Source of the DNA: Chlorokybus atmophyticus
Lineage: Eukaryota > Plantae > Mesostigma and Chlorokybus algae
Length of the DNA stretch: 64,000 bases
Reading direction: 5' to 3'
Assembly: GCA_009103225.1 (NCBI GenBank)
Contig: RHPI01000560.1
Coordinates: forward strand, 169,465 to 233,464
Both the position numbers and the translations under genes were made by a program. The notes beneath the pieces were generated by a model that saw only the letters and a program-made list of their open reading frames with translations, was not told the origin of the DNA and did not search any database. Within the stretch, counting starts at the first letter, position 1, and each line of letters starts with the position of its first letter. Below are positions 1-64,000 of this stretch, piece by piece.

Positions 1-1780
1 AGACATGGGGCTGTGTATTGTGAAACACATGCAAGCTTGAGAAGTTACTTACAAGCTTTTCTTCACACAATTACACTCTGTGGTAACAACGACGCCGATG
101 GCCATGGCAAAGGTCTAATGTTAGATACCACATATCATATAAAATAAGGAAAGTAAGCACACATGAGGTCACATAAGAAGGTCACAGACGGTTACAAGGC
201 AATGATGTGACAAGGATGTTGCATAAGCACACAAGCTAGCCTCATCCCTTAGTTAGCAACATGTGCCATGCACATACAGTCATTGGCCTCATTAATTGCC
301 AAGAACCTCGCCTCACACAATTGCCCATTGCAAAAGCTGTAAAGCTGAACCAAAAGGCTGCTGCATGTGGGCATACAGAGCTGCTCACCACATGAGGTCT
401 CATGTGATGGCTCAAGCTGCGCTGATGCGGTCTCAAGGCGTATGAGCAGTGAGTACAACATGATTATGTCCACCTGTACATGTACATGGAATGCACGGTG
501 TCGCCGCACACCACAACAGCACACAAACTTCGTCTGTAACCATGACACCACAACATCACATTGGCAGCACCGGAACATCCCACCATCCACATTACGCTCG
601 CTGCACTTGCTCGCAATGCTCGCTTGGCCGCAGCCACCACTCATCCACGCACGCACGCAAATTCTTGCATACCAATCCCGCCTCTCACCAAGACTCCTGT
701 GCACTCACACCCGGACACACCTCGTCGCTCACCCGCGCATCCGCCATGACACAGCCACGTCGTCGCGTCCACATCGGTTGTCGATATTGCGGGTGGCACT
801 GGCGCACGGCATGGCCACCGCAGCTGTGCCGGGCTACCATCATGTGACGGGAGAGGTACATAGCCATTACTAACCCTCCTAATGGCCTGACCCCCTAAGG
901 GCTTCACCAGCATCGCTACCGCAAAGACGGCAGTGGTGGCTGCGCAGTTTCACAACAACACATCCTCATTATCACATTCCTAAGACAATGGTTTGATGAC
1001 TGTAAGTCAACATGCGCACGCACGCAACGCAACATGCACACGCACCCACACAGACCTCCATACAACCCTTGCCTTCCAACCTCCCGCTTACCCCCTCAAG
1101 GGCGTAGGCATAACACATGGCCTCGTTGTAGCAAACCTTTATCCCTTGTTGAGGTTTCCTTGTCCTGGTGTGCTAGCCTGTATGAGCAGAGGATGCGCCG
1201 AGAATGCAGTGCCTACTCAAGTCAACACAAGGCAAGTCCAACATGTTCTGTGACCCCGACCTCCTGGAGAGTGCGTTCTCTGTCGTACCTTGGGCAGTTT
1301 CAAGCAAACAAGTCGTGATACCCCACGCACAGCAACAAGTCGCTCTCTGCCGAGTGGCTGCATGCATGTCTGCAATGCCCAGGTAGGCCACTGGGGCTAC
1401 AATAAAAACTTCGCCACCTTCACCGCCAGAAGCTTGTTGCAGCCATCTCCACTGTAGTGCCACACTGAGAGCAGCTGTGATCTGACTGCAAGATGACGTT
1501 GCTGAAGACCATATTTTCTTCGTGTGAAGCCCTGGCCAACAGGTGAGATCGTCAGTAAAAGTCCGCCGAACCGAACACCTGAATGCAACCAGACTTACCT
1601 CACAAGGAGTTCAGCAAAGCTTGCAGTGACCAGTCTTGGTTCTCAAGTCACTGCAGAGCAGGCCTGCTTTTGGCGTACTGAGATTCCTCAGAGCATGAGA
1701 CTTTTTCCTAACACCGCTGCTTGTGGGAGTCCGACTGCTGTTGTGACCGGCATGTACCAGCTTCCAGAACCATATGCTGG

Positions 1781-3337
1781 CTACTCCTGTGTGTGCGACA
1801 CAGCAGAAGATGCCACATGCTCTGCCTCATGCATGTGTGCATCAACGCCTTCTGCAGGCATTGCCATCAGTGCACTTGAAACGTCTGCAGGCTTTCCGAG
1901 CTTGCGAGGTTTTGCAACTTTGCCCTTTTCTCGCCCTGACACATACGCACGCAAAGAATCAACTTTGCGGGCAAGAAAAAAGCAGTGCTTCAAGCGGGGC
2001 TCGGCGACTCACCAAGATAATCTGACCATGACAGCCAGCCAAGATGTTTGTATACTTTGTCGGGAGCGGCAGGGATGTCCAACGGCCGGTTGCCACTCCC
2101 TTTCCATCGCTTATACTCGCTTTGGCTCTTGAGGCCCAGAGTCCACACATACTCCCTGGCCTGCATGACAAAAGATTGAGCATGCATTAGCATCGAGCAG
2201 ATAGAACCAATCTTGGGCTCACAAGCGAGAACCTGCAAGAATGGCCTCAACGGCTGTGACTCCGGACGTCGCACTTGTGCAAGCTTGCCTTTCGCAATGC
2301 CTAAGAAATCCGGCCACGAGACCCTGCAGACCTTTCATCAGGCACATGACAACAAGCACACCGCCCTCTAAGTCGTCCTCAGCACAGATCACCGTACCAT
2401 CCTTTGTGCCGATAGATGTTGTAAGGGCTTGCCGGGACATCAACTGGGCGCATGCCTGACTTTGTCCATGCATGAAACTCTGCTTGTGACCTGTGATACA
2501 TTGAAGGTTCTGCAACATGAGCAGATATACACAGCATTGGAATACACACAAAAACTAGAGTAATGCAACCCACATACTACACCTGAAGCCAAGCGACCAC
2601 ATGTACGTGCGGCAGTCCTCAAAGGGCCGGAACTCCACGTCGCGCGGTTTCTGCGCGCAGCAGTAGCGGCTCTTGCCCTTGTCTGTACCCAACCAATCTC
2701 CCCACGATATCCACCCCGCGCCCTCGTACACCTGCCAACAAGCCCACGCAAGTCAGTCCCAGACTCTTTCACCCGCAATGGCATATTCAGGCACATGCAC
2801 GCAAGTGTACCTTCTCGGGGGCGCTGGGTATGTCAAGCGGTCTGTGGCCATCTTTGCTCCATTTGAGGAAATCCGTACGAGTCTTCAGCCCCGCCGCCCA
2901 CACGACATCTCGAGCAGCCTCAAACGGCCTGAAGCCAATGCGGGTTTTGGACACGCGCCGCCGATCTGCACCCTCACCTTCGCTCTCACCCTCTGTGTCT
3001 TCACCCTCGTGCTCGTGCTCAGTGTGCTGCTGCTCTGCATGCGGGGCCTCATTGCGCCCATTTGTCGTTGGACCTTCTGCATAAAGTCTTTCCATTACTG
3101 TACTGTGTTGGTCATAATCAAGAATATGTGGTGTAAGAGGAGGTGCTATACCTACCTACAATGACAAGGTGGAAGCTGCGGTGACACCCGCATGCTGCGC
3201 AACGTCGGGCGTCTGTGGTTGTGGCGATGTTGTTATTCCTCTCGTTGTCGTTCTCATCGGGATCAAACTCCTGGCAACCGTCACGGATGGGCACGCCGCT
3301 GGCGCTCGCATTGATCACGCGCTGGCATGCACCGTAC
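1781..3337 (-). CDS. Multi-exon gene: ZF-HD-type zinc-finger (dimerisation) domain fused to three phage-integrase-type (INT_rpt-like) repeats; 5' exons probably extend to ~3.6-3.9 kb
   Basis: Exon 3337-3156 reads YGACQRVINASASGVPIRDGCQEFD...RCAACGCHRSFH (ZF-HD/MIF signature Y..C...DGC.EF...CAACGCHRxFH). Later GT-AG exons join in frame into three repeats: RPFEAARDVVWAAGLKTRTDFLKWSKDGHRPLDIPSAPEKVYEGAGWISWGDWLG, RPFEDCRTYMWSLGFRSQAEFHAWTKSGMRPVDVPASPYNIYRHKGWVSWPDFLG and RPFLQAREYVWTLGLKSQSEYKRWKGSGNRPLDIPAAPDKVYKHLGWLSWSDYLG. Stop at 1781. Confidence 0.8.
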
Positions 3338-3945
3338 CTGCATGCACAACGGCAACAGGTTGGTAAGTAATTGCACAACACAGGACAAAAGGCGAGGAAG
3401 AACATGCTCCGCTCTAGGCTTTGCTTTCGACTCAATGTGCAGAAAAGATCATAGTTCATGCACTGCGCCATGCACGTTGCATCTGCAGGAACGCAGTCTA
3501 ATGCAGTGGTCGATGGTCAGGATACTGGACTGCACTGCTCAAACAGAATGTCACACACACCTCGTGGGGAATTTTGGCTGACAGCCATGAGATAGCGTGC
3601 TCGCACTGCGTGCCCTTGATGCGACCGGGTTATTGCAGAGACTGCAATACAAAGGTACAGAGACGACAACGACAACAAGGACACGGTGTACAAAGCAGAT
3701 AGCGACGACGCTGATGATGAGAGCAGTTGCGCTTTAACTGTTGCCATGCACCAAGTGTCATTTGCCAGGGCAAAATCCTACCGTTTGCGCTGTTGTGCTG
3801 GCTCCATCAGCAGAATTTTGTAATGAATGTGACGCTTTCCAGCTTTCAGCGTATTCCGGTCACCAACCCTGTCGCCATCGCTATCGCCGCCTCCTCCACT
3901 CCATGGCCACCGGCGTGCATTGCACACAGGCAAGGTTAGGCAAAA

Positions 3946-3963
3946 TTAGGGTTAGGGTTAGGG
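3946..3963 (+). promoter_or_regulatory. (TTAGGG)3 interstitial telomere-like / telo-box repeat in the divergent promoter region
   Basis: ttagggttagggttaggg, preceded by another ggttagg, lies between two divergently transcribed genes. Confidence 0.55.
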
Positions 3964-4141
3964 GGCCCGGGCACCCCAACATGTACGCTGTGAACAGGAG
4001 TGTGTCGGGCTACAACACACATGTTGGGTCACGTGACTGCAGGGAGCGCTGTGCGCAAGCCGCAGCGATCGCCACGGCGGCGGCGGCGGCGGCGATGGGC
4101 AGGAGGCGGATGTCATTGTAGACCCTATTACTATTGACAAG

Positions 4142-7100
4142 ATGGTCGATGGGTCTACTGGAAAGCGCTCGCAGCCTAATGGATGCGGCGGCGACGCTGC
4201 AGCCTTCCGGCTGCGGGCGGCGGCGCAGCAGGGCTTGCTGTCCTCCCTGGCCAAGTCTCAGTCCCAGGCCCTGAAAGGAGGAGGAGGCGGGATCCAAGCG
4301 AAGGCGAAAGAGCGGGACAAGACAGGTCCCAGGACAGGCACTGGGACGCGTGATCGGGTCCCGGATCAGGATCTGGGACCCAAGTCGCCAACCGGAATGA
4401 CGCTGCCGAGAATCCCCCCCCAAGTCCAACCCTTTGGGAAGTTCCCGGAGAAGGAAGTCCTTGGCATGGACGCCTTGGCCAACAAGGTGTGGATTGCATC
4501 TCAGCTTGTTGTAAACAGATCTATCTCTTTCAAAACCGTCTCACTATTTCAACCCAGGATCTACCTAAAAGTGAAGTTGTCCCGTATGCGGGGATGCTTG
4601 CGAGGCGAGAAGCACGCCACCAGGCTGCTTTGAACGCTTATGCTAGTCAGAGGGACCAGCTAGCGGCAGACGTACGGGAGCATGTGGCCCACCTGTGCGC
4701 CGACTTCAGGTGCATGCACACGCAGTAGCCCACACATTCATGCACGTCCACGCGCACGCACGCACATGCACGCACACAACGCGCACGAATACTTGACAGT
4801 ACACGTGATCATGCGCACATAAGCGTATCATGCTCAAACATAGGCGCAAGAAGCATCTACCCCACGCATGCACACGTATGTTGCAGGGCACGAATGGCCG
4901 AATGCGACGTGGACATCGCCAACGAGTTCGCCCTCATGGACGACAACGACCGCCTGATGGCCCTGGAGGCCGCGGGCGTCGACCGCATATGGGAAGAAGT
5001 CTCCCGCCTCGTAAGAGAGTCATGAACTTTTACCCCTGTTGTTTTCCTCCTGCCTGTACTAAATTCCTTTCTCAGGGTCCTGTTCGTATGGGTTGGATCG
5101 AGGACTTGTCCAGTGCGCTGTCTCACTCGGAGGATGCGAGGCGTGTTCGTGTGGAGGAGGCGTTGGGGATGTTAGCGGCGGCGTTGTTGGACGCAGCGCA
5201 CCTCACGAACAATGAAGTTGAGATGGTCGTGCTGGAACCGGAGGCACTCGCACTTAACTGCGCCGCACTCGATAACCGCACGCACCACGCTGAACTCGTC
5301 TGTCAACTCAAGCGATACGAAGCCATTGCGCAAGTAAGTGTGATGACTGTAACTTCAGGGCTGATGACCGTTTGCACACATACACACACGCGCGCACGCA
5401 CTCCTTGTGGGTTGCAGGTGGAGAGGAGGAAGAGATGGGAGGCTGGGCGGGAGCGCTGGCGCCAGATCGTGACGCAGTACCTCATCGAACAGTTCCACAA
5501 ACGCTTCGCCAACGAAGAGTTCGCCCAACCTCCGACCCGAGTAGCCCTCCTAGTCGACCTCCGCACCCAACAAGAACAAGTAAGTTTGTGACCCACCCAC
5601 CCACTCACCCACCAACCCACCCATAGGCACACGGACGCACTGCGCCCCCCCGNNNNNNNNNNNNNNNNNNNNNNNNNNNNNNNNNNNNNNNNNNNNNNNN
5701 NNNNNNNNNNNNNNNNNNNNNNNNNNNNNNNNNNNNNNNNNNNNNNNNNNNNNNNNNNNNNNNNNNNNNNNNNNNNNNNNNNNNNNNNNNNNNNNNNNNN
5801 NNNNNNNNNNNNNNNNNNNNNNNNNNNNNNNNNNNNNNNNNNNNNNNNNNNNNNNNNNNNNNNNNNNNNNNNNNNNNNNNNNNNNNNNNNNNNNNNNNNN
5901 NNNNNNNNNNNNNNNNNNNNNNNNNNNNNNNNNNNNNNNNNNNNNNNNNNNNNNNNNNNNNNNNNNNNNNNNNNNNNNNNNNNNNNNNNNNNNNNNNNNN
6001 NNNNNNNNNNNNNNNNNNNNNNNNNNNNNNNNNNNNNNNNNNNNCTCGCTCCCCCACCCACTCTTTCACCCTCCCCCTCACAGGCCCACTCATCTCTATG
6101 CTCCCACCTCTCCTCCGCCTGCACCCTCTTCCCGCCCTCCAAGTCTTCCCCCTCCTCGGCCTCGTCCGCGGCGGCGGCGTGGGTGGCGGCGGCTGCGACG
6201 GCGAGCGAGACGTGGGAGGGAAGGATGGGGAGAGGGATGGCACGATTGCGGGAGGATGAGGAGGCGGTTGAGCAACATGCGCAAGAGGTGAGAGAAAGGG
6301 GGTGGGGGGCGAGAGGGGGAGGGGGGAACACTGAGTGTGGGTTGTTGGGCAGGTGTATATGCAGTTGCGGGCTGATGTGGCGCGGTATACTGATACTTTG
6401 TCGGGGAGTGATGTGGCGGCGATTGTTAGCCCGACGACGACGGTGACGCCCGTGAGCCCAATGTCACCCACACCACCACCTGTAGCGTCACCGACTCCAA
6501 CTGCGTCACGCGTCGAGGCGGCCAACAACAACGTCTCCGACGACAAAGGCAACAACAACCCAACGCAACCTGCGGACCCGTTGGAGACCGCGTGCGCTCC
6601 CGTGCTCGCATCCCGCCGTGAGGCCGCAGCCACACTACTGGCACAAACCCACACTTTCCTCGTGCGCGACCTCGCTCGCTCACGTACTGTAGCCAACACT
6701 CTCCACGCCTTCCTTGCGAGTGTGTGTAATGCACACGATGAACATGTTGGGCGGGTGGAAGGTGTCATGAGTACAACAAGAGATGGGATGGCCGAGGCGC
6801 GGGCACGCCTTGAAGCACGCGAGAAAGCAATGGAGGAGGACTTTACGTTGGCGTGTGGTAAGCTTGCGCGCGGATGGAGCGAGAAGGTCATTGACCAACA
6901 CGCGGGTGAAGCTCTTGCGTTGTTACGCCAACTTGAAGTTGAGTACCGAGCCTTTCACGTCGAGTCCATTGCGTTGGCAGAGAGGCACCCGGGTCAACTT
7001 GCGGCTGAAGCTGCCACGCACGAGAGCGAGTTGTGTACTTTGCTCCTGCTCAACCCAGCCACGTCCGTCGGGTCACCCCAACCCAATAACAATGATGTTG

Positions 7101-10100
7101 GGGGGGAAGAGAAGGCCACACCACTCGGCGGGCAGCGCAGGCCACTGCCGAGCAGGTTGGGTCCGCCACGCACACCCGCCGACAACAATAAGGACAAGGT
7201 TGCCAACAACGTGCAGGATGGCCCCGTCGTCACGAGCATGGGAAGTTCTTACGCTCCCACGGGGGACCTTTACACCCACATCTTCAACACACCCAACAAC
7301 TCACCCAACAACAACGACAACATGGACAACACTGACAACAGCGAGGGTGATGTCACGCCGCGGGGTGTGAAGGGTGAAGCCTTCTTCTCGCGCCTCGCAG
7401 TGCCAGAAGAGACTCTAAGAGTTGTGCTTCGAGTTGCCCGTTCGGAGACTGTTGCTGATGCGGAGATTAAGTCTGCGGGGGTGCTGGCAGCTGCACACAC
7501 CTTCCGCAACCAACAGGTGCGTGTGCGTGTGCGTGTGTAGTTGGATGTGTGGTTACGAGTGTCAAGTTGTTGTGTATGTGTTCAGATGGTGGCTTTGACA
7601 AACGAGCTTGACGGGAGGCTCCGCGCCCATCGGCCCCGTGCTGGCCGCGTGGAGGAGGACGCCAGGGCCGAACGTGCCACGCAACTTGCCGCGCAGGGCC
7701 GTGCCTTCTACAGGTGAAAGCAACTTTGGTCTTGATCACACAAGACACACATAGTCCGCACACACATAATGATGACTCAACTAACACACAGGCACCTGAG
7801 AGCCGTGGATAAGCGCTGCCGCGAGCATGACGTGAAGTTCAAAGAGGCCCTCAACAAGATGCAACAGGCAAGGATACATTAGTCCAGTCTGTATGCCACT
7901 AACTCAACACAACAACAACAACAACAATAACGTCAACAGCAACAGCAACAGCAACAGCAACAACAACAACAACTTCACTTCCAGGTGTTGGACGGGCACA
8001 TGGTAAAGGTAGCGGGTACTCCTGCTCGTCTCGCCGCGTGTTCCGCCGCCACTCAGCTCGCCATCTGCGTGCGTGAGGGTGACGCTGCTCAAGCCCGCGT
8101 CACGTCTGAGGCCGCATCCCAACATGCTTCCCTCACCACACTCCTCACCACCTTTCTCCAATCCATTACATCCACCGACACAACAACTCTCCAGTCCTGG
8201 AAGACCTTTGATGATGGTGGAGACTACGCACCTGAGACAGTCGAGGCGTATGGGACTCAACTAAGAGAGGTTGAGAGTAGAGTGGAGAGGGAGAACAATG
8301 AGAAGGAGGGGAGAGTGGCCAAGGTGGAGAGGGATGCTGTGGATGCTGCTAATGCTGCTATGGAGGCTGTCAATGGCGCACTCGGGCCGCATAAAGAGGA
8401 CCTGGCGCTACTGGACGCAGTCAATGGGGCACTCATCAATGCTGAATTCAAGGTGAGATGTGTGTATGTGCGTGCATGCGTATTATGCGCTGAACAGAGA
8501 ACAGATGTGGTAAAAACAACCAAGAAGTTGGCTTACTGAGTGTTATTGCGCAGGTCAAAGCGCAGCTGTCGAAGAGTGCCGAGGCCGAGGCCACGATCAA
8601 CACTCAATTAGAGCGCATAGAAATTCTCACCTCCGCAACCGGCAAGACCACAACTAAGACTTTCACACCTGAAGCATTGACAGCATTTCCTGCGGAGCTG
8701 CTAACTGCGGTTGAGACGCTGCGTGAGCAGCTTGGAGCGCGTGCAGCGTATCTGAAGTGCATCGATGCCGCCACGAGTGCAGCTGTCAATGGCAGTGGCA
8801 ATGCTCAGGAAGGGGTGATTGCTATAGTTGATGGCGTGGTCAATGCAGCCAAAGGCGCAGTTCAGTCTGTTGCGGAAAAGTATTACAAGAGCCTGGACCG
8901 ATCCCGCGCCATCACCAGAGCCAACAAGTACGGAAACACACGCACACGCACGGGAGTGCACACACACGAAAACCAAAAAAACACAAACAACAAGAATGAT
9001 AGTGATGACGACAATAACATCATCAACATAGCATGATTACCATCATCATTACTGTCATTCTCAGGATCCCAGCAACAAGTACAGAGCTCGTAGATGCCTC
9101 CTCTTCCTCCTCCCTGTCCCCCCTAACCTCCCTGGCCCAAACTCACGCCTCCGACGCCCTGATCCACTTCCGCATCCAGGTCATCTGTGCCCACTCTCTG
9201 CTCCCGCGCGTGCCTGCACCACTCTTTGCCGCGCTTGCGAGTGGATTCGTTGCGGGGAATAAGATTGAGGAGGAGAGGGTGGAGGAGGGGAGTGGGAGTG
9301 GGGGTGGGAGTGGGGAGTGGGTGAGGAGGTGGGAGGAGGTGTGTGAGGAGATGGAGAAGGAGGGGGTGAGGAGTGAGGAGGAGGTAAAGGAGCTGGTGGA
9401 GAAGGAAGCTGAGCTGGCAAAGGAGAGATGGGACTGGATTGTCGCCAGCGCCAAGTCAGGTATGTTGTCGGTGAGCACCCCCACTGAAGTAAGCCCACTT
9501 CCACACCCTTGTATACCATGTCTCTTATCTCTCCCTTCGCTTAGTCTCCGGCGCCCTCAGCGCTGCATCCCAAGCCTTCCACTCCGCCCTTCTCGCAGCC
9601 TCCACGCGCCTCACCACCGCCCTCGACAACACCCTTACCCCTCAGGTGCGAGCACTACATATTCACAAAACACACATACAGCCCCTTCAATCGGATGCGG
9701 TTGAACCCACCCACCCAAACCAGGACCTCCCGCCCATGACCGACGCGGAGAAGGAGGCCGCTCAGTCGGCCCTACGCCGCCGCAGCCTCAAGGAGCTCAT
9801 GCACGAGCGCGCGGAGATGACCAACACCACCATCACCACCACCACCACCAATAACAACAACAACAATGACAACGCCATCTTCGCCCCTGTAGACGCCAAC
9901 ACCAAGCCGAGGGCCGGTCGACCCTTCCCTGAGGGCCCGTGGGCCCCGCTTGATGGTACAGCATTTAGAGCCGAGGAGGCCGCGTGGAGGAGTTTGATTG
10001 AGCGGCTTGAGGGTGAAGGGGTGAGTGTTGGGGAGGTGAAGGGTGGGGAGGAGAGTGTGGGGAAGAGTGAAGGGAAGGCAGGCCAGAAAGTGGAGGGGAA

Positions 10101-11175
10101 GGGAGGGAAAGGGGAAGGGAAAGGGGAAGGGAAGGTGGAGGCGAAGGTGGAAGGAAAGACGACGGCTACCAATGCTAAAGGAAAGACTGATCAGAAAGGG
10201 TAAGAGAAAGATAAGCATGCCTGCAAGCACGTACGCTCACGCAGAGCAGCACATATGCGTGCGTGAACATGCTCAGGCACCCCACACGTGCACCTGCGCA
10301 CGCCCACACTTGCACACACTCACACTCTTTCTCCCCCACAGGCCCGCCTCCACCCTTCCTTCCTCCGACCCCCTCTCCCTCCTCTCCTTTTCCCTCCATC
10401 CCTCCCTCTCCACTCCCGCCAGTCGCGCCGGCGCGCGCTCGAGGGCGGAGGCGTGGGCCAGCGCGGTCGCGGGGGCGGGGGCGACCGGGGCACGGGCGAG
10501 GGAGAGGGCGAGTGAGAGGGCGGAGGGGGAGAGGGGGAGGGGGAGGGAGTGGAGAGAGAGAGTGGAGAGAGTGCGAGAAAGGGGGAGAGAGGAGAGGGAG
10601 GGGGAGGGGGAGGGGGNNNNNNNNNNNNNNNNNNNNNNNNNNNNNNNNNNNNNNNNNNNNNNNNNNNNNNNNNNNNNNNNNNNNNNNNNNNNNNNNNNNN
10701 NNNNNNNNNNNNNNNNNNNNNNNNNNNNNNNNNNNNNNNNNNNNNNNNNNNNNNNNNNNNNNNNNNNNNNNNNNNNNNNNNNNNNNNNNNNNNNNNNNNN
10801 NNNNNNNNNNNNNNNNNNNNNNNNNNNNNNNNNNNNNNNNNNNNNNNNNNNNNNNNNNNNNNNNNNNNNNNNNNNNNNNNNNNNNNNNNNNNNNNNNNNN
10901 NNNNNNNNNNNNNNNNNNNNGGGGGAGGGGGAGGGGGAGGGGGAGAGGGAGGGAGGGGGGGTGGGGATGGAGAAAGGAGGGGAGAAAGGGGAGGGTAAGT
11001 GACTTGAGGGGGTGTAGGTAAAGCAGCAAGTAATTGATTAGGTCAGTGTAAACACGTCAACAGTCAAGGGGCTGTTTGCCGACCTCTCTTTCAATGCTTG
11101 CGTTGAACTTTGGAACAACCTGCAGAGTGTTCCGACCTACAACATCGTATGCAACTGGAATGATGTGCCTGCCTA
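4142..11175 (+). CDS. CCDC180: Coiled-coil domain-containing protein 180 / flagellar CFAP76-like (DUF4455-type), multi-exon, interrupted by two N gaps; 3' end uncertain (>=10.2 kb)
   Basis: Exons such as GWIEDLSSALSHSEDARR...LEPEALALNCAALDNRTHHAELVCQL and ERRKRWEAGRERWRQIVTQYLIEQFHKRFANEEFAQPP match the DUF4455 pattern. Many long helical exons with GT-AG borders continue to at least 10.2 kb. Confidence 0.65.
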
Positions 11176-11182
11176 GCTCGGT

Positions 11183-13030
11183 TTAAGATCTCCGATTGTT
11201 CTCCCGATAAGGGTTGAGCACCCGGATGGGTCTTGACTTGATGCAGCTGGCAGGCCTAAACGGCCCCGCCGACGGCTTCTGCACATCATAGTAGTATTTT
11301 CATTGGCGCAGTTGCATCCAGTAGTATGCGATACAACATGATGCACACAAGTACGCACCTTCTGTTCCTTCTGGGGAGCTGGGGCGACCGAGTCCGGAGT
11401 TGTGTTCAGTTGGAAGGGTGGGCTTTCACCCGAGACCGTGTTGTATATCCCTCGTTTGGATCTGCCCAGCTTGAAGGGCACCGCGCAGCCCCGTGAGGAC
11501 TTGTACTCGCTGTCGCCGTACCCGCCACCACCAGCGTCTATCATACACACATGACATCAGCTGTTTGGTGTTGATAGTGCCGTATCATGTACCACACAAA
11601 GAGCACGCACTCGGCACGTAGGGCGCTTGCGAGGAAAATGTGCGGCCCGCGGGGCTCGTGGCCGTGAACGGACGCTGGGACCGCAGCCACTGCCGGTGGC
11701 GCCGGAACTCCTCCTGGCAAACTTTGGTTAGGTGGCGTGGTGGGTGGCGTGAGTTGTGAAGAGAGAGCAGCACTCAGTGAAAATTGCATGCGCACACGCG
11801 TGCGTACCATGCACGCTCACACATGCATGGGGCAATGCGTGTGTGTATGTGCACGCACACATGCACGCACGCACTACGCCGCCACACCAAAGTCGCTGTT
11901 CTGAGCACACATGCCTGATCTATCTCCCGCACGTCGTCGTACGGGTCTGGCAGATACCGCCACGGTGCACCAATCGTCGTCCCAGTGTATCCTACAGCGC
12001 CACATTGTCGGACACACCACCACACGAACACAATCCCGACACAACACCCCTACCATATGTGCCAGCCTTGGGTGGAGATGTATAAAACCCTCGCTTGCCC
12101 CTCTCTTTGCCATGACTCCTGCTGGTGAAAGCATCCCCACCTCGGTTACTCCCGCTGGGGCTTTCTTCACCCTCAGTCCTGAACTTGTGGGGATACAAGC
12201 TTGGCCTGCGCCAACAGGGGGCTTCAGTACTTAACGTGGTCATGTGGTGGATGAGTTGTTGTGTGGGTTGGGTGTGCTATTTGCTATGCCTTTGGCGTGG
12301 AGGGCTGGGAGGCAGGAAGGGTCTGTCGGACACGTTCTTGGCGGCCTCCTGCACGCGCCGCCTGCGCTCAAGTGATGCGGCCTCCACGTACTCCTCACCC
12401 TTGAAGGTGTTGTTGGTGTCATTGTTGTTGGTGGTGTTGGTGATGGGAATGGGGGTGGGGGTGGGAGTGAGCTGTACATGCATGTTTGAGATTAATACAG
12501 TGGTACTTACTTCGTACAGGCGTTGGACGGCTGGTTTGGGAGGTGCGGAGGAGCAGCGGAACTGGGCTCCCCGCAGTCGTGATGGTGTGTCTGTGTAACA
12601 CAGAGAGACACCCCACTTGAAAGGCATGTGATGTTACCCTTTCTACAGAAACCTTCAAATGCATCCGGGTCGACTATGTACGAAGTCAAGCGGTTGTTTG
12701 AGGTGGTCAACTTGACTGATGTTCATCGGTCAAACACGACTCTCTGCTCGGATCCAAGACAACCTTGATACCGACACCGTCACCACATTGCATCATGCAC
12801 AGCTATGTTACATCCACACTTACACCACACACACGCATACCCACATGTCTCTACTCACGTGAGGGTTTGCCGTACTCATCCCCGACATGGATGGAGCTTG
12901 GCTCGCTAAACACCCCCAGGCTCTCCATGTCCCCGCCGCCGCTGTACAACCCCTTCCAGAAGCCGCTGGTCCCCACGGATGATAAGATACGAGGAGGTGA
13001 CGCCCCGTGAGACGGACGCGGCGAGGCCAT
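11183..13030 (-). CDS. CFAP96: Cilia- and flagella-associated protein 96 (C4orf47/UPF0602 family), multi-exon
   Basis: GDMESLGVFSEPSSIHVGDEY, FKGEEYVEAASLERRRRVQEAAKNVSDRPFLP, KRGFYTSPPKAGTYG and the final exon GPFRPASCIKSRPIRMLNP* parallel human C4orf47 motifs (DMERIGLFSEMEYITVGDKY; FEGEGY; NLYTNPGKKGTGYG; PSGPKSRP). Confidence 0.8.
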
Positions 13031-14590
13031 CCCGGACGACAGCGCGGAGGACACGGACAAGGCAGACTACACCGCCGCCCCTGCCGCCTCACGTGAGCGG
13101 CTGAAACAGTGAGTCAGTGAGTCAAGGATTCATGAATTCTTCATGCCCAATGAGTAAACACTCGCAACGTCGTGAATCATCTGACCCCAGCGATTGAAAT
13201 TGTTGGCATCGAGTCAACAGCGGGGGACTTTTGACTGGTCTGCCGTGCCATCGTGGCACAACTGCCACGGTGGCATGTCGCGGTGCAGAGAGATCCATCA
13301 AACATGGACCGTGACATTTTGAATCTGGACTTCTGCTGGACCTGGTCCATTCCAGTCTCGGTTCATAATCTGCGGTTTGCATCAAATTAATGGAGCCTTG
13401 ACATGCACAAGATGACAAGTCCTTTGATTATACCGGTATCATACGATGACTTACGAGTACCAATTGTTGCATGGCCGCCTATAAATTCGTTGACATAAAC
13501 GCTTTCTACCTGATGTAACAGCGATTGAATTTAAAACTATTTTACAATTTCCCCATTAATTTACTATTTTTTTACCAACACGATCACATCGACATTAACG
13601 TAAACATAACGTCATTTATATATTACGATTACGAGGTACATAATGCATACTGTATACAATATAAAATAAATGACATATCCCCTATTGTATATGACACTGG
13701 GTATTTGTTCGATCATGTTTTTTAATTATTGTTTTATGTAATTGTTATTGATACACAAGTCATCTGCAGGTTAGCGAAGGCACCGTAGCCGCCCCAAACT
13801 TGCTCAACATTCTACACATGGTTGAAAGTTTGCAACTTCAACCAGATGACATCATGTACCATGTATCTATGATAGTGCAAACTTCAATTTGTAAAGAGTC
13901 TAACAGCACGGTTAACTCCTTCACATGTTGTAGCATAGATACTAAAAGGCCAAGCACACATACTAGCAGGACAGCAAGCCTTCGCAAGCCTGGCGCTGCG
14001 TAACATTGACTACAACAATCACAGCAGGCTGTTAAACGGCGAATGTCAACATACTGCGGCGCTCCTATGGCTTCGCAACGATCAAGGCCAACTTCTCGTC
14101 AACCCTCCTACTACAAAGATGGACGTGCACATAGCGACTATTGTTGGTTTAAAGCGATCTTTATATGTGTCCTTCTCCAAAACTTACATATCAAACATAA
14201 TCAATTACACTAATTTCAACAAATTGCAATCTGTTGCCTTTTTTATGTGATGCATCTTCGACTACTCCTACACAATGTGTCAAACATGTTGATGTCAAAG
14301 TATACGTATTTAGGCTGGTTTTTAAACATGATATACAAATTCTTTCCAAAAAAAGCGAGTTTTATAATCAAAATCCATTTTCCTAACTTGATTGCTTGAA
14401 GTAATAAGTCACAAGCAACTTTAAACATAATGCACAAACATATTAGCTTTGCTATGATGGATATCTCTAAACCGGTAATATGAGTTATATTACGGGCATA
14501 TTCAAGCAATTTAATAAATCGATGTTTGTCATAGCAAGTTGCGGTTTACGCATGTCATAACTCGGATACCACAGACTGTCAAGTGAATCA

Positions 14591-14986
14591 TTGCGGCGGC
14601 CGATTGGGGTGTTAACATGATGTTAAGCTAACAACTAATGGACTCGCAATGATTGAACACACAATACAGTTATTTTGCGTGACCTTACACTTGCCAAATG
14701 CTTGTGTTGCGGCTCAACGCTTGTGTTGCGGCGGCCGATTGGGGTGTTAACATGATGTTAAGCTAACAACTAATGGACTCGCAATGATTGAACACACAAT
14801 ACAGTTATTTTGCGTGACCTTACACTTGCCAAACGCTTGTGTTGCGGCTCAACGCTTGTGTTGCGGCGGCCGATTGGGGTGTTAACATGATGTTAAGCTA
14901 ACAACTAATGGACTCGCAATGCTTGAACACACAATACAGTTATTTTGCGTGACCTTACACTTGCCAAACGCTTGTGTTGCGGCTCA
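14591..14986. repeat. Tandem repeat, 135-bp unit x ~3
   Basis: tgcggcggccgattggggtgttaacatg... recurs at 14592, 14727 and 14862 (exact 135-bp spacing) in near-identical copies. Confidence 0.95.
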
Positions 14987-16063
14987 GTCCTAACCCTTTG
15001 CAGCAAATGCGTGTAGATTACGATGTTGAGCATATATATAAGGAACGCTCTACACATATGTCATATTCATGTGTCGGCGCAAGGTTATGTTTGTTGCTTA
15101 CTTTGATTGTAAGAATATGGCTGGTATGTGTCATTGTTAATGAAACCTTTCTTTTTAACTTATTAAGTTGTTAACGATAGGTGATTATATTTTTTTAGCA
15201 GATTGTGTGGTGCTTACCGATCAAAGCGAAGCACATGATCCCACCATGACTTTCATTCATTGTGTATTATTGCATGTCATGTACGTAATTAAGAATTATG
15301 TATCAATTGCATGTGGCCCCTTCCATAGCAACGACTTTTGCTGCCATAGCCTGGGGCGTTATGTCCCCGACGTTACATTGCACCGTGCAAGTTGCATACA
15401 TGAGAGATAGCACACAGACGCTCGATATCAAAGGCCATGTGAACCTGAAGTGAGAATGGAATTTGTCACAAAAAGTGTCAACTTTCAAGAGATGAGTCAA
15501 GTTGGCATTGCGGAAAATATGTGCTCGGCATTGCCACTGCAGTGTTTCCAAGACCTGGTTGTCAGCATATGACAGCGATTAGTAGCTTCAAGTCAAGGGT
15601 GACAGTATGTTCAAAATGACACAGCAATAGCTTTAAGCTGGATGTGCTGTGCTCAATAAGTGAATAAGTGAACATGCGTGTGTTATATATTAATTGAGAT
15701 CAGTGCCAACAGATTATCGCACAATCGTATGGGCGTGACAAGACCAAAGTGGCATTGACATTCTATGTGCACGTGCTTGGTGAGGAGCAAGTGTAACAGA
15801 TGCTGAGTCACCTCAAGTGGGATTACTAACTTAGTAAGATGCTGTGTCTAACTTGCGGGATGCTTTGCAAGTAGCTGATCATGACACAAAGGCTGTTCTG
15901 CAGGGTGAGAGGCTTTCATCCCTTGCAAAATGTTGTGTACAGAATATGAATGCGGTTTACAGTCTCATCCCAATAGTTACAGTCCGATAATTACAGTCTC
16001 TTCCCAATAACAGCATATAGTTGATCATATGATGTCTTATGCTCTTATGAAGTTGTATGTTTA

Positions 16064-16094
16064 GCGTTTAAGAGCATATTATGCTCTTAAACGC
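16064..16094. other. Perfect 15-bp inverted repeat (hairpin/cruciform) in an AT-rich island
   Basis: GCGTTTAAGAGCATA-T-TATGCTCTTAAACGC. Confidence 0.9.
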
Positions 16095-18249
16095 CAAAAG
16101 CCTTTCGCGCATATTTATGCGGCATGATTATGCTAGTGATGCGATTATACCGATTACATCACGCGCATCAAGCCACTCGCATGACATCATCACATCTGTC
16201 ACACTTGTTACGCTTGGCACCCTGCCCATCCGGCCTTGTTCATCACGCTTATGCCCCACCCCTTGCGCGCTACTCGCCCAACGATGGAATATCACTCACC
16301 CAAACTGCGAGAATTATATGGAAGGAAATGCTCTTTTTAATTAAAAATATTCTCTTAAGCAATGATAATTCTATAGAACGTTTGGTAATCTCATATTAGC
16401 GAGCTTATTCGCGAGTTAAAGCAAAGTCTTTTTTGATTAGCGGGGGTAGACTGTATAGGCATGCACGACGCAAACAGCAAACGGCACACCAACAATTAGG
16501 CAAGCATATGCTAGCATCATGTGAATACTAGCTAGTATACACACTGTTCATTCACACATGATGTACTACACTATTCTAGACCAGGTGTAACTGAATGGCT
16601 CCAAGTAAAGCATGCATACATGCGTACTAGTGGTTAAATTCTTCCCACACACTCCATGTGGCGTGTGCTTTCTCAAAGGAAGCAAATGCAATTGAAGGGT
16701 TGGGGCTGTGTGTATACATCACGTGTGCTTGGGACTGGAGCTGTGTGGAGCGATTGTCTTTTAACCATTGGCGCGGTGCTACCACTTCGCCTGCAAGGTG
16801 ATGCATTGCTGGTGCTGGTGCTGGGACTTCCATTATGTGCAGTGTATGTCACATACACTGCACATGACGGTTTATATATAAGTAATTATGTATTAGCTTG
16901 TTAAGCGGACCAGCAAATAGGTGAGTGCCAACGGTACAACACATATGTAGGCTTGCACCCGCATATACTCTGTAAGGAAAATGCAAGAGCCTTACGTGCG
17001 GCACGGCTGCACTCGTTAAACTTGCAGTAAGTTACTTGTTCAGGTGTTAATGGGTTATATTATCCCAACAAGTTGGATACATACCCGCATTCGTGTACAA
17101 GGTGCCTTTTCCATATACGTTAACGACATCAATGATTGACACATTCCAACCATGCTTTTCTTGAGATAAAAGCATCGACTTTAACATTACACATTTTCGA
17201 AGCGTGCATTGTGGGCCACACTCGTCAATACTGTGACTTTCCACAATCATCTGTGGCATATCGTAGTATCAAGCGCTAGCTTATTGCTAATACATATGTA
17301 CAGCTAATGGCAAGCAATTACATATATACGGCTATTGGCAAGATGTGTCACACATTCGCTTGGCGTATGCTCTCTGCATGGCTCTACGTTTTATGTACAG
17401 GGCACCTCTTGCCACCAAGCTTCCTGCTGCAGTGCCCACAACAGCTCCTGTGGTTAAACCGCCGCCGACTGCCGCAACCCCAACCGCAACCCCTAGCGCA
17501 GCAGCGGCTGCTCGTTTCTTCCAACGCCTTCTGCGCGGGGCACGATATCCATCACCTGTTGTTGCATGCACACAGATTGTTAAGCTTTGTTGTCACACGC
17601 GCTAATCGCAGCCAACAATCGCGAAGCGCATTGTGTGCCAATCACCTGGTGTATAAAGAAGAGGAGCCTCGGACGGTCCTGCCATGTCTTGCGCTTGCAA
17701 CAACAACTGCAAGTCTAACTTACTCATATCAATGTTCTGCAAGCAACGTTGGGTTCAAAACGCACGCCCATCAGCCGTGTTGCAACTACAATTGAAGTGT
17801 GAGTCGCTGAGGACCAGTGCAATGCGCACCTCATGAAACTCTTTAAACTCCTGGTCAATATTGCTAAAGGCATTATAGACCACCGGCATGCATCCCGGGC
17901 CCGTCAGGCAGCACTTGCCTACAAGTAGTTGTGCATTGTTCAAGACATGCCTCAGCAGCTTTGGAGCCTGCAGCGGGTCATTCGATTGATTCCACTGGGG
18001 CCGCGTGCCCTCCAGCTGTTTAAGCACGCTTTTCAGGAGCGTGGTGCGCTCGGCCAGCTGCTGGCATTGCGTACTCCCCCGCTTCGCCTGCCATATGAAA
18101 GCGAACTAGTTTACAACCATCAGCTCGTGTGACAGCACTTGTGTGCTTGTGCTTGCTTGCTTGAGCTCGTGTGCGTGCGTGTGAAACCTGCCAACTGCAA
18201 CAGGTGGCTTACTGACCTTCGGCGCTGCTGTCACCAGGGTGCTTATCAA

Positions 18250-19773
18250 CGTCGCAAATTTTACACCCTGACTGACAAGGGACTGAAGGACTGTCGGGTG
18301 CCTGACGTAAACTGACCCTAACTGACCTATCGGATAGGTCCATGAAGGGACTTATGGGACGGCCGTTGCTACTAAGCAACATTCAATGACGGCCAGCCGC
18401 CGGCGATAATTACTTATGACGGTGGCCTGCCTGCAGTGGCAAGCACGTGACTATACCACGTGTTTACTGTGACGGCCGACCGCCAGTCGTCTATTATGCG
18501 CGGCGGCAGCCTACCTGTTGCTTATTAATGATGATAAGCAAGTGACCGGCCGTCCCTCGCCGCGTGTTTAATGTGACGGTCGACCGCCGGTCGTCCACTT
18601 AGCGCGGCGATGACCTGCCTGTTGCTTATCAATCATGATAAGCAAGTGACTGGCCGTCCCGGCTCGGCGGCGAGCAATGCCGGTATTACCTTTAAATCGG
18701 ACGGTGACACAATGCGATTGGCGTACTGTAATGGTACGACGCTCGAATGTACCATTCAAATGTGACCATAATAGTAAGATAGTTCCATTTTCTGACACAA
18801 TGGCATCGGCGTACCATTCTAATGGTACGCCGGTGCCATCGTATCAACTCGTTTGAATCACTTGGGCTGCCCCAAGTGATTCAAAAGCTCAACGGCTTCA
18901 AGTGGAGACTGTTCAACCAGTTGCTGGGCGGCGGCGGCGGCGGCGGTGGCAATGGCCAATAGTAAGCTTGTTTGCTATATGCTGTGACGCTTGGTATGGG
19001 CAGTGGCGCAACCTAACCGCCCTTCCTTGTTGCCTCAGGGCGGTCAGCCCAGGCCAGGCCAGGCCAGGCCAAGCGCGGCGGCGGCGGCGGCGGCGGTACA
19101 TGGTAAGGGGCAGCATCTGAGTGCATATGTTGTATATGTTGCTGTTGATGGCATTTGTTTGATTCAACAGCTTGCATGCTTTCCAGGAGCGGCGGCGGAG
19201 GTGGAGCGCGGTGCAGTGAGCGCAGGAGCGGCGACTTAGTCTACTAGTTTAAGGCCTTAGTATACTAGAGTGGTAGTAGCAGCTCAGTAGTGTACAATGT
19301 GGCATAGTGGTATGACTTGCAATGTCTTTTCTTTATCACTTTCTTATTTATCTTTTTCTAAAACGCCGTCTTTCACAATTGATGCGAGGTATTCAATGAT
19401 GACTACACAGCAATGACAGGTACCTGTAGCGGTACCCTTCTGTAACGGCAAGTACCTTGAAGGTACTATAAGGTACCTGTCAATTACACTTACTTAGTGT
19501 ACAGTCACCGGTACCTAACTGATAGGTACCGGTTGATTACCTACTAGTTAAGTTAAGTCCCTTTTACCTGACTGATGGGTACCTTACAGGTACCTGTCAG
19601 TCTAGGTCAGTTCCTTTATTAAGGCGGCCGCCGACTGATGATGACGGCCGTTATACTCAGGTCTCTGTATCGAGATTACAGGTGGACTGAGGTACGACAG
19701 TCTAAATGAGTATCCTCAGGTGCACGGCCGTTGCCAATATTTAATCGGCCGGCAGGAGAAACATTTTGCGACG
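18250..19773. mobile_element. Non-autonomous TIR DNA transposon (~1.52 kb), copy 1, 2-bp TSD (AA)
   Basis: Ends CGTCGCAAA...TTTGCGACG, flanked by aa/aa. Collinear with 60336-61923. Internal perfect hairpin TTTGAATCACTTGGG-CTGC-CCCAAGTGATTCAAA (18852-18885) and repeated gacggcc/ggtacc motifs. Confidence 0.85.
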
Positions 19774-21682
19774 AAAGTCAACACCATGGTAGCTACACTA
19801 GAGATGTTGGCGGACAAGCTGAGAATGGCGGCAACCATCTCTGCCCTCTCTTGAACTCAAATGTTTCTCTCAGGTAGCGCGCTTCGCCTGCTACCAAACC
19901 TGCACACATGAGCACATGAATGCCACACGCCAATAGCAAGTTTGAGCGCATAAGCCAGCCAGCCAGCAAGGGGTAAGAGGCAACAGTCATACTGCTGGTA
20001 TTAACACACGTGCATGCGGCTTCTTTTTCTATCAACATGATATTAGCAGCCGTTGGCAGCATAGTTTGTCATACAGCAAAGCACATAGCTATCTCTAGTG
20101 ATAAGAGTTAAAACTAGGGTTATACTAGGAGCTTCAGCATTGCGGTTAAGGTAATCCTTTCGTATGCCAGCAGCTTGACAAGACAATTGTGTGCACACTT
20201 CATACACAGCACGAGCCTTGGCACACAAGCAAAGCAGCCCCGTGACACTCCGTAAATTCCCAAGCCTAAGACATCATCTCCCTCTTTCTGTCACCATTTA
20301 GAGCCACACAGCCATTGGCGGCAAGCTGCAATGGCAACAACCGCGCTGACACCGCTATAGCATTGTCACAGGGGCGATCTTAGGCCAGGAAAGCGCAAGA
20401 CAAACGTGTAGTGGTAGCTGTGCTTCATGCAGGGGCATTAGCTAGGGCTACAACGACACCACCGCCTCCATCTCCGCCGCTGCCGCTAACGCCACCACCG
20501 CCTGTTGGACACTTTCCTACAACAACAAGCACACAGAGTTGCGTTGCGGCACAGTCGCGGTAGCGGGATACGCAGCAAAAGTGGTAGCTGAAATGAGCTA
20601 GTAAGCCAACTGTTGTTCGCTTGCCATGTCAGCACATTGACGCATGCCAGTCAAGCTCAATGTGCTGGCATGGCGGTGCTTGCCAAGCACTGAAGGTTCC
20701 CAGTGTTCCCCAGAGCGCTTTCGTCCGCCATTGAGAGCGCTCGCCCAGTCTAGCACGTGGGCCGCCTGTGACGCTCCTCCATGCAAGATGCGGCGCAGCC
20801 ATGATTGGCGTCACGAAGATGCCTTATGGCAGTCCAGCCTTGGTATATGAGCCACGTTCAACAATCAGACGAATGATAATACAATTTGGGCCACCAAACG
20901 CTCTCATCTCAAGGTGCCCTCGGTAGGAGGAGCACCTTGAATGAGGTTGTAGTAAGGTCCTTAATACAAGTAGTCTACATGAAGGGTTAAGTTATTAAGT
21001 TACAAAGTCTTTCCAACATGATGGTGAACTTGTTCACAATAGGACTTGGTCACTTAGGTTGGATTTCTTGCTTCATGCATGTTGTTAATGGATTGGGAGC
21101 TAGCTTGTATGTTGTGTTTAAAGGTTTGCATTCCTTAATATCTTCATGTCACGTTCAATCATACATGTTATAAGCTTACTACATGCAATCAAGTCATGTG
21201 ACCATAATGAGTTTATATGGTCTCAAACACAAGTGGTGTTATTTCACATGTTTTCGACCAATTATCATTATTGGCAATTGTAAAAATGGATCGTATTATT
21301 GCTACTGACGGATGACTTGTTAACAACAGCTCATGCCGAAACTTGACTTTGTCCATCCATAAGTATCATTGTTTCAGTGCATGCAAGGTAAGGGATGGGC
21401 AGAAGGAATGCGGCACTGCAAGCACTGGTAGCTCTGCTTTTCGTTGCCGCCGCTAATTTGCCCAATAGGATCGTAGTCAATTATACATCAGTGCATCACG
21501 GTACTAACAACGTCTAGTTGGACACAAAACGGCCATTTTCATCAATCACATTTGTAACTTTGGATGGTTGTGTGCTATATATGAGACATGTGTGGCTCCT
21601 CCTACGGGCCGAGCAGCTTGCTGAAGTTTGAGCAGAGCGCCGCAAGTACTAAGCTTGTCCGGTGGGCAACATGTTTACGCGC

Positions 21683-22048
21683 TCATGTTGACATCACGGA
21701 CGGTTGGGGAAGGTTTTTCAGCGCCTGATGCGTTTGTGTGTGAGACGCATGAAGGCTGCGCAGCGTGTTGAGCAGGATAGGGTGGAGGGCTTCTTGCAGC
21801 TGGCCTGATAGCGTATGACGTGCGTGCTGCGGCGAGCACGGGGGTTGACCATTATAGAGTCCAAGGCTGCGGCTGTGGTGGCCATGCCAGTTTGGGCACC
21901 AGTATGTCTTGACGGGTATACCGGCTGGCCCACCGACAATTGAAACGGACACGGCGCTGGCGACGGGGTGAAGCTCGTAGGACAGTCGCTGCTCGTGTGT
22001 ATCTCGACGTATGTGTGCGCATGTTGCATGAGTTAGCGAGCTGGACAT
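21683..22048 (-). pseudogene. Possible degraded non-LTR retrotransposon (LINE) 3' ORF fragment
   Basis: Isolated ORF fragment (...SLGLYNG...LQEALHPILLNTLRSLH...) loosely resembling the C-terminal tail of algal LINE ORF2. No catalytic motif seen. Confidence 0.2.
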
Positions 22049-23049
22049 GCGGTAGCGACTCTTATGCTTTGATATATATATTTATATGCGAGTCTCTTGG
22101 ACACATGGAGGAGAGTGTTTGCTACGCGAGCGATTGGCAGGTTGCGGGCAGGTAGCGGTGAATCCGATACGTGACGTGGCTTCAACCCATGCGTAATGTC
22201 GGGAGGAATGTAACATAAAAGGGTATGGGACATGCGGCTCCGCCTATGGCAGCGCCTTTTACTGTTGTAGCCATAGTGGTCAAGGCGCAAGCATGTCACA
22301 CTATGGCAAGAAGGACTCCAAACTCAAAATCCGCGTGAAGATGTTAATGGAACCATGCTAGTGTAGCAACTGTAACCAATCAGGGCCAAGGTTGACATCC
22401 CCTAGCCGCATCATGGGTAGTGACCACAATGTGATCATGATGATCTACAACCATGCTTGCAGCTAAAGTTAACCATGGACTTGAAGAGTTATTCTCGCGT
22501 TCCCTCACGTGCAACTTTGTGTTTCTTGGTGTGCACGCACAACGTCATCGACATGCAGAGTAGAGAAAACTTTCAATGCAATTGCAGCGGAAGCAGTCTT
22601 GATAGCGCGGCAAAGAACGCTGATGGGCAGGAGGAGAGGAGAGCGCAAGATGAAGAGGATGAGCGGGAACATCACCTCCGCTGTGGCAGAGCGTAGGCGA
22701 GGCTAGGGCCCCGCTGCTAATCTTGCATACCAACCAACTTCTTGGGATGTGCATGTTCCCTAGACATGTCAAAATTGCTAATCGTCTATATCGTCTCAAA
22801 ACCAAGAGTACACAACTGAGAATGTGCCATACCCTTGTCTGGTGCACACATCTCTTTTTTAGTTTAGTGAGACCCGCCAGGCAGTGTATTACAATTTGCA
22901 CAACTTTGACTATACTTGTGGTGGAAGCAGGCCACAAGTTATCACTCACTTGACTTCTCAATTACTCCGGCTGCGGCCTCCCTTCACCTGTCTCACAACA
23001 GCCAATTAGCAAGGAACATGACCCAGCGAATGCTACCATAACCACGACA

Positions 23050-24470
23050 TCAAGCGTCTATTGTACACAATGAACCTTTTGCCTTGCGGACGTATGGTTG
23101 CAGTGCAGCACGCTGCTCTGGTGGGTGCTCCTTCCGTTTCAGCACTGGTGGCACAAACACTTGCGACGACGATGGCTGGAGCCGAGGCTGCCCAAGCGGC
23201 TGCGCATTCGCACCTGAAGAAAGCTTCACACGGCCATGCATTGAACCGGTTGCGGTGGCAGCCGCCTTCATGGATGATGACCCTGGTAGCGAGTCACTGC
23301 TGAGGAAGCTGCGCCTTGTCTCAAGCCGCGAACCTGACTGCCACACTTGCCCAAAGTTGGGCAACCACTTCTCGCCCGTTTCCTGTTGAAACCAAACAGA
23401 GCTGTCACAATTCATGCGCATGGCCAATGCAGCAGAAGTTGTCGAGTGACAACACAAGTGCTAATGTACCGCTTGCATGCCAGCCAGGCGGCGATCAGCC
23501 CACTCGGCGCCGACTCGTTTTGGGTTGCGCAGGCGTGCTTGACGCTTGGATTGCGTGTGGGACAGCCTGTTGATGCCAGCGCCTGTACCGGCTGCAGCGG
23601 TTTGCTGCTCACCCGCTGCAAGCCACGGGGCAGGAGCGCCCGTGTGAATGTTGCCTTCTCCTGGCAACCGCGAGAGCCGCGGGATTGCTACAAAACCTGT
23701 GGCACGTAGACAACCTGGTATTTAAACTGCTTATGTTGCACATGCAACAAAGAGTCAGTCGACAAACTCTACAACTTACTCTCGCCAGAAGGCAGCTGCA
23801 CGGTTGTATGCACTGCATATGAGGATGACGAAGCAGCTGCCTGCCGAAAATCAAGCAGTCAGCAACAACTGTCTGCTGCGTCAATAAAGAACTAAGTGAC
23901 ATGCATGTTGGCCTTTCCTCGATGCTGAGCTGCAAGGACTCTACAGTACAGGCAGGACGAAAGGCCATTAATGTGTGCGGACTGAAAGTGTTCTTACATC
24001 TACTGGCGTGTTTTCAAAGCCATGATGTTCGGCCATCTCCGCAGTATGTATAATCACGCTACCATGCAAGTAACCGATCACTCTGATATATATATATATA
24101 TANNNNNNNNNNNNNNNNNNNNNNNNNNNNNNNNNNNNNNNNNNNNNNNNNNNNNNNNNNNNNNNNNNNNNNNNNNNNNNNNNNNNNNNNNNNNNNNNNN
24201 NNNNNNNNNNNNNNNNNNNNNNNNNNNNNNNNNNNNNNNNNNNNNNNNNNNNNNNNNNNNNNNNNNNNNNNNNNNNNNNNNNNNNNNNNNNNNNNNNNNN
24301 NNNNNNNNNNNNNNNNNNNNNNNNNNNNNNNNNNNNNNNNNNNNNNNNNNNNNNNNNNNNNNNNNNNNNNNNNNNNNNNNNNNNNNNNNNNNNNNNNNNN
24401 NNNNNNNNNNNNNNNNNNNNNNNNNNNNNNNNNNNNNNNNNNNNNNNNNNNNNNNNNNNNNNNNNNNNNN

Positions 24471-24509
<39 letters not shown>

Positions 24510-25791
24510 GACATTGCCTCGCTGGTTGCTGCACACGCTCAAAACCTGTCGCGCGAGTTAAGAACAGAACAGACACTATTTGTCACGCAACAACAACATA
24601 CACCGTGTAGGCGAACCTGTTGGCTTCAACTGCGCAACGCCACTCAATTGTAATGCAGCAGCCGGATCTGCTGCAGCTGCCAAGTGCAAGCCTGAAGGCG
24701 TGGTATACTGTTCAAGGACTGACAACCCGGCAACACTGTGCACATTGCATGCTAAACCACCAACGGCTGCATCAATCTGTTGCTGTTGTGGGATATCTGT
24801 TGTAACCAATGCTTCTTTGCTTTCCATTGCTGAGCGCGCTTTCCTCTCCTCATGCCTCCGCTTCGCCTTCTGCCACTGCTTACATTCCCAAATCAACACC
24901 AACGCTTGAATGATGAACACTGCTTTGCGCACCTTTTCCAGATCGTCTTCAGTTAGTATGAAGTTGTCGCGCCTGTCAACACTTGCACCATTTGCGACCC
25001 AAAAAGACTTCACCCGTTTGCTGTGCGATTCTCCGGTGAGGTGCACGATAGCCTGCTCACTGCAGCGCAATGCAGCAAAATTACAGAAATACAGAATCGC
25101 TGTCTCTACCAGCACAAATTTAACGCACACTTCACACATACTGCTGAGTGTGAGAATGCGGAAGCTTGCAGGCTTGTAAGCGCATGCGAAGTGCACAAGC
25201 TGTGCAATGCAGCAACAATGCGTGGATAACACAATCACAGCCTTACCACGCCCAGGTGCTGTCCAGCTCCTGGATCTCCTCCTCGCAAAACGCACACCAG
25301 TATCTGCCACCATGCGCAGCAGTGTTGGTAAATCAGTCAACTTGAGCTGGGCTCATGTTTGCTAAACTTTCTCAACAGCTATGAAGAAATAGATTGTCAT
25401 CTTTTGCTGAATTACCAACAAACCTGGCTTGCTATTCTGGACGAAGGAAACACACCTGTTCGCCTCCCTCGTGCGCTGATCTATCAGTGGCTGCGGGTGT
25501 GCCAGCATCCACCGCACCTCTTTCAGCTTGGCCTCCGCCTTAGACAGAACCTCCTAAATAACCAGCAAACAAACTCAAGCACACAACCTCCATCTTATCG
25601 CTGTGACGCTATCCACATGTGGTTACAACATGCACCATCAATTGTCGACAGGCATGTTGGCAACTTAGGGCCCACACCTTGAGGCGGGCGACATGGCGCT
25701 GCGAGTAGACATGGCGCCGGCGCTGATTGTGGCTCAGCCTGCAGACGCCGCAGAACGCGTAGTCGTTGTGCTCCTTGCCCGCCTCAGGCAT
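23050..25791 (-). CDS. TTL: TITAN-like protein / CENATAC (CCDC84), minor-spliceosome-associated; multi-exon, spans an N gap
   Basis: AFCGVCRLSHNQRRRHVYSQRH; AIVHLTGESHSKRVKSFW...FILTEDDLEK; GNIHTGAPAPWL; NPKRVGAEWADRR; WLPNFGQVWQSGSRLETRRSF. All match the plant TTL/CCDC84 motif series in order. Confidence 0.9.
24088..24506. repeat. (TA)n microsatellite flanking an assembly gap (intronic in TTL)
   Basis: TA runs on both sides of the N run 24103-24470. Confidence 0.9.
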
Positions 25792-26016
25792 GACCTGTTC
25801 CTCGTGCCCCCCTCCTCCGCAGCCCCAACACCAGCACCTGGTCCAAGCATTGCCCGCGACAGCAAGCGGGAGGGGACGTGCTGCGCAGGAGGAGATCCAC
25901 GACGGGCAGCGACGGTTAGAGCAACGACGACCAAGACGACGATGGCGTCAGCCACCACCCGCCGCCGCCGCCGCCGCCGCCGCAACAGCGACAACTTTAC
26001 TTCAGCTGACTTCTTA

Positions 26017-27241
26017 ATGCTGGCGCCGTTGGTGTCGTTGTTGTCGTTGTCGTCAATAATGGCGGTGGCGGCGATGTCGATGGCCATGTCGTCGTCATTG
26101 TTGGGAACTTCTTTGCTGCACCTACGCAGCAGCAGGCGGCGTTTGAGGGCAGAAGCCCGTGGTCGTGCCTGCGCTCCTCAGCAGCGCAGGAAGCCAGGTG
26201 CTGGTGCCAGGCTGCAGACAAGGGCTCAGAGGTGAGCATGCATACTGAGCACGTATGTGTTCCTTATTGGGTGTCACAAGACTGCGTACAATGCATGGCC
26301 TCATGACGAAGACTGTTGTTGGTGTGAGTGTATGCTTCCTCGTGCATGCAGGCAATGCCAGGTCGGCCTTGTTCTCGCCAAACACTGGCTGATCACAAAC
26401 ACAAGACCCTTGTCCCATAACGAAGGCTGTTCAAAGCACTCCACTGCTTTACACAGCCTTACGTCTGCAGTATGTACAGCTGTCGTCTACATGGCATACG
26501 CTGCTTGACACCACACTTGGCAACATCACAGCATTGTTCAGAGGTGACCAGGTCACTGCAAACAAACCGTGGGTGCGATCTGTCTGGTGCCAGTTGGAGC
26601 AGCACACAAAACTGCATGCTGCCGCAATGCAGGTTGCATTCATACGTGCATGTGCAACCTGCATTGCTACATGTGCCATGCGCACATGCAGCGATGCATG
26701 TGCGTGTGCATGTTCCTCGCAGTCGTTGGCATGGGGTTGTTGAGTGCTCTTCCAGCATGTAGCAGAGCGTTAACGGCACGCTTGTGGCAGAGTTGATGGC
26801 GATGGTGTCGGTGCACCACAGCAGTACCCGTGGTCAACAGAGCCAACACCAATATCAACATCGACATCGACACCAGCACCAACACCAGCACCAGCACCAG
26901 CACCAACGTCAACTCCAACTTCATCACCAGCGTCCTCAACATCACCGTCGTCATCGGCATCGACAGCATCATCGTCTGAAGCACCATCAACCAGCGGAAG
27001 TGGCACCGACACACTTTTCGTGCGACGAACGCTGAGAGGGGGCCAATGCGTGCAGCACAGCGGCGCCGTAGTGGTATGAAACGTAAATATAGCACAGGAC
27101 ACTCACACTTATACACTTACATACTTATACACATGCATGCACACGCATACGCACGCACACGCACACACACACACACACACGCACGCACGCACGCACACAC
27201 ACACACGCACGCACACGCACACGCACACGCACACGCACACG

Positions 27242-27286
<45 letters not shown>

Positions 27287-27690
27287 GCGCATACAGGCTG
27301 TGGGTGATGATACGTGCCTCTGGCAGGTGTTTGGGGATGTGAACCGGAGGGCCGAGGTGATCGCGGGTGGGGACGTGGTGGTGTGGGGGAGGCTGCTGGG
27401 CGAGGCGCATGCGGGAAGGGGCGGCGACCGCAGCGCTGTCATCGTTGCGCTCGAGATGGAACCCTCTTGCCTGAAAATTGCCGACCGGGTCGCTTACGGG
27501 CCCGAAAGCTCAGCTGGAGAGATGTGCCCTGAAATCGCACGCGTTGGGAGCGACGGCCGCATCGGGTATGTATACGCGGGTGAAGTTCTTCACTTCAGTA
27601 CTTTGGTCACATGCTGTTTGGTAAGCTTTACATTGTCTTAGGGTGGTTGCAAGCTGTTGTATTGATGCGGTACTCTGTACACACAAGTAA
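26017..27690 (+). CDS. minC: Septum site-determining protein MinC (plastid division), nucleus-encoded, with transit-peptide-like N-terminus and Pro/Thr/Ser linker; start and last exon approximate
   Basis: Splicing 27073/27327 gives [21 protein letters not shown]|[56 protein letters not shown]...[12 protein letters not shown], the MinC C-terminal beta-helix signature. Confidence 0.85.
27130..27285. repeat. Compound (CA)n/(CACG)n microsatellite in a MinC intron
   Basis: Direct sequence inspection. Confidence 0.9.
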
Positions 27691-27917
27691 GCAGTGTTGG
27701 ACAGGAAGCTCCACGACATTCCTGTCATACAGCACTTCATACATGGTCATGTAGTACCCTGTGTGGTGGTATTGGATTACCCATCACACTACTTCATCCT
27801 TAGTGCTGTGGGTTAGCCCACCAGTAACTTGCCACAGCACAGCATGCTACCCTATGCCACGCCATGTAGTAAGCACTCTAAAGCATCCAGGCTTTTAACC
27901 TGAACTGGGGCTATGTT

Positions 27918-28409
27918 GTGTTGCTACCCAGCATCATGCCAGCAGGGCGCTACGCCAACATGCCGCATGAAGCAACAGCGGGTTCACTTCGATCCAAACA
28001 GTCCAATGGAGGCGTGATCTCACGAGCCAGCGGGGTGTCGCTCTTCACCGGCGCATACATCTTTGCAGCGGGTGTGGCATTGCTCATGGCGCCCGCAACA
28101 GTGTTCAACCTCCTCTTCGACTCGCGGATGATCGCGACAGGGTGGATACGCGTTTTGGGTACGCTCGCGTGCACCTTCGGCGTGAACTACATCGGTGCAG
28201 GGATTGCCGACAGGGCAGGTGCGGGGGATGGCGTGCGAGCGTATTACCGCGCAACCGTTGTTGGGCGAGTGCTTCTCTTCTGTGTCTTCTGCCTGCTTGT
28301 CGCCATGAGGGAAGTGCAGGCCACTCTGCTCATACTCGCTGCTGCCAACTTGGCTGGTGCCATTGCCATGCACGCCGCTGTCCGTGCTGACAGCAGTAGA
28401 CTGGTATGA
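27918..28409 (+). CDS. Intronless small multi-pass membrane protein of unknown function (~150-163 aa)
   Basis: Single clean ORF with four hydrophobic segments (AYIFAAGVALLMAP; WIRVLGTLACTFGVNYI; TVVGRVLLFCVFCLLV; LLILAAANLAGAIAM). Confidence 0.7.
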   Translation: MLLPSIMPAGRYANMPHEATAGSLRSKQSNGGVISRASGVSLFTGAYIFAAGVALLMAPATVFNLLFDSRMIATGWIRVLGTLACTFGVNYIGAGIADRAGAGDGVRAYYRATVVGRVLLFCVFCLLVAMREVQATLLILAAANLAGAIAMHAAVRADSSRLV

Positions 28410-29025
28410 ATGATGTGCTTTGTGCGAACCAATCGTGTTGTGACTGACTGACTATGGTGGACTGTTACATGATTGACTCGCTTACGAGTGCATCAGATAT
28501 GGCATTGTTTCTTACTCCATCAGTACGCAGCAGCTGGTGGTCTAGATGAATTGTGTAATTTAGGACGTAGAATGTACTTGCATTGTACCTGGATGTGGCT
28601 AACTTGCATATAAATGACAACCAACTTCGCATGAGGGGGGGAGCATATGCACAGTTGTCAGTGCAGGTGACAGCTGCAAACAACAATTGGCTTCCAGTTT
28701 TGTTTGTCCATGGCCATGGCCGCAACTTGTGTTGCATTGTCGTGTGATACACCAGTTCTTGCGACTCTACAACCTTGCACGACTGCAGCTACAACCAACA
28801 CAACAGACGCAGATTCCCATGTGAGTCAACAATATGTAGTTATGTTGCACAGGTCTAGCCAAAGACACCAACTATTTTTCATGAAGAGTCAGAAACTACT
28901 CGAGCCTTTCACCCAAACCATGGGGTCAAGCGCAGACAGCTACAAAAGCAAGGCAAAACCGGTGGGCAAAAGGAGAGAAGAAAGGACCCTAGCTACGCTG
29001 TCAACACGAGATGTACTCAGCCAAT

Positions 29026-30767
29026 CTAAACAGGGACCGGGATGAGGCGATCGGTGTTGTAAAGCGAAGCAAATGCGGAAGGCGAGTTGACCTCGCCGCC
29101 ACCATCGGTCAGGTTGTTGTTCTTCACGAACACCCAATGGCCCTTGCTGCGCTCCTTTGAGATGTCAAGATACAGGAAACCTGCACACACAGTGCTCTCA
29201 GAAGCAGACACTGAGTGCGTTGTGCAGCAGCTTAACAAGTGTGTGCACGCGCACAAAGGTGTGCATGTGTCGCAACACAGTGGTCTCACCCTTGTCGAAG
29301 AGGTTGACAAACTTGACGGTGTGCATGGTGTTGTACACGGAGGCCTCCGCAATCTGCTGCAGAGCCTTGCCAGCGGGAGTGTAGCTGCAGTGTGGTTATA
29401 TTTCAGTAGTTGACGACTCCGCAAGATAGAGTGTGATACTAACATGCATGTCAGCATGCATTGCTTACGGGAGGAAAGGGCTGGTAACGGATGATGACAC
29501 ATATTCTACAGCGAGGGAGCCCGCGCCGGTGGTGGCATTGTACGCGCTGGGGTCAAAGTCATTCAATGACACGTCATTTGCCCCTAGTCAGGGAAACAAT
29601 AAGTGAGTCAACCTGAACGCTGAACGGCATCAAGATCACAACAACCACATCTATACTCACATGCAGAGTGAATGTCACCAGACAGGATGACATTGTTGCG
29701 GATGCCGTTATTCTTCAGGTACTTCAGCAAGCGGTCACGGTTGGCTGGCACCCATCCAACACAATGTCTCATCGATAATCCCAACCCAATGCAAGTGCAT
29801 TGTCAACCAAGCAGTTGCCTCTTACTTACCCACATATCCGTCCCATTGGTCGGGGTTGCCGACGAGTGGTCCCGTAAATGTAAAGGTGTTGGGTGCGATC
29901 GGCGTGAACATCACCTGCTGGCCGATCACACGCCAGCTGGCGCCACGCGCGTTGGAGGCGCTCAGCTCGTTGTCCAGCCAGGTCTGCTGGTAGGGGCCGA
30001 GTATCGTGCGAGTAGGGCTGAAGAGGCTCAACCCATCATACTGCACGAGACAACAAGGAGTCAATGTGTGTGTACTTGTGTGTCACTGTATGGAGCACAT
30101 GTGCTCAAGTCATCTGACTTATCGCACTTACAGGGCTAGCTTGCTTCTCACGGCCGATGTAGCGGGTGTCGAGCATGATGAGGTCCAGAAGGTTGCCAAA
30201 GTGGAAGCTGTGTGCACAAGGAGCTAGCATGTGAACCCCTCATTGCATGTTGCAACATTAAGAGGTCTGTGGAGGCTGAAGTCATTACCCCCTTTACCTG
30301 CGGTACATATGGCGGAGGTCGTCTCCCTCAGTGGGGCGGATGGGAAGATACTCATAGAAAGCGCGGATGCCGTTGGCGCGGCGGTCGCTCCAGCTGCCTT
30401 CAGTGGCAGGCTGTTGTTGGTTTGTTGCCAGTGACACAACAAGCAGCTCTCATCAGTCATTGGTACATTACAGCTGATAAACTTGCTTGCATGTACACCT
30501 GCACATGTGTAAGCAAACGCACCTGGTGGTTCTCAGCGCCATACAAGTAGCCGTTGTTGGCAACTTCGTGGTCATCCGCCACAGCAATCACTGGCAAAAA
30601 CTTGAATAAAAGCATAGTTAGTCCAGCAGAAGTCTTCCCCTCAGTAAGCAGCATCCAAGGCGTACATAACATATTCACAAGACCACTAACACACTCCCCC
30701 ACCTGTGACATTGCCTTAAGATTGGGGTCATTGCGGTATTGTCGGTGGCGGATGCTGTCAAAACATG

Positions 30768-30828
<61 letters not shown>

Positions 30829-32219
30829 TCTCACCGGTAGTCAGAGAGGGTGATAATCTCCTTGTCGGGGAGCGGGGCGCGGCCAGGCATGGCCGTGCCG
30901 TACTGGCCATTCTTGTACTCGTAAATCCAGTCTCCAAGCGCCAGCACCGCATCCAACTCATCCCTGACAATTTGTCTAGTTGAGTCACGAACATGGATGT
31001 GTACACACATACACATACAACAGCAAGCTCCTTACTTGCGGTCAGCGATCTTGCCGTAGACAGAGAAGTAGCCGAATGCGATGTTGGCGCAGGAGACAAC
31101 GCCGAAGCGAGCGCGGTCGATGTCCGCGTCACGGCTGGGCATGGTCTTGGTCTCACCTGCATGATGATAGCATTTGTGTTTAGACTATGCAGGTGTGGGG
31201 TGTGCGCGCATGCACAACAACACGATACAACAACAAAGTGCACACCAATGACAGAGGAGCGGCCGTTGCTGTGCCACTGGAAGTAGTACTTGGTATAAGG
31301 CTTCAGCCCAGTGACATCAACCTGAAGAGCTCCCACCCATAAGCAGCCAACTCACTCACCACACCCACACCCACACCCACACCATCCAACTCACACCTTG
31401 AGCGTCCAGTCCACATCGGCAGAGGTGTACACGCTCCCCTTTGCCGCGACGGTCTTGAGGCTAGCATCCTCCGACACAACATAGGTAGCCTGCACGTAGG
31501 GCGCGCGGCCGGTGCGGTGCAGGCGAGACCAGATGATGACAGAGCTGGAGGTGGGGTCGCCGCTGGCAACACCCTGAGGGAAAGACACCTTGCCGCCGCC
31601 GCCGTTGTTGTTGAGCAGACGCCTGCGAAGCACCGCAGCACCAGGCTCGCGAACAGCAAGCTCGGGCCAGGTCTGGATGGGAGTTGCGTATGCAAGGTTG
31701 CCTGTCACCTGTGTGGGGAGAAGGACAGGGTGTTATGGAGGGTGTTTACTGCATGTGCATGTGGCAAGATGTGTGTGCTGGCAGCAGTAGTAGTATGGTG
31801 GCATTGATGGTTGTGTCTTGCTACTGGCAGTGGTAGTGGCATGAGTGATGTCAGTGCGCATGTGGAAGACATGCATGCTGGCAGCAGCAGGATCAGTGGT
31901 ATCCACTACAACGGTAGGTCACACGTGGATGTGGAATGCTGGCAGTAGCTGGCATAATGGCATGGACTGTGGTTTGTTGGGTGCCGTACACGTAAATGGT
32001 TGTGTGGCTGCAGTGGGTGGCAGTGATGGACATTCCAGTCTTGGTGGTGTAATGTCAGCAGCAGTAGTGGCATCAATAGTGTCACAACCGTACGACAGTA
32101 GCATGAGAGCATTGCTGGTGGTTGCCACTGCTCACCGCTTGAGCATGGGCGGTGGGGACGGCGGCGACCAGGAGGAGGGTAATGGCGACCAGGGCGGTGG
32201 AGAGACCGAGCAACGCCAT
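29026..32219 (-). CDS. phoD: Alkaline phosphatase D (PhoD) family, secreted; multi-exon
   Basis: Signal peptide MALLGLSTALVAITLLLVAAVPTAHA; FPQGVASGDPT...IIWSR; VDVTGLKPYTKYYF; LALGDWIYEY; DDHEVANN; NPDQWDGY. Confidence 0.92.
30780..30829. repeat. (GA)n microsatellite in a PhoD intron
   Basis: Direct sequence inspection. Confidence 0.9.
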
Positions 32220-35200
32220 GGCGCCGCCCACCTGCTTGCGCTGCATGCTGACAATGACTACGCTTGACAACTTGCTCAACTTGTGCCAAGCACGCTTCGA
32301 CACTGCTCACTGCTGCTGCATGCACACCGGCATAGGCAGCAGGAAGTAATCTCTCACTGGTACACTTGCTCCGTTTGTCCCGCTTCATGCAAGAGGAATA
32401 AACTGCTGTCGCCGCTTTAGGTTCTGAGCACATTGCATGTGGTGACAGGCGGTCACTAAGTTGACCAACGACATGATGGTACACCATCACTGTAAGACTG
32501 TAACAACTCTCACACGACTGCTCAGAGTACTGAGTTCAGGCAGCATGCAGTGTCTTGTGAAAGGTGAACTGTGTCAAGATGCCTTTGGCGGGTGGCACGT
32601 TCGGCTGTGGACGCATGCACCACCGTGATGATGACTTTGTGATATGTTCAGTGGGCTAATGGGCTACTGACGCTGTAGCAATGGATGCGGTAGGTTCATA
32701 GCATGCTTATGTGACGCTGTCACAGACTGACTCACAGTGACAGTCTCTAAGTCATGCCTCGGTGACTGTGCTTCACTATGTGCTACGGTAGCCTACATGC
32801 TTGTCCTATCCTTACACCTAGAGCATACACAATGAGCGCCCACATGGTCAATGATTGCAGGACGGATAGAGAGATGCTGTTCCACAAATCTGTTGACGTG
32901 TCTTGCCTCTCATGGTATCATGCACGCAACACATGACTCATGGAGTATGACGACCCTGACCAGTCACTGAACAGATCAGTGCCAGGCGTAGCTACAATGG
33001 CAAAGTGCTCCTCTCATAGGCATCAGGACTACTTCATTATTAAGCTTACAACATGTAGCTTCAAGCGCAGGCATCTGGCTGGATGGGGAATCAGATCAGC
33101 CTACCCAGGCGGCATTGCCTTGTGCAGCACAAGTTGCGCTGCATGCGGCAACACTGATGAACAGTATGCAAGGCAATGAATGAAGGCTGCTGCAATGGAG
33201 CAGACGCCCACTGGGGAGGACGATTCCACTGTGGGGCGGCGTAATGAGCGCCGAGCATGATTCCGCAGTCGGTCGGCCGATTCCTTCCTGAGCTGCCGTC
33301 CAAGCTCAGTGAGCTGTGTACGGTAATGGAGCTTGCATAAGTCAGACATAACATCAGCAAGCTAGCAGAAACACTGGTGAGTCACCAGTGGTGACATGCT
33401 TTTGCCAAGCATTGTGCACTGGCTCTGACACAACTAGTATGTCAATGAGATAAGGAGCCACAATGAACGACATGTTTATTCACATATCAGTAATCATGTA
33501 ATAAGAACACATTCTCAATCGCAGCAGGTCACATGAAATGTTGTTATGTGTACGAAAATTGCGATTCGTCGCCTTTGCCATTTGTATGAATTAATGAGCA
33601 AAAACACATGTGGCTGCTGTCACATTCATTGCGCAGACAGCTATTTGGAGAATTAATCAGCATATCACCCAAATATCAGCTATAACATCAAAAGATTTTC
33701 AGTAAAGGACCTCGCCGTAACCTTATAAACACAATTAGCACTTTCAACTTCAAGTGTTTTGACTCATTACTAAGGGCGCGCTAGAAAACATCATTTAATG
33801 TCAGCTCATTCAAACAATGAGTTATGAGCATTATCTGTAAGTGTATTGCAAGGTAACAATGTATGAGATACGATAGATCATCCATTGTATGTCATAAAAG
33901 AAAAGATTCATTTTGCTGCATCGCGTATGGGTACAATGTTGCAACATCCCTTGCAGCTTGTTACGCAATTAGTAATTGTTAACTATGTGAAATGTCATGA
34001 AGGTTGGATCAATGCAACGTCAATTTCACAATGCAATTTTTGATATTGATTGATCTGCATTGGAGCCATTGCTAATAATTTAATACATAAAGAGTTGGAA
34101 TCCAATATCTAAGTACTTGAACTATTAGGGTCTTAAATCAAGCTTGCATGTATCCATTTGTCATATCATGTAATATATGTGTGGCAAGGCTGCATAAATG
34201 CTATATTCTCTTACATATGGCAGCAACTTTTCCTGCCATATTATAGTGGTCAAGGCGCCGATGTTATATATCATGTATATGATATATATCACTATACTTG
34301 CTGTCTTTGAATGAAAACAGTGGTTGTCACTGTCCACCGGAATTGCTTTCAACACAATTGCTACATTTACATATGCAGCGATGATTGTGTATAATACATA
34401 GCTTCGTACACGAATGTATGTTTGTAAAGCAATGTGTTCATGGTCGCCACGAGAGTATGCTTCATGTAATAAACAACAAATATGATGTGATTGTCCATGT
34501 TAATGTTATTGATATCTACAACGCGAGTGCGTTTATAAGACCACTTTGAACTGCACCAGTCTTGTTACCAACTTATAAGATGACCCTTGCAATCAAAATC
34601 TTTTGCAAATGTGGTTTGCACATAACGCGCTTAAGAATTTGACACAGATTGTATACCTAGTATAGTGCGTGATGCAAGTCGCGATCGCATGTAGATTCAT
34701 ACATGATATGCCCCCNNNNNNNNNNNNNNNNNNNNNNNNNNNNNNNNNNNNNNNNNNNNNNNNNNNNNNNNNNNNNNNNNNNNNNNNNNNNNNNNNNNNN
34801 NNNNNNNNNNNNNNNNNNNNNNNNNNNNNNNNNNNNNNNNNNNNNNNNNNNNNNNNNNNNNNNNNNNNNNNNNNNNNNNNNNNNNNNNNNNNNNNNNNNN
34901 NNNNNNNNNNNNNNNNNNNNNNNNNNNNNNNNNNNNNNNNNNNNNNNNNNNNNNNNNNNNNNNNNNNNNNNNNNNNNNNNNNNNNNNNNNNNNNNNNNNN
35001 NNNNNNNNNNNNNNNNNNNNNNNNNNNNNNNNNNNNNNNNNNNNNNNNNNNNNNNNNNNNNNNNNNNNNNNNNNNNNNNNNNNNNNNNNNNNNNNNNNNN
35101 NNNNNNNNNNNNNNNNNNNNNNNNNNNNNNNNNNNNNNNNNNNNNCCCCCGTTCCGCTTTTGCGCGACGCCCTTCATGCATGGTGTGCATGATATTCTAC

Positions 35201-36139
35201 CATCATCACAATGCAAATTCAAAACTCAATATTACATTGACAACTTTGAATAGCAATGAACAGTAACATATACCTAACCAAAGACGACGACGGAACCATC
35301 AATTGAGTCATTAATAGAGTTGCAATGTATAAGGGCGATAAGTCAATCTTGTTCAATCAAGTTTAACTAGTTTCATATTCACAGTTCATGATGCGCCAGG
35401 CCAACCACCACTAGAGCCCTTGCGACTACCTTGTCTGACATTGCGATGCTCTTTGCATGAGGCCTACGCAGGTGCGCATAATATGATGGTGCAAATGCCA
35501 TAATGTAGTGTCACTAGCAATGTTGGTGCAGGTGGCTTGTGCTGGGTTGCTTTGTGTTGTGTCATGGTATCTACACTTGGACACTACGGACGCCCAACAT
35601 ATCATGGGATATTGAAGCGATGCTTCTTGTGCATAACCCCCCTCGCTTGCGTGCACATGATGCATTGGTGTCTTGGATTCAAGTGCACCGCCACAGTCAT
35701 CAACTGCCACTAATGGGCACTGTGGCCGCCTTCGCCTTCTGCGGCTACGCCGCAGCACAACAGCAGTGCAACATGGCAACCAGCAACAACAACTGGTGCA
35801 TGGCATGGTCAATGGAGTCAGAGAACACCGTGATGCATGTGCGGGTGGAGCTATCTGGGGTGCCACAATGACACAAAGCAACAGCCACATGGGCTTCATC
35901 TGCGTCCAAACATATCAATTGAAGTTGCAAAGTAAAGGTCTGTTCCAACTAGGTGTAGTTTATTACAAGTAGTGTAGAGGGGAATAGCGCACAATGCAAA
36001 TAGGCAGTGTTGACGGACGCTAGCAATAGGCAAGCCTGGCCAATTGCCCGCAGAGTCTAACCCCTGGAATCGTACACGCGAAGTGGCAGCGCACGCTGTA
36101 TGTATACAGTCCGGCAGCGCACCGACGCAGACGCTGTTC

Positions 36140-38050
36140 TTACCCGACCTTCTGGCGCTGGCCCCACACCTGGCCGCGCAGCGAGCGAGCGTCGGAGAAC
36201 AACTTGTGCGAGTGACCTGTCACTTGGTTGAACTCCAACTGCTCACCATCTGGTCCCTTAGCATAAAACAAGTTCCAACCCTGCACAACAAGTTGAGTTG
36301 ATCACTATGTTCTTTCCCTACAGCACCCAACAAAGAGCCAGGCACAGACATACATGTTGCACATTTTCTGCACATATACGCACGCACACGCACACGCACG
36401 CAGCACAGATAACAATTGAATGTAGGACTGCACACCCGAGAGGTACCTCAAAGTGCCCGCCGCTGATGTAAAAAGTTGGGCTTGCCTGGATGTCAAAGCC
36501 CACATCTTTGCATCTCTGTATCAAGCGAGCACGGAAGTCATCAAGGTTAACGCTGCCGTCAACCTCAAAGTCTATATGTTCGGAGCCCCAGACGGCCGGC
36601 GCAGTAAACGGCGTCCGCCAGCCAGGATCGAACGTCTTACCGTCTTTGTCATGATACCAGATGAGCTCCACTACGCACACGTCGAACTGGATGAAAAACA
36701 CATCCAGAAAGTGTGTCGGTTCTGCGCGCAGTGGAATTAGTCACGGAGTCATGTTGGGCAGCATTGACATGTGGCATAGTTGCAGCAACCAAAAATGCCA
36801 CATTGCATATGTTCCACACTGCGCAGTATTGATACAAACGAGGAACAATGAACACACCTGAACCACCCATGTCCGGTACACACAGGCCAGGAGGCTTCAG
36901 GTTGAGGCGTTTCAGATCGTCGAGCTCCTTGCGGAAGAGCGTGCCATGGAAGCCATCGCCAGAGATGTTCAGCTCATCCGTGACCATGTTGCCTCCAAGC
37001 ACATCGATCCAAAATTTCTGTGTGTGGCTTCACTGAGTCGACACGCCTAGTTACAAGACTGGCTGTTGCAAGTTACCTTTGCTACTTCAATGTCCTTGAC
37101 AGTGACACCGACATGCTGTACACCTTGCACCCAACGCTGGATCTGCAACCGAGTGCGTTATGTCAGCCTGCTGTTGTTGCTGCAACTCCACAGCAAGCTT
37201 ACTTGCATTGCTTGCAAAGAAAGCTGCAAAAGTTGGTAACGCACCGTGCGCTCTTGCCCTTTACATCACTTGCACTTACAAGGGGGACACACAGGGAGGA
37301 CAGTTTATTGCGGTAGCTACAACTACTGCTACTACAAACACCTTGTTTACAGTATACTGCACAAGGTCAAGACAGTCCCAGGCATCGCACGCAAATAGTA
37401 GCTTCAATCACTGGACTGCTTGCAGCTGTCTCAGGCTTGTTCAAAGTTGCACGTAGGTTGCACATAGCAGCAAACGAGGCTGACGTGACACCCCAAGCAA
37501 CCAAACGGACCACAACGGTTGCAACGGCAAGGGGGGCATTGGTATTGCGTGACATAGGCAATATCACTCAAAGCATTATACACATTCAAGTCGGTGGGTT
37601 ACAAACGCAAGAGTGCAGCATGTTCAATCGCACAGTACCCGTTTCTTTCTACAACCCGTTTACAGGCCTGCATGGCCACAATGCAATGCCTAACCCTGTG
37701 TGCCATCACTACAATGCACTAGGTGGTGGTTGTACCTTTTGGATGCGGGCAGCAGTAGAGGCCGGTATGGCGGTAACGCTAGAAGCGGGCGCTCCGTGCG
37801 TCAGCTGCGGGGAGGCGGAGGCGACGGAGGTCAGACCTACGGAGGAAGAGGGGGAGGACGACGCCGATACCTTCAAGAGGCACCCCCCACCGCTCCTCCT
37901 CTGCTGCTGTCCGCAGCGCTGTACCCACCTCTTCCCCGCAACCCCGCTCGCCGCCCCACCACCGCAGCCAGCTCTCTCCACGCCTCGCTCCCCCACCCTC
38001 CCAGCTCTCCGTACCAACCCCCCTACCGTCCCCACCGCCGCCACCGCCAT
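36140..38050 (-). CDS. Vicinal oxygen chelate (glyoxalase/bleomycin-resistance/dioxygenase) family protein, probable organellar transit peptide; start approximate
   Basis: Exons give GVQHVGVTVKDIEVAK|KFWIDVLGG, VELIWY and GWNLFYAKGPDGEQLEFNQ, the two beta-alpha-beta-beta-beta VOC motifs with H/E metal ligands. Stop at 36140. Confidence 0.7.
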
Positions 38051-38728
38051 GGCCCCCACCTCGCTCCCCACGGCTCCACCCAGCTCAATGGCCTGGTTGT
38101 TACTGCTATGCAGCAGTGGCCTGCCTGCTGGCTGGTCCGTGGTCAGTCTTCCTGGTTCAGAAACACTGAGAACATCCCAGTTACTTCCAGTCATAGCTTG
38201 CTGTGTAAGATTAGCCGAGAGTATTTGCTAAGCTTCGCTGCAGCTTAGCGATGGGTCTTCTTGGTCCACATGTGACCGCGGTCTGCCTTCCAAAGGCAAC
38301 CGAGTTCCCAAACGGCTCGGGAGCGACGTCACATTGAGAATAATATTATAACAAAAATAAACAATAAACTGCATTTTACCCTTCATAGGGGTGCATTGGC
38401 ATGGTGTGCGAGAGTCAGCGCCAACCAGCCAAGCTCTACAGGCGGCGGCGGGCAGCGCACAGCTGTTCTGCAGGACTAGCTTGCAGGCTGACTGTTGCTT
38501 TGACCTCGTTTCGTTATCTGAGTAAGCTTCCCAGCAACCATCAGCTTGATCACAGAGCTTCTTTCATCAGTGCACTGGTCTGTCTTCCCCACCATTTCAT
38601 GCTTACAGCTTGTTTGCATGCTGGCATAGTCTGCCGCTGCATGCCAGCACCTTACTTCCAGCTTCTTCATCTAAATCTGCCATCCATTGTCCATTGATTG
38701 GTGTCTGTTGAAAGGTTCATTGGTGGTG

Positions 38729-40139
38729 ATGGCGCTGCGAATGCATTTGGGCTTGCAGCGCTGCATGCTTGGGGCCGTTGCACCGCTTACAACCCTAACA
38801 ATCCCAGCCAAGCGTGCCTCGAAGGGGAGTTTTCCCTCTCACATCAGGTCACTGTCTTTGGTCGTCTCGGCCAAGAAGGACGCAAAAACAACAGCCAACA
38901 ACAACAGCAACAACGGCAATGGTAACAACACCAAGATCGGTGACCACGACAGCACTAACAGTGCTGCTGCGGCTGCTGCTGCTGGCCCCTATGATGGACT
39001 CAAAGTGCTGGGCGTCCCCGGATCACTGCGTAAAGCATCCACTAATAAGGGCCTACTAAGAGAAGGCGTGTGCGCGTGCGTGCATGTGTGACATTAACTT
39101 GTTGTTGTTGTTGTTACGTGTAAGAGTTTACAACTGGTTCTTGTATAGCGGCAAAGTACTTTCCGGAGGGTGTAGTGTATGAGATCCTGGACATTATGGA
39201 CGTGCCGCTGTACAACCAGGACGTGGAGGACGCGGGTGTGCCCGAGGCCGTGGTAACGATGAAGGCCAAGGTGGCCGAGGCTGACGCCATCCTCTTTGCC
39301 ACAACCGAGTACAATTACTCTGTCGCAGGTGCGGTTGTAAAGAATGCACATGTTGGGTCAGTTTCAAGAGATGTTGATTTGGTCGCTCATGTAAAGGGCC
39401 TCTGAAGAATTGCCTTGACTGGGCTTCAAGGGCACCCAATGCATGGAATGACAAGCCCGCGGCGATGATGGGTTCAGGAGGCGGCCTTGGCACCGCGCGC
39501 TCGCAGTACCACTTGCGACAGGTTGGTGTAACAGACACACTTGAGCGCATCCACTCACACATGTACACACATGGGCACGCTCACAACGACCCATGCATAG
39601 GCACACAGAGCCCTTGCACACACACGCATGCATGCACATTGTCACTATGTTGTAAATACTGCGTGGTATGCATATCTTGTGGTGGAAGGCATCGAAGAGT
39701 GTAAACTGCTACAAGCTGAGTGTCATACTTTCTTTAACACGTGTGCATATACCTGCACGGCGCTGTAGGTTGATTTAGGTCTGTCATGGTTGTTTACTTG
39801 AAGCAAACAACATTGTTCTCGTCCTTGTGTACTAGATTGGCGTGTTCCTCAACCTTCATTTCCTCAACCAACCTGAGGTCCTGATACGACGCTTTCAACC
39901 GCCAACACAGTTTGACGCAGACGGCAACGTACAGGTAAGCCCTCAACCTGCTCTGCTTATACACACAATACCACAACACACCTTAGCAAGCAAGCCCACC
40001 ACGTGTTTGTGCATGTTAGGATGCGGACGTCAGCCGCCGTGTTGGGGAATTGGTGAATGCGCTGCTTGTGTGGACTTTGCGCGTGAAGCCCGCACCCAAG
40101 CCCGCCAAGGTTGAGGAGCCCGTCGTTGCCAAGGCCTGA
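38729..40139 (+). CDS. NQR: NAD(P)H-dependent FMN/quinone reductase (flavodoxin-like FMN_red family) with transit-peptide-like N-terminus
   Basis: GSLRKASTNKGLL; DVPLYNQDVE; ADAILFATTEYNYSVAG|PLKNCLDWASR...KPAAMMGSGGGLGTARSQYHLRQ|IGVFLNLHFLNQPEV. Confidence 0.92.
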
Positions 40140-41714
40140 GTTGACCTATTGCCCACCAACACCAATATTGCTGTTGCTGTTGGTAGCAATGGGTTGGTGT
40201 TGTTTGCGTGTTGGCATGCCAATTGTGCGGGCGACATACAGTCGCTCTGTTGTGGCTTCAATTGTTGTCTAACCCAGTTAAGCCGACCCCTACCATGAGC
40301 ACTTCACTACTCTTGATGCGTAGTTGTTGTTATCTTGGGTTCTGGCTTTTGTGATCTTTTGCTTGTTGCTGCAATTAAAGATAGATAATAGGTTCAGATT
40401 AGATCCTGTTAGATACAGCTGTAAGGCTAGCCCTTGCTGTAAGCAACTTGTGTCACTGACACACATGATGGAGCATACGCTTTGTCCGCCTGGCTGCAAC
40501 ATGTAATCACCGCCACACTGCCATGTGACTGCTGCTCAAGTCAACATGGCCAACCCAAAGTCAGCATTGACATTATGCAGCACACCGCAGTCAGCTGCCA
40601 ACTGTGGGTCATACAATTGTTGCTTGCTGTATATTCTTTGTCCAGAACCATAGAAGTGCCAATACTGATTGGGGTGCAGCAAACTTGTCCTTGCCCCTGA
40701 ACTTAATTGACTAAACTTCAACGTTCTCCGTGCCGCTCCGGCTGCTGGAAACAAGAGAATGCACCAATGTTTGGGATGCATTCAGTAATCAGTTAGCCAT
40801 ACCAATGAAAGTGATTGCTTCTGCACTAAGAATGAAGTATTAATTTGAGCGCTCAACAGCCACAACGCAGCAGTAATGTAACTGCGCCAGCACACCCAAT
40901 GGACACATGTATGAGGAAAATGGCGCAAGCAGTCATGCAGATAAAGCTAGACGCATTGTTCAATCAAACGCACATGTTGCGCAGCGCGTCCATCAATTGC
41001 ACCACAGTGCAGAGCCGTACGCGGACCCAACTTCAATAAGCGTGCAGGCATCTAAAGGCAGGATACCATTTCAACGTGCAAGAGCACAGTCCTCGCATGT
41101 GTGGCGCCAGCTGTGTTGGCTATCATGCATGGTGGATTGGCGCGTGCCCCCCCCCNNNNNNNNNNNNNNNNNNNNNNNNNNNNNNNNNNNNNNNNNNNNN
41201 NNNNNNNNNNNNNNNNNNNNNNNNNNNNNNNNNNNNNNNNNNNNNNNNNNNNNNNNNNNNNNNNNNNNNNNNNNNNNNNNNNNNNNNNNNNNNNNNNNNN
41301 NNNNNNNNNNNNNNNNNNNNNNNNNNNNNNNNNNNNNNNNNNNNNNNNNNNNNNNNNNNNNNNNNNNNNNNNNNNNNNNNNNNNNNNNNNNNNNNNNNNN
41401 NNNNNNNNNNNNNNNNNNNNNNNNNNCCCGCCCGCTTGTTTCTGATGTTACTCACGCGCATCATGCAGCTCGCATTGTTTGTCGCTGCACTGCAGCCCTT
41501 GTCGCAGGTGGGCAATGTAGAGAAAAGAAGGCCAGCCACTTTTGTACACCTGCGACAAATGCAGTGCTTGCATCATCCAGCCCTGCTTTGCATGAGCGCC
41601 AGTCACAACCCACTCAGCTCTTCGGGGCACTGGCTGGAAGGGTCGGTACTCGTGAAAAAGCGTGTGTAAAGCATTAGCAACACCTGCAGGTGTCAAGAGT
41701 CCACGACCATTGCC

Positions 41715-43170
41715 TCAGGTGCGGACTCTGTTGCCGGCAGCTGGGGTGTTGCAGCGCGGGCTTCCGGCCTCGTATCATCTTCGGCGAGGGCTGAAGTTAG
41801 GTCGTCCATCTGTGCAACAAGCGCATAGCGTGTGTTGCATGTTATGGTGGCTGCAAGTGACAGTGCTTTGCGTGGGCTGACAGTTGCCGCACGTGCTACT
41901 CACCACATGCAAGAGCAGTGCAAACTGTTTCTTCCGCAAATCCAGTGTCCGCGATGCTGCTGCCGCCTCTTCCTCGAGGCCAGCGAGCTCCTTTTCTTCT
42001 GTTTCTATGGCAGCCTACACGCAAAAGACAACATATCAACCCGCAGCTGACGATGCAGCATTGCCACTACACTGCAAGGTTTCACTTGTCTTACAGCTTA
42101 GCGTCAGCATGTGTATGTGTGGCAGCCAGTGCTGTATCCATCATGGGTTGGCTGTAGTTTGAGCAACTAACTGTACGCAACATGCAGCACAGAAGTGCAC
42201 GCGCCTGTGTCTGTGCACGTGGAGGGTGTTGGGAGCAAATCTTGCGCAGTCCTTCGTACTCCTCCTGCTCCTGCTTGTACTTCTGCGCGCTCTCCAGCTC
42301 CACCTTCAAAGCCTCAATCTCGACCGACACCTTCTCCACCTGCTCCCGCAACTGATTCTGCAAAGCCTGTTTCCACAGTTCATGTCAGGTATAACTGTCA
42401 CATTCTGTTGAAGACATGCGTGCTTGCGCATGCCAGCGTGTGTGCATGAGCTTTAGACCCCAGCCTCAACATCATGCTCGACCACAACGACGTGGAAAAT
42501 CAACTCGAGTAGACAATACGGAGAATATAGAAGGAGCACTAGGGGTTGAACATGCGCATTGCTAAGACTTGCAACAAACATTGCGACAAAGCGCTTGGAC
42601 GCTACGTGAGTTTGCTTTTCACCTCATAGTGCTGCTGCTCCCTTTGATTGACGCTGTCGACAGCGGCGGTCTTCTTCGCCTGGAACTCGTACTGCGAGAG
42701 CTCTTTCAAAAACGCCTGCACCGCCTCCTCGAAGCCGCCGCCACCGCTGGCCGCAGCGGAGAGCAGCGAAACCTGCCTCTTTGCAAGCTTCTGCTTGCAC
42801 ACATCAAACACGTATGCACAGACACGAATTAAACCACTATTGAATGGGATCGGGACACCACTCGGCATACATGACACCACACCCAACCGTGAATGCTCAA
42901 GGACTCTAGCACTGCGTATGCCACTGCGTAAGCTCGGGTTAGAATGCTGGAACTCAAACGCAGACTATCAAACTGTATGGGCAGACCATGTGTGTGCACT
43001 ATCGGCAGACTCTACTACTGCAACGCAACGCTTGTTGTTGCATGCTGTGAACACAGTGCAAGCCAACTGCTGACCTTCAGAGGCGGATCGCCCCTCGCCA
43101 CGCTCGCCCGCCATATCAGCCTCTTCCTGATAACGGCCTCCTCTTCTGCAGCAGCCGCCGCGGCCGACAT
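41715..43170 (-). CDS. THOC7: THO complex subunit 7
   Basis: EEEAVIRKRLIWRASVARGDPPLK|KL; AFLKELSQYE; IEALKVELESAQKYKQEQEEYEGLRKICSQHPPR; LDLRKKQFALLLHVV match plant THO7A. Confidence 0.92.
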
Positions 43171-43373
43171 CGACCACCAACAGGAGGAGGACGACCACAA
43201 CAACAGCGATGTCCGCAGCGCCCTGATCCAGTGCACGTTAGGTTCACTGTGTGCTTCGTTAGCCCAGCGCGTTAGCGAATGCCAAACGTTATAGGGATTG
43301 CCTGCAACCCTACCTTAAGCGCCGTGTGGTTGGCGAGGGCGGCGGCGACGGCGGCGGCGGCGGCGGGGGTGGG

Positions 43374-44675
43374 ATGGCGGGGGGGCATCATGGGCCGGGC
43401 GTGACATACGCAGGGCTCACGCTGCACGCGCCCAAGACTTGGCACACGCGGGTGGCGACAGCCATGGGCGCCATGACCTGGTGAGTGGGTTGGCAGCTAC
43501 GATCGTGCTGTGCTGTGCTGTGCTGTGCGGAGTGCTGCGACACAATACGTTCGCGTTCTAGCTTCTGTGGTTCATTATTGAATCGAACTTTGCAAGTTTT
43601 ATCCTGTACGGCGCCTGCAAGCTTACACGTAATGTGCAGCATTTGGGCGTTGGCATCACTGTCTCTTCGTGCCTCATAGCTTGTAGATTTGCGAAACTTT
43701 ACAGTGCTCCACGACTAGCGATCGGCTGACCGTCACACTAACTCAACAACGGCTGGCAACAATCTATGGATGCCCTCAATTTGCTGTTGCCCATTGCTAA
43801 TATTGTCGTTAGGGTTGATTATCATTGCTACACCACACACTCAATTCAGGCAGCACTAGACTGCTCTTTGCGTTGGTTAACGAATTCACCACATTGATGT
43901 TGGTACTCGCCTGTGCGTGCTTCCAGCAGGCACATTTGTGTCACTGGAGTATTTGCATGTTCCGCTTGCTGATATATTGACGTCAATATGACGTCAATAT
44001 ACACAAATGTACTGATATATTGGCTTGACGTCAAGATATCAGTATATTTAGGTCCTTGGGCAACCTTCAGTCTTAGAGCAACATCACGCTGACTTGTACC
44101 TGGCAGTCCAGGCATTGGTTGATAATCTGTGTTTCTATGCATGCTGTGCAATTGGCAGTTACATTGTCATTAGACACCCAACTCAATGCATTGGCTACGT
44201 ATGGCGGTTATAGCAGCAATGAAACTGGGCTTGGTCAGCATTTCAGTACTGGTGGTTGCGCAGGTTCTGGATATTTTACCGCTTCAAGCAGGATGGCGCA
44301 GTGCTTATGGTGAGCGCATCCCTTCGCACAGCACACTGACTTGAAAAGCATATCAAGGTTCTTTGCTAGGTGTGTATTCGTGCGTCATAAAGTACTGATG
44401 TTGGCTTGATTGCTCAGGGCAAGCATCCATGGGAAGCACACGGGCATCATGACCATCACGACCATGCCCATGTGAGTTCTTGTTAGTTGACTGTGTGCAG
44501 CATCACCGGTAGACGCGTGCGTTTTCTGTGCGTGTGGCAAGCAGCAGCAGCGTAACTTTGTTGGCTTGCTATGGACTGTGTTTGTTTTCACAAGGATGGA
44601 AGGCAATTTTTGGTTTCTTGACCAGTAATGTATGTGCAGGGACATGCTCAGCAGCATCAATCAGCATCAAGCTGA
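43374..44675 (+). CDS. NDUFB2: Mitochondrial complex I subunit NDUFB2 (AGGG), plant type; missed by the ORF track because of short exons; last exon tentative
   Basis: Exons 43374-43480, 44264-44309 and from 44418 give MAGGHHGPGVTYAGLTLHAPKTWHTRVATAMGAMTW|FWIFYRFKQDGAVLM|GKHPWEAHGHHDHH, like plant AGGG (GGITYKGVTVHTPKTWH...WFWILYRAKQDGPVVMGWRHPW). Confidence 0.85.
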
Positions 44676-46059
44676 CCGTGACTCAGGAGTCTTGTTGACT
44701 TAGCCGATATAGAGCCACAATAGCTGGGCTCTCCCCTCTCATTGTACAGCTGTTTTGGCAGACAATGATGTTGCATTGCAGTGCTGCCAATGTTATTTCA
44801 TGAGAAAGCTTGTAGGTCCCGCTGGTTCTACTGTACATAAGATGCAAAGGAGTTTGAACACACGCAATGCGTGAGCAACCAACCAACAATCACAACAACT
44901 CACCAACTCGGATGGCATGCATGCAGAAGTGGTGGTTAGTGTGGATGCACAGGCATCCGCTGTAGTGCTCACAGAACCAATTGCAGCGCATGATAAACTG
45001 TGTGCGTAGGGTGTTTTGATACTCTTCACTGCTTCAGTAATGCTCTTTACTGCGTAATGCCAATCACTCACTGTATTGCAGGTAGTCTTGCACGATGGCA
45101 TACTGAAAAGCAGCGCCTTACACAGGCGACTGGATAGCTAGTACTGTCGCATGCCTGCCATATGTACAAACAATGCGGGGCGTGCTTGCTCATGCATCGT
45201 GTCATGCATATGTCATCACGCAGACAGCAACCAGCAGGCGCACACTCACATATATTCAACCACCGGGCTACACTACTACATCTAGGCCAACAACTACACC
45301 ACCACCCCGTTAGTCATGCAAGCATGCATGCAGCATGCAAAATGCAATCACTCTCTAATAATGCATGTACAGGATACATGACGTGCTATTAGGCACACGC
45401 ATGCAATGCACACAATTACTCCAGCATCACATGCATACTAGTATACATCTCACCGTTGTCACCACCGGGCTAATCTACTGCATTAAACTACCAGCTACTA
45501 GCCTTCCCCATTGAACATGCACACGTTTACCACAGCCTGCCCACACGGGCTGTGTCTTGTGCAGTCGAAGCAAAACAGGCAGCGATAAAACTGCAGCACC
45601 ACATAAGGGGAAACATGTCAAGTGCATAAGGTAATATACGGGTCGTACTCAGCCTAGACAACAGACTATAGCACCAACAACGCACACACTCACATTGCAT
45701 GTGTCATGCATGGCGAAATGCTACATGGCATTTTTGTAAACACAGCCACCCACAAAGCACCAGCATGAAGTCTGTACATGGTCAGAGCCAACAAGCCCTA
45801 TCAATGTGAGGCAGATGGGCCTGCCACTGCACGGCATGAGCTGCAGATTATCGAAAATCCAATTCAACGCAGTGCAACCAAATGCAAATCTGTTGTACTC
45901 GTCAGGACCGGCATAGCTGCAGGCAAAGTTGCTATGATGAGTGGCAACAATGAGCAGCAATGCTTGTAATCTGCGGCGAAAATTGCTGCCAAGCACAGCG
46001 CACGGCACAAGCAGTGCACGAACTAACCAACAACATCTATTGAGATGTACAGTGTCTGT

Positions 46060-48471
46060 CTAAACCTCGGTCTCCGCTGGCTCCTCCGCAGCCTGAACCG
46101 CAGCTGGCGGTGGGGCCTGTTCTGTCTCTGGCAGTGGCTCCTCAGCATAGTCGTTCTCAAAGGCATCACTTGGCACGTCATACAGCCGGATAAGGGGCTT
46201 GTTGGGATCTTTCACAAGCAGGTACTTGCCCTCCTCCAGCTTCATGCACAGGTCAACAACCGTCTTGAGGATGCCCCACATGTTGTTCACGTTCAAGTTG
46301 ATCTGCGTGGAGAACTCCTTGGGCTTGTAACCCTGAGTTGCCAAGATGACATGGTTGTAGTTATCGCGAGGATGCAGTCGTGACACGTAGCCCAGCTTGA
46401 TGAGATCAGCGCCGCACATCAACGCCTGCGCCGTCCACTTTGCCAGCTTGTTGGCATTGTTCTTCAGCTCAGTTGCAAGGACTGCACCGCGCTGCGTTTC
46501 CAGCTTCTGCCTCCAGTCCACACCAGTGATCTTTGGGTCAAACTCGTTCAGGGCCTTGACCAGCATGAAGTTGTCTTGGCCCTTGCTTTCAACAACGCTA
46601 TCGATCTCACACCTCACAATCAAGCTGTTACCATCGCTGAGCTTCCACCTCCTGTACCTGTATGCAACTGAGGCTACTTCTGCATCTTGCGTCGCAAATG
46701 GGTTGGGCTCGTCAAACGCATACTTCTTCCCGTCTTTTAGCAGAACTTGCTGTGAGAAATTCTGGTTGATAAAGGTTGCTTCCTGGCTCAAGGATGCAAC
46801 ACCATTCATGTTTTCCTTCTCTTCAGTGACAGGCTCCTGTGCAGTCTCCGAAACCGTGAGCAGATCAAAGGAGTTGTCCCGCTTGTCAAAGAATAGCTTG
46901 TTCCCAACACGCTGCACAACAATGTCCCAGGAGTACACGGATCGCGCAGCACACATCAGCGTGGCCAGGATGGAGTCGGTTGCAAACACAACACCCTGAT
47001 CCTCGTTTGCCAACCTCCGAATGATGGGATCGTCCGTAGTCGTGACATTATGGAATTGCCGCTTCTCAAACCTCTGCAAAGGCTTCTCCGTCTTTGGCGT
47101 AACCCTGTCATACGCCTTGTCATAGTACTCGAGCGAGCCGCAAGTGGCGAGGGTCTCAGGTTCCTGCACGTCAAAACTGAGCTTTGCGAGGGATGACAGC
47201 GGAATCTGCTCAAGGACGCTCCACTCGGGACGAATGTCGACCGAGCTGTTGTACTGCACTCTGTTCTGATCCCGATTCTGCCAAAATTGCCCGTAAGTGC
47301 CCCTCTTGCGTTGTTGTTCGCGCTCGCGTCGCTGCCGCTCGCGATCCGCACCGGCACCACTATCCCTTCCTGTATCTCGCCGATCGTCGCGGTCTCGCCT
47401 TGGGAAGCGATTCTGTAAAGCAGGTTGTAAGCTTCTGCATGTGCACCCACTGGAACAAGAATACTGATTGGCCCTGCCTGATCGATAAACATCTAGCTGA
47501 TGCAAACATATGCGCGTCAAGCTGCAAGACAAAACGCACCTGCTGGAAGCGCCGTGGTCCGTACTTTGGTCGCGGTGGAGGTCTACTGTCAACGAGATGG
47601 AAGGACTCCTGCACAAGGGATGGTGTTGATTGCTTACGTTGAAACCCATACTACTGGGCCATGTGAACACAGCATGCAGACACAGATGCTGTGCAATCCC
47701 CATGACTGCCAAATCCTGCCCGCCTGTGCATGTCAGCGCACCTCATCGTTTTCATGAAAGAAGTTGAAGGCCATGTTGACGCCGCCAGTGCGATCGCCAT
47801 ACCGTCCTGCAATACTTGTACAGTCAACAATGTGTCCGATCACGTATGCTTTTGTAGCGAAGCATCATACAGAAAACAGACGTTAGCTGCACAGTTACGC
47901 GCTATAGGAGAGATGCAGTGGACCACGTGCGACAGCTGACAATTGACACAACCCTAGAGCGTGCTCGTTCCAACGGAGACAAAATGAACAACACAATTGC
48001 GAAGGCAGACAGGAACAATACCACCACTGTTTACCACGTGGCAACCCTAACCCCATCTGTGTCTATTAGATTGATGTTGCTTTGTAGGAGCATGCACGGC
48101 CAATTTGCGAGATCCATGCAACGTGAGAGTGCAGCTTTCAAGCCTGACAGAGAGCCGGGGTTCAAGCAAGCTGAAAGATTAGACGCAAGCGGACGATACG
48201 AAACGAAAAAAACGCCCCTACAGACTGCGATGAACAAGTTAACTAGCTTTGCATGGAACGCTCGGCCATACCAAGGTGCAGGCATGCGTACATGGAGGCA
48301 CCCACCTCCGTATTTGTAGCCCTGATTCGTCCAGTCAGAAGCGCGTCCAAGCTTATCGCTCTTGTTGAAGGGCGCGTAAGGCACTTCCTTGAAGTGCTCT
48401 GGTATGTCTGTAGGCCCCCACCCCTCATCGTTGTCCTGTATGACCGGCGCCTGAAACGCCGGCGGCGCCAT
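46060..48471 (-). CDS. eIF3d: Eukaryotic translation initiation factor 3 subunit D
   Basis: [31 protein letters not shown]; SFHLVDSR; [15 protein letters not shown]; SVYSWDIVV; [29 protein letters not shown]. Confidence 0.97.
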
Positions 48472-48705
48472 GCTGACGACGCCAAGTCACGAACCCAGTC
48501 GACGCCAAGCAGCCCCCACCTAACCCCCGTGTACGCCACGGCCGACTCCGCAGCTAACCACACCGCCGTCTTCGCCTCGGCCGCCGCCGCCACCGCCGCC
48601 GCCGCGGCAAGACAAACAGAACTAACGTTATTGCCCGCTGCCTTTCTGCAGCAACAGAGGTTCACTTGCGATTGAACGAACTGCCTGTGAAACCGCCTGC
48701 GTCGA

Positions 48706-48714
48706 TTAGGGTTT
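48706..48714. promoter_or_regulatory. Telo-box (AAACCCTAA on the minus strand) upstream of eIF3d
   Basis: ttagggttt lies in the eIF3d/PAP divergent promoter. Telo-boxes are typical of plant translation-machinery genes. Confidence 0.5.
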
Positions 48715-49278
48715 GCGCAGAAGGAGGGAAGATTTTGGGAGGCGGGCGTACGTGGGGGCGTCGTAGCCGCCGTCGTCGCTATCGGCGTGGCTGTTGTGGT
48801 GATTGCCTTGGTACGTTTGTTGCTCTCATTGTGTCTGATTGACTATTTCGTCACAAGAACCGTCTTTTGACGTGTTGACGTGACGCTCTGCGCCGAAAGC
48901 TCAAAGCTGTCGTGTAGAATGGTAAGCTTGCTCTGCGTGATCAGCAGCGCTAAGCATGAGTGAGAAGCATAACGCATGCGTATGCCTGTAACCGATTCTG
49001 TGTCTTGACAGCTGGGTAAGCTGGTCGAGTCACCATGATGGCACCCGATGACGGAACCGTGTACCGTGTGTTCTCTGGCTGGTTGGCTGCTTGCGTCGCA
49101 GCCGTAGGTATTGCTGTCAAGCAAGCGCTTTGTGTGGTTGTAGCGCAACTTCATCACCTTGAAAGCAGTCTGCATAGCATGTGTGTTGCTTTCCCCCGTA
49201 TACATTATACCTTCTGACGAAGGTATGCTCGCCGTGATTGCAGAGATGCCACCGTGGTAGCGGCGATCAGCCAATGTG

Positions 49279-52248
49279 ATGGCAGGGCCAACACGCCACT
49301 TGGGCGTGACAGAGCCCATAACAACGCAAGGGCCAACTGCGGAGGATGTGGTTCTCACGGAGCAATTGGAAGCTGTCCTGCATGCAAGACATCTTTATGA
49401 AAGTGTAGAGGAAAGCGTTGCACGCGAAGAGGTCAGGCAACTCTCCTTGCTGTCGGTGTTGCTGGTGGTGTTGCTGGTCATGAGCATTAGCCAGCATTGC
49501 CCCAGTACCTTCGACTGCACAGCACGCATCCGCAATTTTGTCTGCACCTTGCACAGTAACAGCAGGCACCCTCAGCGTAACCCGCGATATTGGAACTATG
49601 TCGAGTGGTCAAGTAACACATTGCCCCATTGGTGCTGTGTCTTGCAGTTGGGTATACAAGCTCTTTGAGCGTGCAACTGGAGCAGTTGTTGCATTGCCGA
49701 AGTGTATGGAGCTTGAAGTAAGTAATTTCGTTGCAGGTGTTGGGCAAGTTGGATCAAGTCGTTAAAGAATGGGTGAAGCGAGTGAGCGTTAACAAAGGTT
49801 TTAGTGAGCAGTTGCTGGCAGAAGCGAATGCCATGATATTTACTTTTGGCTCCTACCGCCTTGGTGTTCATGGACCTGGTGCGGATATTGATACCCTGTG
49901 CGTCGGACCACGACATTGCACGAGAGAAGAGGTGAGCAACAGCAGATAGGCGAAAGTAAACTACGTAGATTCAGTGCTGCATGTCCCACCTATATTCAGG
50001 CGCTTCGCAGTCAATGCAGTTTGTTACATCGCTTATGTGGGTGTGCGAGCATGCGCGTGCCTGTGCATTCCAGTTGCACTCTCATGGTTCTTTGTACGCT
50101 GGTTTCATGGCATGGAAGTTGTTTGTGTCTATTATTGCCTCCAATGCACCATTGTGTTTGCAGGATTTTTTTGGGGAGCTGTATAAAATGCTTAGCGAGA
50201 TACCTGAGGTCACGGAGTTGCATCCTGTGCCTGACGCCCATGTGCCTGTGATAAAAATGAAGTTCTCAGGCATTTCAATCGACCTGCTGTATGCACGATT
50301 GGCTTTGTCTACAATTCCTGACAACCTTGACATCTCGGATGATTCGATTCTTCGCAATGTAGATGAGCAGAGTGTTCGTAGCTTGAACGGCTGCAGAGTC
50401 ACAGATCAGATTCTGAGGCTTGTCCCCAGCATTCCTCACTTCCGCACCACGCTGAGGTGTCTGAAACTTTGGGCACAGTTGCGAGGTGTGTACTCCAACA
50501 TGATTGGCTTTCTGGGAGGTGTTAATTGGGCACTTCTTGTTGGTCGGATCTGCCAGTTATATCCAAATAAGCTTCCAAGCACACTGATAGCCCGCTTTTT
50601 CAGGTATGGGATGGGTCTGCCGTGTTAAACAATTTCAAGGATACTGAGTGCATGAATGATTCGTTGCACAGGGTTTATCAGGATTGGAGGTGGCCTGTGC
50701 CCGTGATGTTGAAAGAAATAGAGGACGGTCCCCTTGGGCTTCCAATCTGGGATCCCAGGAAAAACCCACGCGATCGCATGCATCTGATGCCCATCATCAC
50801 CCCCGCATACCCTTGCATGAACTCTAGTTTCAATGTCTCTGAGAGCACATTGCGCATCATGATGGCGGAGTTTAAGCACGCAGATGACATCTGCCAGACT
50901 GTAGAGATGCAGAAGGCTACCTGGGACGATTTACTGCAATCCTATCCTTTTTTTGATGTCTACAAGAATTTTTTGCAAGTCAACATCGTGGCTGCAAGTG
51001 AGGCAGATCACAGGCTGTGGCATGGTTGGGCGATGTCCAAGTTACGGTTCTTGCCGTTGAAAGTGGAGAGGGGCACACATGGCAGGTTGCAGATCCATCC
51101 CTGGCCAAAGGAGTACACTGATGGCAAATCTGATGCGCAATCTGCAGTCTTCATGGGCCTTCAGCCGCAGCGGACTTCCAGTCAAGAGGCTGGTCCCTTC
51201 AATGTAGATCTGCGGCCTGCTGTGGCAGAGTTTAAGCACGTACTCCTGAACTGGAACAATTGGGCACCGGGGATGGATGTTATCATACAGCACATCAAGC
51301 GAAAGCAGCTGCCAGATTATGTTTGTAATGGATTACGGCCTTCCGCCGTTCCTGCTGGATCTATACCCATCCCGAAGCCACCTCCACGCGTAAGTTGCAG
51401 GTTGCAAGTCAAGGCGGTTGTGAAGGCTCTGAATCCAGAGCCTGTGCACCTCGTGCATGACCGCTGTCTTGTCCTCCGCAGCCAGAACTGCCACTAGGCC
51501 CAAAACGAAAGATGGGCTCCGCTGACATTACGGATGAAACGTTTGATGGAGAGTCCTGGTGCATGAGTGCGAAAGAGGCAAAAGCTGCAACAGCGACTCT
51601 GGAAGAGGACACGCGTGGCCTTGGTGCAGAGCTGACCCCTGCTGCAGAGCTCGCAGGTCTTGTTCTACATGAGTGTCAACCTTTTATGCAATTGCTGAGT
51701 CGGCCTTGTGTTGCAGATGAGGTCCCTCTCAAGACACAGAAGGCAGCTGTGCAAGACCATGCCACTAGCAATGACCAAGTTGCCAACGAGGATATTACAC
51801 GTTCTTCTGACACGGTTGCAGATGGTGGGCTATCCCAACAGTCTGAGCAGGCGCCCGTGGGTGCAGATCTTTATGAGTTGGAGGTGACTTCAGCCTTGCA
51901 TCTTCTACTGGCTGTGTTGTCCTGTCATGCAGTGTGAAGCTGATGCAAAGGGCGCATGTACCAGACGGCGACAAAGGCGTTTCCTGTGGTCGCTGCTTAC
52001 CCTACCAGTCGACCAGGGTTGCGACGGCCAGTTGTCAGGTTTTCGCACAGTGGCATCTTGCGTACTTGCGGTTGTGTGGCTGGATGATGTCTGCGTGTGC
52101 GCAAGCGTTTCTCTCGTATCCATTCTCTATCTTTCACTGACCCTAGTATATGTAGACTGCGCACAGTCCCCAAATCTGATGGCGGGTAGCAAAGCTGGGT
52201 GGTGGTTCTTTCTCAGCCTCCGCGAAGGTGCGCAAGGTGACATCGTGA
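49279..52248 (+). CDS. PAPS: Nuclear (canonical) poly(A) polymerase; 3' exons approximate
   Basis: LGVTEPIT; [24 protein letters not shown]; [23 protein letters not shown]; [13 protein letters not shown]; [12 protein letters not shown]; [16 protein letters not shown]. Confidence 0.97.
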
Positions 52249-53493
52249 GCAAAGCGTGTAAGCGTAAGGCCGTTTGCGCACTATCTCAGTGCACAATGTC
52301 TGCACACAACTCTGCATAGCTTGCGGAAGGCTTCATCAGATGGCATGTTGTTGACTCATCAGTCTGTTGCAGTGCGTTGCCAATGCATCAGCAGGTTCTG
52401 ATTGGGCTGCATCCCTTGTGACGGGGAATCAGTAGTCTTGGACTGTAGAGTTGCACGGGACACGAACCGCTAGTGCAGCACTTGTACGCCCAGACAGCTT
52501 ATCACCCGTATAGGGCTGCTTTGTATTGTCTCTTTGCGTGCATGGTGGACACGTTGCTATGTTATGTGCATCAGTTGTCATGTTGTATGGGTTCATAATT
52601 GGTCTTCCTTCCGGTGTTGTGCTTGTACACTGCTGACAAGGCAGTCAGAAGTGTGTGCAGTGAATGTGATGATTTTGGAGCTGCAGCTAGCGAGATAAGG
52701 TGTAGTGTACCATGTTGCCTAGGTTTGGCATCACACTACTAACTGTTGTTCAGTCTTGCCGCTATAGCCCGTGTTGTCAGTCGTCTTCGTCAGTGCATTG
52801 CCTGCAGAGTGTTGGGTGTGCGTGCATATAGACTATGCTGCTGTGCGTTGGGTGTGTACCGTGCTCAAACACAGGATTGAGGGGCGGTAGTGTAGGTGGT
52901 AGTCAGTGTTGAGACGTTGAAAATTCAGCCCGGTGGTTGAGTGCAATACGATTGATTGACTGTGCTGGCTGGTGAGTGTGCTGATTGCTGCATGCTTGCT
53001 GCTGCATATGCACGCGATACCTACTGCGACTTTTGTGTGTGCTTGTGTGTCTGGTAATATCAATAGCGTTGTGTTATGATGTTTTTGTACATCTGTGTGA
53101 GCACTTGCTCGATGTATTCTTTGTCTCACGCTGATGTGTTTAAAAGATGCAAGATGCGTGGCCGCGGTTGCTAACGACGCTCTCGGGTTGTGGCAGGTGC
53201 GTTTGCTGCGTCTTCTACTGCCTCTACTACTTTGCTGCCGTTGCATTCACTTAGTGTCGTCCTAGCCTAGGCCCCCTTGCCCCTAGTGTTAATGTTGTGA
53301 GCGGCCTTGTGTTTGTTTGAGTGCGTGGCTTATGCACTGCCTTGCACACAGCCTGCTACCTGGACTCTACTTGCTACCTGGCCCCTCAAGGCTTCAGATT
53401 TGTGCAAGCAGGAACTCGTAGATGCAAATCTATGTGAACATGCAATGCCACAACCACAAAAGTCGTGTACGTAATTGGATGGAGATTTAAAAC

Positions 53494-54033
53494 TACCATG
53501 TTCCGTCGAATACAACCCCCCCTCTATGTGCAGCACCCCCCCCTGAANTCATGTAAACATTGTTACATTAAAAAATTTGATGGTAATATTACCATATTTC
53601 GTCGAATACAACCCTCCCTCTATTACAACACCCCACCCCTGAAGTACCTGGGGGGGGCTTTGTTTGTCATACACACCCCCCTACCCTAATACACCCCCAA
53701 GGGAGTGGGGGGTTGTATAAATGGGTGGAAGCATTGCGTTATCCAGCAATGTTTATACTTTCCAAGGCCGATGCTCATGACCGTGGCATTGCCACGACCG
53801 TGGGCGCTACCACCGCCGCTGCAGGCTACTGCGCCGTACTTCGCAACTGCCGCCTCGCGGTAGGTGCCGAATACAACGCCAAGTTATGTTGCGTCGTGAA
53901 ATTGACGCGACGCATCATAACGCCGCGCATAACCACCCCCTCAATAAAATAGAACACCCCCCCCCCCCCCCCCCCTTTTATACNNNNNGGGGCTTTGTTG
54001 GTAAGGAGGAGTTGTATTCGATGGAATGCGGTA
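53494..54033. mobile_element. Tc1/mariner-pogo-like MITE(s), with a duplicated left TIR
   Basis: TA-CCAT(G/A)TT(C/T)CGTCGAATACAAC at 53494 and 53590; inverted counterpart GTTGTATTCGATGGAATGCGG-TA ending at 54033. Confidence 0.6.
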
Positions 54034-54315
54034 GGTGCGAGCTCGTTAGACTATGGTGTTGTACAAACAATGCGAGACACAATTGCCTATACATAGCACA
54101 TGCCACATATTCTGTACACCATACACCTTCGTGTCGGCTCTGCTCTGCTGGTGGCGGTGAGAGAGCGAGCAACGCTTGAGGGGAAGAAATCACGCACGCA
54201 CAGCACGGCACAAGCACTACACACACGGCCATCTCACCCGCCACCACGCCCTCTCCTTTGCTCTGCTGTGCTGCAGGTGACGCTGCTCCTCGCAGCACTG
54301 CCCACGCACTTGCAT

Positions 54316-54874
54316 TGTAACGGGAAGGTACATTAACTTACCACAAATCGACCATAAAAGCACCAAGTCTTATGTGGTCGAGTGGGCTGTGACATTGGTA
54401 TCGGAGCGACAGCATCACCGGCGACGGTGGTGCTGTGACATTGGTCATTGGAGCTTGAGACCTGGGTTCGATTTCTGCCTTGCACACAAATTCCGCGGTC
54501 GTTGTTTCGCGATCCAATAACATCATAAATGGTCACTTTATAAGTGCCATCATCGATGGGTCGCGACTTGCCTAATGCCAGTTCAGTCGGCGCGGCAGGG
54601 CGCGACCTGCCTATTACGGCGACGCGACCTGTGGGGCCGGCAGCGTTTCGCTATGCGCGTTGACCGGTATGGGCCTAAATTGGCCGGTCCTTGGGTGGTG
54701 GGGCCGGTGACCGACCCTAATGAGACCCTTGGGATGATTCCCCAGCTGATGCGAGCCAGCTGCCGAGGACGTCAGCGTTCTTAAGTGGGGGGGAATGTAA
54801 CGGGAAGGTACATTCAATTACCACAAATCAACCATAAAAGCACCAAGTCTTTTGTGGTCGAGTGGGCTGTGACA
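54316..54874 (+). mobile_element. TRIM (terminal-repeat retrotransposon in miniature), 559 bp
   Basis: 79-bp LTRs 54316-54394 and 54796-54874 (TG...CA, 4 mismatches), PBS TGGTATCGGAGC, PPT AAGTGGGGGGGAA, 5-bp TSD TGCAT at 54311-54315 and 54875-54879, no ORF. Confidence 0.95.
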
Positions 54875-55544
54875 TGCATTCATGTAAAGTGAAGTCGAGT
54901 AGAGCCTTTGTAGAGGTGGTGGTGGTGGTGTGTGAATAGAGTGTATCGTGTTGTGGGTGTTTGGGTTGTGCGCTTGGCGTGGAGTGTTTCATCATGGATT
55001 CATATACTCTTATACACCACACCACACTCATGATGTGATCACTTGCATACTACATAAAAAAAAACAGCTGCTACCCAACGCTTGCGAGTTGTATGGGCTT
55101 AAGCTTAACTTCCGATAATCGCCCGCCTGTTGGTCATGCATGCATGCAATGCAGCAACCTCCGTTACCTGCGCATGCGCTTTGTGTGTATTCTGTGGTTG
55201 AGGGGCTTGGCGAGCCCACGTGCTTACTAAGTTAGTAACGTGGTAGATGTTGACATTGATTTACGCGTTGTAATCAACTCCGCTAAGTGACATTGCAAGC
55301 ACGCAATGCGCACAGACACTGTTGGCGCATAGGCAAGCCACTTCTCGCTACTGTACTCAAGGCTTGAGTACAGTGTCGAGACCTCTAGCAATGTGTGCAA
55401 ACAAAGTGTGCAAGCAAGTGACTGTGCGGGCAGGGCAGGCCGTGCTAATGAAAGGCAAATCACAAATTAGGAAGTTAGTAAAGGCGATGCTGGGCCCCTC
55501 AGTTGCACGCCAAGCAAGGAGCGGCAAAGAAGGACAGCGACGCC

Positions 55545-56134
55545 TGTCAAGTTGACCTCTCGCCTTACCTGCTGAGAGCGTTGTAAACTTGTTCACAAGC
55601 AGTTCAACTTACACACCAACTTGCACACCTTGCAACAAGCAACACCCCCACACGGAGTGGATGGGGAGAGCACCCTTCAACAGCTTCAGCCAGGCACCCC
55701 ACACACATGTAGCTTTGCAAAATCAGTAACTGATTGCCACCACAAGGTGGTGGTCACGCCTTTATACTATCCGCTGCTCTCCGACCTGGCACATATGTCC
55801 GAGGCCAGCAAGACCTCGCCACCTATGCACTGACATGTCAGCACAGGCTGACTTTGTCCACCCTCAAACACATCAACATGAGCAGCACTCTTGCTGCCTT
55901 AGCGACTATGCGCTTGACACTGACCAGTCCTGTACTCACTGGTAGACAGTGCCATGTGTAGCTGCTATGTCCTTATGCAATAAGTATATAATAAGTATAT
56001 AAGCTTTAACTTCATGAATACATATGCCAGGTGCTACACACACTATGATCATACGAAATCCTCACTTAGTCCTTCATATCTACCACATAAGTACAGAACT
56101 GAGAGTGACATAAGCCAGTCCATGGGACGTGACA
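55545..56134 (-). repeat. 3' LTR (590 bp) of the Gypsy element
   Basis: tgtcaagttgacctct...cgtgaca; collinear with the sequence starting at 63535. Confidence 0.9.
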
Positions 56135-56409
56135 TTCCTCCCCACTTGCATTGCAACTCCCATGTTGCAAAATGATGGAGCACAAGCCCCGCACAATGAT
56201 CGCCAGCAAGGTGGCCAACCCTTCAGAACCACCGCACACTACACGTAAAACAAGTGCAAGTCACGGGAGTGACAACCAACTCTAATACTAAGTAACTAGT
56301 GCGCGCATGTTAGCATGTTACAGAAGAGTGTTGCAAATAAATATTGCAACTAGGCACAAGCTGAAGAGCACAAGCTCCTTCAAGTTGCACTTGTGGATTT
56401 AAGCTCACA

Positions 56410-56570
56410 ATCAAACTCTTCCAACTTAGCAGTATAGTTTGCCAAGTTCGACGTTGCTTCCCATAGGTTATTTGCTTCACCTTAACCCAGCCACTTTACA
56501 AGGTATTTAATATGGAAGCCTTTTATGAACTTCCTACCGTTTGCTAATAATGGCCTCAATCTCAACAGGA
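56410..56570 (-). pseudogene. Chromodomain at the integrase C-terminus (degenerate)
   Basis: HPPPPPVEIEAII...KYLVKWLG*GEANNLWEATSNLANYTAKLEEF. Confidence 0.8.
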
Positions 56571-57052
56571 GGTGGAGGTGGATGGACTCTGCCATCACTC
56601 TTGTACGATTACAGTGCCTCATAAAGCACATTGTAGACACGCATGCTCATTGGCAATTCAAGCCAAAAGGCCTACGATCCCGCAGTTGTGGAATTGGTTA
56701 ACTGCCCAAGCCACCAGAGCAGGAGCATACGTACACCATTAGTCTTGAGCTTAATGTTCTTGGTGCTCAATAAGACCTTGTCACCAACCTTTAGACCCTC
56801 TCTAGGCATGTGCTGCTGATCAGCATACATCTTATGCCAATCTTAAGCTGCTCAGCCAGTCTTTGGCACTAGCCAATGCAGCGTGCATCCGCTCTGTAAA
56901 GTCTCCGCGCTGAAGGCACTTTGCTAAATGGCTGAACGTGCAGAGACATAGGCGTCACAGGATGCCTATCATAGTTATAAAGAATGGAGTGTTGTGCAAT
57001 GACTCTTGCTAAGCGTTGCTCACTGCGAATTCAACCAATGCGAGATGCAAAT

Positions 57053-57315
57053 TGTAACGCGGGGCTTAGCCGACTAAGCCATGGTAGCAAAAGTCGCTGC
57101 CATGAGAGGTTGTGTATTGCTTATTAATGCTTCATAAGCCCTTCTTAGCCTATTCCACATTAACCGGCATTACATTCAACCCGGCTTTAACCGCGATTTT
57201 ACCTGCACGTCTTGGCCCTTCATGATCGGCAGGACTTGCTCGCGTCCGGAATGTAATGCCGGTTATGTGGAATAGGCTAAGAAGGGCTTACGAAGCATTA
57301 ATAAGCAATACACAT
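57053..57315. mobile_element. ~260-bp fold-back insertion inside the Gypsy integrase
   Basis: Interrupts the integrase between ...RHY...D and LHLALVEFA. Inverted arms 57111-57177 and 57249-57314 differ by 1 mismatch and 1 indel. Confidence 0.75.
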
Positions 57316-60249
57316 ATCTCCGTTATTAAAACTGCGTAAATAGTAGTGTCGCAGCACAACCTGTAGCACCTGGTTTGCACGCTCCGTCCGCCAATCACTC
57401 TGTGGATGGTAAGCAGTGCTTAAGCTCTGCTTAGTCCCCAAGTACTGACACACAGCTTGCTAGAACTGATCAATAAACTTGGGGGCACACTTGGATTCCA
57501 ACTCTTTTGGTATCCCGTGCAGCTTGAACACCGTGTTCATAAAAGCATACGCAAACTCTTGCGCACTGATGCTAGTGTGACAGGGTTTAAACAAGACAAT
57601 CTTTGTCAGTCCGTCAAAAAGACAATGCTGGCATCATGCCCTCTCTTTGTCTCGGGCAGATATGTGATCAGATCCATGCTCACATGTTCCCACTGATTAC
57701 TTGGGATAACTAGCGGCTTCAATAGCCCTGCTGGCTTACGGTGTGAGACCTTGTCACGCTGACAAGTATCACACGTCTGTACATACTTGGTTGCATCAGC
57801 AGCCAGAGTAGGCCACCAATACTGATGCTGCAGTAGCTTCATAGTTTTGGTTATACCAATGCGACTAGTGTACACTGCGTTATGTGCTTCAAACAAGCAA
57901 TGTTTTCTAATATTGAGTGCATCCGACACAATCAGCTTGCCCTCACGGTGCCACATACTTTTGCGACAAGTGATATTGTCGTCTCCTTGCTTTAGTAGCT
58001 CGACAAACAAGTTGTTAAGTGCATAAGCATGTGGTAGACGCGCAGCGATTTCTTGACATCATCAGCAAGCGGGTCTCCCCCACTTGCATTACAAACTGCC
58101 ATTGGTTCCTCAGTATAAACTAATCCACCTGCAATTGGCAATTGTTCGGCACAAGCCTCACAGGGTCACAAATCAAACCGCCTTTGCTGCTGAGACCTGG
58201 TTGTTGCTGCTCCCATTTTTAGGGTTGTGCTCCCCTTTTTAGGGTGCACACTAGCCCGTGTCATCGCTGCCAACACTAGAGGCGAGCGACATAAGGGATC
58301 TGCCACGTTTCCTCTCCCTGGTTTGTATATCCAAGTGAAGTTGAATCGTGACAAGTACTCAGCCCACCGTACTTGTCTCCTCGACAGGGTTGGTTGGGTC
58401 TGGAAGATAACAAGGGGGTTGTGGTCTGTCACCACTGTAAGCCTTCTTTCCACCCCCTCTGAATAGCAGCGCCACTTCTGTAGCGCATGGACCACCCCCA
58501 ACTCTTGCTGAGTTGTGGTATAGTTTATCTCAGCAGGAGAGAACTTCTTGCTTAAATATGCAAGTGGATGTCCTGTCTGGAGCAGTACTGCGCAAGTGCC
58601 AACCAGGGATGCGTCATTCACAACCTCAAAGTGCTTGGTAACGTCAGCCAACTGTACCATAGGTGCTGACATTAAGGCCTCTTTCATGGACTCAAAGCTC
58701 TTTCCTTGCCCTTGCGCCTACCTCCATCTAATCTGTCACGTGAAACGTTAATGGGGGGTGCAATCCTGGATGAGTAACCTAGGATATACTTCCGCAAATA
58801 GTTGCTCAAACCCACGACGGCACATAACTCGTGCACATTCGTAGGAGCAGGCCACTGTTCAACCTTTGCAACCTTCTTGGGATCAGGGCACACGCCCTTC
58901 GCACTTATAATGTGCCCCAAGAACTTCAGCTCAGTGTTTAAGACTGAGCTGAAAGGTTTTCATATTCACATTTGAGCACGTACGCATAGAACTTGTTGGC
59001 ACGCAATGTGTTCAACACTTCACGCACATGTACAGCATGTAACTCAGGACCCTTACAAAATACCATGATGTCAGCTAAGTACACAAGCACTGAGTTTTTA
59101 ATCATTTTATGGAACACCCGGTTCTTCATAGTTAAAAAAGTGGCTGGCGCATTCGTCAGCCTGAAAGGGAGTACTTGGAACGCCTGTGGGCCACTTCCAG
59201 TACGCAGTACAAAGTATAAAGTACGCAGTACAAAGTACGTGAAATGGCCCACAGGCGTTCCAAATATTGTCTTTAGCACATCTACCGGGGGAATCCGTAT
59301 CTAATAGTATCCACTAATGAAATTCAATGAATTAAATATCGAGGCTCCGCTCAGCTGCTTCAACAAACCATCAAACCTTTGAAATGGGTAACTATTTTTG
59401 ATGATGAGCTTGTTCGAAGCCCTATACTCTACGCACATGCGCAGCCTATCGTCCTTCTTAGATTCGAACATGTTGTATGTACATAATAGGTGCTTTGAAG
59501 GGAGAGCTACTTAGCTCGATCAATCCCTTTGCAAGCAATGCCTTAGATTTGCTTCTCCATGTCCGCATGCTCAGCTGGACTCAGCGTACGCACATGTCCG
59601 ATTGGAGGTTGTGCACCCGTCATGAGAGGGATAGTATGCCTGACTTGCCTCTCAGGTGGCAGCTCAGCTTCAAACACATCGGAGCACTCAATGCAGTGTC
59701 TTGCTTATTGCTAACAGTCTCACCGGCTGAAGTGGGACTCTTCTGGTCAGCACTGGAAGAGGTGAGCACCTTTCTTCATCGCTCTCCTTATCTGCGTGGC
59801 ACTTATCAATAGTGGTAATGCATCACATGATGCACCACTTGGGACAGGGGAGGTGTCATCACATCCCTCTGCTCTGAGGGTCACACGCCCTCTCCCTTGC
59901 ACATGCTAGTGTCTGCGTCTGTGCGCAGGCCATTAGCACGCTCCAACCAGCACCAACAATTACATCAACATCTGGCACCTGTACTGGTACCACAAGAAAC
60001 CTGCGTTTGGCGTGATAGCCTTGTACACGCAAACCCAAACGCACAGAGCCCCGTACTGAGATCCCGTGCTCATCCAATGTGGCTACGACTTTGCTGGCTT
60101 TATGTACATAGACACCCAGCCTTTGTACCCGAGCTTCACTCGCAAAGTTCTCCGGTGTGCCGGTATTGATCATTTAAAAAAGCTAGCACATGTGCGATTG
60201 TTCTTGAACAGCCATGTCAAATCTAAGTAATTTCCCCGGCAAAAAACTA

Positions 60250-62200
60250 GCGGGTCATACATGACACGCGCAGAGCATCCCGAGCCAGTCCAAGCCTTGT
60301 AAATCTCCGATACCACTTGCATACCCTTTGTATATCGTCGCAAATTTTACACGGTGACTGTCCAGGGACTGAGGGACTGACGGGTATCTCACCCTGCCTG
60401 ACCTAACGGATTGGTCCATGAAGGGACTTATAGGACGGCCGGTGCTACTTAGCAACATTTAATCACGGCCAGCGGTTGGCCGATAGCTAGCTACACGCGA
60501 TTAAAGCCTGCCTGCGATGATTAGAACGTGACGTCACCACATCTTCAAGTGACGGCCGATTGCCGGTCGTCTATTTCGCTCGATAGCGACCTATCTAGCA
60601 TAGCAAACAGTTACCTTTCGGTCATTTGCGACCGTCGGCCGCCGGTCGTACCATAACCATCTTACTATATGCGCGGCGGCTTGCCTACTATGGCAAGCCA
60701 GTCATTGTCAGTCCCTAATCCGTGACCTGCCCGCTTGTCGATAAGTGACGGCAGACCACCGGTCGTCCGTTAGTGCAGCGGCGACCAACCGACTACGTTT
60801 ACCAATTAAGTGACCGCCCGTCCTTTATTGCCGGCGAGCAATGCGAAACGATGGTACATGCAACCATCGTACCATACACATGGTACAAAAATCCCATGAT
60901 TACAATATCACAAAAGGTACCATTTTCGTAGTACGATGGTGCCATTGTGACAACGTGTTTGAATCTTTTGTGTTGCCCAAGGTTCAAACGCTCAACAGCT
61001 TTAAGCAAGTTGAACAGTTCAGTTGTGCAGCGGCGGCGACGGCGGTGATGGCGGCGGCGGCGGTGGCGGCGGCTAACAGTACGCAAGTTTGCTTGGTGCT
61101 GTAACGTTGTGTTATGCGCAACAGCGCATGCAGCCTAACCGCCCATCTGATCTCAGGGCGGCCAGGCCAGGCTAGGCCAGGCCATGCTAGGCCAGGCTAG
61201 GCTAAGCTAGGCTAGGCTATGCCAGGCCAGGCGGCGGCGGCGGTATATGGCAAGCAACATCATGCGTATGTAAGTTGTCACAATGTGAGCATTGGTGTGT
61301 ATGTTGCTGTTGATGGCGCTGGTGTGATTGACTTGTGCTTGCAGGAGCGGCGGTGGACAAGGAGCGGCGGCTTAATATAAGGCCTTGGATTATGGTGGTA
61401 GTAGTAGTAGTAGTGGTAGTAGTAGCAGCAGCAGTAGTAGCCGCTCACAGAAGTTCATGTTGTAGCATAGTACCAGTATGACTTGCAACACACATGTTAT
61501 ATATTACTTTATGATTATTTTAATATTGTTGACGACACTCACGCGAGGTATCTAATCATGATTGAACGGTACCCAACAGGTATCTTTGAAAGTACCCTTC
61601 AGCAACGGCAGGTACCATGAGGTACCTGTCAGTTACAATGAGTTAGTGTACAGTCGGCGGTACCTAACTATTAGGTTCCGCTCAGTTACTTGTTAGTTAG
61701 GTTAAGTCCCTTTTGCTTGATTGATGTGTATCCTTACAGGTACCTGTCAATTAGGGTTAATCCCTTTATACAGACGGTCGTCGACTGATGGTAACGGCCG
61801 TTATGCTCAGGCCCCTGTATCGAGATCGCCGGCAGATTAAACAACGACAGTCTGACTGAGTATCTGCAGACCCACGACCATTCTATATATTTAAGTGGCC
61901 GTTAGGGGTAACATTTTGCGATGATAACAGTTATCGACCTCTATACTTGGGCACAATGACACATGCACTTGTGTTATGCAAACTCTTGCTCTTGCATTTT
62001 ACATAGTGCTTGAGCACAATTGACAACTTGCGAAAGGGCGCATTGAGCTGTACATGCTTGCCCACACAGTCATGCATCAAAAAGTCGGAGTCAACAGGCA
62101 CACCCATATTATCGTCCCATACAGCAACATCACATGCGAAGGGAAGGGTGTACATAACCAATAAAGACATCAACACAATGTTGGTAGCTTGCAGAGCCTT
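60250..62200 (-). pseudogene. Dam-like DNA N6-adenine methyltransferase domain of the retrotransposon, split by the DNA-transposon insertion
   Basis: PFACDV...SDFLMHDCVGKHVQLNAPFRKLSIVLKHYVKCKSKSLHNTSACVIVPKYRGR* joined to LLYTKGMQVVSEIY...ARVMYDP. NAPF occupies the position of catalytic motif IV (N/D)PP(F/Y). Confidence 0.65.
60336..61923. mobile_element. Non-autonomous TIR DNA transposon (~1.59 kb), copy 2, 2-bp TSD (AT), nested in the Gypsy MTase domain
   Basis: Ends CGTCGCAAA...TTTGCGATG, flanked by at/at. Homologous to 18250-19773. In-silico excision restores the host reading frame. Confidence 0.88.
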
Positions 62201-62269
62201 GCTGCTAGTCGAGCAGCTCTCCACCCCGTCATCATATGCAATGGGTTTGTCATTAGCGGGGTTGGGGCA

Positions 62270-63000
62270 GGTGACCACTCGATGACCCTTCTCCCCGCAC
62301 TTAAGACCATTTGGCCTTACAGCAAGCACCCTTCAGCTCCGGGCTGACCTATAAAAGGTTGTTGGTGCGCTTCTTATTGGCAGGTTGAAAGGGTTGCTTG
62401 CCCTTGCTGTCTAGGCAACCGCGCTTGCGATTGTTGCCTCTGCCATTGCCATTGCCACTAGCAACTGTGGTGGTTGTCAATGAGGGCTGGCAGCTGTTCA
62501 CAAGAGTCAGCTTCTTGGCCTGGTTGATAATGCGCTAGCTGTTATCATGCTGCACAGTCGTGCGCATCATTACATCATAATAAGAATGCGTGAAGGATTC
62601 AAGGCCTTGAAGGTCAACTGCTTCCGCGTATCCTCTGGCAGAGCAGCCCAGCACTTGTCCATCTTCTCCGCATTAAAGCGGCATGTAAGGGCCGATCTCG
62701 CCACATATTGACTCGATAAAGACAGCTTGTCTGAGATAGTAATGTCCTCCACTGACTGCCCGGGCTTGACTATTAAGCGCCTGAGCTTGTTATGTGCTCT
62801 CGGCAATGGATTTACACCCCCATAGGCCTGCAACATAGTACTCTCAAACACATCCAGGCTCGTGACATCTTTGCCAGCGGCCTCTAGGCGTGGACAAGCC
62901 CCTTCCCACATGCGTGCAGCACTATCCCGCAAGTAGGGTGCCAACTGCGTGGGCCTCATGCCTTGGCAAAACCTCAGCAGCACTCAACACACGCCTGCAT
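62270..63000 (-). pseudogene. Gag (capsid-like region plus CCHC zinc knuckle), degenerate
   Basis: Gag-like ORF 62983-62570 followed by (G)LKCGEKGHRVVTCP (CX2CX4HX4C with the first C altered). Confidence 0.75.
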
Positions 63001-63534
63001 TCAGATAACCAATTACGCATAGCAACATCAAGATCCTTGCCTTTTCCCTCATAAGCGCCTGAAGAACTCAAGGCGTGGTATCATCTTGTGAGCATTGCTC
63101 AACTTAGCAAGCTGCTGCTCATGCTGTTCTTTCATGGTTGTGTTGGCAGCAAACATGGCCTGCACTTGCTTTTAAAGATAAACTACTTGAGCTGCTAGCG
63201 GGTTGGCAGCATGTCCATCAGCCAGAACCATTCTGAAGCTTTTTTGATGTGCACAAGCACGCAATGAGTGTGAATGCAATGATCACACCTCTCAACACTG
63301 CTACGTGTGTATGCAACAATGATGCACACAATGAGATGCCAAAGACAGCATGAAATACAGCCCGCACCTGATATGCAAGTGTGCACGCAGCTAGAACAAC
63401 AAACTAGCATGCAATCTCAGCCAGCAACACTGGTATAAAGCAAATGCAAGCAAAGAATGCAATGCATATGCCAGCAACAGATGTGCAAGCTAATGCACAA
63501 GCATGTAAGGCTTTGAACACTGCGCCGATACCAA

Positions 63535-64000
63535 TGTCACGTTGACCTCTCAACTTACCTGCTGCGAGCGTCACAAACTTTTGCACAAGTCGTTCAACTT
63601 ACTGCACACCTTGCAACAAGCAACACCCCCACAAGGATTGGATGGGGAGAGCACCCTTCAACAGCTTCAGCCAGGTACCCCACACACAAGTAGCTTTGCA
63701 AGGCCAGTAACGGATTGCCACCACAAGGTGGTGTCATCACTTTATACTATCTGCTGCTTTTCGACCTGGCACATAGGATGTCTGAGTCCAGCGAGACCTC
63801 GCCACGTATGCGCTAACGTGTCAGCACAGGCTGACTGTAATCACCCTCAGACACATTAACATGGGCACTCTTGCCTTAGCGACTATGCGCTTGACAATGA
63901 ACAGTCCTGTTTTTACTGGTACAATGTCATGTGTACTACAGGAGTAGCTGCTATGTCCTTATGCATTAACACGTACACATACGCTCTAACTTCATAAACA
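63535..64000 (-). repeat. 5' LTR of the Gypsy element (partial, continues beyond the window)
   Basis: tgtcacgttgacctct..., collinear with 55545 onward, with the PBS immediately adjacent. Confidence 0.9.

Follow-up and report, generated by a model that had tools for sequence, protein, structure and literature searches.

A Chlorokybus gene combining a ZF-HD-type zinc finger with three INT_rpt domains

The 64,000-nucleotide stretch of Chlorokybus atmophyticus DNA analyzed here (contig RHPI01000560.1; "the window") contains an expressed, nuclear, green-algal gene whose product consists of an eight-residue N terminus, a ZF-HD-type zinc finger, an acidic linker, three INT_rpt domains, and a basic tail: a new combination of two known domains. 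We regard this description, comprising the gene model, the domain assignments, and the absence of a homeodomain, as very secure. ZF-HD proteins have been treated as plant-specific, with a finger and a homeodomain as their defining parts, and the way in which these were brought together is debated (PMC10415114). Here, an expressed gene from the deepest streptophyte branch joins the finger to another, putatively nucleic-acid-binding array, which shows the finger to have acted as a portable module. Because the protein is without a homeodomain, the finger appears to have had more than one partner at an early stage of the plant lineage. Our best explanation of the whole, to which we assign a probability of roughly 0.55, is that the protein described acts as a modular nuclear regulator.

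One spliced reading frame

The 369-residue protein is encoded in one open frame (1,107 nt, 369 codons) distributed over eight exons, E0 to E7, all on the minus strand, from an ATG at 3807 to a stop codon at 1783-1781. All seven introns of the coding sequence are of the GT-AG type, measure 72-444 nt, and have compatible phases, and each split codon closes correctly; land-plant ZF-HD genes, by comparison, are mostly intronless. The first exon, E0 (at least 3904..3782), carries the 5' leader and the start codon (3807-3805), and its coding part contributes MEPAQQRK and two bases of an Arg codon upstream of the finger. A 444-nt GT..AG intron (3781..3338) separates E0 from E1, and the corresponding joint, 3337|3782, is present in a spliced contig; the outer limit of E0 at 3904 is the contig end only, and the real 5' end of the transcript may lie further upstream. 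ATG 3807 is the first in-frame ATG downstream of in-frame stops, and the leader ahead of it holds two short uORFs (ATG 3904 and ATG 3878). Two other beginnings, a start at ATG 3471 and a first exon at 3747..3561, were rejected: each is a misfit in phase, and the contig has the 3337|3782 joint instead.

These boundaries were compared, over positions 900-5600, with four public runs from one organism, available as contigs and of guessed RNA nature ("RNA?"). A single contig of run X1 (record 2; 1,633 nt, from 3904 to 1288) spans every junction of the coding sequence and, in addition, one intron of the 3' UTR. From run X2, which belongs to a second study, a contig identical in sequence to the window covers junctions 1935|2013 and 2160|2233, and a contig of run X3 covers junction 2490|2583. 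Ten intron-sized gaps have CT..AC ends in the plus-strand reading, and the source must therefore be spliced RNA. The junction leading from the finger into the repeats is supported in the X1 contig, at 3076|3156. An apparent joint at 3078|3161, with an ATG between, is this same junction combined with two strain differences, one synonymous (att>atc) and one replacing Val with Ile (gta>ata).

An earlier note on this DNA, made from the letters and their open reading frames, had placed a ZF-HD-type finger, an acidic linker, and three repeats in one spliced minus-strand frame. The introns, their phases, and the X1 contig bear this out. The frame it followed is correct, and two of its boundaries are revised: the coding sequence does not start at 3337, since E0 precedes that exon, and the exon that follows the finger begins at 3076 rather than 3073.

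Might the locus instead be two adjacent genes, or a decaying pseudogene, misread as one ORF, with the finger a chance Cys-rich match? The runs leave some room for this reading, being guessed to be RNA and contig-based, and a contig laid over two genes proves no single transcript. The joints themselves argue strongly the other way: ten GT-AG joints stand in register with one frame of 369 codons, all junctions occur in a single contig, and the contigs of two independent studies are concordant. We consider such an artefact extremely improbable and already largely refuted.

At the 3' end, the coding part of E7 (1781..1935, minus strand) comprises a basic stretch (REKGKVAKPRKLGKP), which from its composition is a possible nuclear localization signal, and ends in a His-rich tail and the stop codon (1783-1781). 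Past the stop, E7 continues as 3' UTR to 1598; in the same contig the 3' UTR occupies 1288..1780 (minus strand) and is interrupted by a GT-AG intron at 1597..1531. Neither E7 nor the ORFs within the 3' UTR region have a Pfam match. As the earlier note had held, no homeodomain is present: Pfam scans found none in any exon, the C-terminal exon included, or in the ORFs of the 3' UTR region, and the contig that supports exon E7 also covers the stop codon within it. Scans with Pfam, NCBIfam, and PHROGs likewise found no enzymatic domain in any exon. Because the homeodomain is absent, the 369-residue protein is not a ZHD; because it is 369 residues long and has three additional folded domains, it is not a MIF protein (finger only, ~100 aa) either.

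Finger and acidic linker

Exon E1 (3156..3337, minus strand) encodes the zinc finger in 60 whole codons (YGAC...CAACGCHRSFHLVIV), with the translation YGACQRVINASASGVPIRDGCQEF...CAACGCHRSFH. Taken alone, E1 matches the Pfam family ZF-HD_dimer (PF04770) at 43.4 bits (E 4.2e-11; profile positions 4-50 of 55), a score that exceeds the gathering threshold of 27 bits by ~16 bits. The family assignment that had been proposed for it is thereby confirmed with the very profile suggested as its check. Its match to NCBIfam TIGR01566 (37.7 bits, E 2e-9) is significant yet falls below the curated cut-off of 51.1. In a language-model search, which we take as a lead only, the nearest Atlas clusters (0.84-0.86) are all streptophyte ZF-HD_dimer. 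The finger has no match among PDB sequences, and a word-index protein search, covering subjects of 0.55-1.75 times the query length, yielded no candidate.

The signature of the ZF-HD_dimer domain comprises five Cys and three His, arranged as C in Ia-1, H and C in Ia-2, and C, C, C, H, H in Ib (PMC10415114). As we read it, E1 retains seven of these eight residues (C4, C21, C46, C49, C51, H52, and H56), including all five Cys. The position of the Ia-2 His, judged by eye from the consensus Y.EC.KNHAA, appears to be occupied by Ile8, and this replacement suggests a possible change at one zinc site. A comparison of the window with strain X1 shows seven differences in the finger exon, of which four are synonymous and three conservative, with none in the motifs: a pattern consistent with purifying selection. 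For the question of an artefact, the apparently absent His and the missed NCBIfam cut-off would suit a chance Cys-rich match, and the margin over the PF04770 cut-off and the conservative character of the strain substitutions speak against one.

Exon E2 (2811..3076, minus strand) begins with an acidic, His-rich linker of ~40 residues and then encodes the opening 44 residues of repeat 1 (RIGFRPFEAARDVVWAAGLKTRTDFLKWSKDGHRPLDIPSAPEK). Over the initial 40 residues of the exon, acidic residues outnumber basic ones by 12 (D+E) to 4 (K+R). This segment between finger and repeats is strongly acidic, while the repeat and linker exons that follow are net basic.

Three repeats of the INT_rpt family

The remaining exons divide the repeats among them. 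E3 (2583..2731, minus strand) closes repeat 1 (VYEGAGWISWGDWLGT) and, after a basic linker, opens repeat 2 (VEFRPFEDCRTYMWSLGF); E4 (2398..2490, minus strand) holds the middle of repeat 2 (SQAEFHAWTKSGMRPVDVPASPYNIYRHKG), followed by a split Trp codon; E5 (2233..2323, minus strand) completes repeat 2 (VSWPDFLG) and, past a basic linker (IAKGKLAQVRR...), opens repeat 3 (LRPFLQ); and E6 (2013..2160, minus strand) holds nearly the whole of repeat 3 (AREYVWTLGLKSQSEYKRWKGSGNRPLDIPAAPDKVYKHLGWLSWSDYL). E6 is 51% identical to the tail of E2 over 37 aa (E 1.5e-11) and 50% identical to E4 over 32 aa (E 9e-10), and no additional copies occur elsewhere within the window. Three W-rich copies had been recognized from the outset, with a length given as ~55 aa; the copies stand in tandem with a period of ~74 aa, made up of a ~57-aa domain and a ~16-aa basic linker in which a G-x-x-KGK motif recurs. 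The commonest spacing in the INT_rpt family is 63-68 aa.

Three lines of evidence, a profile search, a reciprocal HMM, and the predicted fold, show the repeats to be homologous with INT_rpt (PF14882, "integrase repeat unit"; formerly PHINT_rpt, "phage-integrase repeat unit"), the family that the earlier note had thought they resembled. The Pfam check that it proposed fails as such: the PF14882 model matches none of the exon pieces, even at E 10, and NCBIfam and PHROGs scans of the repeat-bearing pieces return no repeat match. That model is insensitive, with a 17-repeat protein reaching 62 bits and Chlorokybus proteins of seven and five repeats getting no match. A profile of five repeat pieces from the window retrieves 5,726 representatives at E ≤ 1e-3 among 1.84 billion proteins, and 1,017 at E ≤ 1e-30, each representative standing for a cluster at 50% identity; PF14882 INT_rpt is carried by 42 of its 68 top matches. 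In the reverse direction, an HMM based on 892 repeats from foreign proteins gives 72.0 bits for E6, 49.9 for the E2 tail (residues 45-88), 34.4 for E4, and 16.7 and 15.3 for the two ends of E3, and every scored piece aligns, in register, with the segment of the domain that it would be expected to encode. E6 has no match among PDB sequences; a word-index protein search limited to subjects of 0.55-1.75 times its length gave no candidate, and a scan of viral contigs no confirmed locus.

Structure prediction, which had been suggested for the repeat region, gives a coherent picture. The AF2 model of E6 (83 sequences) has a pLDDT of 90 and four short helices. A three-repeat stretch of a second Chlorokybus protein, P0033, modeled from 81 aligned sequences, reaches a pLDDT of 89.7 with a pTM of 0.44, a combination that indicates well-folded beads on flexible linkers. 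On these models the INT_rpt domain is predicted to be an independent, aromatic-rich mini-domain of ~57 residues and four short helices. The E6 model superposes on PF14882-bearing Atlas clusters, themselves predicted structures, with TM 0.84-0.91 and an rmsd of 0.7-1.1 over 48-49 residues. The matches in this TM range include small phage proteins, Helicase_C/INT_rpt proteins, IS66 transposases, phage LAGLIDADG endonucleases, and DUF559/INT_rpt nucleases. In viral models the fold occurs in SF2 helicases of giant viruses, among them Klosneuvirus, Bodo saltans virus, and Marseillevirus. Among solved structures, Foldseek against the PDB found no analogue for the three-repeat or the single-repeat model, and VIA-align against 48,161 chains found none either (best Z 2.7, to RepB).

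The closest relatives of E6 by sequence are single repeats of proteins from Chlorokybus, Pycnococcus, and Pseudoscourfieldia and of metagenomic proteins on eukaryote-like contigs, to which it is 61-65% identical over its full length. They include "methyltransferase domain-containing" proteins of Pycnococcus provasolii and Pseudoscourfieldia marina and, in C. atmophyticus itself, Chlat1/7245 (P0033, with seven repeats, one of them 63% identical to E6) and Chlat1/9215 (P0104, with five repeats). The public model of P0033 begins mid-repeat. The Chlorokybus proteins share with the window the signature AREYVWTL..KS...Y..W. E6 is thus closer to repeats of other proteins than to its siblings in the same gene (~50%), and the intron positions are unlike among the three repeats; together, these observations indicate that the array is old and was inherited whole, with no recent internal duplication.

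The company kept by INT_rpt is overwhelmingly enzymes that act on DNA. Among the sampled profile matches, the co-domains are Helicase_C, ResIII, DEAD, SNF2, Mrr_cat_2, and methyltransferase, and Helicase_C is present in 30, Mrr_cat_2 in 7, of the 120 best relatives of P0033. The view of the family as found mainly in phages is not sustained: E6 matches by sequence only 1 of 50,697 phage records, and the members are mostly helicases and nucleases of bacterial or metagenomic origin, together with giant-virus helicases and green-algal proteins.

Such company also invites the reading that the protein is a domesticated piece of a mobile element or defence system, working in DNA repair, genome defence, or chromatin marking rather than in transcription, with the array targeting a DNA feature and the finger serving as a zinc-binding module for oligomerization or recruitment. 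INT_rpt arrays do occur on Mrr_cat_2 and DUF559/Vsr-like nucleases, IS66 transposases, homing endonucleases, SF2 helicases, and algal methyltransferases. The protein, however, has no enzymatic domain in any exon, and the order of its parts, from finger through acidic linker and binding array to basic tail, is that of a regulator, so we judge this origin story improbable as an account of its function.

None of the 258 INT_rpt relatives retrieved has a finger (CxxCxCHxxxH regex and phmmer), in lists ordered by summed score that favor many-repeat proteins and rank three-repeat proteins lower. At two eukaryote-like metagenomic loci bearing the closest repeats, a six-frame regex and tblastn found no finger nearby. 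These searches suggest that the combination of finger and INT_rpt may be absent elsewhere. The proposal of a lineage-specific chimera stands in part: the chimera is transcribed, and the 0 of 258 fits a lineage-restricted fusion, but the ZF-dimer itself has been recorded beyond land plants, including in 31 green-algal genes (PMC10415114).

A candidate regulator and its relation to known systems

If the protein is a modular nuclear regulator, its parts could work together as follows. The finger would mediate zinc-dependent homo- or heterodimerization with other ZF-HD-finger proteins, as it does in land-plant ZHD and MIF proteins; dimerization through the ZF-dimer and an interplay of MIF with ZHD proteins are established in land plants (PMC10415114, and PMC5948964 as cited there). 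The basic INT_rpt beads and their basic linkers would form the nucleic-acid-contacting part in place of a homeodomain, a role in which INT_rpt arrays would also appear on SF2 helicases, Mrr/Vsr-type nucleases, IS66 transposases, homing endonucleases, and methyltransferases. The acidic linker may be an activation or partner-binding segment, and a guess from the basic stretch of E7 would place the protein in the nucleus. As to origin, the finger exon would have been joined, within the Chlorokybus lineage, to a repeat array that was already old, and at least one larger paralogue would be present in the same genome. For the mechanistic part taken jointly, that is, a DNA-contacting array, a dimerizing finger, and a regulator made of them, we put the odds slightly short of even.

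DNA binding by the array is what we infer from its domain company, because INT_rpt is without a solved homologue and its partners act on DNA. This is reasonable guilt by association, and the same company is what suggests a transcription factor. Several observations count against the regulator reading: the finger falls short of the TIGR01566 cut-off and seems to have lost one signature His, the PF14882 model does not recognize the exon pieces, and two uORFs stand ahead of the start codon. In addition, the beads are rich in aromatic residues and might just as well have RNA, protein, or another ligand as their target.

The last point opens a further way to read the protein, as a MIF-like adaptor. 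Its finger would dock on the alga's own ZF-HD (HD-PLINC) proteins while the beads bind protein or RNA, so that ZHDs are modulated or sequestered. There is precedent in the finger-only MIF proteins of land plants, which work via heterodimers with ZHDs (PMC10415114), and possible targets are at hand: HD-PLINC has been placed at the base of the streptophytes, and HD-PLINC genes are recorded for the Mesostigma/Chlorokybus clade (PMC7027972). The INT_rpt fold, moreover, is unlike any solved DNA-binding fold. What weighs against an adaptor is the net basic charge of the region of repeats and linkers, and the fact that nearly all INT_rpt partners elsewhere are DNA-acting enzymes, which favors nucleic acid over protein as the ligand. 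We think an adaptor unlikely, if somewhat less so than a domesticated mobile-element or defence piece, and keep the modular nuclear regulator as our preferred reading.

A broader proposition joins two claims: that INT_rpt is an unrecognized class of modular, possibly sequence-reading, DNA-binding domains, and that the ZF-HD finger of the earliest streptophytes was a free dimerization cassette with alternative partners, namely INT_rpt arrays in Chlorokybus and the homeodomain toward land plants. Both parts would have to hold, and we offer the conjunction as a speculation on which we would place small odds. If it is true, the Chlorokybus genes would preserve a record of the way in which the plant-specific ZF-HD family came together, and would provide a eukaryotic entry point to a domain of thousands of helicases and nucleases.

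The gene is thus relevant to the origin of ZF-HD factors and offers a handle on a widespread, uncharacterized domain. A full-text literature search turned up no publication that connects Chlorokybus with ZF-HD, and next to nothing about PF14882. The INT_rpt family is large, with at least those thousands of 50%-identity clusters spread over bacteria, giant viruses, and algae. An enzyme-free protein consisting of a dimerizer and three repeats is a convenient object for learning what INT_rpt binds.

Compared with the land-plant ZF-HD family (HD-PLINC in TAPscan, comprising ZHD with finger and homeodomain and MIF with the finger only), the window protein has in common the N-terminal finger motifs C..., DGC.EF, and CAACGCHR.FH. 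It differs in apparently having Ile for one signature His of the finger, in lacking a homeodomain, and in possessing three extra domains. With INT_rpt proteins it shares the ~57-aa repeat consensus F-R-x-F-E-x-A-R...L-G-L-K-S...R-P-x-D-I-P-x-x-P...Y...G-W-x-S-W-x-D-W/F-L-G and the same predicted four-helix mini-domain in a beads-on-a-string layout. In helix 2 the Chlorokybus repeats have Y/F...W where the INT_rpt family has W...Y/W, and they diverge too far for the Pfam model to recognize them; in place of the enzymatic domain of INT_rpt helicases, nucleases, and methyltransferases the window protein carries a plant-type zinc finger. Within C. atmophyticus, P0033 has seven repeats to the window protein's three, and a lineage-specific signature (AREYVWTL...Y..W) is common to both.

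Uneven divergence along the gene

Comparison of the window with the second strain (run X1) shows a difference of ~4-6% in the finger exon (3156-3337, minus strand) and the 5' leader. In the repeat exons (within 2013-3076) and the 3' UTR the difference is at most 1%, so the gene has diverged unevenly along its length.

Flanking regions and the neighboring gene

The 5' leader (3904-3808, minus strand) holds two short upstream ORFs on the same strand, one starting at ATG 3904 and reading MEWRRRR before its stop, the other spanning 10 codons from ATG 3878; neither shares the reading frame of the main ATG (3807). A telomere-type repeat, (TTAGGG)3, lies at 3946-3963, ~40 nt further upstream than the transcript contig reaches and within a short divergent promoter region common to the main gene and a plus-strand ORF starting at 4142. 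This repeat is a possible promoter element of the telo-box type. On the plus strand, an ORF at 4830-5591 scores 59.9 bits with Pfam DUF4455, whose cut-off is 30.4, and belongs to a neighboring gene that extends into the run of N at 5653-6044, a gap in the assembly.

Beyond the stop codon, the transcript contig continues through a 3' UTR intron (1597..1531), and other contigs show more GT-AG joints downstream (1287..1164 and 1091..940, all minus strand). Either the 3' UTR is long and has several introns, or a separate non-coding transcript occupies the region 900-1780 on the minus strand; ORFs in this region have no Pfam match.

Repeat detection and metagenomic relatives

The Pfam model PF14882 is very insensitive for the INT_rpt family: it gives a 17-repeat protein only 62 bits, with no individual stretch passing, and has no match in the Chlorokybus proteins with seven and five repeats (Chlat1/7245 and Chlat1/9215). 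Pfam-based surveys of domain architecture will therefore overlook most algal INT_rpt proteins.

Close relatives of the repeats are encoded on two metagenomic contigs of 56-58% GC with fragmented gene calls, L001 (ENA ERZ25878734 ctg17058l), which also carries an LRR gene, and L002 (ENA ERZ25071366 ctg5079l). No ZF-HD finger was found near their INT_rpt genes. These loci, which probably derive from uncultured green algae, encode 5- and 7-repeat INT_rpt proteins with 61% identity to exon E6 (2013-2160, minus strand), which forms almost all of the third repeat.
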